From NCBI GenBank assembly GCA_035358815.1, contig DAOPQC010000009.1:2405-66404 (forward strand): a stretch of DNA of 64,000 nt. Direction: 5' to 3'. Positions 1 through 64,000 of this stretch are shown piece after piece; positions within the stretch are counted from its first letter, which is position 1, and each line of letters opens with the position of its first letter. Made by a program: the position numbers and the translations under genes. The notes under the pieces were generated by a model that saw nothing but the letters and a program-made list of their open reading frames with translations, ran no database searches and was not told the origin of the DNA. This stretch comes from Thermoanaerobaculales bacterium (GTDB taxonomy: Bacteria > Acidobacteriota > Thermoanaerobaculia > Thermoanaerobaculales > Sulfomarinibacteraceae).

Positions 1-1
1 C

Positions 2-1492
2 TACGACCCGCACGCCCCCTACGCTCCGCCGCCGGAGCTCGCCGGCGCGAGCGCGCGCGCGCGCTACCTGGGCGAGGTGGCGTTCGTCGACCGCCAGATC
101 GGCCGCCTCCTCGCGGCGGCCGGCCAGCATGCGCCAGCGCTGCTCGTGGCCGCGGTCGGCGACCACGGCGAGGCGCTCGGCGAGCACGGCGAGCGCGGCC
201 ACGGGATCTTCCTGCATGGCGCGACGATCGAGGTGCCGATGATCCTGGCCGGGCCGGGCGTGCCACGGGGACGGGTGGTCGAGGGGCCGGTCGCGATCCG
301 CCGGCTGGCGGCGACCCTGCTCGCCGCCCTCGGTCAGGACGAGGGCCTGCCCGGCCCGCCGTTGCCGGGCGCCTCCGACGCGCCTGCCCCGCCGCCGCTG
401 CCGGTGTTCAGCGAGGCGACCATGCCGGCCGAGGTCTACGGCTGGGCGCCGCTCGCCGCGGTCACGGACGGGCGCTGGCGCCTCATCGCCGCCCCGCGCC
501 CGGAGCTCTACGACGTCGTGGCGGACCCGGGTGAGACCCGCAACCTGATCACCGACCGTCCCGAGGTGGCGGAGCCGCTGCGCGCCGCGCTGGAGGGGCT
601 GGCTTCCCGGCAGCCGGTCGCCGCTGCGGCGGCGGCGCAGCTCGACCGGGGCACTCGCGCCGCCCTGCTCGCCCTCGGCTACCTGGAGGCGGGGCCGGGC
701 TCGCCCACCGATGCCATCGACCCCAAGGACGGGGTCGGCTTGCTCGAGGACTTCGAGCGCGCCAAGAGCCTGCTGGCAACCGGGCGGGCCGCCGAGGCGA
801 GAGCGATCCTGGCAGGGCTGGTCGACCGCAACCCGTCGAACGTGCCGTTCCTGTCGCGGCTGGCAGAGGCCGCGCTGGCGGTCGGCGACGGCGAGGCGGC
901 GCTCGCCACCTGGGGTCGCGCGTCCGAGCTGCAACCGCGGTCGGAGTTCCTGCGGCTCGCGCAGGCCGACGCCTTGCGGCGGCTGGGGCGGGACGACGAG
1001 GCCCGCCGTGCGCTGCGCGGCGTGCTCGAGGTCGACCGGCGCAACGCCCCGGCGTGGCTCGGGCTCGCCGGCCTCGCCGGGGGCGCGGAGGAGGAGCTCG
1101 CGGTGCTGTCCGAGGCGATCGCGGCCGGGACCGACAGCATCGTGGTGCTGCTCCAGGCGGCGCGGCTCGAAGCCGGCCTCGGGCACGCCGCCGCGGCGAG
1201 CTCTCTGCTCGACCGCGCGGCGACCCTGATGCCCGGCGCCGCCGTGGTCTGGCTCGAGCGGGCGCGGCTCGACCAGGCATCGGGCCAGCTCGACGACGCA
1301 CTGGAGGCCTGCCGGCGCGCCGCCGAGGCCGAGCCGGCCGATCCCGAGACGGCCCTGTGCAGCGGACGGGTCTTCATCGCGCGCGGCGAGCCTTCTCGAG
1401 CGCGGCCCCACCTCCTGCGGGCCCAGGTCCTGGGCCGCGGCACTGCGGCCGAGGTCGAGGCGAAGGCCCTCCTCGAGTCGCTGGCCGAGTGA
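2..1492 (+). CDS. Sulfatase-family hydrolase fused to C-terminal TPR-like repeats (5' end cut by window edge)
   Basis: The frame of ORF 77..1492 stays open back to base 2 (YDPHAPYAPPPEL...). Sulfatase C-terminal core motifs DHGEALGEHGERGHGIFL and VPMILAGPG are present. The last ~240 aa are A/L/R-rich helical TPR-like repeats. Confidence 0.8.
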   Translation, partial: YDPHAPYAPPPELAGASARARYLGEVAFVDRQIGRLLAAAGQHAPALLVAAVGDHGEALGEHGERGHGIFLHGATIEVPMILAGPGVPRGRVVEGPVAIRRLAATLLAALGQDEGLPGPPLPGASDAPAPPPLPVFSEATMPAEVYGWAPLAAVTDGRWRLIAAPRPELYDVVADPGETRNLITDRPEVAEPLRAALEGLASRQPVAAAAAAQLDRGTRAALLALGYLEAGPGSPTDAIDPKDGVGLLEDFERAKSLLATGRAAEARAILAGLVDRNPSNVPFLSRLAEAALAVGDGEAALATWGRASELQPRSEFLRLAQADALRRLGRDDEARRALRGVLEVDRRNAPAWLGLAGLAGGAEEELAVLSEAIAAGTDSIVVLLQAARLEAGLGHAAAASSLLDRAATLMPGAAVVWLERARLDQASGQLDDALEACRRAAEAEPADPETALCSGRVFIARGEPSRARPHLLRAQVLGRGTAAEVEAKALLESLAE

Positions 1493-1647
1493 CGGCGCGC
1501 AGGCCGCGCCCCGACGCTGATCATGGCAGGAAGGGGGCTTCCGACCGCGTGGTACAGTCGGCGGGTGCGGACAGACTCCGGGTCTCGGGGCCCCGCCCAG
1601 GCTGGCCGGCGCGCAGTCTGCATCGACGCAGCTGCGCAGGGGCCGCG

Positions 1648-3258
1648 GTGACCGGCGAGCAGCCTTCGACCGGGTGCCAGAGCCCGGGGTCGAGCGGCGG
1701 CCCGAGCCGGCGCATCGCCGACTGGGTGTTCCTCGCCGCCGTCGTTGCGGTCGCCGCCGTGCTCCGCCTGTACCGGCTGGGTGCGGAGGGGCTGTGGTTC
1801 GACGAGGCCAACACGGCGGTGCTTGCCGGGCTCCCGGTGGGCGAGCTGCTCGAGCGGATCACGGTCGACAACCAGGCCCCCCTGTACTTCCTGCTGGTCA
1901 AGGCCGCCACGAGCATCCTGGGATGCTCCGAGTGGGCCGTCAGGTCGGTGTCGGCGGCATCAGGCATCGCGCTGGTGTGCCTGGCCTACGATGTCGGCCG
2001 CCGGTTGCTGTCGAGGGATGCCGCGCGCTGGGCCGCCATCCTGCTCGCCACCAGCCCGATGGCGATTCACTACAGCCAGGAGGCGCGCCCGTACGCGCTG
2101 TTGATGCTGCTCGTGCTGGCCGGTTTCCAGATCGCATGGAGCTTCGACGCGCGGCCGACGTTCGCTCGTGGGCTCGCTCTGGTGGCGGTGTTCCTGGCGG
2201 CGTGCCTGGCGCACAACATCGGACCGTTCTTCGTCGCCGGGCTCGCCCTGGCCAGTGTCTGCTCCGGGCGGCCCGACGCCCGCCGGCTGCGCGCGTGGGG
2301 CGCGGTCCTCGCGGCGACCGCCGTCGGCTACCTCGTCTGGCTCCCCAACCTGCTTCAGCAGGCCACTGGCATGGCTCACTCGTTCGCCTGGGCCCGCGGC
2401 ATCTGGGGCAGCGAGTTCCCGTACCAGATCCCCAGATCGCTGGCCGCGATGACGCACGGGTCGTTGGCGCCGATCCGCAACCGCGTGCCGGACATCGTGT
2501 GGCAGGCCTGGGTCGCCCTCGCGCTGTCGGGGCTGCTCTGGATCGGCGGCCTGCACCGCCGCGCGAGGCTCGCCGATCGGCGTGCGCCCTTGCTGCTGGC
2601 GCTCGCCGGCGTCACGCCACTGCTCGGCATGTGGCTCTACTCCGTCGTCTCCAGGTCGCCGATCTACCTGGTGGGACGAGTCGACAGCCCGGCTCTGCCG
2701 ATGCTCCTGCTGCTCACCGCGAGCGGCGCCGTGGCGATCAAGCCGGGCTGGAGGTGGCTCGGCCCGGGGGCGCTCATCGGCCTCGCCATCCTGCCGCTTC
2801 GGCTGCACCTGGGAATCGATTTCCGGTCGCAGGAACGGACAATGGCCCGCCTGGTCGAGGCCCAGCGTGGGGAAGGTGAGCCACTGATCACCACTGCATT
2901 CGACTGCAGCCTCGTCTACTACACGGATCTCCGGCACGGCGGCACGCTGGTGCTGTACCCGTCCGCGACCGAGCCCTTCCTGGGCTGGGTCGACTGGAGC
3001 AGGTACGACCCGGCAGCGCTCGAGGCGGACGCGGACGCGGTCGCGCTGCAGGCGATGGACCGGGCCCGTCAGAGCGAGTCTGGGAGGGTCTGGCTGCTGC
3101 TCCATCCCGATCCCAGGTACGCCGCGATCGCGACCGCGCTGGCGCGCCGGATGTCGCTGGCCGGCGAGCTGGACTTCGGGTACCTCGGCATCAAGCTGAT
3201 GGTGTACGAGCCGGCCGCGCCGCCCTCCAGGCGCGACGGCACGCTGCCGCAGCGATGA
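1648..3258 (+). CDS. Membrane glycosyltransferase, GT39/ArnT-PMT-like (GT-C fold)
   Basis: Only the C-terminal 536 aa of ORF 1054..3258 look protein-like. In-frame GTG at 1648. Many TM helices. The first loop LYRLGAEGLWFDEANTA carries the acidic DE motif typical of ArnT/PMT-type enzymes. Start is uncertain. Confidence 0.7.
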   Translation: MTGEQPSTGCQSPGSSGGPSRRIADWVFLAAVVAVAAVLRLYRLGAEGLWFDEANTAVLAGLPVGELLERITVDNQAPLYFLLVKAATSILGCSEWAVRSVSAASGIALVCLAYDVGRRLLSRDAARWAAILLATSPMAIHYSQEARPYALLMLLVLAGFQIAWSFDARPTFARGLALVAVFLAACLAHNIGPFFVAGLALASVCSGRPDARRLRAWGAVLAATAVGYLVWLPNLLQQATGMAHSFAWARGIWGSEFPYQIPRSLAAMTHGSLAPIRNRVPDIVWQAWVALALSGLLWIGGLHRRARLADRRAPLLLALAGVTPLLGMWLYSVVSRSPIYLVGRVDSPALPMLLLLTASGAVAIKPGWRWLGPGALIGLAILPLRLHLGIDFRSQERTMARLVEAQRGEGEPLITTAFDCSLVYYTDLRHGGTLVLYPSATEPFLGWVDWSRYDPAALEADADAVALQAMDRARQSESGRVWLLLHPDPRYAAIATALARRMSLAGELDFGYLGIKLMVYEPAAPPSRRDGTLPQR

Positions 3259-3568
3259 GGTCCTCGGGGGCGCTGGTCGCGGTCTGGGGTGCCCCCCCAG
3301 CGGGGCTTGACCCGGTCCTGTCAACCCACTCCAGGCGATGGTAGACTGAGCGGCGGTGGAGGGGAGGAAATTGAGAATCGGCCCGTGTGGACTTCGGCGT
3401 CCCCGGCACGCGTCTTCACGATCGAGCGCTCCAGCCCGGGTCGGCACGGCGGAGCTTCGGTCTTCTCGATGAGGGTCATCGTTGGCTGATGACGGCGGCG
3501 GGTGAACGGCCGCGCGACCGCGATCGGTCCCGTGGCCGCGAAACGCCAACCTTGAAAGGAGGCAGCAC

Positions 3569-6307
3569 ATGTCCGAGCGTCTCACCCTGGACGGCAGGGA
3601 GGTTCCTTTCCGACCGGGACAGACGGTCCTGGAGGTAGCCCGGGAGAACCACGTCAGGATCCCAGCGCTGTGCTACCACCGCAAGACCGGTCCCGCGGGT
3701 CGGTGCCGGGTCTGCGTGGTCGAGGTCGAGGGCCAGCGCGGCCTGGCCACCTCCTGCAACCTTGCCGCCAGGGCGGGGATGGTCGTCCACACCGCCTCCG
3801 AGCGTGTCCTCGAGGTGCGGCGTATGGTCGTCAACCTGCTGCTCTCGAGCGGCGAGCACAACTGCCTCGCCTGCGAGCAGAACGGCCACTGCGAGCTCCA
3901 GGACGCGGCGTACCAGCTCGGCATCGAGACGCCGGCCTTCGTCCTGTCGGGGCCCAAGGCCGAGGTGGACGACTCGAGCGAGATGATCGTCTTCGACCAC
4001 CGCAAGTGCATCCAGTGCGGCCGCTGCATCGCCGCCTGCAACCACGTGGTGGTGAACGAGGTTCTGGGCATGGCCGAGCGGGGCTTCGAGGCCAGGGTCG
4101 TGTGCGACCTCGACCAGCCGATGTCCCGGTCGACCTGCGTCCAGTGCGGCGAGTGCGTTCAGCTCTGCCCGGTGGGCGCGATCATCGACAAGAAGGCCGT
4201 CGGACGGGGCCGCGCCTGGGAGCTCGAGCAGGTCAACACCACCTGCCCCTACTGCGGGGTCGGCTGCCAGGTCACCCTGCACGTGGACCGCGGCGCGAAC
4301 CGGATCGTCCGGGTCACCGGCCGGGAGGTCCCGCCGAACGACGGCATGCTGTGCGTGAAGGGGCGCTTCGGGTACGAGTTTCCGTCGAGCCCCAAGCGGC
4401 TCACCCAGCCGATGGTCCGCAAGAACGGGAAGCTCGAGCCGGTGTCTTGGGACGAGGCGCTCGACTACACGGCGCAGCGGATCGGCGACATCGTCGCCAA
4501 GCACGGGCCCGACGTCTTCTCGGCCTTCGGGTCGGGGCGCATCACCAACGAGAACAACTACGCGATCGCGAAGTTCACGAGGGCGGTCATCAAGACCAAC
4601 AACGTCGATCACTGCGCTCGAACGTGACACGCCCCCACTGTCGCCGGTCTGGCGACAAGCTTCGGCTCGGGCGCGATGACCAACAGCATCCAGGAGCTCC
4701 AGGACGCTGACCTGATCTTCGTGATCGGCTCCAACATGACCGAGGCCCACCCGGTCATCTCGTACTACGTCAAGCGGGCCGTCAACAAGGGGGCGACCCT
4801 GATCGTGAACGATCCGCGGCGGACCGACCTCTGCCGGTGGGCAGCCCACCATGTCCAGATCAAGGTCGGCTCGGACATCGCGTACATCAACGGCCTGATC
4901 AACGAGATCTTCAAGAACGGGTGGGCGAACGAGGACTTCATCAGGGAGCACACCGAGAACCCGGACGAGATGCGCGCCTGGGCCGAGTCGTACCCCGTGG
5001 AGCGCGCCAGCGAGATCTGCGGCGTGCCGGTGGCCAGGATGAAGGAGATCGCCCGGCTGCTCGGCACGGCCAAGTCGGTGAGCGTCTGCTACACCCTGGG
5101 CATCACCGAGCACATCTGCGGCACCGACAACGTGAAGACGCTCGCCAACCTGCAGATGGTCCTGGGCAACCTCGGCAAGCACGGCGCCGGGCTGAACCCG
5201 CTGCGTGGGCAGAACAACGTCCAGGGAGCCTGCGACATGGGCGCCCTGCCCAACGTGTTCCACAACTACCAGCCGGTCACCGACGCCAAGGCGATCGAGA
5301 AGATGGAGAAGGACTGGGGCGTCACCGGCCTGTCGAGGACCGCCGGCTACAAGATGCCCACCATGCTCCACAAGGCGCTCGACGGCGGCACCAGGGTGCT
5401 CTACTGCGTTGCGGACAACACGGTCCAGACCGAGCCGCACATGGCGCACACGATCAAGGAGCTGCAGGCGCTGGAGCTCCTGGTGGTCACCGACATCTTC
5501 CCGAACCTGACCACCGCCCTGGCGCACGTGGTCTTTCCGGACTACAGCTGGGGCGAGGAGGAGGGCACGTTCTCGAACACCGAGCGGCGCGTGCAGCGCG
5601 TGCGCCGGGCCCTCACCCCGCCCGAGGGCTGCCGGCCGAACTGGTGGATCCTCCAGGAGCTCGGCAAGCGGCTGGGCTACGACCTCGGGTTTACGTCGGC
5701 GCGGGCGATCTGGGAGGACATGCGCCGGACCGCGACCAGCTACGCCGGCATCACTCACGAGCGCATCGAGGACGTGGGCCTGCAGTGGCCGTGCCCGACG
5801 CTCGAGCACCCCGGGACGGCGTTCCTGCACAAGGACGGCAAGTTCTCCCGCGGCAAAGGGCTGTTCTGCAAGACCGACTGGATCCCACCGGCCGAGGTCG
5901 TGGACGAGGAGTACCCGCTGGTGCTGTCGACCGGCCGCCGGCTCTGGCACTACCACTCCGGCACGCAGACCCGGAACTCGGTCGGGCTCGAGAACCTCTT
6001 CCCCGAGGAGCTCCTGGAGATGCACCCGACCGATGCCTCTCCGCTCGGGATCGCGAGCGGCGATCTGGTCAAGGCGGTGAGCCGCCGCGGCGAGGTCACG
6101 CTGCGCGCCTGGGTCAACGAGCGCGCGGCGCCCGGCCTGTGCTGGATGGCCTTCCACTTCGAAGAGGCGTGCGCCAACGTGCTCACCATCGATGCGTTCG
6201 ATCCGGTCACCGAGACGGCCGAGTACAAGGTGTGCGCGATCCGGGTCGAGAAGGTCCGGGACGGCGAGGCCCCGATGGAGGACCTCCGACGCCAGGCCCG
6301 GCCCTGA
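3569..6307 (+). CDS. fdhA: Formate dehydrogenase catalytic (alpha) subunit, selenocysteine-containing, NuoG-like N-terminus (912 aa with UGA=Sec at 4625-4627)
   Basis: ORFs 3569..4627 and 4676..6307 share one frame (both start = 2 mod 3). The peptide across the TGA reads [28 protein letters not shown], the conserved Sec/Cys active-site context of FdhF/FdnG. N-terminal 2Fe-2S (CYHRK..CRVC) and 4Fe-4S motifs (CIQCGRCIAAC, CVQCGECVQLCP, CPYCGVGC) are present. RBS is gaaaggagg, 8 nt upstream of the ATG. Confidence 0.9.
4625..4656 (+). promoter_or_regulatory. UGA(Sec) codon plus bacterial SECIS-like hairpin
   Basis: TGA at 4625-4627. A perfect 6-bp stem, gtcgcc (4640-4645) / ggcgac (4651-4656), starts 12 nt downstream. 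Its apical loop GGUCU is the same loop sequence as in the E. coli fdhF SECIS. Confidence 0.75.
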
Positions 6308-6337
6308 GCCGTGCCGGCGGCGGGAAAGGAGACGAAC

Positions 6338-6796
6338 ATGGCAGGCAACCTCGAAATCAAGTCCGTCCTCGACCTGGCGATCGGCCGCGAGGAGGAGGCG
6401 TTCCGCTTCTACTCCGAGGTCTCGGGGCGGGTGGAGAACCCGGGCGTGAAGGAGATCTTCGACCAGCTCGCCAAGGACGAGCTCGGCCACAAGGTGTTTC
6501 TCCAGGCGTGCCTGAAGGACCCGGAGCTCGCCTCCAAGCTCCCGGTGCCGACCGACTACAAGATCGCCGAGGCCACGGCCGAGCCGAGCCTGTCGATCGA
6601 CATGAAGCCGGCCGATGCCCTGGCCGTGGCGATGAAGAAGGAGCTGGGGGCCGCCGAGTTCTACCAGGACCTGGCGAGGTCGGCCTCCGATGCGACGCTC
6701 ACCGCCATGTTCGAGAACCTGGCCCGCATGGAGCTCGGCCACAAGAGCCGGATCGAGCACATGTTCGTGGACATCGGCTACCCGGAGGTCTTCTGA
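6338..6796 (+). CDS. Ferritin-like diiron protein (rubrerythrin N-domain type, no rubredoxin domain)
   Basis: ATG 6338 is preceded by ggaaaggag. Two E...ExxH half-sites (EEEAFRFYSE...DELGHK and ELGAAEFY...MELGHK) typical of four-helix-bundle diiron carboxylate proteins. Confidence 0.7.
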   Translation: MAGNLEIKSVLDLAIGREEEAFRFYSEVSGRVENPGVKEIFDQLAKDELGHKVFLQACLKDPELASKLPVPTDYKIAEATAEPSLSIDMKPADALAVAMKKELGAAEFYQDLARSASDATLTAMFENLARMELGHKSRIEHMFVDIGYPEVF

Positions 6797-6797
6797 C

Positions 6798-8537
6798 ATG
6801 AATCCCCACGCACGAGAGGCGATCCTGGCCCTGGCGGCCTCCTACCCGGCCCCCAAGGCAGCCCTGCTGGGGGCCCTCGAGATCCTGCAGCGGGAGGAGG
6901 GTGGCCACCTCGACGCCGAGGACCTGTCGAACGTCGCGGCCCTGCTGCGGGTGCCGCTGGCGACCGTCTACGCCACCGCCAGCTACTACACCATGCTCAA
7001 CCTCGAGCCGGTGGGCTCCTACCACCTGCAGGTCGACACCAACATCCCGGCCACCCTGGCCGGTGCCGGGGAGCTGCTCGCCCATCTCGAGCGGTCGCTT
7101 GGCATCGGCGTGGGCGAGACCACGCCCGACGGGCTGTTCACGCTCTCGGCCGTGGAGGACCTCGGGTCGTGCGGCACCTGCCCGGTGATCCAGGTCAATG
7201 ACCGGTACTACGAGAACATCACCCCCAAGAAGGCGGACGAGCTGATCGCGAGCCTCCGGCGGGGCGTGATGCCCGACTGGAAGGTCGACGGCAACTGGGC
7301 GAGCGAGTGCAACATCCTGCTCGCCCGCCGCGGCAAGCGCGGCTCGACCGCGCTGGCGGGGTACGTTGCCGACGGCGGCTACCAGGGGCTCGAGAAGGCG
7401 CTCGCGCTGCCGCCGGCCGAGGTCGCCAAGATGGTCCGGGATGCCGTGCTCCGCGGCCGCGGCGGCGCCGGCTTCCCGGCCGGGGTCAAGTGGGGGTTCA
7501 TCCCCAAGGACAACGCCAAGCCGGTCTACCTGATCGCCAACGCGGACGAGGGCGAGCCCGGGACCTTCAAGGACCGCCAGATCATGGAGTTCGACCCGCA
7601 CCTGCTGCTCGAGGGCATGGCGGTGAGCGGCTACGCGGTCGGCGCCCGGCTCGGCTACATCTACATCCGGGGCGAGTTCGCCTGGATCGCCGAGATCCTG
7701 GAGCGGGCGATCGCCGAGGCGCGCGCGGCGGGCAAGCTCGGGACAAACGTCCTCGGACGGGGCGTGGAGTTCGACGTCCGCGTCGTCCGGGGCGCCGGCG
7801 CCTACGTCTGCGGCGAGGAGACCGGGTTGATCGAGTCGCTCGAGGGCAAGCGCGGCAACCCGCGCCTGCGGCCGCCGTACCCGGCGGTCTCGGGCCTGTT
7901 CGGCTGCCCGACCATCGTCAACAACGTCGAGACCCTCGCCTGCGTGCCGTACATCGTCCGCGAGGGCGTCGAGGCATTCCGCAAGATCGGCACGCCCAAC
8001 AACTTCGGTCCCAAGATCTTCGGCGTGTCCGGGCACGTGGCGCGACCGGGGGCCTACGAGTTCCCGCTCGGCGTGCCCCTGGCCAGGGTGATCGAGGCCG
8101 CGGGTGGCGTCGTGGGCGAGCTCAAGGCGGTCATCGTGGGTGGGCTGTCGACGCCGATCCTGACCGCGGAGGAGTCCAGCGGCCTCCTGCTCGACTACGA
8201 CTCGTGTCTGAAGGCCGGCACGGCGCTCGGGTCGGGCGGCGTCATCGTCATGAACGACACGGTCCGGATGCCCGAGATCGCGCTGCGGACCATTCGCTTC
8301 TACGCCCACGAGTCGTGCGGACAGTGCACGCCGTGCCGCCAGGGGTCCGCGGCCATCGAGCAGATGCTCCACCGCGTGGTCCACGGCGGCGGCGCCCCCG
8401 AGGACCTCGAGAACGTCCTCCACCTGTGCAAGAACATCAGAGGGAACACGCTGTGCCCCACGGGCGATGCCCTCGCGATGCCGATCGAGGCCATGATCAG
8501 CAAGTTCCGGCCCGAGTTCGACGCCCTGGTCCGATAG
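6798..8537 (+). CDS. NuoE-like / NuoF fusion: NAD(H)-binding FMN/Fe-S diaphorase subunit of the formate dehydrogenase
   Basis: ATG 6798 overlaps the stop of the upstream gene region (tgacATG). NuoF motifs present: GRGGAGFPAGVKW (FMN), GAGAYVCGEETGLIESLEG (NADH) and ESCGQCTPCRQG...LCPTGD (4Fe-4S). The N-terminal ~160 aa align to the NuoE thioredoxin-like fold. Confidence 0.9.
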   Translation: MNPHAREAILALAASYPAPKAALLGALEILQREEGGHLDAEDLSNVAALLRVPLATVYATASYYTMLNLEPVGSYHLQVDTNIPATLAGAGELLAHLERSLGIGVGETTPDGLFTLSAVEDLGSCGTCPVIQVNDRYYENITPKKADELIASLRRGVMPDWKVDGNWASECNILLARRGKRGSTALAGYVADGGYQGLEKALALPPAEVAKMVRDAVLRGRGGAGFPAGVKWGFIPKDNAKPVYLIANADEGEPGTFKDRQIMEFDPHLLLEGMAVSGYAVGARLGYIYIRGEFAWIAEILERAIAEARAAGKLGTNVLGRGVEFDVRVVRGAGAYVCGEETGLIESLEGKRGNPRLRPPYPAVSGLFGCPTIVNNVETLACVPYIVREGVEAFRKIGTPNNFGPKIFGVSGHVARPGAYEFPLGVPLARVIEAAGGVVGELKAVIVGGLSTPILTAEESSGLLLDYDSCLKAGTALGSGGVIVMNDTVRMPEIALRTIRFYAHESCGQCTPCRQGSAAIEQMLHRVVHGGGAPEDLENVLHLCKNIRGNTLCPTGDALAMPIEAMISKFRPEFDALVR

Positions 8538-8546
8538 GAGAGCGCC

Positions 8547-8930
8547 ATGCCCAAGAAGATCCTGGTGGTTGATGACGACCCGGACATCCAGGAGTTCTGC
8601 CGCACGATCCTCGAGGCGGCGGGCTATCTGGTGGTGTCGGCCGCGAGTGCCCGCGAAGGGCACCAGCAGGTGACAACCGGGAAGCCCGACCTGGTGGTGC
8701 TGGACGTGATCATGGAGGAGGCCGACTCGGGCTTCAAGGTCGCCCAGGACCTGGCCAAGAGCAACCCCGGCCTGCCCATTCTGATGCTGTCCTCGATCGC
8801 CAGCGCGGCGGAGCAGGTGTTCGACACCAGCACCCTGCCGGTGGCGGCGCTGGTCAGCAAGCCGATCACGCCCAGGGAGCTGCTGCAACAGGTCGAGAGG
8901 CTGCTGGCCGCCGGGAAGCGGCCGGCTTGA
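8547..8930 (+). CDS. Single-domain response regulator (CheY-like receiver)
   Basis: VVDDDPD acidic pocket, phospho-acceptor context DLVVLDVIM, LMLSS, and conserved SKPI lysine. Confidence 0.85.
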   Translation: MPKKILVVDDDPDIQEFCRTILEAAGYLVVSAASAREGHQQVTTGKPDLVVLDVIMEEADSGFKVAQDLAKSNPGLPILMLSSIASAAEQVFDTSTLPVAALVSKPITPRELLQQVERLLAAGKRPA

Positions 8931-8992
8931 AGTCAGCCCGCTCCGGTGGGGGCGGGAGCTTGCCCTTCGTCGTAAAGGAAAGGGGGAGAAAC

Positions 8993-10267
8993 ATGGGAAC
9001 CGAGGCACTGGAGAAGAAGCGCTGGGTGATCGCGATCGCCGCCGTCGTCATGCAGCTGTGCCTGGGCACGGTCTACGCGTGGTCGGTGTTCAAGATCCCG
9101 CTCAAGCAGGCCCATGGCTGGGCCGAGACCCCGACCCAGGTCACCTTCATGATCTGCATCGGCATGATCGGCCTCTCCGCCGCCTTCGGCGGGATGCTGG
9201 TCGACAAGAAGGGGCCGCGGTTCGTGGCCACGCTCGGCGGCATCCTGTTCGGGGTCGGCACGCTGCTGGCGGGCCTGGCCGATCAGGTCGGCAACCTGTG
9301 GCTGCTCTACCTCGGCTTCGGCCTGATCGCCGGCCTGGGCAACGGCTTCGGCTACGTCACGCCGATCGCCACCCTGATCCGCTGGTTCCCGGACAAGCGC
9401 GGCCTGGTGACTGGCCTCGCAGTCATGGGCTTCGGCGCCGGCGCGTTCTTCATGGGCCGCATCGCGCCGCAGATGATCGCCAGCCACCAGGTCAAGGACC
9501 AGGCCGGCGCGGTGATCGCCTCCGGCGTCGCTCCCACCTTCTACATCTGGGGCCTCATCTTCCTGGTGGCGGTGACGGCCGCCGCCCAGCTGTTCAAGAA
9601 CCCGCCCGCCGGCTGGCTGCCGGCCGGCTTCACGCCGCCCGCCAAGACGGTGTCGGCGGCCGACTCGCGCAACCTGGCCGAGGCCGTCCGCACGCCGCAG
9701 TGGTGGATGCTGTGGGCCATGCTGTTCCTCAACATCTCGGCCGGGCTCGGGCTGCTGTCGCAGCTGTCGCCCATGGCCCAGGAGTTGCTCAAGGTCAAGA
9801 TCAGCGACCCGGCCAAGCTCGCGATCGCCGGCGGCACCATCCTCGCCATTGCCTCGATCTTCAACGGCCTCGGCCGGCTGTTCTGGGCCTGGCTGTCCGA
9901 CGGCATCGGCCGCAAGGCGGTGTTCGTGACCATGTTCATCACCCAGGCCATCCTCTACGTGTTCCTGCCCCAGGTGGCCACGGCGACGCTGTTCGCGATC
10001 ATCGCCTGCTACCTGCTGGCCTGCTATGGCGGCGGCTTCGCCACCATGCCGGCCTTTGCCGCGGACAGCTTCGGGCCGGCCTGCATCGGCCGGGTCTACG
10101 GCACCATGCTCACCGCCTGGGGCGTGGCCGGGGTGGTCGGGCCCCTGGTCTTCGCCCAGCTCAAGAAGCAGCAGGCCCTGTACGTGGCCGCCGGCCTGCT
10201 GACCGTCGGCCTGGTGATCGCCATCGCCTATCGCCGTCCGGCGCCCAAGCCGGTTGCGGCGACGTAG
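8993..10267 (+). CDS. MFS transporter, oxalate/formate antiporter (OFA) family
   Basis: ATG 8993 follows aaggaaaggggga. 12 TM-type hydrophobic profile. N-terminal LGTVYAWSVF motif characteristic of OFA-family MFS proteins. Confidence 0.8.
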   Translation: MGTEALEKKRWVIAIAAVVMQLCLGTVYAWSVFKIPLKQAHGWAETPTQVTFMICIGMIGLSAAFGGMLVDKKGPRFVATLGGILFGVGTLLAGLADQVGNLWLLYLGFGLIAGLGNGFGYVTPIATLIRWFPDKRGLVTGLAVMGFGAGAFFMGRIAPQMIASHQVKDQAGAVIASGVAPTFYIWGLIFLVAVTAAAQLFKNPPAGWLPAGFTPPAKTVSAADSRNLAEAVRTPQWWMLWAMLFLNISAGLGLLSQLSPMAQELLKVKISDPAKLAIAGGTILAIASIFNGLGRLFWAWLSDGIGRKAVFVTMFITQAILYVFLPQVATATLFAIIACYLLACYGGGFATMPAFAADSFGPACIGRVYGTMLTAWGVAGVVGPLVFAQLKKQQALYVAAGLLTVGLVIAIAYRRPAPKPVAAT

Positions 10268-11471
10268 CGGCCGGCACGGCAGGCTCGCCGTGCCGTCCGG
10301 CTCATGGTCCGGCCCGGAGCCGCCGCGGCCGGGCCCCGTCGAGCGGGGCGAGCGCCCCGCTCGACGGTTGTTCGGGCCAGGGTGGCTGGTGGTCGGCAGC
10401 CGGCAGGATCGGGCCGAACGGGTGGAGCTGGCGGCCGCGGTCCTGCGCCGCCTGGCACCCGGGCGGCGGATCGCCGGGGTGATGGTGACGACAACGGCCG
10501 CCGACGGCGCCGGCGGCCTGCCGGCCGGCGGCTACTCCCTGCTCGAGGACGAGCAGCCGGAACCGGGAACCGCCCCGTTCGCGATGCGGCAGGCCGGAGC
10601 GCAGCGGGTGCTGTCGCTGCGGTCGCACCCCGACGCGCTCGCCGCCGGCTTCGCCGCGGCGGTGGCGCGCCTCGGACCCGGCGCCCTCGTGGTGGCCGCC
10701 TCCAACGCGCTGCGGCGGGTCGTGGACCCCGACCTGTTCCTCATGGTCGGCCGGCCGGGCGATGCCGCGGCCTGGCCGGCGGCAGGGGAGGTCGCGCACC
10801 TGGTCGACCGTTGGGTGGATCGGCGGGCAGCGGCGGCCGAGCTTGCGCCCGCCGGGCTGGCGGTCGCCGGGGGGCGCTGGATCCTGCCGGAGCCGGCCAC
10901 CGCCATCGTCCTCGCCGGCGGGCAGAGCCGCCGCATGGGCGTCGACAAGCGATTCCTGCGGCTTCATGACCGCCCCCTCCTGGAGCGCGTCGTTGCCACC
11001 CTGCGACCGTTGGTGGGCGAGGTCGTGATCGGCGCCAACGACCCCGAGCTCGGCCGTTCCCTCGGCCTGCGCACGATCGCCGACCGGGTGCCGGGCGAGG
11101 GCCCCCTGATGGCGCTCGCCTCGGCGCTCGAGGCCACCACGAGCGACCGCAACCTGCTGGTCGCGTGCGACCTGCCGGAGATCCCGGCATCGCTGGTGAC
11201 GGCCCTGCTCGCCGCCGCCCTGACCGCCGAGGCGGTGGTGCCGGTCGGCGCGGACGGCCTGCGGGAGCCGCTGCTGGCGGTCTACCGGCGGCGCCTGCTC
11301 GGCGACGCGAATGCCCTGCTCGCGGGCGGCGAGCGCCGGCTGTGGTGGCTCGCCGAGGGCTGCCGCACGGCCTTCCTCGAGCTGTCCCGCTTCGGCATCG
11401 ATCGGCTGCCCAACCTCAACACCCGCGACGATTTCGAGCGGTACCTGGAGGGCGGCGACCCGGCCCGCTGA
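10254..11471 (+). CDS. mobA: Molybdenum cofactor guanylyltransferase MobA with ~200-aa N-terminal extension (possible degenerate MobB-like domain)
   Basis: The C-terminal half has AIVLAGGQSRRMGVDKRFL, GPLMAL and LLVACDLP, which are MobA signature blocks. N-terminal half is of unclear function. Start codon uncertain. Confidence 0.7.
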   Translation: MRRRSGRHGRLAVPSGSWSGPEPPRPGPVERGERPARRLFGPGWLVVGSRQDRAERVELAAAVLRRLAPGRRIAGVMVTTTAADGAGGLPAGGYSLLEDEQPEPGTAPFAMRQAGAQRVLSLRSHPDALAAGFAAAVARLGPGALVVAASNALRRVVDPDLFLMVGRPGDAAAWPAAGEVAHLVDRWVDRRAAAAELAPAGLAVAGGRWILPEPATAIVLAGGQSRRMGVDKRFLRLHDRPLLERVVATLRPLVGEVVIGANDPELGRSLGLRTIADRVPGEGPLMALASALEATTSDRNLLVACDLPEIPASLVTALLAAALTAEAVVPVGADGLREPLLAVYRRRLLGDANALLAGGERRLWWLAEGCRTAFLELSRFGIDRLPNLNTRDDFERYLEGGDPAR

Positions 11472-11537
11472 GGCCGGCGGCCACGCCGCCGAGGATCGCT
11501 GCCACGCGCAGGCGCAGGCCGGGAGGGGGCGCGCCGG

Positions 11538-13538
11538 TCAGTCGGGCGGGCCCGCCGCCGGGGCGGGGAGCTCGACCGTGACCAAGGTGCCGCGGCCCTC
11601 CTCGCTCTGGACCCGGACCTGGCCGCCGTGCTTCTCGACCACGTCCTGGACGATGCGCAGGCCGAGCCCGGTGCCGGGCTCGTCGGACCGGCGGGCATTG
11701 CTGGCGCGGAAGAACTCGCTGAACAGCCGGCCCTGCTCCTCCTTGGGGATGCCGATGCCGGTGTCGCGGACGGTGAGCACCACGCCGCCTGCCGGGCTGC
11801 GGTCCAGCGCCACCTCAACCTCGCCGCCAGCGGGCGTGTACTTGAGGGCGTTCGAGACCAGGTTCTCGAGCACCTGCTCGAGCTGGTGCGGGTCGCCGCT
11901 GACCAGCGGGAGGCCGTCGGCTGCCGTCAGGCGAAGCGTGAGCCGGCGCTCGGCGGCCTGCTCGCGGAAGTGGGCATCGACCCGCGCGGCGAGCTCGCCG
12001 AGATCGAGCGGCTCGTGCCGCGTCGACATCCCGGGGAGGCGGTCGCGGGCAAGGGTCAGGACCTCGCCGACCCCCGTGTCGAGGCCGCGCAGGCGGCGGA
12101 TCACCCGATCGAGGTGGTCGACCTGGCGCTGCGTCAGGCTGTCCAGGTAGCCCTCGCGCAGGAGGTGGAGCATGCTCACTCCGGCCGCCAGCGGCGCCCG
12201 CATGTTGTGGGCGACGCGGAACATGAACTGGAGGCGTTCATCCAGCAGCCGCTGCACCTCGGCGTGCCGGCGGGCGTGGTCGATGGCGATCGCCGACAGC
12301 TCGGCCGCCAGGCGGAGGAAGTCGGCATCGGCCGGGCTGAAGCTGTCGGGCCGGTCGGAGTAGGCGCCGAGAATCCCGGTCACGCGGTTGTGGACCTTGA
12401 GCGGCGCCAGCGTCACCGAGCGGATGCCGAGGCGGGCCAGCGCCTCCTGCTCCTGCGACGGGCTGCCGAACCCGATCTCGCCGGTGACCAGGGTCTCGCC
12501 CTCGATGACGCGCCGGTTGAGCGGGTTGCGGGCGATCTCGACCACCCTCTCCGCGAGGAACTCCTGCGGCAGGCCGTGCACCGCCACGTAGCGCAGCGCC
12601 TTGCCGTCCTCGTCCAGCAGCTTGACCGACACTCCGCGAACCTGCATCACCTCCGCCAGGCTCGAGCTCAAGAGGTCGAGGACGCGGCGCAGGTCGGTCT
12701 CGGAGCCGAGGACCGTCAGCACGGTGTAGGTGCTGCTGAGGCGCTGGTTGAGGGCCGCGATCTCGTCCCGGCTCTCCGCCAGCCCGATCACCCGCTTGCG
12801 CAGCGAGGCCATGATCTGGGCGGCGGCGACCGCGACGATGAGCACGGATGCCGCGAAGAAGGTCAGCTGGGCGGCGACGTGGCCCGGGCTGTCGAGGAAG
12901 TTGACGGTCTGGCCGCGGAACAGCAGCGGGTGCGAGTCGATGAAGCCCATGCCCTCCGCGATCGCCTCCAGGGCCATGCCGCCGGCAGCCACGCCGGCGA
13001 ACAGGTAGGCGGTCGACGCACGGAACAGGATCGCCGCGAACACGACATGGGGCAGGAAGAAGAAGATCAGCGGGCTGGCCGCGCCCCCGGTGAAGTGGAC
13101 CAGCAGGAAGACGGCCGCGTAGTCGAGGGCCACCTGGAGCAGGGCGTAGAGGCGGTCGGGAGACGGGACGTCCTCGCCGACCGCCCGCGCCCGCACCGAG
13201 GCGACCGCGAACGGGATGTTGTAGAGCAGGATGCCGACGGCCACGGTCAGGATCGGCCTGACCTCGACTCTGAAGCCGAGCCACCAGGAGACGGCGAGGG
13301 CGAGGACGATCGCCGGCGGCACCCACCAGCGCAGGCTCACCTGCCACAGCGCGCGCCGCGTCCAGGTGCGGCTGATCAGGCGGTCGCCGTAGAGGAGCTC
13401 CGGCCGGCGGGCGCCGCGGCCCGAGCCCGCGGGCGACCCGGCGCCGGCCGGAGAGCCACCCGTCACCGGCACCGGACCCCTCCCCCGAGCCGCTCTGCCC
13501 GGCAGTCGCGATGCCCGTTCACGCCCCCAGGGTAGCAA
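11538..13538 (-). CDS. Membrane sensor histidine kinase with GAF domain
   Basis: 5-6 N-terminal TM helices and a GAF-like middle region. H-box HNMRAPL, N-box NLVSNALKYT, G1 DTGIGI, G2 GTGLGL. The annotated start is a TTG, so the true start is uncertain. Confidence 0.8.
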   Translation of the reverse strand: MLPWGRERASRLPGRAARGRGPVPVTGGSPAGAGSPAGSGRGARRPELLYGDRLISRTWTRRALWQVSLRWWVPPAIVLALAVSWWLGFRVEVRPILTVAVGILLYNIPFAVASVRARAVGEDVPSPDRLYALLQVALDYAAVFLLVHFTGGAASPLIFFFLPHVVFAAILFRASTAYLFAGVAAGGMALEAIAEGMGFIDSHPLLFRGQTVNFLDSPGHVAAQLTFFAASVLIVAVAAAQIMASLRKRVIGLAESRDEIAALNQRLSSTYTVLTVLGSETDLRRVLDLLSSSLAEVMQVRGVSVKLLDEDGKALRYVAVHGLPQEFLAERVVEIARNPLNRRVIEGETLVTGEIGFGSPSQEQEALARLGIRSVTLAPLKVHNRVTGILGAYSDRPDSFSPADADFLRLAAELSAIAIDHARRHAEVQRLLDERLQFMFRVAHNMRAPLAAGVSMLHLLREGYLDSLTQRQVDHLDRVIRRLRGLDTGVGEVLTLARDRLPGMSTRHEPLDLGELAARVDAHFREQAAERRLTLRLTAADGLPLVSGDPHQLEQVLENLVSNALKYTPAGGEVEVALDRSPAGGVVLTVRDTGIGIPKEEQGRLFSEFFRASNARRSDEPGTGLGLRIVQDVVEKHGGQVRVQSEEGRGTLVTVELPAPAAGPPD

Positions 13539-13725
13539 GTGTGGGGGCTGCCGTCACCGCAAGCTCGCCTGGCGTCGCGAGGAAGGTCCGATTCCTGCGA
13601 CGGCTTCGCCGGTGCTAGACTCTGCACCGGATACGGACACGTCCTGCTCGGCGCTCCCCGGCGATGCGCGGCCAGGCGCGCCGCGGGGGCTCACCGAGGG
13701 GGCGTGGATCGAGGGGGAGGTTGGC

Positions 13726-14838
13726 ATGAGTCATCGCGGGACGGCACGGTGGATGCTGGTTGTGGCGGCGGGACTGATGCTGGGTCTGTTCTCGAGCCGG
13801 GCCCAGGCGCAGTGGCAGGTCGCCTCTGCCGACGGCAGCTCGACGCTCAAGCTGGGCGTGCTGCTGCAGCCGCAGGGGGAGATCATCGAGACCGCGGACG
13901 CCGAGGACCACTCGCAGAACCTCTTTCTGCGGCGGGCCCGCATCCTGCTCGGCGGCACCTACTCCGAGCGGTGGTCGTTCTTCCTCGAGACCGACAGCCC
14001 CAACCTGGGCAAGAGCAAGAGCGACGGCAGCAAGACCACCGACCTCTTCATCCAGGACGTGTTCGTGACCTACTCGACCGGGGACAAGTTCAAGATCGAC
14101 GCCGGCATGATGCTGATGCCGCTCTCCCACAACCACGAGACCTCGGCCGGCATGCTGCTGCCGGTGGACTACGGCCCGTACACCTTCGTCCAGTCGGACC
14201 CGCTGACCGAGAAGGTGGGCCGCGACTACGGCATCCAGGCCCGCGGCTACCTTCTCGACAAGCACTTCGAGTACCGGGTCGGCGCCTTCCAGGGCTACCG
14301 CGGCAGCGACCTGGCCGGCGGCAGCGGCGCCGGCACCGAGCCGTTCCGGGTCACCGCCCGGGCCGTGTGGTACCCGTTCGAGGCGGAGACCGGCTACTTC
14401 TACACCGGCGCGAGCCTCGGGGCGAAGAAGATCCTCGCCGTCGGCGCCACCTACGACGTTCAAAGCTCGTACTCGACGATCGCCGCCGACCTGTTCTACG
14501 ACCAGCCCATCGCCAGCGGCGCGGTGACCTTCCAGGCCGACTGGGCCAGCATCGACGGCGACGACTTCCTGCTGTCGCTGCCCGAGCAGGACACCTGGCT
14601 GATCGAGGCGTCGTACTACCACAAGGAGACGCGGCTCGGGCCCTACCTGCAGCTCGCCTCGCGCAGCTACGCGCTCGAGGACGCGTCCCACGCGGACGAG
14701 GAGCGGATGCAGGCCGGCCTGGCCTGGTGGCTGAGCGGCCACAAGATCAACGTCAAGGGCGCCTGGACCAGGATCACCAAGGACGGCGCCCCGGATCGCG
14801 ACCAGGCGCTGCTCCAGCTGCAGGTGTTCTGGTACTGA
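13726..14838 (+). CDS. Outer-membrane beta-barrel porin (phosphate-selective porin O/P-like)
   Basis: ATG 13726 follows gagggggagg. Signal peptide ...SSRAQAQ. Alternating beta-strand pattern. C-terminal aromatic residues ...LQVFWY. Confidence 0.65.
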   Translation: MSHRGTARWMLVVAAGLMLGLFSSRAQAQWQVASADGSSTLKLGVLLQPQGEIIETADAEDHSQNLFLRRARILLGGTYSERWSFFLETDSPNLGKSKSDGSKTTDLFIQDVFVTYSTGDKFKIDAGMMLMPLSHNHETSAGMLLPVDYGPYTFVQSDPLTEKVGRDYGIQARGYLLDKHFEYRVGAFQGYRGSDLAGGSGAGTEPFRVTARAVWYPFEAETGYFYTGASLGAKKILAVGATYDVQSSYSTIAADLFYDQPIASGAVTFQADWASIDGDDFLLSLPEQDTWLIEASYYHKETRLGPYLQLASRSYALEDASHADEERMQAGLAWWLSGHKINVKGAWTRITKDGAPDRDQALLQLQVFWY

Positions 14839-14843
14839 CGGCG

Positions 14844-15437
14844 ATGCCCCACAACCCGGCGCCTGACGCCGACCGAGCCTGGCAGGAGCTGCTGACCGGC
14901 AACCGTCGCTTCGCGGCGGGCGCCCCCCGGCACCCCCGGCAGTCGGTTGCCCGCCGGGCGGAGATCGTGGCCGGGCAGCACCCGTTCGCGGTCGTGGTCG
15001 GTTGCGCGGACTCGCGGGTGCCGCCGGAGATTCTCTTCGACTGCGGCCTCGGCGACCTGTTCGTGCTGCGGGACGCCGGCAACGTTCTCGACGAGGTCGG
15101 GGAGGCCTCTCTCGAGTACGCGGTCGAGCACCTCGCGGTGCGGCTGGTGGTGGTGCTCGGTCACAGCGGCTGCGGCGCGCTCACCGCCGTCATCGAAGGC
15201 GCTCCGGTCGAGGGCCACCTCGTCCGCCTGGTCGAGCACCTGCGGCCGGCGGTGGAGCGGGCGGCGGCGAAGCCCGGGGATCTCCTGGACAACGCCGTGG
15301 TCGAGAACCTCCACAGCGAGGTCGCCCGGCTGCGGCGGCTCGAACCGGTGCTCGCCGGGCGGGTCGCCTCCGGGCAGGTGCGGATCATCGGCGCCCGCTA
15401 CGACCTGGGCAGCGGCCTGGTGACTCAGATCGTGTGA
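14844..15437 (+). CDS. Beta-class carbonic anhydrase
   Basis: ATG lies 5 nt after the porin stop. Zinc-ligand context VVVGCADSRVPPE ... LGHSGCGA (Cys-Asp-Arg / His-x-x-Cys). Confidence 0.85.
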   Translation: MPHNPAPDADRAWQELLTGNRRFAAGAPRHPRQSVARRAEIVAGQHPFAVVVGCADSRVPPEILFDCGLGDLFVLRDAGNVLDEVGEASLEYAVEHLAVRLVVVLGHSGCGALTAVIEGAPVEGHLVRLVEHLRPAVERAAAKPGDLLDNAVVENLHSEVARLRRLEPVLAGRVASGQVRIIGARYDLGSGLVTQIV

Positions 15438-15509
15438 ACGGCCGGCGCGCCGCCCGGGGGCTGGCCTCGGGCGCGCGGCGGCAGCGTGGCCGCGGCTCCC
15501 CGCGAGCGC

Positions 15510-17033
<1,524 letters not shown>

Positions 17034-17172
17034 CCCTTCGCGGACAGTCAGCTCGCGGTCGCCTTCACCCACATGCAGGTGTGTACCCTTTTCAGGTGTT
17101 CCTGTCAACCATATTTGGGTGCTGTTGTTGTGTGCAAATGCCAAAATATTGAAATGAATGATGTTGCGGACC

Positions 17173-17188
17173 TGGCGTGAGTCTTGCT
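17173..17188 (+). promoter_or_regulatory. Candidate sigma-54 (-24/-12) promoter for the USP gene
   Basis: TGGCGT-gagtc-TTGCT has GG-N10-GC spacing matching TGGCAC-N5-TTGCW. It lies in an unusually AT-rich gap, ~68 nt upstream of ATG 17256 and divergent from a sigma-54 activator. Confidence 0.5.
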
Positions 17189-17255
17189 GAAGGCGAGTGC
17201 TGGGCGAGACGAATGACCATCGGAGCACGGCTCGCCGGCAACCGGGAGGTGCACG

Positions 17256-17744
17256 ATGTACGACACAGCACTCATGCCGTTGACCGAAACCGACCGCGAC
17301 GAGGCGACCCTGGCGCATCTGCAGTCGATGCTCGACCACAGGGGCATCGGGAAGGTGGTCCTGGTCAGGGTGGTGCAGCCGCCGCCGGTCACGGCGGTCG
17401 ACTACGCGCTCGATCCGGCGGTGGTCGCCGGGCTCGAGAAGGACCTGCGCCGACGGGCGGCGTCGTACCTGGAGTCGGTCGCCAGGCGGATCGACTGGCG
17501 GGGTGCCGGGCACGCGATCGAGGTCGTGCTCGGTGAGCCGGCCGAGGAGCTGGCACGGCTCGCCGAAGGCCGCGGGGCCGACCTGATCCTGCTCGCGCCC
17601 GATCCGCCGAGCGGCATCCAGCGCTGGTTCCGCGGCAACCTGCTCGACCGCCTGATGGGTTCGGCCCGGGTTCCGATCACCGTGCTGAGCGGACCGGCCC
17701 CCTGGAGGCGGTCGCAGGCCCGCGCCCCGCGCACCGCGGCGTAG
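17256..17744 (+). CDS. Universal stress protein (UspA) family protein
   Basis: RBS gggagg. USP-like layout: ...VLVRVV..., GEPAEELARLAEGRGADLILL, and GSARVPITVL near the C-terminus. Confidence 0.7.
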   Translation: MYDTALMPLTETDRDEATLAHLQSMLDHRGIGKVVLVRVVQPPPVTAVDYALDPAVVAGLEKDLRRRAASYLESVARRIDWRGAGHAIEVVLGEPAEELARLAEGRGADLILLAPDPPSGIQRWFRGNLLDRLMGSARVPITVLSGPAPWRRSQARAPRTAA

Positions 17745-17807
17745 ACAAAGGAATCGGCGTTCGCGGGCGCACCCGGTCTCGGGCGCGCCCGCGACGCGTT
17801 TCCGTGC

Positions 17808-18164
17808 TCAGAGCGCCACGATCTGCTTGAAGCCGCCCCAGAACATCCGCTTGCCGTCGAACGGCATCTTGGACATGTCCATGTTGGCGAACCGGGGGTC
17901 CTTCATGATCTTGGCGTTGACCTGGTCGCGGTGCTTGCGCGAGCGGTAGACGACGTACGCGAAGACCACGGTCTCGTCGCGCTTGAGCTTGACGCTCTGC
18001 GGGAACGAGGTCAGCTTGCCCGGCTTCACGTCGTCGGCGACGCACTCGACGTACTCGAGCGCCCCGTACTCCTTGCAGACGGCGGCCATCTTGCGGGCGA
18101 GGCGGCGATAGGAGTCCAGCTTCGCCTTCTTGACCGGAACCACGAAACCATCGACGTAGTGCAT
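17808..18164 (-). CDS. DUF1428-family small protein
   Basis: MHYVDGFVVPVKKAKLDSYR...MPFDGKRMFWGGF pattern typical of DUF1428. Ordinary amino-acid composition. Confidence 0.7.
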   Translation of the reverse strand: MHYVDGFVVPVKKAKLDSYRRLARKMAAVCKEYGALEYVECVADDVKPGKLTSFPQSVKLKRDETVVFAYVVYRSRKHRDQVNAKIMKDPRFANMDMSKMPFDGKRMFWGGFKQIVAL

Positions 18165-18256
18165 GTTCCCTCCTGGTCGGGCGCCGGCCGTCGATCTGGC
18201 CGGCGCAGTTCATCGACGTGCTGGCACAACGATGTCTCCACTCCGGCTGAGACGGA

Positions 18257-18817
18257 TCAGGCCGGCCACAGCCAGCCGAAGGTGCCGGCGGTCACCAGGG
18301 CGTAGACCAGCCCGTCGGCGACGTGCTTCCAGGTCGTCGCCCAGGACTGTCCCCGCCAGATCGAGTCGGGAAGCTGGCCGATGCCGTAGGCGAGGAAGCT
18401 CGACGCCCCGACGACTCGGAACACCGCCAGGTAGTCGCTGCCGGGCATCAGCGTGCGGCCCGCCAGGTAGCCGGCGAAGAGGCTGATCACCAGGCAGTAG
18501 ATGAACCACATCACGGGCCCCTTCCCCATCTGCGGCGTGCCGGTGGGAAACACCGACATCACCCCGACCGGCCCGCGCTCGAACTTCGCCTTCATCTCGG
18601 GCGAGGAGCAGTCCTTCATGCTCGCCGCGTTCGGAAACATGTAGTCGCCCTTGGCGACCCTGGCGGCGCGCAGGGCCTCGAGGACGGCGTCCTCGTTCGG
18701 CAGCTTCCTGTAGTCGTTGCGGTGGATGGGCAGCACCATGTGGACGATCGCGCTGACGATGAAGACGAACACCGCCGAGAGCACGATCGGGAGCACCAGG
18801 GACATCAACGGCACCAT
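18257..18817 (-). CDS. Hypothetical integral membrane protein (4 predicted TM helices)
   Basis: Hydrophobic N-terminal helix MVPLMSLVLPIVLSAVFVFIVSAIV plus three more helices. Non-biased composition compared with overlapping frames. Confidence 0.5.
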   Translation of the reverse strand: MVPLMSLVLPIVLSAVFVFIVSAIVHMVLPIHRNDYRKLPNEDAVLEALRAARVAKGDYMFPNAASMKDCSSPEMKAKFERGPVGVMSVFPTGTPQMGKGPVMWFIYCLVISLFAGYLAGRTLMPGSDYLAVFRVVGASSFLAYGIGQLPDSIWRGQSWATTWKHVADGLVYALVTAGTFGWLWPA

Positions 18818-19038
18818 GGACGATCTCCTTTCACGGCCGGCAGCTGCCCAGCGGTCACCGCCGCCGGCTCATCCGCGGCGTTCAGCAGACGCGGGCCTTC
18901 GGGGCTTGGTCATCTCCCTTCGAGAATGCCGAGAAGGTCTCGTGGTATTCCGCCGAAGAAGCGATCCGCTCGGTGGTGACCGGCCACGGTCTCGAGGCGG
19001 CCGGGAACTTCGTTCGCCTGGTCCTGTATATTTGGTGG

Positions 19039-19992
19039 GTGATCCTCCAACCGTGCGGAGCGTGGTGGAGCCGTGCCGGCCTCTCGCTGGTGGCGGCGCT
19101 GGCGGTCGGTGCGGCCTGTTCGTCGGCCGCGGACGAGGTGCCCGCCGCGGCCGCCGTGCCGGCCGCGCGGCCGGCGGACCTCGCCGGCTACCAGTGGCGC
19201 GACGTGGACGGGAAGCCGCTTCCCTTCCAGGACCACGGCGCGATCCTCGAGGCGCTGCGCTCGGCAACCGTCATCAGCCAAGAGAAGATTGGACGCGGGG
19301 TCGGTGGCGCGGAGAAGCTGGTGCTGGAGAGCGGGGGACGCCGCTTCCACGCGGCGTTTCGCAGCGTCGACGTGACCAAGCGGCCGCCGCCGACCGGGGG
19401 CACGACGAAGCCGACGATGAAGTACCGGGACGCGGCCGTTTTCGAGGTCGCGGCCTACGAGCTCAGCGAGCTGCTCGGCATGGGCCGGGTGCCGCCCGCG
19501 GTCGCACGCAGCATCGGCGGCAAGGCCGGCACCGTGCAGATCTGGATGGAGGGCACCACTCCAGAGGTGGTGCTGGTCGAGCGCGAGGAGCTGCAGCCGC
19601 CCGACCAGGTGCGCTGGCGCCGCCAGAAGCAGATCATGGTCGTCTTCGACACGCTGATCGCCAACACCGACCGTAACCAGGGAAACCTGCTGATCGACGA
19701 TCGCTGGAACATCTGGCTGATCGACCACACCCGCGCCTTCCGGCGGACTCCGGACCTCCTGTACGTCAAGCGGCTGGACACCTGCGAGCGGCGGCTGTGG
19801 ACCGCGCTCGTCCAGACCGACGAGGACGCGCTCTTGCAGGCCGTCGAGCCGCACCTGGAGCGCGCGGAGATCGTGTCACTGCTGCAGCGCCGGGCGAACC
19901 TGATTCGCCACTTCGAGAGGCTGATCAAGAAGCAGGGCGAAGACGCCGTCCTCTTCGACCTGTCCCCTCCGGGGGTCGGACACGCCGACTGA
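19039..19992 (+). CDS. Exported protein with PI3K/PI4K-like atypical kinase catalytic motifs
   Basis: Signal/lipoprotein-like N-terminus ...RAGLSLVAALAVGAACSS. Catalytic-loop-like NTDRNQGNLLID followed by WLIDHTRAF (DxxxxN ... ID-H/F-x arrangement). Start uncertain (GTG 19039 or ATG 18973). Confidence 0.45.
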   Translation: MILQPCGAWWSRAGLSLVAALAVGAACSSAADEVPAAAAVPAARPADLAGYQWRDVDGKPLPFQDHGAILEALRSATVISQEKIGRGVGGAEKLVLESGGRRFHAAFRSVDVTKRPPPTGGTTKPTMKYRDAAVFEVAAYELSELLGMGRVPPAVARSIGGKAGTVQIWMEGTTPEVVLVEREELQPPDQVRWRRQKQIMVVFDTLIANTDRNQGNLLIDDRWNIWLIDHTRAFRRTPDLLYVKRLDTCERRLWTALVQTDEDALLQAVEPHLERAEIVSLLQRRANLIRHFERLIKKQGEDAVLFDLSPPGVGHAD

Positions 19993-20241
19993 CCGCGCCC
20001 TCGGAGTGGGCGGCCGCTGCGGCAAGGACCCGTTGTGATGGCCATGGAGTCGGCTGATGACTGCTCTGGCACCAAGCAACGTCGAAAGCGTACAGCGTCA
20101 GGGACGCAGCCGACTTCCGGGTCGGCGGTACGTCTTGGGCGCTGTTCGACAGCGCCCATCCGACTGAAAGCGGGCAGGGCAGAGGCCGGCTGAGGAAACC
20201 GGCGTCACGAACGCGCTCAGGGCCCGAATCCCTGACCGCTC

Positions 20242-20760
20242 TCAGTCGGCTGGGTAGCGCTCGTCGTACAGCCGGATGATCGCGTCGGTGATGTTGAGCG
20301 AAGTCGCGAAGTAGGCGACCGGCTGGGCGGCGAGCAGGAAGATCACGTCGAAGTCGTTGGCCTCGGCGTACTCGGTGGCCAGCTTCCCGATCTTGGCGCC
20401 GATGTCGGCGACGATCTTGTCCTGCCTGGCGTTCAGCTCGCGGTTGAAGGCGCGGGCCTGGTCCTCCAGGCCGCGCTGCGCCTGCAGCAGCTCGCGCTCG
20501 AGCGCGGCGAGCGCCTCGGCGGAGGCGACGCTCTGCTGCGTGGCGAGCCGCTGCTTGAGCCCGTTGACCTGCGCCTGCAGCTGCTCGAGCTGGTCGCGGC
20601 GCGGCTTGGCCCAGCTCTCGAGGGCCTGTAGCTGGCTCCTGCCTTCCTGCACCGTCGTGGCCGCACGGTCTCCGTCGAGGAAGCCGATCTTGCCGGCCGT
20701 CGCGGGGACCGCTGCAAGGACCACGATCAGGACCACCGTCAATCGCGCTGCTGCTCGCAC
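20242..20760 (-). CDS. Periplasmic chaperone Skp/OmpH family
   Basis: GTG 20760 follows gggagg. Signal peptide ...AAVPATAG. Long coiled-coil Q/L/A/E-rich arms. Conserved C-terminal block DFDVIF. Confidence 0.7.
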   Translation of the reverse strand: MRAAARLTVVLIVVLAAVPATAGKIGFLDGDRAATTVQEGRSQLQALESWAKPRRDQLEQLQAQVNGLKQRLATQQSVASAEALAALERELLQAQRGLEDQARAFNRELNARQDKIVADIGAKIGKLATEYAEANDFDVIFLLAAQPVAYFATSLNITDAIIRLYDERYPAD

Positions 20761-20983
20761 GGCAACCTCCCAGAAACCCGCGGCAAATTGTAGCGTACGA
20801 GCCAAATGAGGCGCCAGAGCCGGCACCCGGGGAGGGCGGCCAGTGCTGTGGAACCGCCGCCACCGGCAGCCCTTCGGGAACGCCGATCGAGTGGCGCCGC
20901 GCCCGGGGGCTGGACGAAACGCCGTCGCGGATGCAGATTGTCTTTTGAAGACGGCGGTTGGCACGAGACCGAGGAGGTGGGCG

Positions 20984-21691
20984 ATGAAGAAGTTGGCGTT
21001 GATGCTCGCAGCGGCAGTCGCGGCGACGGGCCTCGTCCGCGCCCAGGGAGCGGCTCCCGACGTGGAGGTCACCGGCGCCGACGAGCTGGTCCAGAGGACG
21101 GGTGGGCTGGCATCGACCTGGGTGAGGCCGGATGCCGACATCAGCCGCTACGGCAAGCTCTACCTGTGGGAGCCGGAGTTCTCCTTCCGCGAGGGCGGCG
21201 AGACGACGGCCGGCACGACCGCCAAGCTCGTGCGAGGCGACTCCGGGCCCTACGCCATCCGGCCGGAGGACCAGGAGCGCTTCAAGCAGCTGGTCAGCGA
21301 GCAGTTCGTCGCCGAGCTGGCGCGCGGCAAGCTGTTCGAGGTAGTCAATGAGGTGGGGCCGGGCACCCTGATCGTGCGGGCCGGGTTCCTGGACATCACC
21401 TCCGACGTGCCGCCGAACGTCGAGCGCTACGGCAACGTCCACCTGGCGTCGGTCGGCGAGGCGACGATCGTCTTCGAGCTGATCGACGCCTCGACCGGGG
21501 TCATCCAGGCGCGCGCCGCCGAGCGCCAGGAGATCCAGCCGGAGTTCCGGAAGCGCGGAGTCAACGCCGCGCCGGCCAACTCGGCCACGGTGTGGAGCGA
21601 CGTCGAGCGCTGGGCCCGCGAGCAGGCGCAGGACCTCCGCAAGGCGCTCGAGAAGGCGAAGACGAAGGCGGAGAAGCAGGCGGAGCCATAA
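20984..21691 (+). CDS. Secreted hypothetical protein
   Basis: ATG 20984 follows gaggagg. Signal peptide MKKLALMLAAAVAATGLVRAQG. Balanced composition. Lys/Glu-rich C-terminal tail. Confidence 0.5.
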   Translation: MKKLALMLAAAVAATGLVRAQGAAPDVEVTGADELVQRTGGLASTWVRPDADISRYGKLYLWEPEFSFREGGETTAGTTAKLVRGDSGPYAIRPEDQERFKQLVSEQFVAELARGKLFEVVNEVGPGTLIVRAGFLDITSDVPPNVERYGNVHLASVGEATIVFELIDASTGVIQARAAERQEIQPEFRKRGVNAAPANSATVWSDVERWAREQAQDLRKALEKAKTKAEKQAEP

Positions 21692-21784
21692 GTTTGCGGC
21701 TCGCGCCCCCGGCGCACCGGCGACTTTCGGCAAGAAAAAGGCGGCCCCCGGAGGGGCCGCCCGTCTCAGCCTGCTGGCCGGTGA

Positions 21785-24769
21785 CTAGAAGTCGAAGTGG
21801 ATCGACGCGTGCAGCTGACGGCCGTACGCGTCGTAGAAGCCGTAGAAGCCCGTGCCGTAGTCGTTGTCCTGCATCTCGGTCGCGAACGGCGGCTCCTCGT
21901 CGAGGATGTTGTTGATGCCGAGCACCACCTGGTAGTGGTCGGCGAAGTCCCAGGTCCAGGCGAGGTCGAAGTAGTTGTAGGCGTCAAACTCGTAGACGTC
22001 GTTGATCTGCAGCCAGTCGTCCCCCAGGCTGTTCGAGTTGAGGTCGGGGTCGTCGCTGGTGTCGTCGTTCAAGACGCTCGAGATGTAGCGCCAGCCGAGC
22101 GTGAACACCATGTTGAAGTTGGTCTCCCACGAGATGCGCGCGGTGTGGCGCCACTCGGGGGTGGGGTACGGATCGCACTGCTCGCCGAAGTAGCCGACGC
22201 AGTCGAAGCCGATCAGGGGGTTGTCCAGCGAGTCGGTCAGCATCCAGGTGCCGATCAGCGAGGTGTTGAGGAAGCCGGAGTCGCCGATGCCGATCAGCCA
22301 GGCGTAGTTGAGGTCGACGCCCTCGCCCTCGAGCGTGCCGAGGTTCTGCTGGGTGGTGATGGTGTAGCCGTCGGTGAACAGCCACAGCGTGCCGGCGACG
22401 TCGCGGTGGATCAGGCTGCACAGGCCGGGGTCGCCGTTGGCGATGCACCCGGCGAGCACGCTGTCCGCATCGAAGCTCTGGATGACGTCGTCAATCTGGA
22501 TGTCCCAGTAGTCGACCGCGACCGACAGGCCCGACACCGACGGCGGTGTGATCACGATGCCGGCGGTGATGGTGTCCGCGGTCTCGGGGTCGAGGTTCGG
22601 GTTGCCGCCTTCCCAGGTGTTGTACTGCCCGGCCGGGTTCTCCGGCGAGCTGCCGTACTGGGCGGCGGTCATGCCGGTGAGCAGGCACTGCTCGAGGGTC
22701 GCTGCCGGGTCGGTACCCGCGCACGGGTCGCTGGCGCCATTGAGCCCGAGCCCCTGCGGCCGGTAGAGCTCCTGGACGTTCGGGGCGCGGGTCGCGCTGG
22801 CGATGCCGAGGCGGAGCTTGAAGAGGTCGACCGGCGCCCACGTCGCCTGCGCCTTCCAGGTGTCGGTCCCGCCGACCGAGCTGTAGTCGGAGAAGCGGTA
22901 GCCGAGCTCGAGGCTCAGGTCCTTGAAGCCGGGCGCGTCCTGGACGATCGGCACCAGGCCCTCGAAGTAGTACTCGGCCACGTCGTAGCTGCCGTCCACC
23001 CACACCGTCGGGCCGCCCTGGCCGGAGCCGTTGCCGGCCTCGTAGTTGTCGTCCGGATGGACGTAGAGCATCTCGTTGCGGTAGTCCGCGCCGAGCGCGA
23101 CCTGGATGCCCTCGGTGGCGGTCGGGAACTTGATCCCGTACTCGCCGAGGTCGCCGTTGAGCACGCCGTTGACCATCTCGGTCTTGGTCCCGGAGATCAG
23201 CTCCATGTTGAGCATGATGTAGTCGGCCGCCTCCTGGGTCACGCCGCCGATCTGGAACAGGTTCCAGGGCGCGCAGCCGTCGTTGCCGGAGCGGCACTCC
23301 CAGGTGCTCGGGTCGTCGGGGTCACCGATGACGTCGAGCGCGTCGGTCATCCGGGACACGCTGAGGTCGCCGACGTACATCTGCGGGCTCAGCATCTGGG
23401 CGTACATGGCGTAGACGTCGTAGCTCCAGGCGTCGCTGAGGTCGCCGCGCAGGCCGGCGAGGAAGCGCCACGTGGTGTGGCGCATCTGGCTGGTGCGGGG
23501 CCCGGTCTCGACGCTGCGGCGCCCGATCACCAGGTTCGCGTACTCGTCGGGCTCGAAGCCGTTCTGGGTGCAGATGATGTCGCGCTGCTGCGGCGACATC
23601 ATCGGGTTGTCGCAGTTGATCTGCTGCGTGTTGTTGAAGTTGCCCGAAGGCGCGATCTGGGCGTCGGTGTAGTCGTCCATGAACATCACTTCGGCGTAGA
23701 CGTCGAAGTACTGGTTGAACTCGTAGTTCATGAACGCGCCCGCGGACCACTTCTCGTCCGGCCGCTGCATGAAGTTGTCGGGGGCGTAGTTGTAGACGTC
23801 CCCGGCGCGCGGCCGGAAGGTGTTGCCGGTCGCCTCGTCGAGCACGTAGTCGCCGACCTTGATCCAGTCGCGGTTGAAGACCTGGAAGCGGCCGGTCGGA
23901 ATGGTGCCCGAGCCGCTGCAGGACGGGCCGTCCTCGTTCTGGGCGGTGGCGCAGTTGGTGTAGTCGCGGGCGTCCTTCTTCAGGGCGTCGATGTTGCGGT
24001 AGTCGACGTAGATCGAGGCGTGGCCGCGGCCCTCCCCGAACTTGTGGCCGAGGGCGAGGTTGAAGTTGTACTGCTCGCCGTCGACGCCGCTGCCGGTCGG
24101 GTAGGGGAAGCCGGCGTCCTCGTTGATCCGCGCCGCCAGGCCGTTGTTGTTGTCGTGCTGGTAGCCGTTCCAGGCGAACGTCCCCCGCATGCCCTCGAAG
24201 TCCTCGTCGAGCACGAAGTTGACGACGCCGGTGACGGCGTCCGCGCCGTACACCGACGAGGCGCCGCCGGTCAGCACGTCGACCCGCTTGACCAGCACCG
24301 CCGGGATGAAGTTGAGGTCGGTGGAGGTGCTCCACGCATCACCCGGGGCGGTGCGGCGGCCGTTGATCAGCACCAGGGTGCGGTCCGCGCCCATGTTGCG
24401 CAGGTCGACGGTCGCGGTGCCCGAAGCGCCGTTGGAGATGGTCGAGTTCTGCCCCGAGAAGACCTGCGGCAGCTGCCGGACCACGTCCTCCAGGCGCAGC
24501 GCGCCGGTGTAGGTGATCTCCGTCGGGTCCATCACCGAGACCGGGCTCATGGACTCCAGGGTCGGCCGGGGAATCAGCGATCCGGTGACCGTGATCTCCT
24601 CCTCGAACGACCTCTCCTCGGCCTGCGCGATCGCCTCCTGCTGCTCGGGCGTGAGCTCCGGCTCGGCCTCCTGGGCCAGGGCCGGGGCGCCGTACATGAT
24701 GATCCCTGCGAGGGCGACAAGCATGCCGCCCAACAGGACGATTCGACGCCAGCTCATTGCGTTCGACAT
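21785..24769 (-). CDS. TonB-dependent outer-membrane receptor
   Basis: ATG 24769 follows aaggaggaggaagggg. Signal peptide, plug motifs (ITVTGS, DLRNMGADRTLVLINGRR), and a long beta-barrel ending in the terminal-F motif ...HASIHFDF. Confidence 0.9.
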   Translation of the reverse strand: MSNAMSWRRIVLLGGMLVALAGIIMYGAPALAQEAEPELTPEQQEAIAQAEERSFEEEITVTGSLIPRPTLESMSPVSVMDPTEITYTGALRLEDVVRQLPQVFSGQNSTISNGASGTATVDLRNMGADRTLVLINGRRTAPGDAWSTSTDLNFIPAVLVKRVDVLTGGASSVYGADAVTGVVNFVLDEDFEGMRGTFAWNGYQHDNNNGLAARINEDAGFPYPTGSGVDGEQYNFNLALGHKFGEGRGHASIYVDYRNIDALKKDARDYTNCATAQNEDGPSCSGSGTIPTGRFQVFNRDWIKVGDYVLDEATGNTFRPRAGDVYNYAPDNFMQRPDEKWSAGAFMNYEFNQYFDVYAEVMFMDDYTDAQIAPSGNFNNTQQINCDNPMMSPQQRDIICTQNGFEPDEYANLVIGRRSVETGPRTSQMRHTTWRFLAGLRGDLSDAWSYDVYAMYAQMLSPQMYVGDLSVSRMTDALDVIGDPDDPSTWECRSGNDGCAPWNLFQIGGVTQEAADYIMLNMELISGTKTEMVNGVLNGDLGEYGIKFPTATEGIQVALGADYRNEMLYVHPDDNYEAGNGSGQGGPTVWVDGSYDVAEYYFEGLVPIVQDAPGFKDLSLELGYRFSDYSSVGGTDTWKAQATWAPVDLFKLRLGIASATRAPNVQELYRPQGLGLNGASDPCAGTDPAATLEQCLLTGMTAAQYGSSPENPAGQYNTWEGGNPNLDPETADTITAGIVITPPSVSGLSVAVDYWDIQIDDVIQSFDADSVLAGCIANGDPGLCSLIHRDVAGTLWLFTDGYTITTQQNLGTLEGEGVDLNYAWLIGIGDSGFLNTSLIGTWMLTDSLDNPLIGFDCVGYFGEQCDPYPTPEWRHTARISWETNFNMVFTLGWRYISSVLNDDTSDDPDLNSNSLGDDWLQINDVYEFDAYNYFDLAWTWDFADHYQVVLGINNILDEEPPFATEMQDNDYGTGFYGFYDAYGRQLHASIHFDF

Positions 24770-25482
24770 TTCCCCTTCCTCCTCCTTGTGGTGTTCCCAC
24801 TTCCTCGAACCGGACCGTTCTTTCAGTGAGTCTGATGACACCTCCATCGTGGTCTGCGGCCTCCGAGTTGGTCGACGAAACTGCGACAACGTTGCATTTG
24901 AACTCTCGGAATTGACTGGGTGAAGGCTAGCATCATCGAGTGCCGGCGACAAGCGCCCGCCGCCGGAGACGGCGGCGGCGCGTCGTACTCCGGGGTGCGC
25001 GGGGATTCCGGATGCGGGCTCAAGCTGGCGTTCCGAGTTCAACTGGTGTGACGCAAGATCCGTTCCAGATTGTCGAGGGGGCCGGTTCCGCGGGTGGACG
25101 GGACCGGGAGGCTGCGCGCCCGACCGCCGGCGGCCCGCGACCCTGCGAGCCAAGGCACTGATAAGCCATGTGTTCAAGGGCCGCGCTGCTGACGACTGGG
25201 ACCGCTCATCCCGGCGGCGCGCCCGGGGCGCCACCGGGCGGCGCCTCCCTCACCCGAGAGGGACGCGTTCAAGATTCCGCACATCTTATCCGGCTTCTCG
25301 TAGTCAGGAGTGAAATGCAGTCGCGGAACACCCCACCGCATCGGGACTTCTCAGCTTCGGGCCGGTGCGTCCGGTGGACCACGGAGGCCCGCGGCCTTCC
25401 GGCATCCGTGGGATCCGTGCTGCGCGCAGTCGGCCGCCTCCCCGACGGGCTCCCGGCGCTCGGAGGGCGAACGGCGCCCCGG

Positions 25483-26748
25483 TCAGGGCTTGCTCAGGTA
25501 GTCGAGCAGGTCGCGGGCGGTGGCGGCCTCCGGGCTGCCCGGCGCCAGCGCGAGGAAGCGCTCGAGGTGCGCCATCGCCTCCTCGTTGGCGCCGTCGTTG
25601 ACCGCGATCATGGCCAGCGCGTAGTGGGTCTCCGACTGGTTCGGGTCGACCTCGAGCACCTTGCCGAACAGCTCCTTGGCGCGGACCATGTCGTTGGCGT
25701 CGTAGGCCCCGAAGGCGAGGCGCAGCAGGGTGTCGCGCGCGACGGCGGGCTCGACGACCGCCAGGCCCATCGCCGCCGGCACGAGCACGGCCGGATCGCC
25801 GAGGCCGAGCGCCGCGTTGTAGCGCGCCCGGATCGCCTGCTCGTCGTTTGGATCGTCGTCGAGGATTGCCTCGGCGGCGTCCAGAGCCTCCTGGTAGCGC
25901 TGGAGGTGGAGCCCCTGGGCGGCCACGCCGAGCAGGGCCTCCTCGAGCTGCGGGTCGATGGCGATGGCTTCGTTGAACCTGGCGAAGGCGCCCTCGTGGT
26001 CGCCGGCCTTGGCGAGGGCTACCCCCTCGTTGTACACCTTCCTGGCCTCGGCCGTCGCCCGCCCGGACCGCTCGAGGTCGGCCAGTGCGGCCGCGGTCTT
26101 GGCGTCGTCCCCGAGCTTGCGGTAGGCCTCCCAGCGGCAGCGCAGGGTGGTCTCGTCGGTGGCGCCGAGGGCCATCGCCTTCTCGGCGGCGTCGACCGCC
26201 TCCTGGTAGTGCTCCTGGCCGAGCTCGGCCACGCTCAGGCCGGTCCACGCCGGCCGCAGCTGCGGGTCGTGGGCCGTGGCCTCCTCGAAGGAGGCCTTGG
26301 CTGCCGGGTAGTCCTTGGCGTTGAGGGAGATGACCGCGGCGTTGTAGGCGACGATCGCCGGCTCCGAGCTCGAGGTCGGGACCAGGTCACTGACGGCCAC
26401 CGCCGCTCCACCGGGCTGCATCACGAAGTCGTGGCGGGCCGTGCCCTCCAGGCTCCAGTTCTGCTCGGCGGTGAAGGTCTGGTATCCGGTCTTGTCGAAC
26501 CTGTACTTGTAGGTCACGTTGACGATGTCGAAGTCGAGGATGAAGGTGCCTTTCTTGTCGGTGGTCCTGACCTCGTTGAACGACGAGACCTGGTCCGACG
26601 TGGCGGTGACGGTCACGCCTTCGATCGGGGCCCCCTCCGGGTCGACGACCCGGCCGACGAGCCTGCCCCTCCTCCCGGCGGAGACGAGGCCTGGCACCGC
26701 CACCAGCAGGACCAGGAGCCACAGGATCGCGCGCTGCTTGCTCGACAT
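25483..26748 (-). CDS. CarboxypepD_reg-like domain protein with C-terminal TPR repeats
   Basis: Signal peptide. GRLVGRVVDPEGAPIEGVTVTA...KKGTF (carboxypeptidase-regulatory beta-sandwich). At least 6 TPR-like helical repeats follow. Confidence 0.7.
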   Translation of the reverse strand: MSSKQRAILWLLVLLVAVPGLVSAGRRGRLVGRVVDPEGAPIEGVTVTATSDQVSSFNEVRTTDKKGTFILDFDIVNVTYKYRFDKTGYQTFTAEQNWSLEGTARHDFVMQPGGAAVAVSDLVPTSSSEPAIVAYNAAVISLNAKDYPAAKASFEEATAHDPQLRPAWTGLSVAELGQEHYQEAVDAAEKAMALGATDETTLRCRWEAYRKLGDDAKTAAALADLERSGRATAEARKVYNEGVALAKAGDHEGAFARFNEAIAIDPQLEEALLGVAAQGLHLQRYQEALDAAEAILDDDPNDEQAIRARYNAALGLGDPAVLVPAAMGLAVVEPAVARDTLLRLAFGAYDANDMVRAKELFGKVLEVDPNQSETHYALAMIAVNDGANEEAMAHLERFLALAPGSPEAATARDLLDYLSKP

Positions 26749-26926
26749 CGGGCTGCCTCCCTTGGGTCCCGAGCCGCGCCGCTGCCCCGCATCTGCCGGG
26801 CCACGCAGGCCCGCGCGGCAGCTTCATGCAGGCCGCGGCCGGACATCCGTTGCGCCCGCAAGTATAACGCTGGAGCGGGAAACCGGTTCGCGAACCGGAG
26901 CCCGCGGGCGCGGCGGGCGAGGGTGG

Positions 26927-28075
26927 CTACTCGTGAGGAAGAGGCGGCGCGTCGCTCGCGCCGGTCCACCGGCGCCTGGGGCTGCCGGCGGCGGCCGCCG
27001 CCTGCGCCTTGGCCTGCCAGCGCGCGGCGGCGCGCTCGTTGCCCTTGGCGAGGTAGCAGCGCGCCATCAGCTCGTAGAACCTGTCCTCGTTCCGCTTCCT
27101 GCGGACGGCGAACGTGAGGTGGCTGATCGCTGCGTCCCAGTCGCCGGCCGAGAACGCCTCGCGGGCGCGCTGGTAGCGGTAGTACGGGTTCTGCATGCGG
27201 TGGTCGATCACCCGCTTCCGATAGGCGGCGGCGAGCTTCGGCTCCCCCTGCCGTTCGTAGAGGCCGGCCAGGTTGCTCATCGCGACGACCTCGTCGCGGT
27301 CCGCCTTCAAGGCCTGCAGGTAGGCGGCCTCGGCGTGCTCTGAGCGCCCGTGCCGCATGTAGAGCGTGCCGAGGTTGGTCCAGGCCGGGGCGAAGCCGCG
27401 GTCGTTGTCGGCGATCGCCTTGCGGAAGCAGGCGACGGCAGCCGCCGCGTCCCCCTCCTGCATGCTCTCGACCCCCATGTTGTTGAAGTAGTGGGCCCGC
27501 GCCCGGGTGTCCGGAATCTCGCGCGTGGTGTAGCTCGCCCGGAAGTCGTCGATGTTGAAGTCCACGACGTGGACGCCGAGTCCTCCCAGGTTGACGCGCA
27601 CGTTGACGTGCCGGTTGAGGATGAAGACGTCCCGGTCGAGCGTCCAGTCCGGCGGCAGGTCGACCTCCTGGAAGGACGCGGTGAGGCCGACCTCCCGCGC
27701 CATGGCGATGAACAGGTTGGAGAACGACAGGCAGTTGCCGGTCTGCAGCCGGAAGGCCTCGGCGGCGGTCCGCGTCCGGTCGTTGAAGGTCAGGGAGAAG
27801 CTGTCCTTGGTGATCAGCGCTTCGATCAGCTCGTGCAGCTTGACCTGGTCGGCCGCCTTGCGGTGCACGTGCTGGTCCAGGAAGGCCAGCATCTCGGGGC
27901 TGACGGCCAGGACCTCGGCGTCGCTGATCGGCGCCGACAGCGCGGGCGATGCGCCGAGAGCGGTCCCGGACAGGAGCTCTTCGGGCGAGATGCCGGTGGC
28001 GGCCAGGCTCTCGTGGGCACTCCAGCAGCAGAGTGCGAGGGCCACGATACCGGCGAGGGAGGTGCGGTTCCACAT
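26927..28075 (-). CDS. Transglutaminase-like cysteine peptidase domain protein with TPR repeats
   Basis: Signal peptide. Core Cys context TGNCLSFSNLFIAMAREVG followed by a His/Asp-bearing block (LNRHVNV...VDFN). C-terminal TPR repeats. Confidence 0.7.
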   Translation of the reverse strand: MWNRTSLAGIVALALCCWSAHESLAATGISPEELLSGTALGASPALSAPISDAEVLAVSPEMLAFLDQHVHRKAADQVKLHELIEALITKDSFSLTFNDRTRTAAEAFRLQTGNCLSFSNLFIAMAREVGLTASFQEVDLPPDWTLDRDVFILNRHVNVRVNLGGLGVHVVDFNIDDFRASYTTREIPDTRARAHYFNNMGVESMQEGDAAAAVACFRKAIADNDRGFAPAWTNLGTLYMRHGRSEHAEAAYLQALKADRDEVVAMSNLAGLYERQGEPKLAAAYRKRVIDHRMQNPYYRYQRAREAFSAGDWDAAISHLTFAVRRKRNEDRFYELMARCYLAKGNERAAARWQAKAQAAAAAGSPRRRWTGASDAPPLPHE

Positions 28076-28192
28076 CGTCAGAAGGCCAGTGTTCCCTCCA
28101 AAAGGATCTCACGTCCTCGCGGCTGGCCCCCTGTTGCGGCGGCGGGCCAACGGCATGGTGACCGGCCCGGCAGGCAAGCCGAGCGCGCGGCC

Positions 28193-29020
28193 TCAGTCAG
28201 GTACGTGGGAGACGACGAACGGTTCGTCCCCCTTCATGAAGCTCACCGCCAGCACGGTCATCTGCTCGTCCAGGATCAGGACCTTGGTGGAGAGCTCGCG
28301 GCCGGGAATCGAGACCACGATCCGGTGCTCGCCGGCGGGGACGTGTGAGATGTTCAGGTTCATGGTGGTCTTCTCGCTGGTCTTGCCCAGGAACTTGACG
28401 GTGCAGCGTGAGGGCTTCGAGGTTAACCGCAGCGAGCCCCAGCCCGGGTTGGCGGCCACGATCCTCGCGGTCTTGAGGTTGCCGTGGACCGCGACCGTGG
28501 CCTGGGGCTGGACCGTCACCACCTCGGTCACGGTCTCGTAGCCGGGCTTGGCGAAGCGGACCGTGTGCTCGCCGGCGGCGACCCCGCCGATGGTCAGCTG
28601 CGGGGAGGTCTTGGTGTGGGGCACGCCGTTGACCTCGACGACGCAGTTCTGCGGGGCGGAGGTGACGATCAGGGTGCCGACCGCCTGCGGTGCCTCGGGG
28701 CTCTCGGTCTCGCCGGGGGCGGCGGGCGCGGGCACCGGCACGAACTCGCCGACCGTGACCTCGATCGGGACCTGCCCGACCAGGACCTCGAAGCTCTGCG
28801 GCGCAAAGCCGTCCTTCTCCACCCGCACGGTGTGGAGGCCGCGGGCGACGTCCATCAGGTAGGCGCCGTCGTCCAGCCGGCTCGAGATCCCGGCGAGCTC
28901 GCCGTCGAGGTAGACCCGGAGGCCGGGCTCGCACAGCACCTGGATGTCGCCCGCCACGGCCACCGTGGCTGCCGCCGCGCAGATCATGACGATCAGAGCG
29001 AGCAATCCCCAAGGTCGCAT
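28193..29020 (-). CDS. PEGA-domain protein (three PEGA-like beta-sandwich repeats)
   Basis: Signal peptide MRPWGLLALIVMICAAA. Repeated pattern ...V.VDG...G.TP..L..L..G.H.V...K.GY/F... (for example HTVRVEKDGFAPQSF and HTVRFAKPGYETV). Confidence 0.7.
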   Translation of the reverse strand: MRPWGLLALIVMICAAAATVAVAGDIQVLCEPGLRVYLDGELAGISSRLDDGAYLMDVARGLHTVRVEKDGFAPQSFEVLVGQVPIEVTVGEFVPVPAPAAPGETESPEAPQAVGTLIVTSAPQNCVVEVNGVPHTKTSPQLTIGGVAAGEHTVRFAKPGYETVTEVVTVQPQATVAVHGNLKTARIVAANPGWGSLRLTSKPSRCTVKFLGKTSEKTTMNLNISHVPAGEHRIVVSIPGRELSTKVLILDEQMTVLAVSFMKGDEPFVVSHVPD

Positions 29021-29069
29021 GGGTCCTCCCAAAAGGCGTGGCGCCCCTCAGTGTAGCGCGGCGGCCCCC

Positions 29070-29278
29070 TCGCCCGCACCCGCGTCCGCGCCCGCTTCCG
29101 CGCCCCCGCCGTTGGGATGTCTCTCGTTCCCGTTCCCGTCCCCGTTCCCGTACCCGATGGCCGTTCGGGGTGGATTGAGTTCGTACGTGAAATTTGGAGA
29201 TTGCTGCGACGTCTGGGCGGCGTGCGGCGATCCGGGAACGGGATCGGGGTGGGGCCCTGGACCCTGACCCCGATCCCC
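29070..29278. repeat. Mosaic intergenic repeat locus A (beta C-array, 34-nt alpha module, unique core, G-arm, 11-bp hairpin)
   Basis: CCCGCN-type array at 29070-29110. Alpha module cgttcccgttcccgtccccgttcccgtacccgat at 29125-29158. Inverted partner atccgggaacgggatcggggtgggg at 29230-29254. Perfect hairpin gggatcggggt (29240-29250) / accccgatccc (29267-29277). Confidence 0.85.
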
Positions 29279-29370
29279 CAACTCCTGGTCAGGCGAATGC
29301 GCTGCAGCGACCCGGAAGCCGGAGGGCGACTGACCTCTGAGGATCGTAGACCGCACCGGGAGGGGGCGCG

Positions 29371-31455
29371 CTACTCCTCCTCCTCCTCGCGCTTGCCGGC
29401 GGCGGCGATGATCTTCTCCTGCAGGTGCTTGGGCACCTCGTCGTAGCGGTTGAACTCCATGTGGAAGTCGCCGCGGCCGCCGGTGATCGAACGCAGGGTC
29501 GCCGCGTAGGTCAGCATCTCGGCCAGCGGCACCTGGGCCTTGACGGTGGTGGTGCCGCCTTCGGTGTCCATGCCCTGGACGCGGCCGCGCCGCGAGTTGA
29601 GGTCGCCCATGACGTCGCCCATGCACTCCTCGGGGATGTAGGCCTCGATCTGCATGATCGGCTCGAGCAGGGTCGGGTTGCACTGGGAGGCGCACTCCCG
29701 GAACGCCTTGCGGCCCGCGATCTTGAACGCCATCTCCGAGGAGTCCACCGAGTGCTCCTTGCCGTCGAGCAGGGTGACCTTGAAGTCGACCATCGGGTAG
29801 CCGGCGAGCACGCCGCGCGCCGCGGCCTCCTGGACCCCCTTGTCGACGGCCGGCCGGTAGCCTTGAGAGATCGAGCCGCCGTAGATCTTGTCGACGAACT
29901 CGTAGCCGTTGCCCCGGTTCGGCTCCATGCTGATCCGGCACTCGGCGAACTGGCCCGAGCCGCCGGTCTGCTTCTTGTGGCGCGTCGTCACGTCGGCCGA
30001 GCCGGTGATGGTCTCCCGGTAGGGGACCTTGGGCTGGTGGAGGTTGACGTCCACCTTGTAGCGCTTCTTGAGCCGGCCCACCACCACCTCGACGTGGAGC
30101 TGGCCGGTGCCGGAGATCAGGAGCTCCTTGGTCTGCGGGTCACGGCCGACCGCGATCGTCGGGTCCTCGTCCCGGATCCTGGCCAGCGCGGCCGCCAGCT
30201 TGTCCTCGTCACCCTTCGACTTGGGCTCCAGCGCGAAGCTGATCGAGGCCTCGGGGATCGGCACCGCCGCGACCCGGATCGACTTCTTGGGCGGGCACAG
30301 GGTGTCGCCGGTGTGGGTGTCCTTGAGCTTGGGGACGGCGCCGATGTCGCCGGCCGCGAGCGCCTCCACGTGCTCCAGCTCCTTGCCCTGGACCACCGAC
30401 AGCGCGCCGAGGCGCTCGGAGCCGTCGCGGGTTGCGTTGGCGACGGTGGCGTCGGAGGCGATGCCGCCTGACAGCACCCGCAGCAGCGAGATCCGTCCGG
30501 TGTACGGGTCGGAGATGGTCTTGAAGACGTAGGCGACGAAGGGGGAGTCGGCGGAAACTGCGAGCTCCTGCTCCTCGCCGTCGACGGTGGCGGCGAACCG
30601 GCGCCAGCTCGGGCTCGGCGCGAGGTCGACCAGCGCGTCCATGAGCGGCTGGACGGCGATGTTCTTGCCCCCGGCCAGCGCGAACACCGGACACAGCGCG
30701 CGCGACTCGACGGCCGCCTTCAGCCCCTTGCGGAAGGTCTCCGGTTCGAGGCCGCCGCTCTCGAGGTAGCTCTCCATGAGCGCCTCGTCCTGCTCGGCCA
30801 CCATCTCGAACAGGGCCTCGCGCGCCGCGGCCACGTCGTCGGCCATCGCGGCCGGGATGGCGACCTCGGCGGCCTTGCCGCTCTCGTCGTGCGGCCAGGT
30901 GAAGGCCTTGCCGCTGACCAGGTCGACCACCCCTTCAAACGCTGCCTCCTCGCCGATCGGGAGCTGGACCGGGATCACCTCGCGGCCGTACTTCTGCTGC
31001 AGCGACGCGACCGTGCGCGAGAACGACGCGCGGTCCCGGTCCAGCAGGTTGACGGCGAAGAGCAGCGGCAGCGAGGAGCTGGCGGCCGCCTTCCACAGCT
31101 TGTCGGTCTGGACCTCGGGGCCGGCAACCGCCGACACCAGCATCAGCGCCGCGTCGGCCACCCGCAGCCCCTGCAGCGCGTCGGTGGTGTAGATCCCGTA
31201 CCCGGGCGTGTCGACGAGGTTGACCTTGGTCCCCATGCGGTCGAAGTGGGCGACCGCGGTGTTGATCGTGATCTTGCGCTCCTGCTCGTCCTCGTCGAAG
31301 TCGGTCGTCGTGTTGCCGTCCTCCACCTTGCAGAGCCGATTGACGACGCCCGCGTCGAACAGCATGGCCGACACCAGCGAGGTCTTCCCGGTGTGGGAGT
31401 GCCCGATGACCGCGACGTTGCGGATCGTGTCTGTGGTGTAGGTGTTCGCGCTCAT
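29371..31455 (-). CDS. fusA: Elongation factor G family GTPase (stand-alone paralog, not in an rpsL-rpsG-tuf context)
   Basis: G1 AVIGHSHTGKTS, G3 DTPGY, and EF-G domains II-V throughout (694 aa). Confidence 0.9.
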   Translation of the reverse strand: MSANTYTTDTIRNVAVIGHSHTGKTSLVSAMLFDAGVVNRLCKVEDGNTTTDFDEDEQERKITINTAVAHFDRMGTKVNLVDTPGYGIYTTDALQGLRVADAALMLVSAVAGPEVQTDKLWKAAASSSLPLLFAVNLLDRDRASFSRTVASLQQKYGREVIPVQLPIGEEAAFEGVVDLVSGKAFTWPHDESGKAAEVAIPAAMADDVAAAREALFEMVAEQDEALMESYLESGGLEPETFRKGLKAAVESRALCPVFALAGGKNIAVQPLMDALVDLAPSPSWRRFAATVDGEEQELAVSADSPFVAYVFKTISDPYTGRISLLRVLSGGIASDATVANATRDGSERLGALSVVQGKELEHVEALAAGDIGAVPKLKDTHTGDTLCPPKKSIRVAAVPIPEASISFALEPKSKGDEDKLAAALARIRDEDPTIAVGRDPQTKELLISGTGQLHVEVVVGRLKKRYKVDVNLHQPKVPYRETITGSADVTTRHKKQTGGSGQFAECRISMEPNRGNGYEFVDKIYGGSISQGYRPAVDKGVQEAAARGVLAGYPMVDFKVTLLDGKEHSVDSSEMAFKIAGRKAFRECASQCNPTLLEPIMQIEAYIPEECMGDVMGDLNSRRGRVQGMDTEGGTTTVKAQVPLAEMLTYAATLRSITGGRGDFHMEFNRYDEVPKHLQEKIIAAAGKREEEEE

Positions 31456-31489
31456 GATGTCTCCCTCCGAGAAAGCGATGTCGTCTGGG

Positions 31490-32380
31490 TCAGGTGGCGA
31501 GCTCGATCGAGCTGCCGGTGAGCCGCCGGTACGCCTCGCGGTAGCGCTCGAGGGTCCCGGCGACCACCTCTGCCGGCAGCACCGGCGCCGGCGGCTGCTT
31601 GTTCCAGCCGCTCCTCTCCAGCCAGTCGCGCAGGTACTGCTTGTCGTAGGACGGTTGGCCGCGCCCGGGCTCGTACGAGTCGGCCGGCCAGAAGCGGGAC
31701 GAGTCCGGAGTCAGGGCCTCGTCCATCCACACGATGCGGCCGTCAGGGTCGAGCCCGAACTCGAACTTGGTGTCGGCGATGATGATCCCGCGCTCGAGTG
31801 CATACGCCGCGGCCTCGCGGTAGATCCGCAGGGTCAGGTCGCGCAGCGTCTCGGCAACGCGGCCGCCGACGATGCCGACCATGCTGTCGAAGCCGATGTT
31901 CTGGTCGTGGCCCTCGGTGGCCTTGGTGGCCGGCGTGAAGATCGGCTGCGGGAGCCGCTCCGACTCGCGCAGGCCGGACGGCAGCGCGATGCCGCAGACC
32001 GAGCCGCGCTCACGGTACTCCTGCCATCCCGAGCCCGCGAGGTAGCCCCGGGCGACGCACTCGACCGGGATCGGATCGAGCCGGCGAACCAGCACGCTGC
32101 GGCGGTCGAGCTCGGCGAGGCCGCGAAAGGGCTGCGGGAAGGCCGAGCGCTCGGTCGCCACCAGGTGGTTCGGGACGTCGCCGAACCGGCCGAACCAGAA
32201 GTTCGACAGCTGGGTCAGGATCACGCCGCGTCCGGGGACCCCCGGGGACAGAACGCAGTCGAAGGCGCTGATCCGATCGGTGGCGACCAGCAGCAGGTCG
32301 CCGTCGACGGCGTAGATGTCCCGGACCTTGCCGCGGCTCACCAGCTGTCCCCCCGGGATCGAGGTGGTGAGCAGCGCCAT
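31490..32380 (-). CDS. purC: Phosphoribosylaminoimidazole-succinocarboxamide (SAICAR) synthase
   Basis: GKVRDIY..., LLLVATDRISAFD, and IIADTKFEFG motifs. Confidence 0.9.
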   Translation of the reverse strand: MALLTTSIPGGQLVSRGKVRDIYAVDGDLLLVATDRISAFDCVLSPGVPGRGVILTQLSNFWFGRFGDVPNHLVATERSAFPQPFRGLAELDRRSVLVRRLDPIPVECVARGYLAGSGWQEYRERGSVCGIALPSGLRESERLPQPIFTPATKATEGHDQNIGFDSMVGIVGGRVAETLRDLTLRIYREAAAYALERGIIIADTKFEFGLDPDGRIVWMDEALTPDSSRFWPADSYEPGRGQPSYDKQYLRDWLERSGWNKQPPAPVLPAEVVAGTLERYREAYRRLTGSSIELAT

Positions 32381-32381
32381 T

Positions 32382-32672
32382 TCAGGCTTCCTTGGCCTCG
32401 ATCACCGCCTGGGCCTGCTTGGCCATTCGCGACTTGTAGCGGGAGGCGGTGTTGCGGTGGAGGACGCCCTTCCGCCAGCCGACATCGATGACCGACAGGG
32501 TCGCCGGGAGCAGCGCCTTGACCTGGTCCGCGTCGCCGTCGGCGATTGCGACCCGCATCGCCCGCATCTGCCGCCGCACCCTGGTGCGCACCGACTTGTT
32601 GCGCATGCGCCGCTCGAGTGACTGGCGGTGGTGCTTGCGCGCCTGCCTCTTCGTTCCCTTGATCGTTGCCAT
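32382..32672 (-). CDS. rpsT: 30S ribosomal protein S20
   Basis: Basic 96-aa protein: KRQARKHHRQSLERRMRNKSVRTRVRR...HRNTASRYKSRMAK. Confidence 0.9.
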   Translation of the reverse strand: MATIKGTKRQARKHHRQSLERRMRNKSVRTRVRRQMRAMRVAIADGDADQVKALLPATLSVIDVGWRKGVLHRNTASRYKSRMAKQAQAVIEAKEA

Positions 32673-32758
32673 CTCGGACCTTCTCCTTCAAGCGCCTCCG
32701 GGAGGCGGCACGGGTCGCATATTCTAATCGAAAGTCCGAATCCAGGCTAGTGCCAGGT

Positions 32759-33045
32759 TCAATTCCGGGCTCAATTCCGGGCTCCAGACCCCGTTTCGAT
32801 TCCGGACTCTGGGCCGGTGCCCGTCCCCGCTTCCGCTTCCCCTTCCGCTTCCGCGCCCGGACGGTGCTCAGGACGCGGGAAAGCTGCGGGGGTCTTCGAC
32901 TTGCCACCGTGCTGGGCGGTTCGCTTCCAATGACCTACCCCCCAGGTCATCGGTGACCTTGTCGGCCCACACGGGCCCTGGGGGTGCTCAGAATGACCAC
33001 GGACAGAGTCGGAAGCGGGCGCGGAAGCGGGCGCGGACGCGGGCC
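32759..33045. repeat. Mosaic intergenic repeat locus B (12-nt tandem, C-arm, 150-nt core with hairpin, G-arm)
   Basis: tcaattccgggc x2 at 32759-32782. C-arm CGCTTCC-type at 32818-32858. Core hairpin atgacct/aggtcat at 32930-32950. G-arm at 33011-33045. Its bases 33017-33043 are the exact reverse complement of 29079-29105. Confidence 0.85.
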
Positions 33046-33077
33046 GGTCGGCCGACCCAACCTCCGGCCCCCACGGC

Positions 33078-33908
33078 CTACCGGATGGTCATCCCCAGCG
33101 AGCGCAGCCGCTCCCGAGCGAGGTCGGCCTCGCGGCTGCCCGGGTGCTCGTAGACCACGTACTGCAGGTTGAGCACTCCCTGCCCCTTGTCGCCCAGCTT
33201 GAGGTAGAGCAGGCCCTTCTTGAGCTGGGCGGCGGGCGCCTTGTCGCTCGCCGGGTACTCCTCCAGCACCTGGTCGAAGATCGCGAGCGCCTCCTCGGAC
33301 TTGTCCTGGGCGTCGAGGCACTCGCCGATCCAGTACAGCGCGTTGTCCGACAGCTCGGTCGAGGGCCAGCGCCGCCGGTACTCGCCGAAGCCGTCAGCGG
33401 CGAGGTCGTAGTTGCCGCGCATGTAGTCCTCATAGGCCGCGCGGTAGAGCTCCTCCGGAGATGACGCCGCGGCGGAACCGGCCGCGGCGCCGTCCGGCGG
33501 GACGGCCGCGCCGCCCTCGCCGCCGGGCGCAGGTCCGGCGGCGGTCACCGGCGGCAGGTACTGGCCGGTCGCAGCGGCGGACCGAGCCCTGGCGAGCTCC
33601 TGGGAGATCGCCTCGAGGCGCGTGGTCGTCCGCTCCAGGCTGGCGTCGAGCGCCTCGATCTGCTCCTGGAGCTGCTCGACCCGCATCGCCAGGTCGGCGT
33701 TGGAGCGGGAGGTCTGGGCCGCGCCCTCCTGCAGCTGGCGCTTGATCGCGTCGAGGTCCTGCTTCGCCGGCATCGACTGCGACAGCTGCTCGACCTGAAG
33801 CTGGACGTCGGCGATCTCGCGGTGGAGCAGGGTCATGTCCTCGGACGAGGTGCAGGCTGCAAGCGGCAGCAGCGGGAGAGTCAGGACCAGCGTCCACAGC
33901 ACTCGCAT
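33078..33908 (-). CDS. cpoB: Tol-Pal system protein YbgF/CpoB (coiled coil + TPR)
   Basis: Lipoprotein-like signal LPLLPLAAC. N-terminal coiled coil (QLQVEQLSQ...). C-terminal YbgF TPR block (YRAAYEDYMRGNYDLA...ALYWIGECL). Directly downstream of pal. Confidence 0.8.
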   Translation of the reverse strand: MRVLWTLVLTLPLLPLAACTSSEDMTLLHREIADVQLQVEQLSQSMPAKQDLDAIKRQLQEGAAQTSRSNADLAMRVEQLQEQIEALDASLERTTTRLEAISQELARARSAAATGQYLPPVTAAGPAPGGEGGAAVPPDGAAAGSAAASSPEELYRAAYEDYMRGNYDLAADGFGEYRRRWPSTELSDNALYWIGECLDAQDKSEEALAIFDQVLEEYPASDKAPAAQLKKGLLYLKLGDKGQGVLNLQYVVYEHPGSREADLARERLRSLGMTIR

Positions 33909-33918
33909 CGCGAGCCTC

Positions 33919-34500
33919 CTAGCGCGCGGTGATGACGAAGTGGGCGCGCCGGTTGAGGCGCCACGCCTGTTCGCCGCTGCCGACCTCGAACGGCCTCTCC
34001 TCGCCGTACGAGATCGTGCGCAGGCGCTCGGCCCCGACGCCGAGGAAGATCAGGTAGTCGCGCACCGCCGCCGCCCGGCGCTCACCGAGCGCGAGGTTGT
34101 ACTCGCGTGTGTTGCGTTCGTCGCAGTGGCCCTCGATCAGGATCTGGATCGTGCGGTGCTGCTGCAGCCAGGCCGCGTTGCGGGCCAGCGCATCGCGGTA
34201 CTCGGGCTTGATGTCGTAGAGGTTGGTGTCGAAGAAGATGTCCTCGAGGTAGCCGCCGGCGTTGAGCAGCGCGAGGTCCTCGGGCAGCTCTTCGCGGACC
34301 TCCTCGGAAACCAGGGGCTCGGCAGTCGGCTCGCCGACGATCTCCTCCTCGATGCCCTCGGGCCCCTCACCGGTCCCGGGCGTGGTCGCGGTCGGCGTCG
34401 GAGCGGTCGGGGGCGGCACCTTGGTGCTCTTGCAGGCACCGAGGGTGGCCAGGAGGAGCACGGCGATCAGGGCTGCAGCGAGACGGGAAGTGGGTCTCAT
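33919..34500 (-). CDS. pal: Peptidoglycan-associated lipoprotein Pal (OmpA-like domain)
   Basis: Lipobox LLATLGAC. OmpA-C motifs: IFFDTNLYDIKPEY, IEGHCDERNTREYNLALGERRA, and ISYGEE. Confidence 0.9.
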   Translation of the reverse strand: MRPTSRLAAALIAVLLLATLGACKSTKVPPPTAPTPTATTPGTGEGPEGIEEEIVGEPTAEPLVSEEVREELPEDLALLNAGGYLEDIFFDTNLYDIKPEYRDALARNAAWLQQHRTIQILIEGHCDERNTREYNLALGERRAAAVRDYLIFLGVGAERLRTISYGEERPFEVGSGEQAWRLNRRAHFVITAR

Positions 34501-34627
34501 TCGAGGCCTCCTTGACGGTCACTCTACCAGCCCGGATCCGGGCTCACAAGCTCTTGAGAGCTGGTCTCGGCGGGGCGGTGTGGAATCGACGCGCGATGTG
34601 CCCGATGTCACTGGAGGAGAGGATATA

Positions 34628-34768
34628 GGGGATAGGGAATAGGGGATAGGGGAGAGGGGAGAGGGGAGAGGGAACAGGGGATAGGGGAGAGGGAGTAGGG
34701 GAGAGGGCCTAGCTGCCTTGTGGGGTAGCCATCCTGGCTGCCTTGTGGGGTAGCCATCCTGGCTGCCC
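34628..34768. repeat. Mosaic intergenic repeat locus C (12 G-tracts in GGGGA(T/G)A heptamer array + 25-nt tandem repeat)
   Basis: 34628-34707 holds 12 runs of G3-4 separated by 3-4 nt. 34713-34762 is ctgccttgtggggtagccatcctgg x2 (period 25) plus a partial third unit. Confidence 0.9.
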
Positions 34769-34770
34769 AG

Positions 34771-35358
34771 CTACGGGTTCGCGTCGTCATCCGCGAGGAG
34801 CCCGCCGCCGGGACGGTCGAGCCGGCCGGCCCGGTGGAGCTTGGCGAGGTAGTCGTAGACGACGATCGAGCCGGCCACCGCGAGGTTGAGGGAGGGCACG
34901 AGGCCCCACTGCGGGATCTGGACGACGGTCGCCGCGGTCGCGACCAGCTCCTCGGGGATGCCGCCGAGCTCGGCCCCGACCAGGAAGCACGGGCGATCCG
35001 GGTAGCTCGCCTCGAACAGGCCGACCGCGCGCCGGTGCAGCTCCACCGCCACCAGCTGCCAGCCACGCTGCTCGAGGTGCGACCGGAAGGCGCCGGCGTC
35101 GCGAAGGTGGAGAACGGTGGTGTAGAGCTCGGCGGTGCGCGCGGCCTCGACGTTCCAGTCACGCTCCCCGACCAGCAGCACCTCGGTCGCGGCGGTGGCG
35201 TGGGCGGTGCGCACCAGCGAGCCGACGTTGTGCTCCTTGGAGATGTTCCAGGCCGCGATGGCGAACGGCCGCAGCCCGTCGCGGTAGTCCTGGCGGCGGC
35301 GCTGCCGGCGGTCGGCGCGGCGCGCGGCGGTCCACGCGGCCTTCTTGGGATCCACCAT
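34771..35358 (-). CDS. TrmH/SpoU-family RNA 2'-O-methyltransferase
   Basis: SpoU motifs: NVGSLVRTA, FLVGAELGGIPEE, and IPQWGLVPSLNLAVAGSIVVYD. Confidence 0.75.
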   Translation of the reverse strand: MVDPKKAAWTAARRADRRQRRRQDYRDGLRPFAIAAWNISKEHNVGSLVRTAHATAATEVLLVGERDWNVEAARTAELYTTVLHLRDAGAFRSHLEQRGWQLVAVELHRRAVGLFEASYPDRPCFLVGAELGGIPEELVATAATVVQIPQWGLVPSLNLAVAGSIVVYDYLAKLHRAGRLDRPGGGLLADDDANP

Positions 35359-35398
35359 CGGACCCAGGGTAGAGCATGCGGCCGCCGCCGGGAACCAC

Positions 35399-35434
35399 AG
35401 AAAAAACGAAACCCCGCGCGCGGCGGGATTTCGT
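35399..35434 (-). terminator. Rho-independent terminator
   Basis: The minus strand reads acgaaatcccgcc-gcgc-gcggggtttcgt followed by TTTTTT. That is a ~12-bp GC-rich stem and a 6-T run. Confidence 0.75.
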
Positions 35435-35514
35435 CATGGTGGGTATCCCCACCCGGACTTCTTCAGTGGGTTTCGCGGCCGTAAAGTCCGTTGAACACCC
35501 GCGGTCCGAAGGGA
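35400..35514 (-). ncRNA. Candidate ~115-nt structured RNA or attenuating leader (family unknown)
   Basis: Bracketed by the promoter and terminator above. Internal helices: gtcc/ggac, cggactt/aagtccg (7 bp), and ggtggg-gata-cccacc. No convincing ORF. Confidence 0.35.
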
Positions 35515-35521
35515 CACCTCC

Positions 35522-35550
35522 AATATGTGTGCACGCCGCGGCTGTGTCAA
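35522..35550 (-). promoter_or_regulatory. Candidate sigma-70-type promoter
   Basis: On the minus strand: TTGACA (35550-35545), a 17-nt spacer, then CATATT (35527-22). Located inside the cdd/trmH-like gap. Confidence 0.45.
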
Positions 35551-35652
35551 GGGGGCGTGGGAGCTCGTCTTCGGGAGCGAATCCGACCGCGCCGACGGTG
35601 AGACTCCCGGCCGCTGGATGAGCTTGGCTGCAGGCCTCGATCTGCCCGGGGA

Positions 35653-36063
35653 TCAGCCGCGCTCGAGCGTCCGCCCGTCGAAGGCGTGGGGCAGCAGCTG
35701 GGACACCGAGGTGACGACCCGTTCACCGGCCGGGTTGGCCAGGATGACCGGGAAGTCACCGAACTCCGACAGCACCTGCCGGCAGGCGCCGCACGGCGAG
35801 GCCGGCGGCACGGAGTCCGTGACCACGGCGAGCGCCTGGAAGCGGCGAGCGCCGGCGGCCACGGCCGCCGCCACCGCGTTCCGCTCGGCGCAGACCGAGA
35901 GGCCGAACGAGGCGTTCTCGACGTTGCAGCCGCTGCTCAACCGTCGGTCCGGCAGCAGCAGCGCCGCTCCGACCCGAAACTGCGAGTAGGGGGCGTAGGC
36001 GTGGTCCCGCGCCGCGGTGGCCGCTGCGACCAGGCGGTCGATGTCATCAGAAGAGAAATCCAT
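35653..36063 (-). CDS. cdd: Cytidine deaminase
   Basis: ATG 36063. Zinc motifs CAERNA and PCGACRQ. The upstream 46 codons of the track ORF run through repeat DNA. Confidence 0.85.
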   Translation of the reverse strand: MDFSSDDIDRLVAAATAARDHAYAPYSQFRVGAALLLPDRRLSSGCNVENASFGLSVCAERNAVAAAVAAGARRFQALAVVTDSVPPASPCGACRQVLSEFGDFPVILANPAGERVVTSVSQLLPHAFDGRTLERG

Positions 36064-36125
36064 GGCTCCATGATACCGAGCCGAATGAGGTGCGGAGCGC
36101 CCGTTGTCGATTCTGACCTTCTCTC

Positions 36126-36278
36126 GGGAACGGGAACGGGGACGGGAACGACAGCTGGCCGTTGTGGGGTCGCCATCCTGGCTGCCTTGTGGGGTAGCCA
36201 TCCTGGCTGCCCGGAAGCGGGCGCGGGCGAGGGGGCGGGCGGGGGCCCTACCCCCTATTCCCTACATCCCATCCCCTC
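36126..36278. repeat. Mosaic intergenic repeat locus D (alpha G-array, 25-nt tandem, beta G-array, inverted gamma array)
   Basis: gggaacgggaacggggacgggaac at 36126-36149. 36153-36212 is ~95% identical to 34711-34768. ggaagcgggcgcgggcgagggggcgggcggggg at 36213-36245. C-rich ccctaccccctattccctacatcccatcccctc at 36246-36278. Confidence 0.9.
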
Positions 36279-36281
36279 AAG

Positions 36282-36307
36282 AAAAAGGTGACCGCCCGAA
36301 GGCGGTC
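36282..36307 (-). terminator. Probable Rho-independent terminator of the FecR-like gene
   Basis: The minus strand reads gaccgcc-ttcg-ggcggtc, then acc and TTTTTCTT. It lies 40 nt past the stop at 36347. Confidence 0.55.
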
Positions 36308-36346
36308 GATGGAGACGTGTGATGTCGCTTGAGGATCTGGCTGTCG

Positions 36347-38491
36347 TCACCGCCGGTGAGAACCGGACGACGGTCGCGAGCTCGTCGCCCCGCCGCCGGA
36401 GCTCCCCGCGTGCGATCGGGAGGTCGCGCCGCTCCCGGCCGAGCGGGGCGCTGACGAGGAACCGCGAGCCGAGGCCGTCGGGTTGCGAGGCGCGGGCCGG
36501 CTCGAGCTGACGGTCGGGCCGGTGCGGGACGGCGCGGAGCGCGGCACGATCACCGGGCTCTGCGATCCGCCGCCACCTGCCGGCCCCGGCATCACCCGGC
36601 TGCTCGGCGCTCGGTAGCGGGAGCCCAGGTCGACCGGCTGCCGGGCGAGGCTGCCGCCCCTCAGGTAGGGGGACGCAGCCTGCGCGCCTGACGGGCTCCC
36701 GGCCGACGCCGGCCGTGACCGCGGAACGAAGGGGTTGCTGGCGACGGACCCGCTGTGGACCCGGCTGTTCGTCCCCCCGCCGGTGGACGGGCGAGCCGTG
36801 CCTGCTGCCGGCTGCCCGGAACCCCCGTGCAGGGGCGACGACGGCGACGTGGTCAGCACGCGCCGGTCGGTGGCCGTCTCCGCGGCCCGGGGGGCCGCGG
36901 TCCCGCGCGCCGCGGTTGAGCCGGCCGCCGTCTCGCGAGGCGCGTTGGTGCGGACCGTCGTGCTCCGCGATCCGGCCGAGCGCCGCGTGACCGCCTCGAG
37001 GGTCGTCGGCTCGACGAGCCGCAGCGCGTCCTCGCCGCGCAGGCTCGCGTCGCGCGCCATGACCGGTGTGATGTCGCGGGTGGTGCCGCGCTCGACGTCG
37101 CGGAAGACCCGCTCGAGCTCGGCTGACGGGCGCGCCATCGACGGCGGCGCGGTGGCCAGGGCATCGGACATGACGACGCCCATGGCGTCCTGGCCGCGCA
37201 GCGCGCTCTCGCCCGGCTGCACGAGCCGGGACAGGTGCGGGCTCGCGAAGTCCCGGGTCGAGATGACGTTCCAACCGGCGCGGTCGATCCCGGCCACGCG
37301 CACCCGGCCCTTGAGATCGAGCGCCACCTCGTTCGGCCGGGTGATCGCGGCGCGATGGACGTCTCTCGCGGACCCGCCTTCGCCCCCGCTGCCCGGGCGC
37401 GGAATCGCGTCCCGCCGCGGCGGCTGGCCTCCCCCGCCGCCGGGGTGGCCGGGGTAAGGATCGTAGGGGTAGCCGTAGTAGTAGCCGTAGCTCGGCCAGT
37501 ACCATCCCCAGTAGTAGCCGCACGGGGCCCAGCCGACGTAGCCGGGCCACCAGCACCAGCTCACCCAGGCCGGGCTCCAGTAGGGCTGCCAGCCCCAGAC
37601 CCAGCCGAAGCCGGCAGCGAAGTACCACGAGCCGTAGTGGTACGGCAGCCAGCCCCAGGGCTCGTAGGAGATCCACGACCATCCGGGCTCGGTCCAGTAC
37701 CAGCGCCCGGCGGTGTAGGGACGCCACGAGTCGTCCACGGTCGGCTGCCAGGCCCAGGTGTTGTACTCGGAGACGTAGACCCAGTTGCCGTAGTTGTCGA
37801 GCTGGGCGGCCTGGCGGTCGTAGCGGGCGTCGACGTGGACCGCGCTCTCGCCGCGGATGACCTGCCGGCGCTGCTCGACCCAGCTTGCGAAGTCGTCGCC
37901 GATGTTCAGCACGGACTCGGAGCCGACCACCTCGCCGCCGCTCACCAGGGTCGCTGACTGGGCGCGCACGAGCACGCCGCCCGCGATGGTGGAGGCCTCG
38001 GCGAGCCCTTCCCACACCTCGACCCGGAGGCCCTCGGAGGGCAGCGCCTCCACCCGGTAAAGCCCGGTGTCGTTGAGGTAGACGGTGGCGGACCGGCCAT
38101 CGATGCGGACCGGCTGGTTGGTCAACCGATGGGGGCCGACCTCGACCACGATCGTGCCCTCGCCGAGGAACAGCACGGTCTGCTCGGCGTTGACGTCGCG
38201 GCTGAACGCCACGGCGTCGAGGCTAAGGGTCGTGTACTCGTCGATCCAGACCGCGTTCCCGTCGGCGAGCATGACCTCCATCCGCGCCTCGCGGGCGGTG
38301 TCGATGCGGTCCCCCGGAGCGAGCGGCATGTTGATGACGGCCTCGATGCTGTCCTGCTGGGTCGCCGGCTGGACGGTGGCGTAGCGCTCGAGGTAGGAGA
38401 TGTAGCTCAGCGAGGTCAGCTCGTCCCCTTCGGAGGCCAGCAGCGGCCCCGCGACCCCGGCCAGGAGTGCCGTCAGTAGGAGCTTCCTCAT
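36347..38491 (-). CDS. FecR-like domain protein with extreme W/Y-rich segment and ~330-aa low-complexity tail
   Basis: ATG 38491 follows gggaggtgg. Signal peptide MRKLLLTALLAGVAGPLLA. FecR-like beta-rich N-terminal domain. A W/Y/G-rich block (WYWTEPGWSWISYEPWGWLPYHYGSWY...GYYWGWYWPSYGYYYGYPYDPYPG), then an S/P/R/A-rich tail. Confidence 0.6.
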   Translation of the reverse strand: MRKLLLTALLAGVAGPLLASEGDELTSLSYISYLERYATVQPATQQDSIEAVINMPLAPGDRIDTAREARMEVMLADGNAVWIDEYTTLSLDAVAFSRDVNAEQTVLFLGEGTIVVEVGPHRLTNQPVRIDGRSATVYLNDTGLYRVEALPSEGLRVEVWEGLAEASTIAGGVLVRAQSATLVSGGEVVGSESVLNIGDDFASWVEQRRQVIRGESAVHVDARYDRQAAQLDNYGNWVYVSEYNTWAWQPTVDDSWRPYTAGRWYWTEPGWSWISYEPWGWLPYHYGSWYFAAGFGWVWGWQPYWSPAWVSWCWWPGYVGWAPCGYYWGWYWPSYGYYYGYPYDPYPGHPGGGGGQPPRRDAIPRPGSGGEGGSARDVHRAAITRPNEVALDLKGRVRVAGIDRAGWNVISTRDFASPHLSRLVQPGESALRGQDAMGVVMSDALATAPPSMARPSAELERVFRDVERGTTRDITPVMARDASLRGEDALRLVEPTTLEAVTRRSAGSRSTTVRTNAPRETAAGSTAARGTAAPRAAETATDRRVLTTSPSSPLHGGSGQPAAGTARPSTGGGTNSRVHSGSVASNPFVPRSRPASAGSPSGAQAASPYLRGGSLARQPVDLGSRYRAPSSRVMPGPAGGGGSQSPVIVPRSAPSRTGPTVSSSRPAPRNPTASARGSSSAPRSAGSGATSRSHAGSSGGGATSSRPSSGSHRR

Positions 38492-38564
38492 CGTCCACCT
38501 CCCGTTCCGCCAACAGGCAGTGCAACCGACGTGCCAGCGGGATTTCGGGAACGCGGTGCGTTCA

Positions 38565-38940
38565 CCCGTTTCCGTTTCCGTCTCCGCGCCCCTGCCCGAG
38601 ATGGCGCTCGTGCACCGTGCGGTCTCATCGGGGACGGAGACGGGCACGGAGACGGGCAGGGAGACGGGCAGGGACGCGGGCGGCGGCCATTTGACCTGTC
38701 ACCGGTCACCGATCACTCTCCCGGAGGCGGGAACGGGAACGGGAATCCGGCTTCGCCTTCCGGCTCCGTTCGGCGAACTCCGCCGTGACGAGTCGGCTCC
38801 GCCGTGACAAGCGGGGACGGGCACCCTTCGACTCGCGGCGCTGCGGCGCCGCTCGCTCAGGGCAGGCCCCTCGGGCTCGGAAGCGGAAGCGGGCGGGCGC
38901 CCAATCCCCCAGATCCCAGATCCTGGCCGGGTGGGGGCGG
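38565..38940. repeat. Mosaic intergenic repeat locus E
   Basis: C-arm cccgtttccgtttccgtctccgcgcccctgcccg at 38565-38598. 31-nt core. G-arm (GGAGACGGGCA-type) at 38630-38686. gggaacgggaacgggaat at 38729-38746. ggaagcggaagcgggcgggcgc at 38879-38900. cccagat x2 at 38908-38921. Confidence 0.8.
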
Positions 38941-38941
38941 A

Positions 38942-39646
38942 TCACCGAGGGTGGAGGCGGGAGATCTCGACGAGCTGCTGGGACTGGCGGACCTTGACCA
39001 GGGTGCCGGCGGGGTAGCAGCCGCCGCGCAGGGTCGCGTTGGGGTAGGTCACGCTGCCCGGCCCGAGCAGCACGCCGGGGTTGAGAACGGTGTTGCAGCC
39101 GGTCTTGCAGCCGTCGCCGAGCACCGCGCCGAACTTGCGCAATCCGGTGTGGACGATCTCGCCCCGGTGGTGGAAGGTGACCTCGCGGCCGACGTTCTTG
39201 ACGTTGGACAGGATGGTGCCGGCGCCGAGGTTGACGTCCCGGCCGAGCACCGAGTCGCCGACGTAGTTCTGGTGCGGGGCCTTGGCCCCGGGCAGCAGCA
39301 CCGAGCCCTTGACCTCGGTGTGGGCGCCGACCAGGCTGCCGCTGCCGAGCACCACGTGCTCGCGAACGTAGGCGCCGGTCCGCACCGTCACCCCGGCCTC
39401 GAGGACCGCGGGGCCGACGATGACCGCGCCCGGCTCGATCCGGCAGCCGGCGGCGATCGCGATCCGGTCGCCGAGGAGGTGCACCCCGACCGGCACCTCG
39501 ATCTCGACGTCCCATCGCGACCAGTCTTCGAGATACGCCCGGAGACGGTCGCCGAGGGCGCTCCACACCGGCGCGTCGAGGCCGAACAGGTCGCGGTGCG
39601 GGAATCCCTCGAGGTCGAAGAACTGGCTGGCGCTCAGCTCGTTCAT
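38942..39646 (-). CDS. Left-handed beta-helix (hexapeptide-repeat) transferase, GlmU C-terminal-domain-like
   Basis: Continuous [LIV]-G-x4 hexapeptide periodicity (IEPGAVIVGPAVLEAGVTVRTGAYVREHVVLGSGSLVGAHTEVKGSVLL...). Confidence 0.7.
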   Translation of the reverse strand: MNELSASQFFDLEGFPHRDLFGLDAPVWSALGDRLRAYLEDWSRWDVEIEVPVGVHLLGDRIAIAAGCRIEPGAVIVGPAVLEAGVTVRTGAYVREHVVLGSGSLVGAHTEVKGSVLLPGAKAPHQNYVGDSVLGRDVNLGAGTILSNVKNVGREVTFHHRGEIVHTGLRKFGAVLGDGCKTGCNTVLNPGVLLGPGSVTYPNATLRGGCYPAGTLVKVRQSQQLVEISRLHPR

Positions 39647-40875
39647 GCCGGAGCCTCCTCGAGCTCCTCGGCTCGGCGCTTGACCACGACCACCGTCTGG
39701 TCGTCGGTGGGGTGCGACGTCTGGCTGAACTCTGCGAGATCGGCGATCACCCGCTCGACGATCGCCACCGGGTCGCGCCGGCGCGCCGTGTGCACGACGT
39801 GCAGCAGCCGGTCCTCGCCGTACTCCTCGGTCGACCCTGGAGCCCTGGCCTCGATGACGCCGTCGGTGTACAGGACGAGCAGCTCACCCGGATCGATCTG
39901 GGTGATGCCGATCTCGTAGGTGGCTGACGGCGTCGGGCCGATGATCATGCCGCCCGTCTGCAGCCGGTCGGTGAGCCCGTCGTCGTGGATCAGCAGGGCC
40001 GGCGGGTGCCCGGCGTTGCAGTAGAGCACGGTGCCGTTGGCGTGAAGCTCGGCGAGGAACAGGGAGACGAACTTGGTGGCGAGGCGGCTGCGGTGGATGA
40101 TCGTGTTGAGTCGCTCGACGGTGGCGGTCAGCTTGAACTCCCGCGACAGGCCCATGCGCAGGCCGGTGAAGACGTCGCGAACCTGGAGGGCGGCGGGCAG
40201 GCCGTGGCCGGTGGCGTCGGCGACCACCACCACGAAGAGGTCCTCGGCGAGGGTGATGACGTCGTAGAAGTCGCCGCCGACGACCTCGGCGGTCACGCTG
40301 CGGGCGGCGATCTCGAAATCGCCGGTGCGAGGGAGGTGGCGCGGCAGGATCGAGCTCTGGATGAGCCGGGCCTCCTCCATGACCTCCTGCATTTGCTCGT
40401 CGCGCAGCTTCTGGTTGATCGCGAGGCGGATGATGTTGAGGGTCGCGATCAGGTCGTCGCGGACCTCGATGCCCTGCAGGATGTCGAAGGACAGCACGAA
40501 CCTGCCGTCGGCCACCGACACCGCGGCGAACCAGTCGCGCGTTCCGAGGTCGGCCTCGAGGCGCTGGTCGAGCCGTGCGTCGTCCCGGGACATGACCAGC
40601 GACCCGGTGTCGAGCAGCTGCTCGAAAGGCGGGTAGGTCCGCCAGATCCGCAAGCCGAGCGGCGCCTTGGCGACGTCGCCGAAGGTGGTCACCAGCTCGT
40701 AGCTGCCGTTGTCCTGCGAGTAGATCCGACCGCCGCGGATTCCGAGGTCCTCGGCGAAGACCCGCGCCAGGAGCTGCGCGGTGTCGTGGATGGTCTCGAG
40801 CGGCGTCGAACCCAGCGCGATCGTCTCCAGCGCCTGCTCGATGCGCCGGAAGAGGGAGATGGAACGACGCGGCAT
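39643..40875 (-). CDS. PP2C/SpoIIE-family serine phosphatase with N-terminal GAF-like sensor domain
   Basis: ATG 40875. Motifs GDFYDV, VVADATGHG, and LVLYTDGVIEA...DDQTVVVV. Its stop overlaps the start of the LbH gene by 4 nt. Confidence 0.8.
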   Translation of the reverse strand: MPRRSISLFRRIEQALETIALGSTPLETIHDTAQLLARVFAEDLGIRGGRIYSQDNGSYELVTTFGDVAKAPLGLRIWRTYPPFEQLLDTGSLVMSRDDARLDQRLEADLGTRDWFAAVSVADGRFVLSFDILQGIEVRDDLIATLNIIRLAINQKLRDEQMQEVMEEARLIQSSILPRHLPRTGDFEIAARSVTAEVVGGDFYDVITLAEDLFVVVVADATGHGLPAALQVRDVFTGLRMGLSREFKLTATVERLNTIIHRSRLATKFVSLFLAELHANGTVLYCNAGHPPALLIHDDGLTDRLQTGGMIIGPTPSATYEIGITQIDPGELLVLYTDGVIEARAPGSTEEYGEDRLLHVVHTARRRDPVAIVERVIADLAEFSQTSHPTDDQTVVVVKRRAEELEEAPA

Positions 40876-40942
40876 GACCGGATCATGCCACGGGACCGAG
40901 CGCCAGCACAAGAACGCCGGTCCCCGAGAGCCAGGTGGTATC

Positions 40943-41461
40943 ATGCGCGCCGGCGTTCGCGCCGCAGGAGGTCGAGTGTCGCGAGCTCTGGCGCTCGGTT
41001 CGGTCGTGCTCGTGGTGGCTGTCGCAGCCGGCTGCGGCGGTCGCCGGGACGGCGCGCCGTCCCCGCAGGTCGATCAGGCGGTGACCTCGCACGCCCGCGC
41101 CGAGGTCAAGTGGGAGACCGATTGGAGCCGCGCCTTCGAGCGAGCGCGACGCGAAGGCAAGCCGGTGCTGGTGAACTTCTACGCGGAGTGGTGCGTCTGG
41201 TGCAAGCACCTCGAGACGATCACCTTTCGCGATCAGAAGGTCGCGGCCCTGCTCGCGGAGCGGGTGGTGCCGCTCAGCGTCGACATCGACGGCGACGTCC
41301 AGCAGCTGATCCGCGATCACCGCATCGAGGCCCCGCCGACGATCGTGGTGTTCGACCCGGCCGGGGCGGAGCTGGGGCGCATCCCCGGCTACCTGCCGCC
41401 CACCGGCTTCCTCGGCACCGTCGAGCGGATGCTGGCGGCCCCGCCGCCCGCCTCGAGCTGA
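40943..41461 (+). CDS. Exported thioredoxin-fold protein (CxxC)
   Basis: Lipoprotein-like signal VVAVAAGCGG. Active site FYAEWCVWCK. cis-Pro region APPTIVVFD. Confidence 0.75.
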   Translation: MRAGVRAAGGRVSRALALGSVVLVVAVAAGCGGRRDGAPSPQVDQAVTSHARAEVKWETDWSRAFERARREGKPVLVNFYAEWCVWCKHLETITFRDQKVAALLAERVVPLSVDIDGDVQQLIRDHRIEAPPTIVVFDPAGAELGRIPGYLPPTGFLGTVERMLAAPPPASS

Positions 41462-41596
41462 TCGGCGCCGGCCGAGGCCGCGCCGGGTGCGGGCGCCCGG
41501 CGGCGGCACGAACCGGTCAGAATGCGCGCAGCGCCCTCCGAGCACCGTGCGGGGCCACGCCAGCCACGACGACCCCGCTCGGAGCCCGTCCAGCGG

Positions 41597-44041
41597 CTAA
41601 TCGTCGTCCGATTCGGAGCGCCGGTTCGCGACCTCGACGGCTGCCGGGCTCGGCATCGGCTCTCCGGGCCGCGGCGTGTAGAAGGCGAGCTGGAAGGGCC
41701 ACGGCATCTCGGTAAGGTTCGCCGGCCGCGCGCCGCACTCGCTCGGAGCCGGCTCGGTGCTGTCCAGGAAGGCCTCGAGAACCACGGCGCCGTGGTTCGG
41801 GCACGGCGGGATCGCGCTCTCTCCGGTGGCATAGTCCACCGGGGTGAAGACGATCCCCGAGGGGATCGGAAAGGTCTCGGTCCGGGCGCCGGCGTCGACG
41901 GTTGCGAGGTAGGCCTTGATGAAGTCGTTCCACAGCGGCTGCGCCGCGACCGCGCCGGTCATGTTGCGGCCGATCGGCTGCTTGAGGTCCCTGCCGACCC
42001 AGACCCCGACCGTCAGCCGCGGGGTGAACCCGACGAACCAGGCGTCCGAGAACTTGTCGGTGGTTCCGGTCTTGCCGGCCAGATTGGCCTCGATGGCCTG
42101 CGCCGACACACCGGTGCCGCGGTCGATCACCCCCTCGAGCACGCTCAGGGCGAGGTAGGCGGCAGGCGCCGAGATGGCGCGCTGGCTGCGCGGGAAGAAG
42201 CGCTCGACCTGCCGGCCGTCACGGTCGTAGACCGCGGTGATCGCGTAGGGCTCCGGGACCTCCCCCAGGTTGGCGATCCCGGCGTAGGCACGGACCAGGT
42301 CGACGAGCCGCACCTCGAGGGCGCCGAGGGCGAGTGACGGGAAGGGATGCAGCTCGGTGCTGACGCCGAAGCGCTTGGCCATCGCCACCACCGCATCACC
42401 GCCGACCAGCTGCTGGAGCTTGACCGCCGATGCGTTGTAGCTGTGCTCGAGCGCCCGGCGGAGTGTGGTGACGCCGTAGTACCTGTTGTAGTAGTTCCTC
42501 GGGCAGTAGGCGAGCTGGCCGGTCGAGTCGGGGAGCAGAAACGGTGCGTCGAAGATGGTGTCCGCCGGGGTGAATCCCTGCTCGAACGCGGTCAGATAGA
42601 CGAACGGCTTGAAGGCCGAGCCGCACTGCAGGGTCGACTGGACCGCGCGGTTGAACTCGGAGCGCTCGAAGTCGAAGCCCCCGACCATGGCCAGGATCGC
42701 CCCGGTGCTGTTGTCCATGGCGACGAGCGCGCCCTCGACCTTCGGCTCCTGGAGCAGCTCGACCGGGATCGGCGCCGCCGGGTCCGCCGGAAGCTCCTCC
42801 GGCAGGCCGACCAGCACGAGGCTCCCCGGCCGGAGGATCCGGATCAGCGAGCTGGTGCCGGTCCAGCGGGCGCCGGCGAGGTCCAGCGTCGCCTGCCGGC
42901 CCGCGACTCGCAGGGCCGCCCGGTCGCTCGAGACTCGCTGGACCACGGCACGGACGATGGCGCTCGGCTGCAGCTCGAGGTGGGACCACGAAGGGTCCCG
43001 GTAGGCATCGGGAGACTCCGCGAGGCCCTGGTCGACGACGTTGGGTGGCGTTCGATAGCCGGCCACCCTCTTCTCGAGGTTGACGAGCCCGCGGCGCACG
43101 ACGCGCTCCGCGATCGCCTGCAGCTCCGGGTCCATGGTGACGTGGACCCGTAGGCCGCCGGTGTAGAGCTCGCTGGTGCCGTACCTCTCCCCGACCTCCT
43201 TGCGCACCATCTCGAGGAAGTAGGCGCCGTTCGCGATGTACTCCCGGTGCAGCCCCACGTTGAGCGGCGTCGCGACCGCGGCGGCGTGCTCCTGCCGGTC
43301 GATGAAACCGAGCTCCCGCATCCGGTCGAGCACCTTGTTGCGGCGCTGCAGCGCCGCCTCGGGGCGGGTGAACGGGTTGTAGAGGTTGTTGGCGCTCGGG
43401 ATGATGCCCGCGAGCAGCGCCGCCTCCGGCAGCGTCAGCTCGAGCGCCGGCTTGGCGAAGTAGAGCCGCGCCGCCGCCTCGACCCCGTAGGCGCCGTGCC
43501 CGAAGAAGATCTGGTTGGCGTAGAAGGTCAGGATCTGTTCCTTGGTGTAGCGCTTCTCGATGTCGATCGCGAGCAGCGCCTCCTTGATCTTGCGCTGCAG
43601 GGTGTTCTCCCGCTCCAGGAACAGGTTGAGCGCGAGCTGCTGGGTGAGGGTCGAGCCGCCCTGGGTGATGACCCGGTCGCGCCCGGACACCAGGTTGCGC
43701 AGGATCACGGCCGCCGCCCGGACGATCGCCTTGGGGTCGACGCCCCCGTGATCGAAGAACTCGGCGTCCTCGATGGCGACGATGGCCAGCTTGAGATGCT
43801 CGGGGATCTGGTCGGCGGTGAGCTCGATGCGCTGCTCGATGGCGTAGGAGGCCAGCTTCTGACCGTCCGGCCCGATGACCTCGGTGGTCACCGCCGGACG
43901 GAAGGTGGCGAGCTCATCGACCTGCGGCAGATGCACGAACTGGGCGAGGATCCAGCCCACGACCGCCCCGGCCGCGACCCCGGCAGCGGCCACCGCGGCG
44001 ACCTTCATCAGCAGGGGTTTCGACCGCTCCAGCGCGCCCAC
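41597..44041 (-). CDS. mrcA: Class A penicillin-binding protein 1A (glycosyltransferase + transpeptidase)
   Basis: GT51 motifs EDAEFFDHGGVD, GGSTLTQQ and RKIKEA. Transpeptidase motifs SAFKPF (SxxK) and KTGTT. Confidence 0.9.
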   Translation of the reverse strand: MGALERSKPLLMKVAAVAAAGVAAGAVVGWILAQFVHLPQVDELATFRPAVTTEVIGPDGQKLASYAIEQRIELTADQIPEHLKLAIVAIEDAEFFDHGGVDPKAIVRAAAVILRNLVSGRDRVITQGGSTLTQQLALNLFLERENTLQRKIKEALLAIDIEKRYTKEQILTFYANQIFFGHGAYGVEAAARLYFAKPALELTLPEAALLAGIIPSANNLYNPFTRPEAALQRRNKVLDRMRELGFIDRQEHAAAVATPLNVGLHREYIANGAYFLEMVRKEVGERYGTSELYTGGLRVHVTMDPELQAIAERVVRRGLVNLEKRVAGYRTPPNVVDQGLAESPDAYRDPSWSHLELQPSAIVRAVVQRVSSDRAALRVAGRQATLDLAGARWTGTSSLIRILRPGSLVLVGLPEELPADPAAPIPVELLQEPKVEGALVAMDNSTGAILAMVGGFDFERSEFNRAVQSTLQCGSAFKPFVYLTAFEQGFTPADTIFDAPFLLPDSTGQLAYCPRNYYNRYYGVTTLRRALEHSYNASAVKLQQLVGGDAVVAMAKRFGVSTELHPFPSLALGALEVRLVDLVRAYAGIANLGEVPEPYAITAVYDRDGRQVERFFPRSQRAISAPAAYLALSVLEGVIDRGTGVSAQAIEANLAGKTGTTDKFSDAWFVGFTPRLTVGVWVGRDLKQPIGRNMTGAVAAQPLWNDFIKAYLATVDAGARTETFPIPSGIVFTPVDYATGESAIPPCPNHGAVVLEAFLDSTEPAPSECGARPANLTEMPWPFQLAFYTPRPGEPMPSPAAVEVANRRSESDDD

Positions 44042-44153
44042 GTTGACAGGGTAGCAGAGGAAGCATGACCCGCTCGAGGCACGATCGTGGCGAAGCCGAG
44101 GCGGCGGTCGCTGGGTCGGAGGGGGCGGATCAGGTCGGCTGCATCGTGCTGCC

Positions 44154-45944
44154 TCAGGGGCGCACGAGCCAGCCGGCGGCGGTCCCGTCCTCGAACCCGC
44201 TGCCGAAGATCAGCGAGCCCGGGCCGGAGGGAGTCGGAGTCGGCGGCGGGGTGGGCGTGGCCACCGGCGTGCTGGTCGGCGTGGCGGTGGGCGGTACGGG
44301 CGTCGTCGTCGGAGTCGGGGTGGGAGTGTGGGTCGGCGGCGGCGGGGTGAGTGTGGGTGTGCTGGTCGGCGGCACCGGCGTCGCGGTGTCAGTGGCGGTG
44401 GCAGTGGGTGTCGGGGTGCTGGTCGGCGGCAGCGGCGTCGCCGTGGCGCTTGGGGTCGGCGTGCGGGTCGGTGTGGCGGTCGCGCTGCTGGTCGAGGTCG
44501 GGGTGCGGGTCGGTGTGGCGGTCGGCGGCACCGGCGTCGCTGTGGGGCTCGGCGTCGCCGTGCGGGTGGGCGTCGCCGTGGCGGTCGCGGTGTTGCTCGG
44601 GGTGCGGGTCGGCGTGGGCGTCGCGGTCCGGGTGGGCGTCGGCGTGCTGGTGCGAGTGGGCGTCGCCGTCGGCCCGCTGGTCACCGACAGCTCGAGCCGG
44701 TAGAGCTGGGCGCTGTCGGTGGCGTCGCCGGCGAGCTCGACGAAGTAGGTTCCCGGCCCGCTGGGCAGTGGCACGCTCGGCAGCGCCTCGGGCAGGCCGG
44801 CGCCGTTGGCGTCCGCGAACGCGAGCTCGGTGGTCCCGTTGACGTCGAGCACCCGCAGCGACAGGTCGTGGATGGCGAGCGAGTCGAACGAGCTCCCCGC
44901 GGTGCAGCTGCCGTTCGGGTTCTGGGGGCCGCTCAAGTAGGTCCAGCCGGTCGGCGTGACGGTGATCGAGAGCGAGGCGCCGCTGCCGACGGTGAGGCTG
45001 TAGTCGTCGTAGTCGGAGTCGTCGTCGACCGACAGGTTGTCGATGGTGAGCAGGCCCGTCGGCGTCCCCAGGGGGTACGCCGTGGACGGGTCGTCGTCGT
45101 GCTCGGCGCCGTCGCCGTAGCCGCGGTTGGCGGCCAGGATGTCGTCGTGCTGGGGCCCGTCGAAGGCGCTCGAGTAGTAGGGCTCCATCAGCTTGGTCTG
45201 GTTGACCGGGCAGACATGCTGCAGCCCGAGACCGTGGCCGTGCTCGTGGGCGACCACGTTGCGCAGCCGCAGCGAGTTGCCGGTGGTCACGGAGTAGAAC
45301 GAGTCGCCGGTGTCGATGACCATGTCCCCGACGTCGGGGTAGAAGTTGTAGCCGAGGATGCCGGAGTTGCCGTCGATGGTATGGCCGCCGAAGCGCACGT
45401 CGCCCCGCACGCCGAGTGATCCCGCCGAGTTGACGAAGGCCGCGCCGTCATCGCTCGGCTGGTAGAGGTAGCTGATGCCGGTCAGCTCGCCCCAGCGATC
45501 CAGCACCTGCTGGAGCAGCGCCAGCCAGGTGGCCTCGTCGCCGTAGATCCCGGTCAGGAAGGCGCGCAGGTTGCTTGGCGAGCTCGGCTCACCGGCGTAG
45601 CCGGGGATCGCGGTGCCGTCGGGGACGACGCTCCAGGTCAGGGTGGTGGGGTCGCCCTGGCCGAGCCCGCTGCCGTTGCTGGCCGTGCTCGACCAGCGGT
45701 TGGAGTCCGGGAACTGGTACTCGCCGAGCGGCGGGGCGGAGAGCGAGTGGGTCACCCGGGCCAGGGCGGCCTTCGCGATCGCCTGCTCGACGTACCACTG
45801 CGGGGTGCCGTCCTTGAAGCACAGCGCCGGCGCGGGCGGGGGGCCCGGCTGGGCCGGCGGGCGGTCCGCTGCGGCAGCGCAGGCGGCCGCGAGGAGCATC
45901 GCGATTCCGAGCGCCGCGGGCGCCCCGGGGCGTGCCGTGCTCAT
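44154..45944 (-). CDS. Secreted metzincin (matrixin/M10-like) zinc protease with PPC-like domain and ~150-aa Pro/Thr linker
   Basis: ATG 45944. Signal peptide ...[10 protein letters not shown]. Zinc site [13 protein letters not shown] (HExxHxxGxxH). Pro/Thr repeats. C-terminal tail [19 protein letters not shown]. Confidence 0.8.
44229..44680 (-). repeat. Intragenic low-complexity Pro/Thr (TPTxT) repeat-coding region
   Basis: Encodes [55 protein letters not shown]... The mirror-frame ORF 44065..44703 (GV-rich) is its artefact. Confidence 0.85.
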
Positions 45945-45979
45945 GCGCCCTGTCTCCCCAATGCCGTGCGCCGACGCCC

Positions 45980-47353
45980 TCACGGGCTGGTGACGGACCA
46001 CGCGGTGGTGGTGCCGGACTCGAAGCCGTCGGAGAACAGCGGCTCGCCGCCGCCCTCGAAGATGCAGACGCCGATCGCCTGCGGGACGTAGTTGGTCAGG
46101 ATGTTCTCGATCACCCGGTCGTGGAACTCCATCAGGTTGTCGCCGCAGCCGGCGATGTGGCAGTAGCTCATCACCGTCCCGGGCCCGCCCGGGCACGAGA
46201 TCGGGCCCTGGTAGCAGCCGGCCTCGCCCGAGTAGCACTCGTCGATCGGCGGCTCGTAGCAGTGGGTGTGTCGGGACCCGAAGTTGTGGCCGAGCTCGTG
46301 GCCAACGATGAAGGCGTCGCCGGCGAGGTAGTCGATCTTGAACACCTTGTTGAAGCTGTAGCCGTAGGAGTGCGAGCACAGCCCGCCGAGCCAGGCGATG
46401 CCGGAGGCCGAGTAATCGGACGGCGACTTGCCCGAGAGCATCGCCGCCAGGGCGCGGTCGACGTTGCCGTAGTGGGCGCTCCAGTACGAGGAGAACTCGC
46501 TCAGCTCGGCGGCCGACGCCGCTCCGCCGCTGTTCTGGTTGTAGGGGTCCGATCCGACTCGCAGGATGGTGTCGCCCTGGAGGAGCGTCACGTCGAGGTC
46601 GCGCTCGTACATCACGTTCATCGCCGCCACCAGGTCGGCGATGTAGTCGAGCGCGGCGGCCTGGTTGTTGCCGAACTTGAGCTGCATGAGCTCGGTGTCG
46701 GTGTCGAACGCGATGACGGCCTCGAGGCCGGCGGAGGACACCGCCTCCGCCGGCGCCCGGTCCCCGGGCGGCAACGGCTCGAGTGGGGCCTCGAGCGTCG
46801 CGTCCCCGGCGGAGCAGGTCCACGGCTGCACCGTCCAGCCCTCGGCGGCCAGGCGCTCGGCCGCGGACACGACCAGCAGATCGGCGCCGGCTGGGATCAG
46901 GTCGTAGACCGTGCCGTCGGCGATCACGAACCCGCGCAGGCTGCGGGTGGCCGGATCGAGCGAGAGCAGGATCCGGCCCTCCCCGCCGGCGAGCTCGCCC
47001 CACAGGTGGATGCGGGACGAAGCGGCCAGGGGCGTGACCCCGGCCGGGCTCACCAGGAGCCGGAGCGCCATGAGGTCGACGATCTGGTGGCGGGCGACGA
47101 TGACCGGACGGCGCTGTCCGGGGGCGACCGGCCACGCCTCGATGGTCACCTGCGCGCCCGGGGCTGCCGCCGCGAGCCGGTCGAGCACCGTGGCCGGGAC
47201 GACGACGCGCTCCCGAAGGACGCCGCCGGGCGAGACCTCGAGGCGGCCGGGGATCGCCTCTGCGATCGTGATGCCAGCGGCTGCCGAGGCGCCGCTCAGC
47301 GCCGACAGCAGGACCAGCCAGACCGCGGTCGCGGTACGGCATCGAGATGACAT
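45980..47353 (-). CDS. Secreted reprolysin-like (M12B-like) zinc metalloprotease
   Basis: ATG 47353. Signal peptide ...[11 protein letters not shown]. Zinc site [13 protein letters not shown]. Met-turn region TVMSYC. C-terminal tail [19 protein letters not shown]. Confidence 0.75.
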
Positions 47354-47454
47354 CTCAACGCTGGAGATGCTCCTGGCGATGGGGTCCTCCGTCCTCCGAG
47401 GAACCGGTTCCCGGGGCGGTTGAAGTTCGGAGTGACCCCCCTCACAATCACCCG

Positions 47455-47964
47455 GTGCAGGTGGTTCTCGGCCTCGGCGGCAACCTGGGTGACGTGCCGG
47501 CCGCGCTCGTCGCCGCGCGTGCGCAGCTCGGAGCATGGACGCAGGTGCTGGCCGCGTCGCGGCTCTACCGGACGGCGCCGGTGGGCCCGGTCGCGCAGCC
47601 GCCCTTCCTCAACGCGGCGCTGCTCGTCGGCGTCGACCTCGGCCTCGGCGAGCTGCTCGAGCGGTGTCACGAGCTGGAGGCCGCGGCCGGCCGGAACCGT
47701 GCGGGCGAGCCGCGCTGGGGCCCGCGGCCGCTCGACATCGACCTGCTGGCTGCGCGTGACATCGTCCACCGCGGACCGCGGCTCGAGCTGCCCCACCCCC
47801 GCCTCCACGACCGCGCGTTCGCGCTCGTGCCGGCGGCGGAGGTGGTGGGCGGCTGGATCCACGCGCCGTTCGGCCGGACCCTCGACGCGCTGGCAGCGGA
47901 CGCGCTGGGGCGCGACCCCGCCGCGATCCTCGAGGTCGTCCCGGACGATCGCTGGCGGACCTGA
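47455..47964 (+). CDS. folK: 2-amino-4-hydroxy-6-hydroxymethyldihydropteridine diphosphokinase (HPPK)
   Basis: LGLGGNLGD, SRLYRTAPVG, PRPLDIDLL, and LPHPRLHDRAFAL. GTG start at 47455 (or 47461). Confidence 0.8.
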   Translation: MQVVLGLGGNLGDVPAALVAARAQLGAWTQVLAASRLYRTAPVGPVAQPPFLNAALLVGVDLGLGELLERCHELEAAAGRNRAGEPRWGPRPLDIDLLAARDIVHRGPRLELPHPRLHDRAFALVPAAEVVGGWIHAPFGRTLDALAADALGRDPAAILEVVPDDRWRT

Positions 47965-48046
47965 GCGGCGCCGGCCGAGGCTTGGCAGGTCTCGGGGCGC
48001 GCGCTACACTGCCCGACCGCGGCGACGCGCCGCAGGAGGTTTCGAC

Positions 48047-49621
48047 ATGAGTGCGAAGCGTGGGGGCACCAGGAAGAACGCGAAGGCCACGGCGACGGCT
48101 CTCGACAAGCTGGGGATCGGTCCCCTGCTCGGGCTCCAGCCGGTCAATCAGGGCGCGTGCACCGGGAAGTGGATCTCGTGTGCGGGCGGCCAGGAGCTGA
48201 TCTCGGTCAGCCCGGCGGACGGCTCGCCGATCGCCGCTGTGCGGCAGGCCGACGAGGCCGCGTACGAAAAGGTCGTTGCGGAGGCTGTGGCCGCGTTCCC
48301 GGCCTGGCGGATGACGCCGGCACCGGCGCGCGGCGAGGTCGTCCGCGACCTGGGCAACGAGCTCCGCGCGGTCAAGGAGCCGCTCGGCAAGCTGGTGTCG
48401 CTCGAGATGGGGAAGATCCTCTCCGAAGGGCTCGGCGAGGTCCAGGAGATGATCGACATGTGCGACTTCGCGGTCGGGCTGTCGCGCCAGCTCTCCGGTC
48501 CGACGATGGCCTCCGAGCGCCCGCGCCACCGGATGTACGAGCAGTGGCATCCGCTGGGGGTGGTCGGCATCATCACCGCCTTCAACTTCCCGGTGGCGGT
48601 CTGGGCGTGGAACGCGGCGCTGGCCGCGGTGTGCGGCGACACCATGGTCTGGAAGCCGTCGTCCGACACCCCGCTGACCGCGATCGCGGTCCAGAACATC
48701 TGCAACCGGGTGATGGAGCGGCACAATCTCTCCGGGATCTTCAACCTGGTGATCGGCCCCGGCCGCACCGTTGGCGAGCGGATGATCAACGACCGGCGGG
48801 TGCCGCTGGTCTCGTTCACCGGCTCGACCGCGATGGGCCGGCGCGTGTCCCAGGCCACGGCCACCCGCTTCGGGCGCAGCATCCTCGAGCTCGGCGGCAA
48901 CAACGCGATCCTGGTCGAGCCGGACGCCGATCTCGACCTGACGCTGCGCGCCGTCCTGTTCGCCGCGGTCGGCACCGCCGGCCAGCGCTGCACCTCCCTG
49001 CGCCGGCTGTTCCTGCACAAGAAGATCGCGAAGCAGTTCCTGGCCCGTCTGGTCAAGGCCTACGGCAGCATCACGATCGGCAACCCACTCGAGAAGGGCG
49101 TGCTGATGGGTCCGCTGGTCAACGCGGCCGCGGTCGAGGACTACCTCGCGGCACTCGCCACGGCCCGCAAGCAAGGCGGCAAGATCCTGTACGGTGGCGG
49201 CGTGGTCGACCGGCGTGGATTCTTCGTCGAGCCGGCCATCGTCAAGCTCTCGTCGCAGGTCCCGATCGCCCGCGAGGAGACGTTCGCGCCGATCCTCTAC
49301 GTCATGGAGTACGACGACCTCGAGCAGGCGATCGCGGTCCACAACTCGGTCGACCAGGGCCTGTCCTCCGCGGTCTTCACCTCGAGCATGTACTCGGCGG
49401 AGAAGTTCCTCTCCCACGAGGGCTCGGACTGCGGCATCGCCAACGTCAACATCGGCACCTCCGGTGCCGAGATCGGCGGCGCCTTCGGCGGCGAGAAGGA
49501 GACTGGCGGCGGGCGCGAGGCGGGATCGGACGCCTGGAAGGCCTACATGCGGCGCCAGACCTGCACCATCAACTGGAGCAGTCAGCTGCCGCTCGCGCAG
49601 GGCGTGAAGTTCGACGTCTAG
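48047..49621 (+). CDS. Aldehyde dehydrogenase, ALDH7/alpha-aminoadipic (piperideine-6-carboxylate) semialdehyde dehydrogenase-like
   Basis: FTGSTAMGR, ELGGNNA, and catalytic Cys GTAGQRCTS. ALDH7-type C-terminus: NVNIGTSGAEIGGAFGGEKETGGGREAGSDAWKAYMRR. Confidence 0.85.
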   Translation: MSAKRGGTRKNAKATATALDKLGIGPLLGLQPVNQGACTGKWISCAGGQELISVSPADGSPIAAVRQADEAAYEKVVAEAVAAFPAWRMTPAPARGEVVRDLGNELRAVKEPLGKLVSLEMGKILSEGLGEVQEMIDMCDFAVGLSRQLSGPTMASERPRHRMYEQWHPLGVVGIITAFNFPVAVWAWNAALAAVCGDTMVWKPSSDTPLTAIAVQNICNRVMERHNLSGIFNLVIGPGRTVGERMINDRRVPLVSFTGSTAMGRRVSQATATRFGRSILELGGNNAILVEPDADLDLTLRAVLFAAVGTAGQRCTSLRRLFLHKKIAKQFLARLVKAYGSITIGNPLEKGVLMGPLVNAAAVEDYLAALATARKQGGKILYGGGVVDRRGFFVEPAIVKLSSQVPIAREETFAPILYVMEYDDLEQAIAVHNSVDQGLSSAVFTSSMYSAEKFLSHEGSDCGIANVNIGTSGAEIGGAFGGEKETGGGREAGSDAWKAYMRRQTCTINWSSQLPLAQGVKFDV

Positions 49622-49700
49622 GTGTTCGCGCCGCGTTGGCCTCTTCGGAGCACGGCGTAGCCCGCAGTGCTGGCGATCGGCCTCCGCGGCGCGAACACCT
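49620..49700 (+). other. 16-bp perfect inverted repeat (long stem-loop) abutting the ALDH stop codon
   Basis: aggtgttcgcgccgcg (49620-49635) pairs with cgcggcgcgaacacct (49685-49700). 49-nt loop with internal gcac/gtgc helix. No T-run. Confidence 0.7.
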
Positions 49701-49786
49701 CGGGATGCGCTGCGCGCATCCAATTGCGGTGCGGGGCGGAGGCCGGCGTCAAGCACCTCGACAGCGGGCGCGCATCGGGTTTGGTA

Positions 49787-49924
49787 CGTTCCCGTTCCCG
49801 TGCCCGCTCCCGTACCCGATGGCGGATTCCTGCCCACTATTGCGCGGAGCCGTGGGAGCCAAGCCGGTTTCACCTCCGTCCTCTTCTGCAATCGGGAACG
49901 GGGACGGGAACGGGAGCGGGAACG
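49787..49924. repeat. Mosaic intergenic repeat locus F (34-nt alpha module, 70-nt core, inverted 34-nt alpha module)
   Basis: cgttcccgttcccgtgcccgctcccgtacccgat at 49787-49820 is 32/34 identical to 29125-29158. atcgggaacggggacgggaacgggagcgggaacg at 49891-49924. The arms are ~85% complementary. Confidence 0.9.
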
Positions 49925-50033
49925 ATCAGGAGACAGCCGTCGGGATGAACGGTCGGCGCGGCTGTGGGCGACCTCGTTGATCATGCGGTGGCGGCGTCCG
50001 GCGAGTTTTCATTCGTCGACTGAATTGAATAGT

Positions 50034-51386
50034 ATGGGCGGCATGGAAGGCCGCATTCTGATCGTCGATGACGACGCCTCGGTCCGCACCGTGCTGCGCC
50101 GGATCCTGGGCTCTGCCGGGTACAGCGTGCAGGAGGCGGGTGACGCGTTCCAGGCCCTCGACCTGCTCGATGCCCAGCCCCCGGACGCCGCCCTGCTCGA
50201 CCTCAAGATGCCCGGCATGGACGGGCTCGGGCTGATCGCCAACCTGCGCCAGCGCGGCCTCGAGATCCCGGTCGTGGTGCTGACCGGTCACGGCGACGAG
50301 TTCACCTCCCAGCAGGTGCTCGACGCCGGGGCCGCCGCCTACCTCACCAAGCCGCCCGACCGGGCCGACCTCCTGCTCGCGGTGCGCGGCGCGGTCGCCC
50401 AGGGCCGGGTGGCCCGGGAGCTGGCCGAGGCGGAGGAGCCGCCGCCGCTGCTCGGCACGAGTGTCGCCGTCGAGCTGGTCCGGCAGCAGATCGCCAGGGT
50501 CGCGCCGTCCCACGCCACGGTCCTCATCCAGGGCGAGTCGGGGACCGGCAAGGAGCTGGTGGCCCGCCGCCTGCACCACCTCTCGGAGCGGGCCCGGCGG
50601 CCGTTCGTCCGTGTCAACTGCGCGGCGATCCCGAGCGAGCTCATCGAGTCCGAGCTGTTCGGCCACGAGAAGGGATCGTTCACCGGCGCCCACCGCCGGC
50701 AGATCGGCAAGTTCGTCCAGGCCGACAGCGGCACCATCTTCCTCGACGAGGTCGGCGACATGAGCCTGAGCACCCAGGCCAAGGTGCTGCGGGTGCTGCA
50801 GGACGGCGAGGTCGAGCCGGTCGGCGCCGGCCGTCCGTTCCAGGTCGACGTGCGGGTGGTGGCGGCCACCAACAAGGACCTGCCGGCCAACGTCCGCGAG
50901 GCCACCTTCCGCGAGGACCTCTACTACCGGCTGGCGGTGGTGGTGCTGGTGACCCCGCCGCTGCGCGACCACCTGGACGACATTCCGCTCCTGGTCGACC
51001 ACTTCACCGCCCACTACTGCCGCGAGTACAACCGCCGCCCCAAGCGGTGGAGCCCGGCGGCGCTTGAGCAGCTGCGCCGGCACCGCTGGCCGGGGAACGT
51101 CCGCGAGCTGAAGAACGTCGTCGAGCGGGCCGTCATCATGGAGCTCGAGGACACCATCGACCGGGTCGCGATCGCCGGCGCTCCGGGCGCGGCCGCGGGC
51201 GCCGAGAGCCTGCTCGATGCGTCGACGCTGGCCGCGTTCCAGCAGGCGTCCGAGATCGCCTACCTGCGCCACCAGCTCGACCGCCACGGCTGGAACGTCG
51301 CCGCGACGGCACGGGCCATCGACACCCCGCGCTCGAACCTCTACAAGAAGCTCCAGGCGTATGGGATCAGCCGGGAGGACACGTGA
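50034..51386 (+). CDS. NtrC-family sigma-54-dependent response regulator
   Basis: Receiver domain (ILIVDDD...[11 protein letters not shown]). AAA+ domain with GESGTGKE and [16 protein letters not shown]-terminal Fis-type HTH. Start ATG 50034 or 50043. Confidence 0.9.
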
Positions 51387-51967
51387 TCAACTGCATCACC
51401 CTCGCCGATCTGGCGGTCCATGGCGCCCACCAGAAGGGCCACTTTCGCCTCTCCTCCGGGCTCCACTCGTCCGACTACCTGCAGTGCGCCCTCTACCTCG
51501 CCAACCCGGTGCGCGCCGAGCGCGCCGGCCAGGAGCTGGCGCAGTCGATCACCGCGGCGATGGTCGAGCCGGGTGCGATCGTCGCACCAGCCCTCGGCGG
51601 GCTGATCATCGGGCACGAGACCGCGCGAGCGTTCAGGGTGCCGTTCTTCTTCACCGAGCGGGTGGAGGGGAAGATGGCGCTGCGCCGGGGCTTCGGGGTC
51701 GATCCCAAGCAGGCGATCGTGGTCGTCGAGGACGTGGTGACGACCGGCGGCTCGTCGAACGAGGTCATCGACCTGCTCGAGGGCCTCGGCGCCTGCGTCA
51801 TCGGCGTCGCGTCGCTGGTGAACCGCTCGGACGCTGACAACCCCTTCGACCCTCGGCCCTACACCGCCCTGCTGCGGGCCTCGTTCCCGACCTGGAAGCC
51901 CACCGCATGCCCGCTCTGCCGGCAGGGCAGGCCGCTCGTCAAGCCGGGGTCGAGGCCGGTCAAGTAG
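51383..51967 (+). CDS. pyrE: Orotate phosphoribosyltransferase
   Basis: GHFRLSSGLHS and the PRPP loop VVVVEDVVTTGGS. The GTG start overlaps the stop of the upstream regulator (gtga). Confidence 0.85.
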   Translation: MINCITLADLAVHGAHQKGHFRLSSGLHSSDYLQCALYLANPVRAERAGQELAQSITAAMVEPGAIVAPALGGLIIGHETARAFRVPFFFTERVEGKMALRRGFGVDPKQAIVVVEDVVTTGGSSNEVIDLLEGLGACVIGVASLVNRSDADNPFDPRPYTALLRASFPTWKPTACPLCRQGRPLVKPGSRPVK

Positions 51968-51973
51968 CGCTCA

Positions 51974-52410
51974 GGGGATAGCGATGAGGGGATAGGGGCT
52001 AGGGCCCCTGCCCGCCCGCTGCCGGCTGCACGGACGGCTTCGTTCCCGTTCCCGTTCCCGTGCCCGCGCCGATCCGCCTCCGCGCGCGACGTCGTTCCCG
52101 TTCCCGTTCCCGTTCCCGAACCCGCGCCCGCTTCCGCGCCCGGTTCCGAGCGACGTTTCGCTCCCCTTCCCGTTCCCGTCCCCGTTCCCGATCCCGTGTC
52201 CGCTCCCGCTCGTTCGCTCCGTCCTCGAGAGCGCTTCGCGCCGATTCTCTGGAAGCGCTCCCCGAGGGTGCCACCTTTGGCGATTTCGGGTCCTGAGCAA
52301 TTTGTCAGGAGCATCGTCGTCCCGAAATCGCCAAAGATGGCACGCCCGCGGGAGGCGCTTCCCTCGCTCTCTCCTCGTCCCCGGGGAGCGGAAGCGGGTG
52401 CGGGCGCAGC
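51974..52410. repeat. Mosaic intergenic repeat locus G (gamma G-array, three C-rich hexamer arrays, 113-nt imperfect palindrome, beta G-array)
   Basis: Gamma array at 51974-52004. C-arrays at 52041-52070, 52093-52147 and 52164-52212. Palindrome at 52251-52363 with 23-nt arms (52268-52290 / 52321-52343, 1 mismatch) and apical hairpin tcctga/tcagga. gagcggaagcgggtgcgggcgc at ~52385-52410. Confidence 0.9.
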
Positions 52411-52426
52411 CAGGTTCGCCCTGGCC

Positions 52427-52879
52427 TTACGAATCGTCCTTGCGGCCGCGCGTGAAGACCTCCTGCCACGCGGCGACCTCGCTCGACGACAGCTTGGCCT
52501 CGGCGCGGGCCCTCGGCGGCGTGGGCCGAGGGCGCGTGCTCCACTCGGCCAGCGTACGGACAGTGGCCCCGCGTTCGCGGGCGCGTCCCGCGAGGCCGCG
52601 GTCGTCGGTCACCACGACCCACTCACGGGCCCTCCGCCCGGCCGGGATCCTGCTGATGATCACGTCGTCGGCGGAGGCGGCGCCGGAGTGGACGATGGTC
52701 ACCCGGCCCAGCGCCTCCTGGGCCGGCGCGCCGGCGGCCGGCGGACCGTCGAACACCACCACCACCGACATCCGCTCGTGTCGGGTCGCCTCCAGCACCA
52801 GCGCGCGAACGGCCGGGCGCGACCGGGCCGATCGCGGGAGACTGTGGAGGAGGTTGGTGCCGTCGACGAGGAGCGGCAT
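52427..52879 (-). CDS. NYN/YacP-like (PIN-fold) predicted RNA-binding nuclease domain protein
   Basis: ATG 52879 overlaps the upstream stop (ATGA). MPLLVDGTNLLH..., VVVFDG, and DDVIISRI...VVVTDDRGL resemble the YacP/NYN layout. Confidence 0.6.
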   Translation of the reverse strand: MPLLVDGTNLLHSLPRSARSRPAVRALVLEATRHERMSVVVVFDGPPAAGAPAQEALGRVTIVHSGAASADDVIISRIPAGRRAREWVVVTDDRGLAGRARERGATVRTLAEWSTRPRPTPPRARAEAKLSSSEVAAWQEVFTRGRKDDS

Positions 52880-54432
52880 CAGCCGCGCTGCTGCTGGGCG
52901 CGGCGCAGCAGGCGCTCGAGCTCGCGCTTGCCGGCCAGCTCCTTGTACATCTGCTTGGCGCGCGGGTTGTCGGGATCCGCGGCGAGAGCCTTCTCGAGCG
53001 CCTTGCGCTCGCGCTCCTGGTTGCGGCGGCGGCGCCAGAACAGCGCCAGCTCGAGCCACGCCTCGACGTGCTCGGGGTCGACCTCGATGGCGCGGCGCAT
53101 CGCCGCCAGGGCGCGATTGGTCCACAGCGGGTTGCGGAGCAGGAGCTGGGCCAGCTTCACCAGCTCTGTGGGTCGGGGGTCGAGCTTGCAGGCGTGCTCG
53201 AGGAGCTGGATCGCGAGGTAGAACTCGCCCTCGCGGACCAGCTCGTCGGCCCGCTTGAGGTTGGCCTCGACGACGGCGCTGCGCGCGCCGACGTCGGCGG
53301 CGGCTCGCTGGGCCGGCTCGGCGAGCCGCTCGCGCTCCTTCTGCACCTCCTGGAGGATCTTGTCGTAGCGCTCACGGCTTCGCCAGTCGGACAGCACCTG
53401 GTGCGCCTCCGTGGCGCGCTCGCAGATCGCCTCCAGCTCGGCGCCGAGGTCCTTGAGGTGTCGCTCCGAAACACGGGCCGGCGAGTACCGCTCCTTGATC
53501 CGCTGCAGGGCCCGATTCACCTCGTCGCGGTCGGCGCCGGGCCGGAGCCCGAGCGCTCCGTAGTGGTCGACGCGCCGGCCTTCCTCGGCAAGCCGCCGGA
53601 TGCTCTGCCGTTCCTGGCGCTGGATCTCGGCGAGCGTCTCCTCCTTCACCGACGGGGTCGCGGCCGGCTGCTCGCCCGGTGCCTGCGGCCGCGCCGGGGC
53701 GGCACGCCGGGTCGCGTCACCGACCGAGACCACGCCGGCCGCGATCAGGGGGTAGAGGGTGGCGATCGCCTGCTCGTCGGGCAGCGCCGAGACCTGGAAC
53801 AGGTCCGAGATCGTCCGCGTGCCCTCGAGGCGGCTCAGCAGGAAGCCCTCGGTCGGGGTGAGGTTGAAGTCCTGCAGCAGGAGGTCGAACTCGCGGGAGC
53901 GCCACACCGTGCGTTCGAGGGAGCCGAGCGCCGCGAGCTTCGCTCGATGGTCGTCGCAGGCGCGGGCCGCGATCAGGATGATCTGCGCGGTGAACAGGTC
54001 GGGCAGGGTGTCAGGCTGTCCCGAGCCCTCCTCGGCGACGTACTCGTAGAACAGGGCCGGCTCCGCCGCCGCTCTCCGGATGATCGCCAGCGTCAGCTCC
54101 TGGAGCTCGCGCTGCAGCACCGCCGCTTCGAGGCTGCCGCGCGCCACCAGGAGATGGCCGAGTGGCGGGGCCTCCTCCCCGCCCTGCGAGAGCAGCGACA
54201 GGGCGCGGTCGTCCTCGCTGATGATGCCGCGGTCCACAAGCCACATCCCGAGCTTTTCGTCCTCGATGCTCGAGCGGGCCGCCCGGATCTCTCCCTTGAC
54301 GAACATGATCTCGCGCCGCGTCCGACTGGTGGCGACGGCGAGGATTCCGGTTGCGGCCTCTCTGGCCAGCCGCGCGAGGTGGTCCGGCAGCGCCGTGCTC
54401 AGCTCGAGCCGCACCACGGAGTCGCCGCTCAT
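52879..54432 (-). CDS. DUF4388-like N-domain / J-domain (DnaJ-like) / TPR protein
   Basis: ATG 54432. N-terminal GILAV....REIMFVKGEIRAA (DUF4388/PATAN-like). The J-domain-like helix pair DHYGALGLRPGADRDEVNRALQRIKERYSP lacks a canonical HPD (has YSP). C-terminal TPR helices. Confidence 0.65.
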   Translation of the reverse strand: MSGDSVVRLELSTALPDHLARLAREAATGILAVATSRTRREIMFVKGEIRAARSSIEDEKLGMWLVDRGIISEDDRALSLLSQGGEEAPPLGHLLVARGSLEAAVLQRELQELTLAIIRRAAAEPALFYEYVAEEGSGQPDTLPDLFTAQIILIAARACDDHRAKLAALGSLERTVWRSREFDLLLQDFNLTPTEGFLLSRLEGTRTISDLFQVSALPDEQAIATLYPLIAAGVVSVGDATRRAAPARPQAPGEQPAATPSVKEETLAEIQRQERQSIRRLAEEGRRVDHYGALGLRPGADRDEVNRALQRIKERYSPARVSERHLKDLGAELEAICERATEAHQVLSDWRSRERYDKILQEVQKERERLAEPAQRAAADVGARSAVVEANLKRADELVREGEFYLAIQLLEHACKLDPRPTELVKLAQLLLRNPLWTNRALAAMRRAIEVDPEHVEAWLELALFWRRRRNQERERKALEKALAADPDNPRAKQMYKELAGKRELERLLRRAQQQRG

Positions 54433-54437
54433 CGCCG

Positions 54438-55580
54438 TCAACCCCCTCCGCTGCCCGCCGCCGCGTCCTCGGTGGGCGACAGCTCGACGGGATGGGGCGT
54501 GAAGCCCTCGAGCATCAGGTGCGCGGGGACGCTGGCGACCGCGCGAGCAGCGGCCTCGCGGCTCGGGAAGTGCCCCCAGATCAGCCGCCAGCACGGGCTG
54601 CCCTCGGCCCCCTCGCTGGCCACTGGTCGCAGGACGTCGGGGTACTGTCGCGCCTTGTTGAGGACGCGCTGCAGCTCTTGCGGCTCGCAGCCCATGTCGA
54701 CCACCAGGCCCCAGTCGCCGGCTGTCGAGGGCGCCTGGGCGGCGCGGTTGGAGCGCAGCCACAGCGCGGTCGCCCCGATGACGATCGCGAGCACCGCTGC
54801 CAGGGCGGCGAGCAGGGCCCAAGCCGGGACGCGCCGGCGCCGGCGCTCCGGGGCGGAAGGAAGCGGCTCCCGCTCCTGCTTCCGCACCGGCTCCGGCACC
54901 GCAGGCTCGGCCGGCGACGCCACCGGGGCCGGCTCGAGCATGCCGGCGGCAACCAGGGCCGCGAGCAGGCTGACAACCTCGCCCTGCCCCTGGGGTGAGC
55001 GACCGGCGATCTCGGCGGCGGTGCGCTGGCCGTTGACCTTGGCAACGATCAGGTCCGCCTCCTCCGACAGCCGAAGCGGCGAGTACAGCTCGAGGAAGTC
55101 GGCGGCCCGGCGCAGCCGGATGTCGAGGTCGGGGAGGATTGCCCGCGTCAGCTGCGGGTCCTGGCTCGACAGCACCAGCTCCACGACCGCGTGGGCGGCA
55201 GAGATGGTCGGCGCATCGGTGCCGGCGACCTCCGAGTCGCTGATCTCGAGCCGGTGCTCGGGGTCGAGCAGCCACGCCGCGAGGGCCTCCTGGACGAGCT
55301 CCTTGACGGTCCCGATCGCGACGGTCTGTGACAGGCCCGGGGCGGCGGCGAGCGCAAGGGCTTCCGCGACGAGGTCGGGGCGTCCAACCGGGCGGCAGCC
55401 GAGGCGGCGGGCAAGCAGGGCCGGGTCCGGTCCCTCGACCGACACGATCTTGCCGCGGGCCAGGCGCAGCACGAGCTCGCCGGTCGAGCCGGAGAGCCGG
55501 ACCTCGCCGGCAGGCCGTCGGGCGAGCCATCGCCCGAGGCGCCAGATCAGCTCGGGATCCCGCATGTCGGACTCCATCAT
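54438..55580 (-). CDS. DUF4388-like N-domain membrane protein with C-terminal SPOR-like domain
   Basis: N-terminal GEVRLSGSTGELVLRLARGKIVSV. Single TM helix (WALLAALAAVLAIVIGATALW). C-terminal beta-alpha-beta block WGLVVDMGCEPQELQRVLNKA...WRLIWGHFPSREAAARA. Confidence 0.5.
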   Translation of the reverse strand: MMESDMRDPELIWRLGRWLARRPAGEVRLSGSTGELVLRLARGKIVSVEGPDPALLARRLGCRPVGRPDLVAEALALAAAPGLSQTVAIGTVKELVQEALAAWLLDPEHRLEISDSEVAGTDAPTISAAHAVVELVLSSQDPQLTRAILPDLDIRLRRAADFLELYSPLRLSEEADLIVAKVNGQRTAAEIAGRSPQGQGEVVSLLAALVAAGMLEPAPVASPAEPAVPEPVRKQEREPLPSAPERRRRRVPAWALLAALAAVLAIVIGATALWLRSNRAAQAPSTAGDWGLVVDMGCEPQELQRVLNKARQYPDVLRPVASEGAEGSPCWRLIWGHFPSREAAARAVASVPAHLMLEGFTPHPVELSPTEDAAAGSGGG

Positions 55581-55631
55581 AAACGGTCTAACGGGCAGGA
55601 GGTATTGCCGGCCTCGTGGCCGGGCGCCTCC

Positions 55632-55660
55632 TTGACAGTCTCGGCAAAGCTTTCTACCAT
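55632..55660 (+). promoter_or_regulatory. Candidate sigma-70 promoter for the tRNA-Val/tRNA-Asp pair
   Basis: TTGACA (55632-37), a 17-nt spacer, then TACCAT (55655-60), ~25 nt upstream of tRNA-Val. Confidence 0.5.
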
Positions 55661-55684
55661 GACCTTCCCAACGGCCAGCCGTTC

Positions 55685-55759
55685 GGGAGGTTAGCTCAGG
55701 GGTAGAGCACCTGCCTTACACGCAGGGAGTCGTGGGTTCAAATCCCCCACCTCCCACCA
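55685..55759 (+). tRNA. tRNA-Val (anticodon TAC)
   Basis: Cloverleaf: acceptor gggaggt/acctccc, D-arm gctcaggggtagagc, anticodon stem cctgc/gcagg with loop ctTACac, T-arm gtggg-ttcaaat-cccac region, encoded CCA. Confidence 0.9.
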
Positions 55760-55780
55760 CCCCTGAGACGGCACGATTGC

Positions 55781-55857
55781 GGGGTCGTAGTTCAGCTGGT
55801 TAGAACGCCGGCCTGTCACGCCGGAGGTCGAGGGTTCGAGTCCCTTCGGCCCCGCCA
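55781..55857 (+). tRNA. tRNA-Asp (anticodon GTC)
   Basis: Acceptor ggggtcg/cggcccc, D-arm gttcagctggttagaac, anticodon stem ccggc/gccgg with loop ctGTCac, T-arm gaggg-ttcgagt-ccctt, discriminator G, encoded CCA. Confidence 0.9.
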
Positions 55858-55872
55858 ACCCAGCCAAACCGA

Positions 55873-55900
55873 GCCGCCCTTCGGGCGGCTTTTCGTTTGT
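55873..55900 (+). terminator. Rho-independent terminator after tRNA-Asp
   Basis: gccgccc-ttc(g)-gggcggc followed by ttttcgtttgt. Confidence 0.75.
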
Positions 55901-56006
55901 CTGGTGGCGGGGCCGAAGGGACTCGGTCACCGCGGAGCCAGCGGGCGGACGTACGCCGCCCACCGCCCTCTCCGGCCCGGCTGACGCCGGGCCTGCGACC
56001 CCCACG
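55886..56006. repeat. 121-nt direct repeat, copy 1 (contains inverted copy of tRNA-Asp 3' end)
   Basis: Base-for-base identical to 56234-56354 (checked by eye over all 121 nt). 55905-55925, tggcggggccgaagggactcg, is the reverse complement of tRNA-Asp 55837-55857. Confidence 0.95.
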
Positions 56007-56078
56007 GCTACGTCCGCACTCCGCTGCCTATCGCGGTGTGCAAGTCCCTTCCCTCGTGACCCCGGCGACCCTGGCGGG

Positions 56079-56130
56079 CGGCTGTTTTCGTTCCGTGGCG
56101 GGGCCTTCGGGACTCGCAGCACCGTCACCT
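56079..56130. repeat. Degenerate middle copy of the tRNA-Asp-derived repeat
   Basis: cggctgttttcgttccgtggcggggccttcgggactcg matches the start of the 121-nt unit, with gaag replaced by ttcg and a different continuation. Confidence 0.7.
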
Positions 56131-56233
56131 GCGCGCTGTCACGGGCAGCCCGCGTTGCGGCCTGCCGGTTCCAGCCTGCGCAGCTGCCGGCGGTGTCGAG
56201 CCCTTCCCTCGTGACCCCGGCGACCCTGGCGGT

Positions 56234-56354
56234 CGGCTTTTCGTTTGTCTGGTGGCGGGGCCGAAGGGACTCGGTCACCGCGGAGCCAGCGGGCGGACGT
56301 ACGCCGCCCACCGCCCTCTCCGGCCCGGCTGACGCCGGGCCTGCGACCCCCACG
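56234..56354. repeat. 121-nt direct repeat, copy 2
   Basis: Identical to 55886-56006 at an offset of 348 nt. Preceded by the 32-nt block 56201-56232, identical to 56046-56077. Confidence 0.95.
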
Positions 56355-56579
56355 CCCTCTGAAACTGCGAATGTGTCCATGTCGGCCCCGGCACGCAATT
56401 GGCGCGAAGGCCCCAGCGATCCACAGGGTCAAGAATCACCGGGTGCGCGAACGCGGCGCAGACCTCCGCCCAAGCCTCCGCACGCACGATCGGGGTCCTC
56501 CTCAACTGTCCGTTCACGGTGTGAGGTCGAGATACCTGAGAATCTCACACTTCAGCCAGACACTCCTTCTGGGGGTGCC

Positions 56580-56939
56580 TCAGGGCTCGCGGCGGAGGCC
56601 GAGCTGGATCGAGATCGCGCGGTCGAGGGCTTCGAGCTCGCCGGCTTCGAGGAGGCCAAGGCGCTTGCTGATGCGGTGCCGGGCAACCGTGCGAAGCTGG
56701 TTGGCGACCGCACGGGAGGGCTTGGCGAGGCCGCTCGACGTCGGGCCGACGCGGCTTTCGTAGGGTCGGAGGGGGCGGTCGGGCAGCGATGTCACGGGCA
56801 CGATCTGGAGCACCGCGTCGAGCCGGCAGGCGACGTCGTTCGAGACGACGACCGCCGGGCGGGTCTTCCGGATCTCTCGACCCTCTGCCGGGTCGAAGCG
56901 GACCAGGACGACGTCGCCTCGGCGGAGCTCGGGGGTCAC
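56580..56939 (-). CDS. mazF: Type II toxin, PemK/MazF-family endoribonuclease
   Basis: RGDVVLVRFDPAEGREIRKTRPAVVVS... and the QIVPVTS pattern. The GTG start overlaps the antitoxin stop (GTGA). Confidence 0.8.
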   Translation of the reverse strand: MTPELRRGDVVLVRFDPAEGREIRKTRPAVVVSNDVACRLDAVLQIVPVTSLPDRPLRPYESRVGPTSSGLAKPSRAVANQLRTVARHRISKRLGLLEAGELEALDRAISIQLGLRREP

Positions 56940-57178
56940 TCGTCGACCTCCGCGTCAGCCGCTTCCCACTCGGCGGCCAGCTCTGCCGCTTCGTCCCGGT
57001 CCTCGGTGTACGCCACCTCGAGCTGTCGCTCGAGCAGCCGGGCGCGGTACTCGCGGACCGCCTCGCACACGACGGCACTGGTGTTCGGGACCTCGTACAA
57101 GAACGTCGCCACATCAGGGTCGACCGTCACGGTGATGCGCTTCTTGCCCACTGCCGGATCCTCCGGTGAGATGATCAT
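56936..57178 (-). CDS. Putative MazE-like/RHH antitoxin
   Basis: 80-aa acidic-tailed protein (KKRITVTVDPDVATFLYE... then a DE-rich C-terminus) translationally coupled to mazF. Start ATG 57178 is uncertain. Confidence 0.6.
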   Translation of the reverse strand: MIISPEDPAVGKKRITVTVDPDVATFLYEVPNTSAVVCEAVREYRARLLERQLEVAYTEDRDEAAELAAEWEAADAEVDE

Positions 57179-57343
57179 AGCATACGAAATGTCATATGAA
57201 CAATACGCACACTGCGATTCCAGCGACGCCATCTGTCCGCCGGCGGGATCGAATGTGAATCGTGGCTGAGGTTCGGCCGGACGGTGGAATGGTCCGAGGC
57301 CGGTACAATGGCCGGGTTTCGAGCCCGTCGTATCGGAGAGGAC

Positions 57344-58837
57344 ATGGAGAAGACCGGTTTCCTGCGCTCGTTCCCCCGCACCTTCTGGGTCGCCAACGTC
57401 ATGGAGCTGTTCGAGCGGGCCGCCTACTACGGCCTCAACTCGGTGTTGGCTGTCTACCTCACGTTGAAGGTCGCCGAGGGCGGGCTCGGGTTCGGCCAGC
57501 AGGCGGTCGGCTTCCTGCAGGGGATCGTCTATGCCGCCACTTACGTGCTGCCGATCCTCGGCGGCGCGCTCGCCGACCGTTACGGCTACCGCAAGATGCT
57601 GATCGTCGCCTTCTCCTTGCTGGCGACCGGTTACTTCGCCGCCGGCCACATGTCGAGCTACGCCCTGGTGTTCCTGTCGCTGCTCGTGATGGCGACCGGC
57701 TCGGGACTGTTCAAGCCGATCATCTCGGGGACCATCGCCCGCACCACCAACGAGAAGACGTCCTCGTTCGGGTTCGGCATCTACTACTGGATGATCAACC
57801 TCGGCGCCTTCCTGGCGCCGCTGGTGGTGAGCTGGCTCAAGGGGTTCTCGTGGCGGTACGTGTTCACCGCCTCGGCGGCCTACTGCGCGGCGATGCTGCT
57901 GCCCGCCCTGTTCGTCTACACCGAGCCGCCGAAGCCGGAGAGCCGCAAGACCTTGAAGGAGGTGCTCGGCGGCGCCGCCGAGGTGCTGGGCGATGCCCGC
58001 TTCATGCTCATGATCGTGGTCTACTCCGGGTTCTGGATCCTCTACTTCCAGAACTTCGGGTCGGTGCTGTGGTACCTGCGCGACTTCGTCGACCGCGAGC
58101 CGGTGAGCGCCGCGGTGACCGGGTTGCTCGCCGCGATCGGGCTCGACGTCCGCTTCACCTTTGACGCCGAGCACGTCACCGTCATCAACGCCGGCACCAT
58201 CATCCTGCTCCAGGTGCTGGTGAGCCGCCTGGTCGCCAACCGCAAGGCGCTGCCGACCATGGTGACCGGCATGGCGATGGGAGCCGTGGGCTTCGTTCTG
58301 CTCGCGAGCTCCTTCAACCCGTGGGTGTTCATCCTCGGCATCGCGGTGTTCTCGATCGGCGAGATGACCGCCCACCCCAAGTACTACAGCTTCGTCGGGC
58401 TGGTGGCGCCCGCCGACCGCAAGGCGGTCTACATGGGCTACGCCTTCCTCTACGGCGTGTTCGGCTCGTTGCTCGGCTCGAACCTCGGCGCCTTCCTCTA
58501 CGAGCGGATGCTGGCCCCGGTGGTCGGGACCGAGGCGGCGGCCGGCCGCACCACCCTGTTCTGGACCTTGTTCGCCGTGCTCGACGTGATCGCAGTGGTG
58601 GGGCTGATCCTGTTTGCGCGGGCCTTCGGCGAGGACACCCCCGACACCCGGCGACGGGCGCGCAGCGCCATGTTCGGCGTCTACGGGCTGATCCTGCTGC
58701 TCGGCCTCGCATTCGCAGTCTTCGCCTTCACCTCGGACCCGATCCAGGTCCGCACTGCGGTGCAGTCCCTGATCTTCCTCGCCCTGGGCGGCGGCGGGCT
58801 CGCGGTGAACGCCCGCGGCGGTCGCAGCGCGAGCTGA
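57344..58837 (+). CDS. Proton-dependent oligopeptide transporter (POT/PTR2) family MFS
   Basis: ATG 57344 follows ggagagg. Signature ELFERAAYYG (ExxERFxYY). GGALADRYGYRK. 12-14 TM profile. Confidence 0.85.
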   Translation: MEKTGFLRSFPRTFWVANVMELFERAAYYGLNSVLAVYLTLKVAEGGLGFGQQAVGFLQGIVYAATYVLPILGGALADRYGYRKMLIVAFSLLATGYFAAGHMSSYALVFLSLLVMATGSGLFKPIISGTIARTTNEKTSSFGFGIYYWMINLGAFLAPLVVSWLKGFSWRYVFTASAAYCAAMLLPALFVYTEPPKPESRKTLKEVLGGAAEVLGDARFMLMIVVYSGFWILYFQNFGSVLWYLRDFVDREPVSAAVTGLLAAIGLDVRFTFDAEHVTVINAGTIILLQVLVSRLVANRKALPTMVTGMAMGAVGFVLLASSFNPWVFILGIAVFSIGEMTAHPKYYSFVGLVAPADRKAVYMGYAFLYGVFGSLLGSNLGAFLYERMLAPVVGTEAAAGRTTLFWTLFAVLDVIAVVGLILFARAFGEDTPDTRRRARSAMFGVYGLILLLGLAFAVFAFTSDPIQVRTAVQSLIFLALGGGGLAVNARGGRSAS

Positions 58838-59025
58838 GAGAGCGGGTCACGCGTGCTCACCCGAGCTCGGAACGATGGCGCCCAGCGGGGAGAGCGGCGC
58901 CGCCGGGAATGGCCGGTCGCCGAGGGCTGGTTGAGTGAGCGATGAGAAGTCGTCGCGATCGCCCCGCGTGGTCCGATCCCGACGTCGACCTCCCACCCGC
59001 CCCGGGTGGCCCATCGAGGACGTGA

Positions 59026-59382
59026 ATGGTCGAGCCGCAGCAAACAGCGCACGACGCCCGCCCGGCGCCCCGCCGCCTCGCGCTCCTCGCGCTGGCGGTG
59101 GTGATGGCCGGGCTTGTCGCTGCAGCTCCGTACTGGGGCGCGAGCGCCGCGCACGCGGAGGAAACCGAGGCGACGCCCTGCCCCGACCCGGGGGATGACG
59201 GCTCGCCTTGCGGTCCGAGCTGCCCGTGCGCCTGCTGCCCCGGGCATGCGCCGACTCCGGCGGTGGTGGTCGCGCAGTGCTCGGTCGCCGCCCCGTCGCC
59301 GAGCACGCTCGAGACCACTCCCCACAGGGCCCTGCAGTCGACGGACCTTCGTCTCCGCATCTTCCACCCTCCTCGCACCTGA
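59026..59382 (+). CDS. Small exported Cys-rich protein (possible metal-binding accessory of the czc operon)
   Basis: Signal/TM segment LALLALAVVMAGLVAAA, then CPDPGDDGSPCGPSCPCACCPGH (7 Cys + His in 23 aa). Coding status is not proven. Confidence 0.45.
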   Translation: MVEPQQTAHDARPAPRRLALLALAVVMAGLVAAAPYWGASAAHAEETEATPCPDPGDDGSPCGPSCPCACCPGHAPTPAVVVAQCSVAAPSPSTLETTPHRALQSTDLRLRIFHPPRT

Positions 59383-59487
59383 CCTCGAATCGACAGCTGG
59401 GTTCGGTCCGCTCGCGGCGCGCGAGCTGCCCGAGTTGGCGTTTCTGACGCCCATACATGGGCGTCGTGGGAAGGCAGGTGTTCGACG

Positions 59488-60795
59488 ATGTGGTGCCCTC
59501 GTACGCGCGCCCCTCGCTGGCGGCGCACTCAGATCGCTTTGGTCGCCCTGCTGGTGGCCGGTTCGGTGGCGGCTCGCTCGGTGCCGGCGGAGACCGAGAC
59601 TTCGGCTTCAGGGAAGGGACTGCCGGCCGGCCAGGTGATCAGGGTGAGCTGGCCGGAGCTGGTCCGCCTAGTCGACCAGCACCCGCTGGTCGCCGCCGGC
59701 GCCTTCGGCATCGACGCCGCCCGCGGAGCGGTCACCGCCGCCGGCGCCGCCCCCAACCCCTCGCTCGCGGCAACCGCCGGCCGGGGAGAGGCGGTGGTCG
59801 GGGACGAGTCCGACGACGAGTGGGCGCTGGAGCTGGAGCTTCCGCTCGGCTGGCTCGCCCTGCGCGGCTCGCGGGTGGCGGCCGCCGAGGCCGATCTCGA
59901 GGCCACCGAGGCCGAGAGCGAGCTGCTGCGGCGGGAGGTCCTGCTCGAGCTCAGGACCCTGTTCTGGAGCCTGGTCTCCGAGCAGGAGCGGGTCGCCGCG
60001 CTCGAGGCGCTCGAGCAGCAGACCGCGGCGCTGGTGGCCACGGTCCGGAAGCGGGTCGAGGTCGGCGAGGTCCGGCCGGTGGACGGCCCGCGGTCGGAGA
60101 TCGAGCTCGAGAAGGTCGCCGCCGAGCTCGCGGCGGCGCACGTCGCGCTCGGGGCGCGCCAGGCGCAGCTCGCGCTGTGGCTGGCTCCCCCGGCGGAGGG
60201 CACCATCGTGGCGGTGGGAGATCTCGGCGCGCTGCCGCATGCGATCGACCTCGACGCCGCGCGAGCGAGGCTGCGCGCCTCTCACCCGGCGCCGGCGGCC
60301 GCCCAGGCGCGTATCCGCTCGCTCGAGGCCACGCTCGCGACCGAGAAGCGGGCGCGGATCCCGGACTTCTCGCTGGCCGCGTTCCAGTCCCACGAGCTCG
60401 ACCGGGACGCATACGGTATCGGCCTCACCGTGGGTCTGCCGCTCCTGAGCTGGAACGGCGGCCGGATTGCGCAGGCCGAGGCCGAGCTCGAGGCCGGCCG
60501 GCTCGAGGCCGAGGCCGTGAGCCGGGAGCTCGAATCCAGGGTCATCGAGGCCGAAGCGGCGTGCCGCGCCGCGGTCGAGACCGCGGCCCGCTTCGGCAGC
60601 GCCGTGGTCCCGCGCTCCGAGGCCGCGGCCGCGACCATGGAGCGGACCTACGAGCTCGGCGAGGCCAGCCTGCTCGAGCTGATCGACGCCCGCCGCACCC
60701 TGCTCGACACGCGCCGGCTGCACCTCGGCGCGCTCGCCGCGGCCCAGATCGAGTGCAGTCGTCTCGGCAGCCTGGTCGGAGAGGAGATCCCATGA
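59488..60795 (+). CDS. czcC: TolC-like outer-membrane efflux protein (CzcC family)
   Basis: Signal peptide. Two OEP-type coiled-coil repeats. Directly coupled (ATGA overlap) to the adaptor gene. Confidence 0.75.
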   Translation: MWCPRTRAPRWRRTQIALVALLVAGSVAARSVPAETETSASGKGLPAGQVIRVSWPELVRLVDQHPLVAAGAFGIDAARGAVTAAGAAPNPSLAATAGRGEAVVGDESDDEWALELELPLGWLALRGSRVAAAEADLEATEAESELLRREVLLELRTLFWSLVSEQERVAALEALEQQTAALVATVRKRVEVGEVRPVDGPRSEIELEKVAAELAAAHVALGARQAQLALWLAPPAEGTIVAVGDLGALPHAIDLDAARARLRASHPAPAAAQARIRSLEATLATEKRARIPDFSLAAFQSHELDRDAYGIGLTVGLPLLSWNGGRIAQAEAELEAGRLEAEAVSRELESRVIEAEAACRAAVETAARFGSAVVPRSEAAAATMERTYELGEASLLELIDARRTLLDTRRLHLGALAAAQIECSRLGSLVGEEIP

Positions 60796-62141
60796 GCAGC
60801 CACAGCATCCTTCGCGCCCTCGCGGTCCTGGCCCTGACCCTCGCCTGGGCGGCATGCGGCAGGGGCGAGTCGCAGGCGCCCGGGGCCGCAGCCCAGGCGC
60901 CGCCGGTCGAGCAGGCACTCGCCGGGCGCGGCGCCGCCGCAGGCGTCGAGCACGAGGCCGAACCCGAGGAGCCCTCTGACCTCGACCGGCCGGTCGACGA
61001 GCTGTTCCGCGCGGCCTGCGAGCACGGACGGCAGACCTTCGCCTGCGACGAGTGCCGCTGGGAGGTCGGGGTCGTCCGGGTGCCGGCGAGCCTGGTCGAC
61101 GGCGGGCTCGTCGAGACCGCCGGGGTGGGACGCCGGGCGATCGCGGTCCCCCTGACCCTGACCGGCGAGGTCCGCTTCGACGAGCGCCGGGTCGCTCACT
61201 GCAGCTCCCAGGTCGAGGGGATCATCCGCGCGGTGCACGTCGCGCCCGGCGACATGGTCCGGCGCGGGCAGCCCCTGCTCGAGATCGAGTCGGTGGTGGT
61301 CGGCGAGGCGCAGGCAGCCTACCTCGAGGCCCGCGGCCTGCTCGACATCGCGCGCCGCAACTTCGAGCGGGTGTCGGCGCTCAAGCAGGAGGCCATCGCC
61401 TCGGAGAAGGAGTACCTGCAGGCGAGACAGGAGCTGGAGGCGGCCGAGATCCGGTCGGAGGGCGCGCTGGGCACGCTTTCGCGGCTCGGCGCGGGCGCCG
61501 GCGAGGCGGGCCCCAACGCTGGCGGCAACGCCCGCGGCCGTTTCGTGCTGCGCGCCCCGGCGTCGGGCACCGTGCTCACGATGCACGCGGTCCCGGGCGA
61601 GGTGGCCAGGACCGAGGAGTCGCTGGTGACGGTCGGCGACAGCTCGACGGTCTGGGTGTGGGCCGACCTCTACGAGCGCGACATCGCCGCGGTCAGCCGG
61701 GCGCACGCGGCGCAGCCGCTCGCCGCCGCCGTCGCCGTGAAGGCGTACCCCGGCGAGCAGTTCCCGGGCGTCGTCGACCTGATCAGCCCGGCGATGGACG
61801 AGTCCTCGCGAACGGTGAAGGTGCGGGTCGCGGTCGCGAACCCCGATCGCCGGCTGCTGGCCGGGATGTTCGCCTCGGTCGAGGTTTTCCTGCCGGGCTC
61901 GCAGGAGGTGCTCGCCGTCCCGCGGGAGGCGCTGCTCGAGGACGAGGGGCGGTCGTTCGTCTTCGTCCACCATCACGACGACTACTTCGTGCGCCGCCCG
62001 GTCGAGGCGGGACGCACCTGGGACCGGTGGATCGAGGTGACTTCGGGGCTCGAGGCGGGCCAGACCGTGGTCGCCGAGGGCGCCTTTCTCCTGAAGTCGG
62101 ACGTGCTGCGCTCGAAGATGGGCGCCGGGTGCGCGGACTGA
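60792..62141 (+). CDS. czcB: RND efflux periplasmic adaptor (HlyD/CzcB family)
   Basis: Lipoprotein signal LTLAWAACG. Lipoyl/beta-barrel motifs (GIIRAVHVAPGDMVRRGQPLLEIES, FVLRAPASGTV, VKVRVAVANPDRRLLAGMF). N-terminal CxxxxxxxCxxC motif. Confidence 0.8.
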   Translation: MSSHSILRALAVLALTLAWAACGRGESQAPGAAAQAPPVEQALAGRGAAAGVEHEAEPEEPSDLDRPVDELFRAACEHGRQTFACDECRWEVGVVRVPASLVDGGLVETAGVGRRAIAVPLTLTGEVRFDERRVAHCSSQVEGIIRAVHVAPGDMVRRGQPLLEIESVVVGEAQAAYLEARGLLDIARRNFERVSALKQEAIASEKEYLQARQELEAAEIRSEGALGTLSRLGAGAGEAGPNAGGNARGRFVLRAPASGTVLTMHAVPGEVARTEESLVTVGDSSTVWVWADLYERDIAAVSRAHAAQPLAAAVAVKAYPGEQFPGVVDLISPAMDESSRTVKVRVAVANPDRRLLAGMFASVEVFLPGSQEVLAVPREALLEDEGRSFVFVHHHDDYFVRRPVEAGRTWDRWIEVTSGLEAGQTVVAEGAFLLKSDVLRSKMGAGCAD

Positions 62142-62155
62142 AAGGGGAGGACGCC

Positions 62156-64000
62156 ATGAAGCTCGCGACCTTCCTGCTCGGCAACCGCTTTCTCGTGCTG
62201 CTCGCCTCGGCGATGCTGATCGCGGGCGGCGTCGTCGCGTGGCTGCACCTGCCGATCGACGCCTTCCCCGATGTGACCAACACCCAGGTCATGATCCTCT
62301 CGACCGCGCCCGGCCTCGCCGCCGTCGACGTCGAGCAGCGGGTGAGCTACCCGATCGAGCAGGTGATGCGCGGCCTGCCCCGGGTGACGGAGGTGCGCTC
62401 ACTGTCGAGGGCCGGCCTGTCCCAGGTCGTCATCGTCTTCGAGGACGGCGCCGACACCTACTGGACGCGGCAGGTGGTGTTCGAGCGCCTCGCCATGGCC
62501 CGGGAGCAGCTCCCGCCCGGCGTCGAGCCCGAGCTCGGCCCGATCTCGACCGGCCTCGGGGAGATCTTCCAGTACACCCTGGAAGGGGACGGCGCGAGCG
62601 CGATGGAGCTGCGGACCATCCAGGACTGGCTCGTCGCCCCGCTGCTCGAGCCGATCCCGGGGGTCAACGAGGTCAACAGCTTCGGCGGCGAGGTCAAGCA
62701 GTACCAGGTGCTGGTGTCACCGGAGAAGCTCGTCAAGTACGGCCTCAACGTCAACGACGTCGTCGAGGCGGTCGAGCAGGGCAACGCCAACGCCGGGGGT
62801 GGCGTGGTGGTGCGCGGATGGGAGCAGCTCTACCTGCGCGGCGTCGGCCTGCTCGAGGACATCCCGGACATCGAGCGCATCGTGCTCCGGGCCGAGGACG
62901 GCGCGCCGATCTACCTGCGCGACGTCGCCGAGGTCGTCATCGGCGCCGAGCCGCGCCAGGGCGCGGTGAGCCGCGACGGCAGCGGCGAGGTCGTGGCCGG
63001 CATGATCATCATGCTCAAGGGCGAAAACTCGAAGGAGGTGGTCAGCCGGGTCAAGGAGGCGATCGAGAGGATCCGCTCGATCCTCCCGGAGGGGGTCCGG
63101 ATCAACGTCTTCTACGACCGCACCTCGCTGATCGAGGCCTGCATCTCAACCGTGGTCAACGCCCTGCTCGAGGGCGGGATCTTCGTCATCCTGGTGCTGT
63201 TCCTGTTCGTCGCCGAGCTGCGGACCTCGCTGATCGTGGTCTTCTCGCTGCCGTTCACCTTCCTGGTCAGCTTCATCGTCATGGGCGCGACGGGGTTGAC
63301 GTCGAACCTGATGAGCGTCGGCGGCCTCGCGTTCTCGGTCGGCATGGTGGTCGACGCGTCGATCGTGGTGGTCGAGAACATCCGGCGCCACCTCGCGCAG
63401 CGGCCCGCGGGCGAGCACCGGCGCCGCATCGTGGCCGACGCCCTGGCCGAGGTGGCGAGGCCGGTCGGCTTCTCGGTGGTCATCATCGCCATCATCCTGG
63501 TGCCGCTGTTCACGCTGCAGGGGATCGAGGGCAAGATGTTCGCGCCGCTCGCCGCGACCATGCTGATCGCGCTCCTGGTCTCGCTGGTCGTGGCGCTGAC
63601 CGTCGTGCCGGTGCTGTCGGAGATGTTCCTGAAGGAGGGCCCCGAGAAGGAGTTCTCCTTCATCCGGCGCTTCCACCGCGGCTACCTGCGGCTCCTCGAC
63701 CGCGCCGTCCGCCGGCCGGGCGTGACCCTCGGCCTCTCGGGCGCCGTGCTGGTGGCGTCGCTGGCGCTGCTGCCCCTGGTCGGCACCGAGTTCATGCCGC
63801 CGCTCGACGAGGGCTCGATCGCGATCAACGTCGTACGCCTGCCCAACGCCTCCCTCGACGGCTCGGTGAAGGTCGCGACGTTCATCGAGGAGCGCCTGCG
63901 CGCGTTCCCGGAGGTCGGGACCGTGGTCAGCAAGACCGGCCGCGCCGAGATCTCCGAGGACCCGATGGGCCCCGAGCAGACCGACGTCTTCATCATGCTC
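62156..64000 (+). CDS. czcA: Heavy-metal-efflux RND inner-membrane pump (CzcA/CusA family), 3' end beyond the window
   Basis: Not in the ORF track because there is no stop before the window end. ATG 62156 follows aaggggagg. MKLATFLLGNRFLVLLASAMLIAGGVVAWLHLPIDAFPDVTNTQVMILS... The frame is open for 615 codons to base 64000. Confidence 0.85.
   Translation, partial: MKLATFLLGNRFLVLLASAMLIAGGVVAWLHLPIDAFPDVTNTQVMILSTAPGLAAVDVEQRVSYPIEQVMRGLPRVTEVRSLSRAGLSQVVIVFEDGADTYWTRQVVFERLAMAREQLPPGVEPELGPISTGLGEIFQYTLEGDGASAMELRTIQDWLVAPLLEPIPGVNEVNSFGGEVKQYQVLVSPEKLVKYGLNVNDVVEAVEQGNANAGGGVVVRGWEQLYLRGVGLLEDIPDIERIVLRAEDGAPIYLRDVAEVVIGAEPRQGAVSRDGSGEVVAGMIIMLKGENSKEVVSRVKEAIERIRSILPEGVRINVFYDRTSLIEACISTVVNALLEGGIFVILVLFLFVAELRTSLIVVFSLPFTFLVSFIVMGATGLTSNLMSVGGLAFSVGMVVDASIVVVENIRRHLAQRPAGEHRRRIVADALAEVARPVGFSVVIIAIILVPLFTLQGIEGKMFAPLAATMLIALLVSLVVALTVVPVLSEMFLKEGPEKEFSFIRRFHRGYLRLLDRAVRRPGVTLGLSGAVLVASLALLPLVGTEFMPPLDEGSIAINVVRLPNASLDGSVKVATFIEERLRAFPEVGTVVSKTGRAEISEDPMGPEQTDVFIML

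Follow-up and report, generated by a model that had tools for sequence, protein, structure and literature searches.

The tRNA-Asp gene of the window (the whole 64,000-nt stretch of DNA that was analyzed) is followed by an array in which the 3′ end of that gene recurs beside GC-rich, structured segments. The locus raises the question of what these segments are, why they adjoin copies of a tRNA end and by what process the array was formed.

Structure of the tRNA-Asp array

The array was found to lie behind a tRNA-Val and tRNA-Asp gene pair that is kept in all orthologous loci (locus and assembly numbers below carry the prefix L). The features identified are listed here, with the evidence for each in brackets.

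55685–55759, plus strand: tRNA-Val (TAC) gene (ARAGORN; Rfam tRNA model, 67.9 bits)
55781–55857, plus strand: intact tRNA-Asp (GTC) gene (ARAGORN; Rfam, 71.3 bits)
55858–55904, plus strand: spacer 1, 47 nt, with the rho-independent terminator of the tRNA operon (terminator scan)
55905–55925, minus strand: inverted copy 1 of the tRNA-Asp 3′ end, 21/21 (repeat and match search)
55926–56040, plus strand: complete type-1 hairpin, termed E, of unit 1 (covariance model R1, fold, family alignment, covariation)
56041–56051, plus strand: direct T-loop/T-stem fragment, AAGTCCCTTCC (repeat families D9, I7 and I8)
56052–56095, plus strand: spacer 2, terminator-like, GGCGGGCGGCTGTTTTCGTT (read from the sequence)
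56096–56116, minus strand: inverted copy 2 of the tRNA-Asp 3′ end, 18/21 (repeat and match search)
56117–56197, plus strand: type-2 hairpin module of unit 2 (R1 not significant; conservation across species)
56198–56206, plus strand: direct T-arm fragment 2, GAGCCCTTC (sequence; sister-species alignment)
56207–56252, plus strand: spacer 3 (repeat comparison and terminator scan)
56253–56273, minus strand: inverted copy 3 of the tRNA-Asp 3′ end, 21/21 (repeat and match search)
56274–56354, plus strand: truncated E of unit 3, left arm and apex only (R1, 52 bits, right-arm pairs unmatched)
55882–56006, plus strand: repeat X, 125 nt (partner X′ at 56230–56354)
56230–56354, plus strand: repeat X′ (agrees with X at 124/125 positions, with no mismatch in the final 121 nt)
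56355–57319, minus strand: lineage-specific segment with mazF and its partner (Pfam, gene calls, comparison with L037)
57284–58837, plus strand: POT/PTR2-family transporter gene (Pfam; orthologues in L037, L070 and L083)

The initial annotation had divided the array into three tandem units, each with a T-arm fragment, a terminator-like spacer, an inverted tRNA 3′ end and a GC-rich structured segment, the first of them using the genuine tRNA gene. This arrangement holds, and the unit lengths of 192 and 156 nt that it gave compare with measured spacings of 191 and 157 nt between the inverted copies. The sequence copied is the last 21 nt of tRNA-Asp (55837–55857, positions C56 to A76, CGAGTCCCTTCGGCCCCGCCA), the reverse complement of which occurs with no mismatch at 55905–55925 and 56253–56273 and with three mismatches at 56096–56116. 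Four matches to this 21-mer were counted in the window, compared with 0.01 expected by chance. In the second inverted copy the central GAA is flipped to TTC, a variant also present in L031 and L083. All full-length tRNA-end copies in the array are inverted, while the direct copies are just 9–11 nt long.

The terminator in spacer 1 consists of a stem-loop at 55871–55891 followed by TTTTCGTTTG, with a T tract recognized in the terminator scan, and in seven other species the same position holds a terminator-containing spacer of 38–52 nt. It is flanked by 55837–55857 and 55905–55925, which together make a perfect 21-bp inverted repeat. Spacer 2 is homologous to spacer 3 (repeat family D3) and is kept in L037. 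Spacer 3 resembles spacer 2 in its 5′ part and spacer 1 in its 3′ part, and carries a terminator-like hairpin with a T tract at 56221–56235 (terminator scan).

The hairpin of unit 1 was matched by R1 at 55913–56049 (122.8 bits, E-value 3e-21). The fragment at 56041–56051 that follows it is a degenerate copy of tRNA-Asp from position 56 on, which pairs with the inverted copy and so closes the base of the hairpin; the junction between the right end of E and C56 recurs across the family described below. The counterpart of the second direct fragment reads CGAGCCCCTTCGGGCCCGCAG in L037 and is a perfect 21-nt direct copy in L086. The E of unit 3 is cut at 56354 inside the conserved apex motif (at GACCCCCACG) and its right arm is therefore absent.

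The 121-nt identity between 55886–56006 and 56234–56354 that had been reported is exact, and extends to the 125 nt of X and X′ with one mismatch at a spacing of 348 nt. A second pair of blocks, also noted earlier, is 95% identical over 41 nt (56046–56086 and 56201–56241), the first 32 nt being exact. Neither the 121-mer nor the 21-mer has a further occurrence within the 64-kb window. On the minus strand of the array, ARAGORN gave no tRNA, tmRNA or permuted gene. An RNA from that strand that would end in GCCA, either a tRNA-like minihelix or one resembling tmRNA, was considered and rejected, since there is no local T-arm and most copies have no 5′ acceptor strand.

Assemblies, alleles and sister species

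Perfect 121-nt copies in a short-read metagenome assembly, together with contigs that break within the repeat (L002, L009 and L012), would be expected if the array were an assembly artefact or a mere local tandem duplication downstream of tRNA-Asp with no wider family. However, seven independent assemblies drawn from JGI, NCBI MAGs and ENA (L001, L003–L006, L008 and L010) carry the same two-copy array and two more (L007 and L011) carry an allele exactly 348 bp shorter, in which the truncated E alone is retained; for this reason the array is no artefact. The hairpin also occurs at about 45 other loci and sister species keep units 1 and 2, and the explanation, to which we give almost no probability, is refuted.

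Two genomes, GCA_035417745.1 and GCA_029564855.1, are 100% identical to the window over 11.4 kb. In sister species (88–94% identity) units 1 and 2 are present up to window position 56206, where the alignment stops. X′ is specific to the lineage of the window, and both it and mazEF are missing from these species. Both the duplication and the deletion of 348 bp have X and X′ as their substrates. The earlier proposal that the outer copies are recent agrees with the lack of unit 3 in the sister species and with the presence of the 348-bp deletion allele in the population.

Tandem arrays at the tRNA-Asp locus were also found in L086 (period 164–165 nt, about 100% identical), L018 (205 nt, 98%), L014 (164 nt, 91%) and L084. 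Arrays at this locus have been amplified independently in at least five species. Two orthologous tRNA-Asp loci, L087 and L089, are free of the element.

A dispersed family of hairpin elements

The structured segment of unit 1, which had been taken for a local product seeded by tRNA-Asp, proved to be a member of a dispersed family found beside other tRNA genes and inside transposase ORFs. A motif scan of metagenomes returned 60 loci, of which about 45 are distinct and have different flanks (Acidobacteriota metagenomes and MAGs), and R1 detected further copies within the fetched loci. A separate scan of species genomes for a tRNA-Asp end, a gap and an inverted copy, with a query that left out E itself, identified seven Acidobacteriota species, all of which carry E. 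The family is previously undescribed and comprises non-coding, hairpin-forming DNA elements of ~130 nt (130–137 nt) that stand beside many tRNA genes in Acidobacteriota.

Each E folds into a long bulged hairpin. Its apex carries the conserved C-rich motifs CCCTCTCC and GCGACCCCCACGGC, and its terminal GC hairpin is variable. Its loop motifs CCCUCUCC and GACCCCC are nearly invariant, and unpaired bases are conserved. The consensus has 28 pairs, 19 of which show compensatory double changes. Paired cells amount to 94.4%, against 80.6% in shuffles and 31–51% when the partners are slid, and double-change cells number 138 where 38.5 are expected, a value reached in none of 500 shuffles. One-sided changes of the G-U type number only about 10, substitutions passing from one Watson-Crick pair to another, and for that reason a DNA palindrome fits better than an RNA. 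The G-rich strand had the lower minimum free energy in 38 of 40 E copies; this was rejected as a sign of the transcribed strand, as composition predicts the bias and the counts of G-U and A-C over the consensus pairs are balanced.

Covariation of this strength and nearly invariant loops would also be features of a structured non-coding RNA gene family, either an sRNA whose C-rich loops bind Shine-Dalgarno-like sequences or one whose 21-nt arm pairs with or mimics the neighboring tRNA 3′ end, co-transcribed with tRNA genes or terminated beside them. The 21-nt complementarity to tRNA-Asp begins exactly at CCA and is perfect in many species, and at loci with a direct fragment E precedes the first terminator-like hairpin behind the tRNA and would therefore be co-transcribed. 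The apex is conserved at the orthologous tRNA-Asp locus even in species whose flanking protein is only 45–55% identical. Conservation over such deep divergence indicates selection or replacement that is still at work, and not a relic, and it counts for an RNA gene. Against it, the compensatory changes almost never pass through G-U pairs, and the comparison of strands by folding and by G-U and A-C counts is not decisive. E is found in both orientations relative to the tRNA, it interrupts ORFs and truncated copies persist. The sole promoter-like site for E is the tRNA promoter, and the E of unit 1 follows a good terminator. We therefore regard an RNA gene as improbable.

Rfam searches are in line with this assessment. 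At gathering thresholds on the whole window only the two tRNAs were reported, and a search of the region at an E-value of 5 or less returned no family on E; matches to mir-2861 and sot2652 were dismissed as chance. Comparison of the E of unit 1 with plasmids and phages by blastn gave no match, and a scan of viral contigs with the E motifs gave three matches, judged to be chance, and no other similarity. Literature on Acidobacteria repeats, T-loop insertion, MITEs and IS605 PATEs near tRNAs yielded nothing relevant.

The middle unit had been called degenerate. R1 gave it 15 bits only, which is not significant, and the module, conserved in five species, is kept in L037, L083, L085 and L086, with compensatory change at seven pairs. 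In L086 it is amplified 3.5 times. Unit 2 is thus a second type of hairpin and not a decayed E.

Association with tRNA genes

About half of the E loci adjoin tRNA genes, namely those for Asp, Leu (CAG, CAA and TAA), Ala, Lys, Pro and Met. The family stands beside at least six tRNA species other than Asp, as well as at non-tRNA sites that include transposase ORFs. The initial annotation had named as one refutation a widespread and stable array with no link to tRNA genes; the element did turn out to be widespread, but its link to tRNA genes is strong.

The right end of E adjoins the segment C56 to CCA of the local tRNA or a close variant, placing the junction at the 55/56 boundary of the T-loop. 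In all seven species of the genome collection (7/7) the identity of the inverted copy is bounded exactly by C56 and CCA. The duplex at the base of the hairpin reproduces the tRNA gene from C56 on, for ~10 bp at Asp and for all 21 bp at Pro (L074 and L078). At Leu, Ala and Lys loci a conserved hairpin and the motif TGCCACGGCGACTTGTCACGGCG follow the tRNA fragment. Both orientations of E relative to the tRNA were observed (L036, L041, L072 and unit 3 of L014). Most members of the family have a direct tRNA fragment and no inverted copy.

Retroviral primer-binding sites are complementary to a tRNA from its CCA end and stop in the T-loop. The inverted 21-mer has the same limits at tRNA-Asp and likewise at tRNA-Pro (L074 and L078), and could on that account be a tRNA-Asp primer-binding site in a small retroelement-like unit copied by a reverse transcriptase encoded elsewhere. 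However, no reverse transcriptase was found in the ORFs flanking the array or among the genes called on related contigs. The inverted copy is missing from most family members and degenerates freely in L085, L086 and L088, and we consider such an origin very improbable. A TnpB/omega-RNA scaffold guided by the tRNA end was also rejected, given that there is no tnpB remnant, that E is a single long hairpin and that an intact tRNA lies upstream.

Insertion sites and a proposed mechanism

In L025, excision in silico of a 131-nt element restores a continuous IS91-like transposase frame (…ERTELLLSWRRTGFSVHN…). A 130-nt element occupies a second ORF site in L049, and L073 provides a third interrupted site. 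The L025 and L049 elements are flanked on both sides by GAGTT, which may have arisen as a target duplication, reflect a preference for that target or belong to the element itself; the flanks at tRNA sites differ (GGGTT … GAGTG). In about 11 of 17 distinct canonical copies the left flank ends in GTT (RGTT motif). Hairpins are present at both ends of the element, the ends of E reading (R)CTCGCG… and …GGTGAGTN, and no convincing terminal inverted repeats were found in E. The target of IS91 is GTTC, which occurs in the T-loop, and IS91 was considered as a mobilizer; this is not supported, as the junction is one base off (between TT and C, not after TTC) and E interrupts IS91-like genes and does not lie at their ends.

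On these grounds we favor, at about even confidence, the reading that the array consists of copies of a mobile DNA element which is non-autonomous and depends on its structure, resembles a MITE or PATE, targets the T-loop and has been locally expanded by unequal recombination. The canonical element is ~131 nt long and consists of a short left GC hairpin and the long bulged hairpin E, whose C-rich apex hardly varies and whose stems covary freely. It would insert 3′ of a short motif ending in RGTT, most commonly between T55 and C56 in the T-loop of a tRNA gene (G53-T54-T55, then C56), and E would for that reason typically adjoin a local copy of the tRNA 3′ end from C56 to CCA. Recognition of the single-strand hairpin by a trans-acting recombinase, of HUH or other type, would be the insertion chemistry.

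At the tRNA-Asp locus an old form of the element appears to have become fixed, lacking the left GC hairpin and with a left flank that has turned into the tRNA 3′ end in inverted complement; the palindrome would thereby extend into tRNA-derived sequence. The 21/21 inverted copy is most simply seen as kept by template-switch correction against the selectively constrained tRNA arm, for which the quasi-palindrome of tRNA, terminator and inverted copy would be the substrate. The module of terminator spacer, inverted 3′ end, hairpin and direct T-arm piece would then grow and shrink by unequal homologous recombination. Units 1 and 2, with hairpins of type 1 and type 2 respectively, are presumed ancestral, and unit 3 a recent partial re-duplication of unit 1, truncated at the start of the mazEF-bearing segment; recombination between the 125-nt copies would yield the 348-bp deletion allele.

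Several observations sit less easily with a mobile element. E is so far tied to no transposase or recombinase, it has no clear terminal inverted repeats and the GAGTT flanks are ambiguous. Simple insertion leaves unexplained why the interrupted tRNA 3′ fragment is always closely preceded by the same tRNA in intact form, and why the tRNA fragment at Leu, Ala and Lys loci is followed by a conserved hairpin and TGCCACGGCGACTTGTCACGGCG. Conservation of the apex at the orthologous tRNA-Asp locus across deep divergence also speaks against it.

If the mobile-element reading is true, a phylum that is abundant but little studied harbors a hitherto undescribed family of mobile repeats that depend on their structure, and the target of these repeats, the T-loop, is the best-conserved short stretch of any tRNA gene. 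The family would explain short intergenic stretches behind tRNA genes which break assemblies, vary in length between strains and adjoin variable toxin-antitoxin cargo, and the tRNA-Asp array would be a clear case in nature of a quasi-palindrome that a selectively constrained tRNA arm keeps free of mismatches. As the element is small, its apex sharply defined and its junctions clear, the enzyme that recognizes it should be findable by phylogenetic profiling.

Comparison with known systems

MITEs have terminal inverted repeats and a target-site duplication of fixed length. PATEs (palindrome-associated transposable elements) of the IS200/IS605 type have subterminal hairpins, insert 3′ of a fixed 4–5-nt motif without duplication and have a cognate Y1 HUH transposase. 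Like MITEs and these PATEs, E is short (<300 bp), non-coding and multi-copy, forms discrete insertions that interrupt genes, has hairpins at or near both ends and a preference for a short motif (…RGTT), and is better conserved in structure than in sequence. Unlike them, it has no known partner transposase and no convincing terminal inverted repeats, and its most conserved part is the hairpin apex and not the ends. It differs further in its strong bias to the T-loop of tRNA-gene 3′ fragments and in having a fixed form in which the palindrome reaches into an inverted tRNA end.

REP elements and REPINs are reportedly mobilized by RAYT transposases. A REPIN consists of two inverted short REPs (20–40 nt) around a poorly conserved loop, with a GTAG-type 5′ motif, and the RAYT gene is flanked by REPs. 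E resembles these as an intergenic GC-rich hairpin of ~100 nt, often located behind terminators or convergent genes, clustered, in tandem arrays and long-persisting. It differs in that it is one long hairpin whose apex is conserved; the sequence of the loci showed no RAYT gene alongside E, and association with tRNA genes is not known as a REP feature.

Elements that integrate into tRNA genes are said to use distinct sublocations within them, and accretion of CIMEs and ICEs has reportedly been described. Shared with E are copies of the tRNA 3′ end that begin in the T-loop, the position of the arrays right behind an intact tRNA, variable accessory cargo (toxin-antitoxin) and integrase-less units that are potentially mobilizable in trans. 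In contrast, the tRNA-end copies of the window run in the inverted sense and not the direct one, the tRNA fragment is split between 55 and 56 by a conserved hairpin of 115 nt, the units are only 150–350 nt, no integrase is present at any locus, and the hairpin is also found without tRNA sequence. Direct repeats of tRNA 3′ ends do bound DNA in L024 (2.6 kb apart), L072 and L086; within the 8 kb examined in the window, no distal direct tRNA-Asp end bounding an island was detected.

Folded single-strand recombination sites reportedly include integron attC and the attP hairpin of CTX phage. E is likewise an imperfect hairpin of 60–140 nt, with conserved structure, varying stems and a variable terminal hairpin, and shares with them a junction or crossover at the hairpin base and an inverted target-like pair beside a restored target. 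It could thus act, with the tRNA 3′-end copy, as a site of this kind at which small circles or cassettes integrate at the tRNA T-loop/3′ end; arrays would have grown in tandem as cassettes were added, some empty and some with cargo such as mazEF. The base duplex that mirrors the tRNA gene from C56 (~10 bp in Asp, 21 bp in Pro) is in agreement with this. So would be the order tRNA, spacer, inverted copy, hairpin, direct copy, the topology predicted by analogy with single-strand hairpin integration of CTX phage. Further points in its favor are the order tRNA-Leu, E-core, ORF, E-core, ORF, core in L024, the units of L072 and L086 that are flanked by direct repeats of tRNA end and terminator, toxin-antitoxin and other accessory neighbors that vary between close relatives, and the resemblance to attC of the variable terminal hairpin and conserved unpaired bases.

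However, E occurs alone, without tRNA core or cargo, inside ORFs and at many non-tRNA sites, which means that the hairpin can be separated from the tRNA piece. Integron attC sites have R″ and R′ boxes (RYYYAAC and GTTRRRY) at the hairpin ends; by inspection E loci have no such boxes, GTTRRRY being unmatched by eye in both the T-loop GTTCGAG and the ends of E, and no intI, which in integrons adjoins the array together with attI and a promoter, was found at the loci. E is not known to depend on IntI or Xer, its apex is highly conserved and its docking site would be a tRNA gene. No integrase adjoins any of about 60 loci, and unequal crossing-over explains the tandem arrays equally well. A folded recombination site is accordingly regarded as unlikely, and it is decidedly improbable that E and the tRNA 3′-end copy form a new kind of such site, where a putative recombinase would dock on the conserved tRNA T-loop and the arrays would be an integron-like platform without adjacent integrase that captures and shuffles small cassettes (e.g., toxin-antitoxin) behind the tRNA genes of Acidobacteriota.

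Neighboring genes

The initial annotation had placed a mazEF module after the array and seen no integrase. Both points were borne out: MazF was identified at 56580–56939 on the minus strand (PemK family, Pfam E-value 9e-23), and neither tyrosine nor serine integrases were found in the ORFs flanking the array, among the genes of related contigs or at about 60 related loci. The partner upstream of mazF is 80 aa long (56936–57178) and has no Pfam match. Accessory neighbors, often toxin-antitoxin genes, differ between close relatives, and in L037 a Ser/Thr-kinase gene replaces the mazEF-bearing segment. The POT/PTR2 transporter gene is the conserved right-hand boundary of this variable region. Genes upstream of the array encode a conserved 380-aa protein, a PatA_N/TPR protein and an NYN_YacP protein.

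Repeat Array Downstream of tRNA-Asp

The window carries a tandem array of three units downstream of tRNA-Asp, and all elements of it described in the initial annotation were found in the sequence. The features are:

55685-55759 (+), tRNA-Val
55781-55857 (+), tRNA-Asp
55871-55891, terminator-like hairpin
55882-56006, first 125-nt repeat
55905-55925, inverted tRNA-Asp end, 21 of 21 nt
55926-56040, type-1 long bulged hairpin (element E), complete
56046-56086, second repeat pair, first member
56096-56116, inverted tRNA-Asp end, 18 of 21 nt
56117-56197, type-2 hairpin (unit 2)
56201-56241, second repeat pair, second member
56221-56235, terminator-like hairpin
56230-56354, second 125-nt repeat
56253-56273, inverted tRNA-Asp end, 21 of 21 nt
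56274-56354, element E, truncated

The 125-nt repeats lie 348 nt apart and are identical at 124 of 125 positions (the last 121 nt exactly), with the second repeat pair being 95% identical. The inverted ends are reverse complements of CGAGTCCCTTCGGCCCCGCCA, the last 21 nt of tRNA-Asp from C56 in the T-loop to CCA76, which has four matches in 64 kb compared with 0.01 expected. Spacer 3 is a hybrid of spacers 2 and 1, as predicted by unequal recombination between units. A covariance model of E (R1), derived from an alignment of 40 distinct copies, scored 122.8 bits on 55913-56049 and had no other significant match in the window than 56261-56383, which lacks the right arm and scored 52 bits. Copy 3 is thus a half element, cut at 56354 within the conserved apex.

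The middle unit had been annotated as degenerate. R1 does not recognize it (15 bits on 56117-56197), and its type-2 hairpin recurs after the inverted tRNA-Asp end in four related loci (L037, L083, L085, and L086), with its sequence kept across species and compensatory change at 7 pairs. In L086 the unit is present 3.5 times with a period of 164–165 nt and ~100% identity, in the order terminator spacer, degenerate inverted copy, type-2 hairpin and perfect direct 21-nt tRNA end, while in L083 a type-2 unit precedes a type-1 unit. Conserved and amplified in this way, the middle unit is a further member of the system in its own right rather than a product of decay.

Assemblies, Alleles, and Sister Species

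The array locus was retrieved from independent assemblies by look-up of flanking proteins. Seven of these (L001, L003-L006, L008, and L010) share the two-copy array, which is thus not the assembly artefact that the initial annotation had allowed for; that the array is purely a local duplication or artefact is unsupported and deserves almost no credence. Three contigs break within the repeat (L002, L009, and L012), and two (L007 and L011) are exactly 348 bp shorter, keeping a single copy. The window is 100% identical to two NCBI MAGs over 11.4 kb, and 97.3–99.96% identical to the other assemblies.

Sister species (L031 at 94% identity, L037 and L046 at 88%) align with the window from upstream to 56206 (L031 to 56099), spanning units 1 and 2, and alignment restarts only at 57320 within a POT transporter gene; in place of unit 3 and mazEF, L037 carries a gene for a Ser/Thr kinase. 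By this alignment, units 1 and 2 are ancestral, and unit 3 with mazEF is lineage-specific. The shorter allele most likely arose by deletion between the 125-nt repeats. It retains only the truncated, mazEF-adjoining copy, in contrast to the complete unit 1 of sister species. Divergence from L037 is uneven on the two sides of the array (87.8% nucleotide and 75% protein identity at 53177-56206 upstream; 93.1 and 96% at 57320-58287 in the downstream POT gene), which suggests a recombination breakpoint there.

Hairpin Family E

One genome per species was scanned for a tRNA-Asp end followed within 30–60 nt by its inverted copy, which identified MAGs of seven Acidobacteriota species (their labels being Holophagae, Thermoanaerobaculia or unclassified). 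By these relatives, the window comes from an uncultured lineage of Acidobacteriota. In all seven, identity spans the full 21 nt and ends exactly at C56 and CCA, the query having needed only 14 nt, and a ~115-nt hairpin with common motifs comes after the inverted copy (AGCGGGYGG, CCCTCTCC, a variable GC hairpin and CGACCCCCNCGGC). The stems differ among the species in compensatory fashion. A metagenome scan with two of the E motifs and no tRNA sequence yielded 60 loci, ~45 of them distinct.

The 40-copy alignment describes a single long bulged hairpin with 28 consensus pairs, of which 19 have compensatory double changes (11.7 in shuffles). Standard pairs are formed by 94.4% of cells (80.6% when shuffled, 31–51% with partners slid) and double-change cells number 138 (38.5 when shuffled); none of 500 shuffles reached the observed values. 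Only ~10 one-sided changes were found, so the pairs shift from Watson-Crick to Watson-Crick almost without G-U intermediates. A structured RNA would account for the covariation and the conserved apex, but is rather improbable given this lack of G-U intermediates, the absence of a promoter, and copies that are truncated, inserted in ORFs or found in both orientations. E had no match in Rfam or in phage and plasmid collections, and no description of it was found in the searchable literature.

Genomic Contexts and Insertion Sites

Classification of the 60 loci by ARAGORN and inspection of flanks gave four recurring arrangements:

A, direct fragment: downstream of intact Leu-CAG, Leu-CAA, Leu-TAA, Ala-CGC or Lys-UUU tRNA, or of Pro-like fragments
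B, inverted flank: at Asp (window, L013-L019, L031, L037, L046, L068) and Pro (L074, L078, L054)
C, convergent: E convergent with tRNA-Met (L036, L041, L072)
D, no tRNA: includes three different positions inside IS91-like (Y2 HUH) transposase genes

Arrangement A comprises a short spacer, a direct copy of the T-stem 5' strand (...GGTT), a short GC hairpin, E and a direct C56-CCA copy, and thus amounts to a tRNA 3' fragment interrupted between positions 55 and 56. This fragment measures 30–50 nt in L029 and L075, and the unit is in tandem in L053. The interrupted tRNA-Leu fragment of L075 (4980-5157) goes back 29 nt from the T-loop break, as far as the anticodon stem, and its E halves resemble different alleles (left L044, right L059), so that it is a product of recombination or else a chimera of the assembly. 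In arrangement B an intact tRNA is followed by a terminator spacer, the inverted 3'-end copy, E without the short GC hairpin, and a direct copy, which is full-length at Pro and 9–12 nt or internally deleted at Asp.

The insertions in IS91-like genes measure 130–131 nt (locus coordinates in E orientation: L025, ~776-911; L049, ~254-388; L073, ~4300-4434). Taking 131 nt out of L025 restores the reading frame ...LLSDERTELLLSWRRTGFSVHN..., and L049 has a 130-nt copy at another transposase position; GAGTT lies on either side of E in both. At ~11 of 17 distinct sites, canonical copies have a left flank ...GTT; their right end is ...GGYGAGKN. These interruptions, the restored frame and the recurrent flanks mark E as a discrete mobile DNA insertion. 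Its preferred left flank, RGTT, exists in every tRNA gene as G53-T54-T55. That insertions are enriched in genes for rolling-circle transposases may be a hint that E prefers DNA in single-stranded form.

A conserved hairpin, GGCTTCGTTCTC...GAGAACGAAGCC, stands directly 3' of the tRNA-end copy at Leu, Ala, and Lys loci (L024, ~285-330 and ~2790-2835; also L040, L048, L061, and L082). Beyond it are TGCCACGGCG and then GGCGACTTGTCACGGCG repeats, which resemble binding repeats for a protein or another family of repeats and are unexplained by every model considered.

Genes neighboring units of E plus tRNA end are typically accessory: PemK/MazF with an RHH or unassigned partner (window, L081), BrnT/BrnA (L029, L047), PIN and AbiEii-like nucleotidyltransferases (L024) and an AAA_14/DUF4143 ATPase (L072). 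The window's mazF has upstream of it, and overlapping it, a gene in antitoxin position (56936-57178, minus strand) for an 80-aa protein with no Pfam match at an E-value <= 0.01. Apart from the interrupted IS91-like genes, no integrase, reverse transcriptase or transposase was found among genes adjoining the examined E loci. A role of the inverted 21-nt copy as a primer-binding site is unsupported and very improbable. Were E a site of recombination in folded single-stranded form, at which cassettes accrete, this variable cargo would be expected, as would the topology of arrangement B and arrays such as L024 (tRNA-Leu, E-core, ORF, E-core, ORF, core, where core is the tRNA 3'-end copy adjoining E); however, E transposes on its own and a recombinase is absent nearby, which leaves this unlikely.

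The tRNA-Asp Locus in Related Genomes

A gene for a 380-aa protein is syntenic upstream of tRNA-Val at all Asp loci (45–94% identity). Ranked by identity of this protein to that of the window, a type-1, type-2 or third hairpin variant follows the tRNA-Asp terminator in L083 (72%), L084 (63%), L085 (52%), L086 (46%), and L088 (45%), and L087 and L089 (both 45%) have tRNA-Asp and its terminator only. Tandem arrays at tRNA-Asp arose independently; periods are 191, 157, and 348 nt in the window, 164–165 nt in L086, 205 nt in L018 (98% identical), 164 nt in L014 (91%) and ~120 nt in L084. The perfect arm also differs by group, being the inverted copy in the window group and the direct copy in L086, where the inverted one is degenerate.

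Proposed Mechanism

The reading we favor, at about even odds, is that E is a non-autonomous mobile DNA element recognized through its fold, probably as single-stranded DNA. It would insert on the 3' side of RGTT, the tRNA T-loop being its best target. The window array would be an old, fixed form, its palindrome extended into the inverted tRNA-end copy; the array would later have been reshuffled by unequal recombination between units. Quasi-palindrome mutagenesis by template switching is established. By analogy, template-switch correction may maintain the perfect 21-nt inverted copy, which lies 47 nt from the constrained tRNA arm, and the GAA-to-TTC flip of the inverted copy in unit 2, L031, and L083 could be a signature of it. 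The model leaves unexplained why an intact tRNA invariably precedes the split fragment, the conserved hairpin and GGCGACTTGTCACGGCG repeats after the fragment at Leu, Ala, and Lys loci, and apex conservation in fixed copies.

E works most like MITEs, PATEs, and REPINs, with several defining features of each lacking or open: it is without terminal inverted repeats, a known transposase or a REP doublet. Neither its sequence nor its gene content is that of integrons or classical tRNA-targeting islands. On the favored reading it is a palindromic non-autonomous mobile repeat, unusual in its T-loop targeting, flanks copied from tRNA 3' ends and conserved apex.

Other Repeats in the Window

About 19 CGTTCC hexamers (GGAACG on the other strand) are concentrated at 52093-52239; similar GGGAACG runs occur near the array in L084, and related GC-rich hexamer runs in L026. 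A G-rich tandem repeat, GGAGAGGGGATAGG (~6.6 copies), with a 25-nt repeat, CCTGGCTGCCTTGTGGGGTAGCCAT (2.4 copies), immediately after it, occupies 34616-34767, and the 25-nt repeat recurs 1.4 kb away at 36162-36211 (2.0 copies). Imperfect, very GC-rich tandem repeats at 44216-44671, with periods of 24 to 99 nt and many GTCGGCG and GTGGCG motifs, are probably a repetitive coding region.

Follow-up and report, generated by a model that had tools for sequence, protein, structure and literature searches.

We have analyzed an array of palindromic units that lies immediately downstream of a tRNA-Asp gene in a 64-kb stretch of DNA (the window). Part of this array, a 98-nt unit on the minus strand, had been interpreted in a preliminary description as a possible tRNA-mimic RNA, with the termini of tRNA-Asp and a replaced interior. 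The unit does not stand alone as a 98-nt tRNA mimic but forms the inner part of a rod-shaped element of ~165 nt, here called U1, which is accompanied by a second family of rods, U2. The members of these families share a conserved fold that is biased to one strand. They are strictly linked to tRNA genes, their ends match the local tRNA, their cores are nearly identical at different tRNAs, and the copy number of their arrays varies. On balance we favour the view that U1 and U2 are small non-autonomous recombining elements that target tRNA 3' ends, with tRNA-like ends copied from the target and a structure selected on one strand, either as RNA or as single-stranded DNA.

Organization of the array in the window

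The features of the array and of the tRNA operon that precedes it are presented in Table 1. Together, the 3' end of tRNA-Asp and the inverted copy of it make a long imperfect palindrome with the operon terminator at its tip, and matches to miRNA-like hairpins in a permissive Rfam scan cover positions 55834-55928. GC-rich hairpins followed by a T-run on the plus strand, as in intrinsic terminators, are found at 55871-55901 and 56221-56245; both are spacer modules and not part of the 98-nt unit.

Read on the minus strand from 56002 to 55905, the unit begins GGGGTCGCAG and runs GGGGTCGCAGGCCCGGCGTCAGCCGGGCC...CGAGTCCCTTCGGCCCCGCCA, letter for letter as it was first described. The last 21 nt, CGAGTCCCTTCGGCCCCGCCA, are indeed the end of tRNA-Asp: positions 55905-55925, right after the T-run of the terminator, are an inverted copy of 55837-55857 with 100% identity. 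Allowing up to 3 mismatches, this 21-mer occurs 4 times in the window, as compared with 0.01 expected occurrences. The reported match of 9 of 10 nt to the start of tRNA-Asp is also present, but it is weak by itself; this 10-mer with at most one mismatch occurs 16 times in the window, which corresponds to a chance of ~0.01 per 100-nt stretch. Each interior segment of the unit (the 8-bp hairpin and GGGCGG-CGTACGT-CCGCCC) has exactly 2 occurrences in the window.

The repeat that contains the unit had been given as 121 nt long. It is in fact 125 nt, with copies at 55882-56006 and 56230-56354 that are 99% identical, are spaced 348 nt apart rather than head-to-tail, and have U2 between them. No further U1 or U2 was detected by nhmmer elsewhere in the 64-kb window. 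The decayed direct copy of the tRNA end at 56038..56064 on the plus strand is the U1 5' arm read on the other strand; a further decayed direct repeat of this block lies at 56194-56220, in addition to that at 56382-56393. The second U1 copy belongs to a 348-nt duplication, and exactly one such period is missing from two (L005 and L009) of ten near-identical contigs of the same species that were found via MazF. This polymorphism lies between the 125-nt direct repeats and could reflect either homologous recombination or assembly collapse.

Table 1. Coordinates of the tRNA operon, the U1 and U2 elements and associated repeats in the window.
Feature	Position	Strand	Basis or remark
Promoter of tRNA operon, TTGACA-17-TACCAT	55632-55660	+	Promoter scan
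tRNA-Val (TAC)	55685..55759	+	First gene of tRNA operon; ARAGORN, Rfam (67.9 bits)
tRNA-Asp (GTC)	55781..55857	+	ARAGORN, Rfam
Segment 'a', last 21 nt of tRNA-Asp, C56 of T-loop to CCA	55837-55857	+	Sequence copied into elements
Intrinsic terminator of tRNA operon, GAGCCGCCC-TTC-GGGCGGCTT then T-run	55871..55901	+	Terminator scan
98-nt unit, 3' two-thirds of U1	55905..56002	-	Sequence and alignment
Complete U1, single rod	55905..56064	-	nhmmer E = 2e-35; MFE -109.2 kcal/mol, z = -5.15; covariation
Inverted copy no. 1 of tRNA-Asp 3' end (21/21), U1 3' terminus	55905..55925	-	Repeat search
U1 base pairing, CGGGGTC with GGCCCCG and GAAGGGACTTG with CGAGTCCCTTC	56058-56064 (CGGGGTC); 56041-56051 (GAAGGGACTTG)	-	
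U1 helix P1	56032-56040 with 55926-55934	-	
U1 helix P2	56021-56027 with 55938-55944	-	
U1 helix P3	56006-56017 with 55945-55957	-	
U1 internal-loop motif GTGGGGGTCGCAG	55993-56005	-	
U1 tip hairpin (8-bp)	55974-55993	-	
U1 internal-loop motif GGAGAGGGCGGTGG	55960-55973	-	
Decayed direct copy of tRNA-Asp 3' end, GTGCAAGTCCCTTC + CCTCGT + GACCCCGG	56038..56064	+	Direct/inverted repeat search
Decayed terminator-module copy (…GGCGGGCGGCTGTTTTCGTTCC) between U1 and U2	56065..56094	+	41-nt repeat common to 56201-56241
U2, second rod family	56096..56219	-	nhmmer E = 8e-22; 30 pairs, 15 compensatory, 95.9% paired
U2 3' terminus, degenerate inverted tRNA end, CTTCG flipped to CGAAG	56096-56116	-	
U2 5' arm GGGGTCACGAGGGAAGGGCTCG	56197-56218	-	
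Terminator-like hairpin + T-run, copy of tRNA terminator module	56221..56245	+	Terminator scan
Second U1 copy, 5'-truncated	56253..56357	-	nhmmer, repeat search
Inverted tRNA end of second U1 (21/21)	56253-56273	-	
Decayed direct copy of tRNA acceptor 3' strand (TCGGCCCCGGCA) just past last unit	56382..56393	+	Repeat search
mazE/mazF toxin-antitoxin pair adjoining array	56580..57178	-	Pfam PemK_toxin 9e-23; gene calls

That the unit is not a tRNA was correctly recognized at the outset: ARAGORN and Rfam call only tRNA-Val and tRNA-Asp, and on 55905-56357 neither ARAGORN nor the Rfam tRNA model RF00005 calls a cloverleaf tRNA or tRNA pseudogene, even at E <= 10. Assignment of the units to any other known RNA, such as tmRNA, was rejected as well, there being no ARAGORN or Rfam match on them at gathering or permissive thresholds. 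Protein coding was likewise discarded. The long ORFs (e.g. 55691-56398 on the minus strand) traverse tRNA genes and repeats, and the two scanned ORFs that overlap the array, 53068-55635 and 56193-57269 on the plus strand, have no Pfam match.

Secondary structure and strand bias

The fold of U1 was obtained from 12 aligned units with RNAalifold and pair counting. It has 43 pairs, 87.7% paired, of which 18 are changed on both sides, and 0 of 500 shuffles reach that number. The base of the rod is built by the two tRNA-derived arms, whose two helices (Table 1) are separated by a 6-nt bulge. Above it are helices P1 (CACCGCG with CGCGGTG) and P2 (CAGCGG with CCGCTG), the long-range helix P3 (GCGGACGT with ACGTCCGC, plus GCC with GGC), a conserved internal loop in which the G-rich GTGGGGGTCGCAG is opposite CCGGAGAGGGCGGTGG, and the 8-bp hairpin (ggcccggc/gccgggcc) at the tip. 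The 98-nt unit contains the 3' strands of P3, P2 and P1; its proposed boundaries do not hold, since the conserved unit continues ~65 nt further in the 5' direction and closes into one long rod. The U2 rod is comparable, and the number of its compensatory pairs (Table 1) is also reached by 0 of 500 shuffles.

Two hairpins had been drawn in the interior of the 98-nt unit. The 8-bp hairpin is real and covaries, with 5 of 8 pairs compensatory. For the other, a 6-bp hairpin with a 7-nt loop, the segment exists, but its 3' half pairs with GCGGACGT ~90 nt upstream, and in this P3 pairing 6 of 8 pairs are compensatory. Both this local hairpin and another one considered here, hairpin 0 (GCGG..CCGT), are superseded by P3. 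A T-stem-like pairing, GAGGG/CCCTT, was also set aside: it shows no covariation and the motif is unchanged in species with the TCTCGT tRNA variant. The acceptor stem that had been proposed can form, in that pairing is possible in 86.6% of cells of the 12 units, but 0 of its 7 pairs are compensatory. Covariation thus supports the rod over the 6-bp hairpin and gives no support for the acceptor stem.

We therefore consider it very improbable that the array encodes a 98-nt minus-strand RNA in which a tRNA-Asp-like acceptor stem (GGGGTCG with CGGCCCC, then GCCA) encloses two hairpins as an acceptor-stem mimic. The 98-nt piece alone does fold as originally drawn, with -63.1 kcal/mol, and the truncated copy at 56253-56357 is without the competing 5' arm. 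However, the z score of this fold is -2.1, while that of the rod formed by the 168-nt U1 of the window is -5.15 (at -109.2 kcal/mol). Neither the acceptor nor the T-like helix has a compensatory pair, the 6-bp hairpin is outcompeted by P3, and no tRNA-like fold is found by ARAGORN or Rfam. Furthermore, the 5' motif is constant whatever the neighbouring tRNA, and GGGGACG or GGGACGG, as carried by L011 and L043, brings a mismatch into the acceptor pairing.

The choice of the minus strand in the preliminary description was justified, for this is the strand with the conserved structure. The consensus-fold energy is better on the minus strand for both families (-44.1 vs -26.8 for U1 and -35.3 vs -20.7 for U2), and when units are folded singly, 32 of 33 have the more stable structure on the minus-sense strand. 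The ratio of G-U to A-C combinations within helices is 29:3 for U1 and 31:4 for U2, an asymmetry that is partly inflated because structures were predicted on the G-rich strand, where some bias is expected. A single G-U pair is kept in 16 of 18 U2 units. These observations make a good but not conclusive case that a single strand, RNA or DNA, would be the selected form. On the minus strand, the scan for promoters and terminators detected nothing promoter-like, and every terminator between units is directed along the tRNA strand. We also considered whether the structured strand is exposed as the lagging-strand template; GC skew, which suggests that it is the leading-strand template, gave no support for this.

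Related elements at the same locus and beside other tRNA genes

Orthologous loci were located in 53 species-representative genomes via homologues of a 375-aa protein encoded on the other side of the tRNAs. All 53 are Acidobacteriota, labelled as Thermoanaerobaculia, Thermoanaerobaculales, Ca. Sulfomarinibacteraceae or 'Holophagae', and the tRNA-Val/tRNA-Asp pair is at the same place in these genomes. Within the Thermoanaerobaculia, 28 of the 38 species genomes having the locus carry U1 and/or U2 downstream of tRNA-Asp. The two families located between the tRNA-end copies, resolved by BLAST and iterated nhmmer, differ in size, U1 being ~145-170 nt and U2 ~110-135 nt in length. Their orientation at the Asp locus is always the same, with the modelled strand opposite tRNA-Asp. 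The neighbouring protein at this syntenic locus is only 45-70% identical between species, and conservation of the elements is well above the neutral expectation.

A search for tRNA-end copies within 1.2 kb downstream of tRNA-Asp identified inverted 21-nt copies at a constant distance just past the terminator at 16 loci and direct 21-nt copies ~160 nt away at 10 loci. In the orientation of the tRNA, the layout is tRNA 3' end, terminator, inverted end, core and direct end, followed again by terminator, inverted end and core. The terminator nearest to the tRNA is intact and the inner ones are decayed. Arrays reach 4 x 205 nt (L039), 3 x 159 nt (L051) and 3 x 164 nt (L040). The copies match the species' own variant of tRNA-Asp, with a CCCTT or a TCTCGT T-stem and with GGCTCCG in L060. 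The intact copy is the direct one in some lineages and the inverted one in others; with the core oriented alike, the Sulfomarinibacteraceae group carries the intact GCCA end on the opposite strand. Many single-unit sites (e.g. L063, L023 and L059) have an inverted copy only and no direct repeat, an arrangement not expected from classical integration. Where a genome lacks U elements, the tRNA is followed by its terminator alone, with no inverted copy, and in one relative (L061) terminator and tRNA end are tandemly duplicated and the U element is absent.

The mazEF pair that adjoins the array in the window is missing at the orthologous locus L011, and it is possible that it represents cargo or a later insertion. 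The presence of units without mazEF at orthologous loci led us to reject the idea that they are antitoxin-like RNA repeats of mazEF. A leader or riboswitch of the downstream MFS/POT transporter was dismissed on similar grounds, the neighbouring gene being different between species. The encoded CCACCA was also considered as a tag and discarded, as other species do not conserve it.

Metagenomes were also scanned with a pattern of 21 specified bases (23 nt) from the U1 core, which yielded 16 contigs. The U1 unit was confirmed by nhmmer in 15 of these; the remaining one (L095) has the 23-nt pattern alone, at the contig end. A called tRNA gene is found beside the unit in 10 contigs: Asp or Asp-like (3), Leu-CAG (2), Met (2), Ala, Pro and Leu-CAA. 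Four more contigs have a tRNA 3'-end fragment or remnant, 3 of them at the contig end. In viral contigs two core patterns had 27 matches, 0 of which were confirmed by nhmmer, and plasmids yielded no match; an origin from a phage or plasmid was rejected.

The tRNA-end copies at these loci are those of the adjacent tRNA. An inverted copy (21/21) is found at the tRNA-Ala locus, and at the tRNA-Leu-CAA locus (L110) a direct copy (21/21) flanks an insert of ~330 nt. The tRNA-Pro locus has 18/21 copies in both orientations, with a T-stem half flipped from CTCCG to CGGAG; tRNA-Met has a partial end copy and tRNA-Leu-CAG no clear one. For Asp, Ala and Leu-CAA, the block of identity covers the 21 nt from C56 in the T-loop to CCA; for Pro it is 16-19 nt long. 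Direct repeats of the tRNA block around an insert are clear in L110 (21/21), L106, L040 and the group-2 U2 loci, decayed in the window, and absent at several single-unit sites. The tRNA-identical 3' end had been read as a feature of an RNA mimic, a reading which these data do not support: the strand that bears the intact copy is not the same in all lineages, and at other loci the copy is that of the adjacent tRNA.

Cores beside different tRNAs resemble one another closely. A Pro-linked (L106) and a Met-linked (L104) core are 96% identical, and U1 of the window is 86% identical to the Pro-linked copy, on par with Asp-linked copies between species. Both contigs with tRNA-Met carry the core inverted with respect to the tRNA gene. 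The internal motif GGGGGTCGCAG, which had been taken for the 5' strand of an acceptor stem, is unchanged across copies beside different tRNAs, including tRNA-Pro, -Leu and -Met. It is an invariant family motif that does not track the local tRNA, and its likeness to the tRNA-Asp 5' end is thus not that of a local acceptor partner. The preliminary description had itself counted it as a refutation if the similarity of the termini were explained entirely by the inverted att-like fragment, the 5' match being fortuitous, and the result comes close to this: the termini are accounted for by an att-like fragment, and the 5' match bears no relation to the tRNA nearby. Insertions within or between modules are also found. 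A ~70-nt C-rich insertion at GGGGGT^TCGCAG is common to L015 (Asp locus), L110 (Leu locus), L100 and L096, and in L105 a gene for an AAA_14/DUF4143 ATPase lies between two sets of modules.

These distributions bear on whether the units could be non-functional palindromic DNA, generated by template switching at the terminator hairpin and by unequal crossing-over that copy the tRNA 3' end, with compensatory changes arising from self-correction of the palindrome. The tRNA end, terminator and inverted copy do constitute one long imperfect palindrome, the spacers that flank the terminators are partly complementary, short segments have been inverted in situ (CTTCG to CGAAG and CTCCG to CGGAG), and the tandem duplication in L061 occurs without a U element. 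A precedent exists in E. coli tyrT, where distal 178-bp tandem repeats each hold the 3' terminal ~19 nt of tRNA-Tyr. Like U1 and U2, these are tandem repeats downstream of a tRNA gene that contain its 3' end; unlike them, the tyrT copies are direct only, have no conserved hairpin core and are confined to a single locus. However, both asymmetric internal loops, GGGGGTCGCAG and GGAGAGGGCGG, are conserved between loci as well as between species, whereas self-correction would erase them. Self-correction also leaves unexplained both the strand bias and the nearly identical cores beside six different tRNA genes, and the inverted copy is missing in genomes without U elements. We regard such an origin of the units as improbable.

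Nature of the elements and likeness to known systems

Several features together point to a non-autonomous recombining element, which is the reading of U1 and U2 that we favour: the T-loop junction is constant, inserts have direct repeats on either side, arrays are formed, nearly identical cores are spread among tRNA genes in either orientation, insertions are nested, and there is occasional cargo. Such an element would use the tRNA segment from T-loop to CCA in the manner of integrative elements. The side remark of the preliminary description, that such sequences could serve as recombination substrates, fits the evidence best. Recombination as the mechanism, the kind of single strand (DNA or RNA) and the enzyme are inferred. 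The tRNA-like termini would be derived from the target, as att duplications produced by recombination in the tRNA T-loop. Spread among tRNA loci and array building may have occurred by means of a recombinase encoded elsewhere, together with unequal crossing-over. Recombination may take place in a folded single strand, at the very hairpin stem that repeats the sequence of the tRNA gene's 3' end. ORFs and gene calls revealed no recombinase, transposase or reverse transcriptase beside any copy examined, and no integrase gene within ~10 kb of the array. Neither an excised form nor a clean filled/empty pair from one species was found.

A rather unlikely, though serious, alternative is that the host encodes structured small RNAs in U1 and U2, read from the strand opposite tRNA-Asp. 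The terminal helix derived from the tRNA (acceptor/T-stem stack plus GCCA) would then be a handle for processing or protection (RNase P, RNase Z, CCA-adding enzyme) or a decoy for enzymes or toxins acting on tRNA 3' ends. Several of the results given above are what such genes would lead one to expect: the above-neutral conservation at a syntenic locus, the strong covariation in both families, the bias to one strand including a conserved G-U pair, and the conserved unpaired G-rich motifs. Moreover, the 3' strands of acceptor and T-stem, with GCCA after them, recur in the first 12 bp of the rod. Against this, the minus strand offers no promoter-like site and the inter-unit terminators point only along the tRNA strand. 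The upstream neighbour on the minus strand varies between species, the Sulfomarinibacteraceae place the intact GCCA end on the opposite strand of an identically oriented core, the core is flipped at tRNA-Met, some copies are without any tRNA-like end, and there is no match to an Rfam family. Class-wide conservation at one syntenic locus combined with one-strand structure is an observation that a host RNA gene fits equally well.

Some RNAs with tRNA-like parts invite comparison at this point. As in mascRNA, viral tRNA-like structures and YrlA, the 3' strand of the rods consists of tRNA acceptor/T-stem sequence plus GCCA and can be placed in a helix. U1 and U2 differ from these RNAs in having no T-loop, D-arm or Rfam match, in that the partner is a continuous complementary strand, and in that the tRNA end is on the other strand in some lineages.

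Genes for tRNAs are classic landing sites of mobile DNA, and the known users of these sites are kilobase-sized and bring their own integrase. Integrative elements leave att duplications in the tRNA T-loop, and their tandem accretion leaves arrays (cis-mobilisable elements); classes of sublocation within the tRNA were reportedly distinguished by Williams in 2002. U1 and U2 resemble such elements in that the block of identity spans the T-loop to the CCA end, direct repeats flank inserted DNA (L110 and L106 and L040, in decayed form in the window), arrays occur at one tRNA, and a terminator is re-supplied after the tRNA. They differ in the size of the inserts (110-330 nt) without an integrase gene, in regularly holding an inverted copy, in a core that is a conserved one-strand hairpin, and in that one core family is found at many tRNAs with ends matching each. 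In contrast to the known users, the elements themselves are 110-170 nt, non-coding, structured on one strand, strictly located at tRNA 3' flanks and terminated by the sequence of the local tRNA.

Similarity is also seen to REP, REPIN and MITE sequences, which are likewise non-coding imperfect hairpins of ~100-170 nt in intergenic 3' flanks, sometimes clustered, multi-copy, in either orientation and with conserved bulges. Unlike these, U1 and U2 are strictly beside tRNA genes in every case seen. Their terminal inverted repeats are local tRNA sequence and not element-specific as in MITEs, which also have short target-site duplications, and they are dispersed to at least 6 tRNA genes. Doublets of REP or REPIN hairpins go with a RAYT (Y1 transposase) gene in the genome, whereas no RAYT or transposase link is established for U1 and U2. 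No GTAG-type REP head was noticed in the units.

An architectural parallel is offered by the sites at which folded single strands recombine, such as integron attC and the attP hairpin of CTX phage. In both cases imperfect palindromes conserve structure rather than sequence on one strand, and the stem would reproduce a recombination site in duplex form. When integrated, such sites have the order site, loop, inverted site, body and site, which has a counterpart in tRNA end, terminator, inverted end, core and direct end, and short modules form arrays with occasional small genes such as toxin-antitoxin pairs. Integron arrays are further characterized by R''/R' boxes (RYYYAAC ... GTTRRRY), an adjacent intI and an attI site. 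U1 and U2 differ from attC and CTX attP in that the target is a tRNA gene, most modules are geneless, there is no dif-like core, and a link to IntI or Xer is not established; the likeness would thus be one of architecture only.

Comparison of U1 and U2 with Rfam 15, for the window and for five other loci, yielded no relevant match, and a literature search found no description of such elements. The ingredients (att duplications, palindromic repeats and hairpin recombination sites) are known singly; to our knowledge no case of their combination has been described. We suggest, tentatively, that U1 and U2 may represent a kind of miniature mobile cassette not described before, homing to tRNA genes, in the segment from the T-loop to CCA, via a folded single strand comparable to integron attC or the CTX attP hairpin, with a stem that repeats the 3' end of the target tRNA gene and is re-tailored for each tRNA, formation of arrays and occasional small genes (mazEF), or else a new class of tRNA-linked structured RNAs. 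If mobile, they would imply an unrecognised route of recombination at tRNA genes, possibly via single strands in hairpin form, and a source of small cassette arrays able to carry toxin-antitoxin or ATPase genes. If they are RNA genes, they would be a new class of structured RNA tied to tRNA operons in a poorly studied phylum. On the practical side, the units disrupt metagenome assemblies and yield spurious ORF calls; in several assemblies of the species analyzed here a spurious 229-aa 'gene' is called across them.

Array copy number and gene calls within the species

Ten contigs from the same species (L001-L010) were compared with positions 56007-56354 of the window, which lie in the array of U1 and U2, the rod-shaped non-coding repeats downstream of tRNA-Asp. 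Exactly one 348-nt period is missing from two of them, L005 and L009. Three others (L006, L007 and L010) terminate within repeats, and thus the U1/U2 array breaks assemblies. A 229-aa "gene" was called across units and tRNAs in L002, L004 and L008.

Variation within and beside the units

The tRNA end, a copy of the last ~21 nt of the adjacent tRNA found at element ends, has in many copies a short middle stretch replaced by its own reverse complement: CTTCG becomes CGAAG in Asp copies, and CTCCG becomes CGGAG in Pro copies. The flip, which is common to U1 and U2, results in a symmetric purine bubble at the base of the rod. The internal loop of U1 may harbour a C-rich insert of ~70 nt (TTCCCCACGCCCGCCCCTCACAGACTCGCGG…CCGCGAGT), located at the identical position, GGGGGT^TCGCAG, across different tRNA loci. 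A third recurrent non-coding module, in which CGAGTC is followed by GCCGTGAGCCCAGCCGGNGCANCCGGCGCNAGGCGAACGGCGTCCTGAGGAGCG, is placed either after the CGAGTC junction, where it replaces the tRNA end, or within U1 as an insertion; in L014 it makes up a 116-nt tandem repeat.

Locations of sequence variants, the third module and additional repeats (L numbers are comparison contigs)
Feature	Location
C-rich ~70-nt U1 insert	L015 ~2190-2260; also L110, L100, L096
Flipped tRNA-end segment	window 56096-56116; L015, L097, L109, L106
Third module (CGAGTC, GCCGTGAGCCCAGCCGGNGCANCCGGCGCNAGGCGAACGGCGTCCTGAGGAGCG)	L014 5395-5630; L015 2118-2414; L098 ~2760-2800; L110 ~1090-1130; L103 850-910
25-nt repeat CCTGGCTGCCTTGTGGGGTAGCCAT	window 34616-34767 and 36162-36211
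CGTTCC/CGGGAA hexamer arrays	window 29125-29156, 36125-36150, 49787-49924, 52041-52239

The tRNA-Asp locus in L107 and L061

At the same U1-bearing locus, L107 (92-168) has a tRNA that differs from tRNA-Asp solely in its anticodon, GAC, on account of which it is called tRNA-Val; the difference reflects a variant or else a sequencing error. In L061 (2540-2690) the terminator and the 22-nt tRNA-Asp end are duplicated in tandem, and neither a U1 nor a U2 core separates the copies.

Other repeats in the window

Several arrays are built from CGTTCC hexamers or from the near-complementary CGGGAA, with a maximum of 19 copies (52093-52208); a comparable CGTTCC run lies close to the tRNA locus of L014 (~5318-5340). 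The 25-nt unit is present in 2.4 copies, followed ~1.4 kb away by 2 more, beside a heptamer array (ATAGGGG/GGAGAGGGG). Nested GC-rich tandem repeats of 12, 24, 42, 57 and 99 nt (GTCGGCGTGGCG-type) at 44239-44671 are probably a repetitive coding region.
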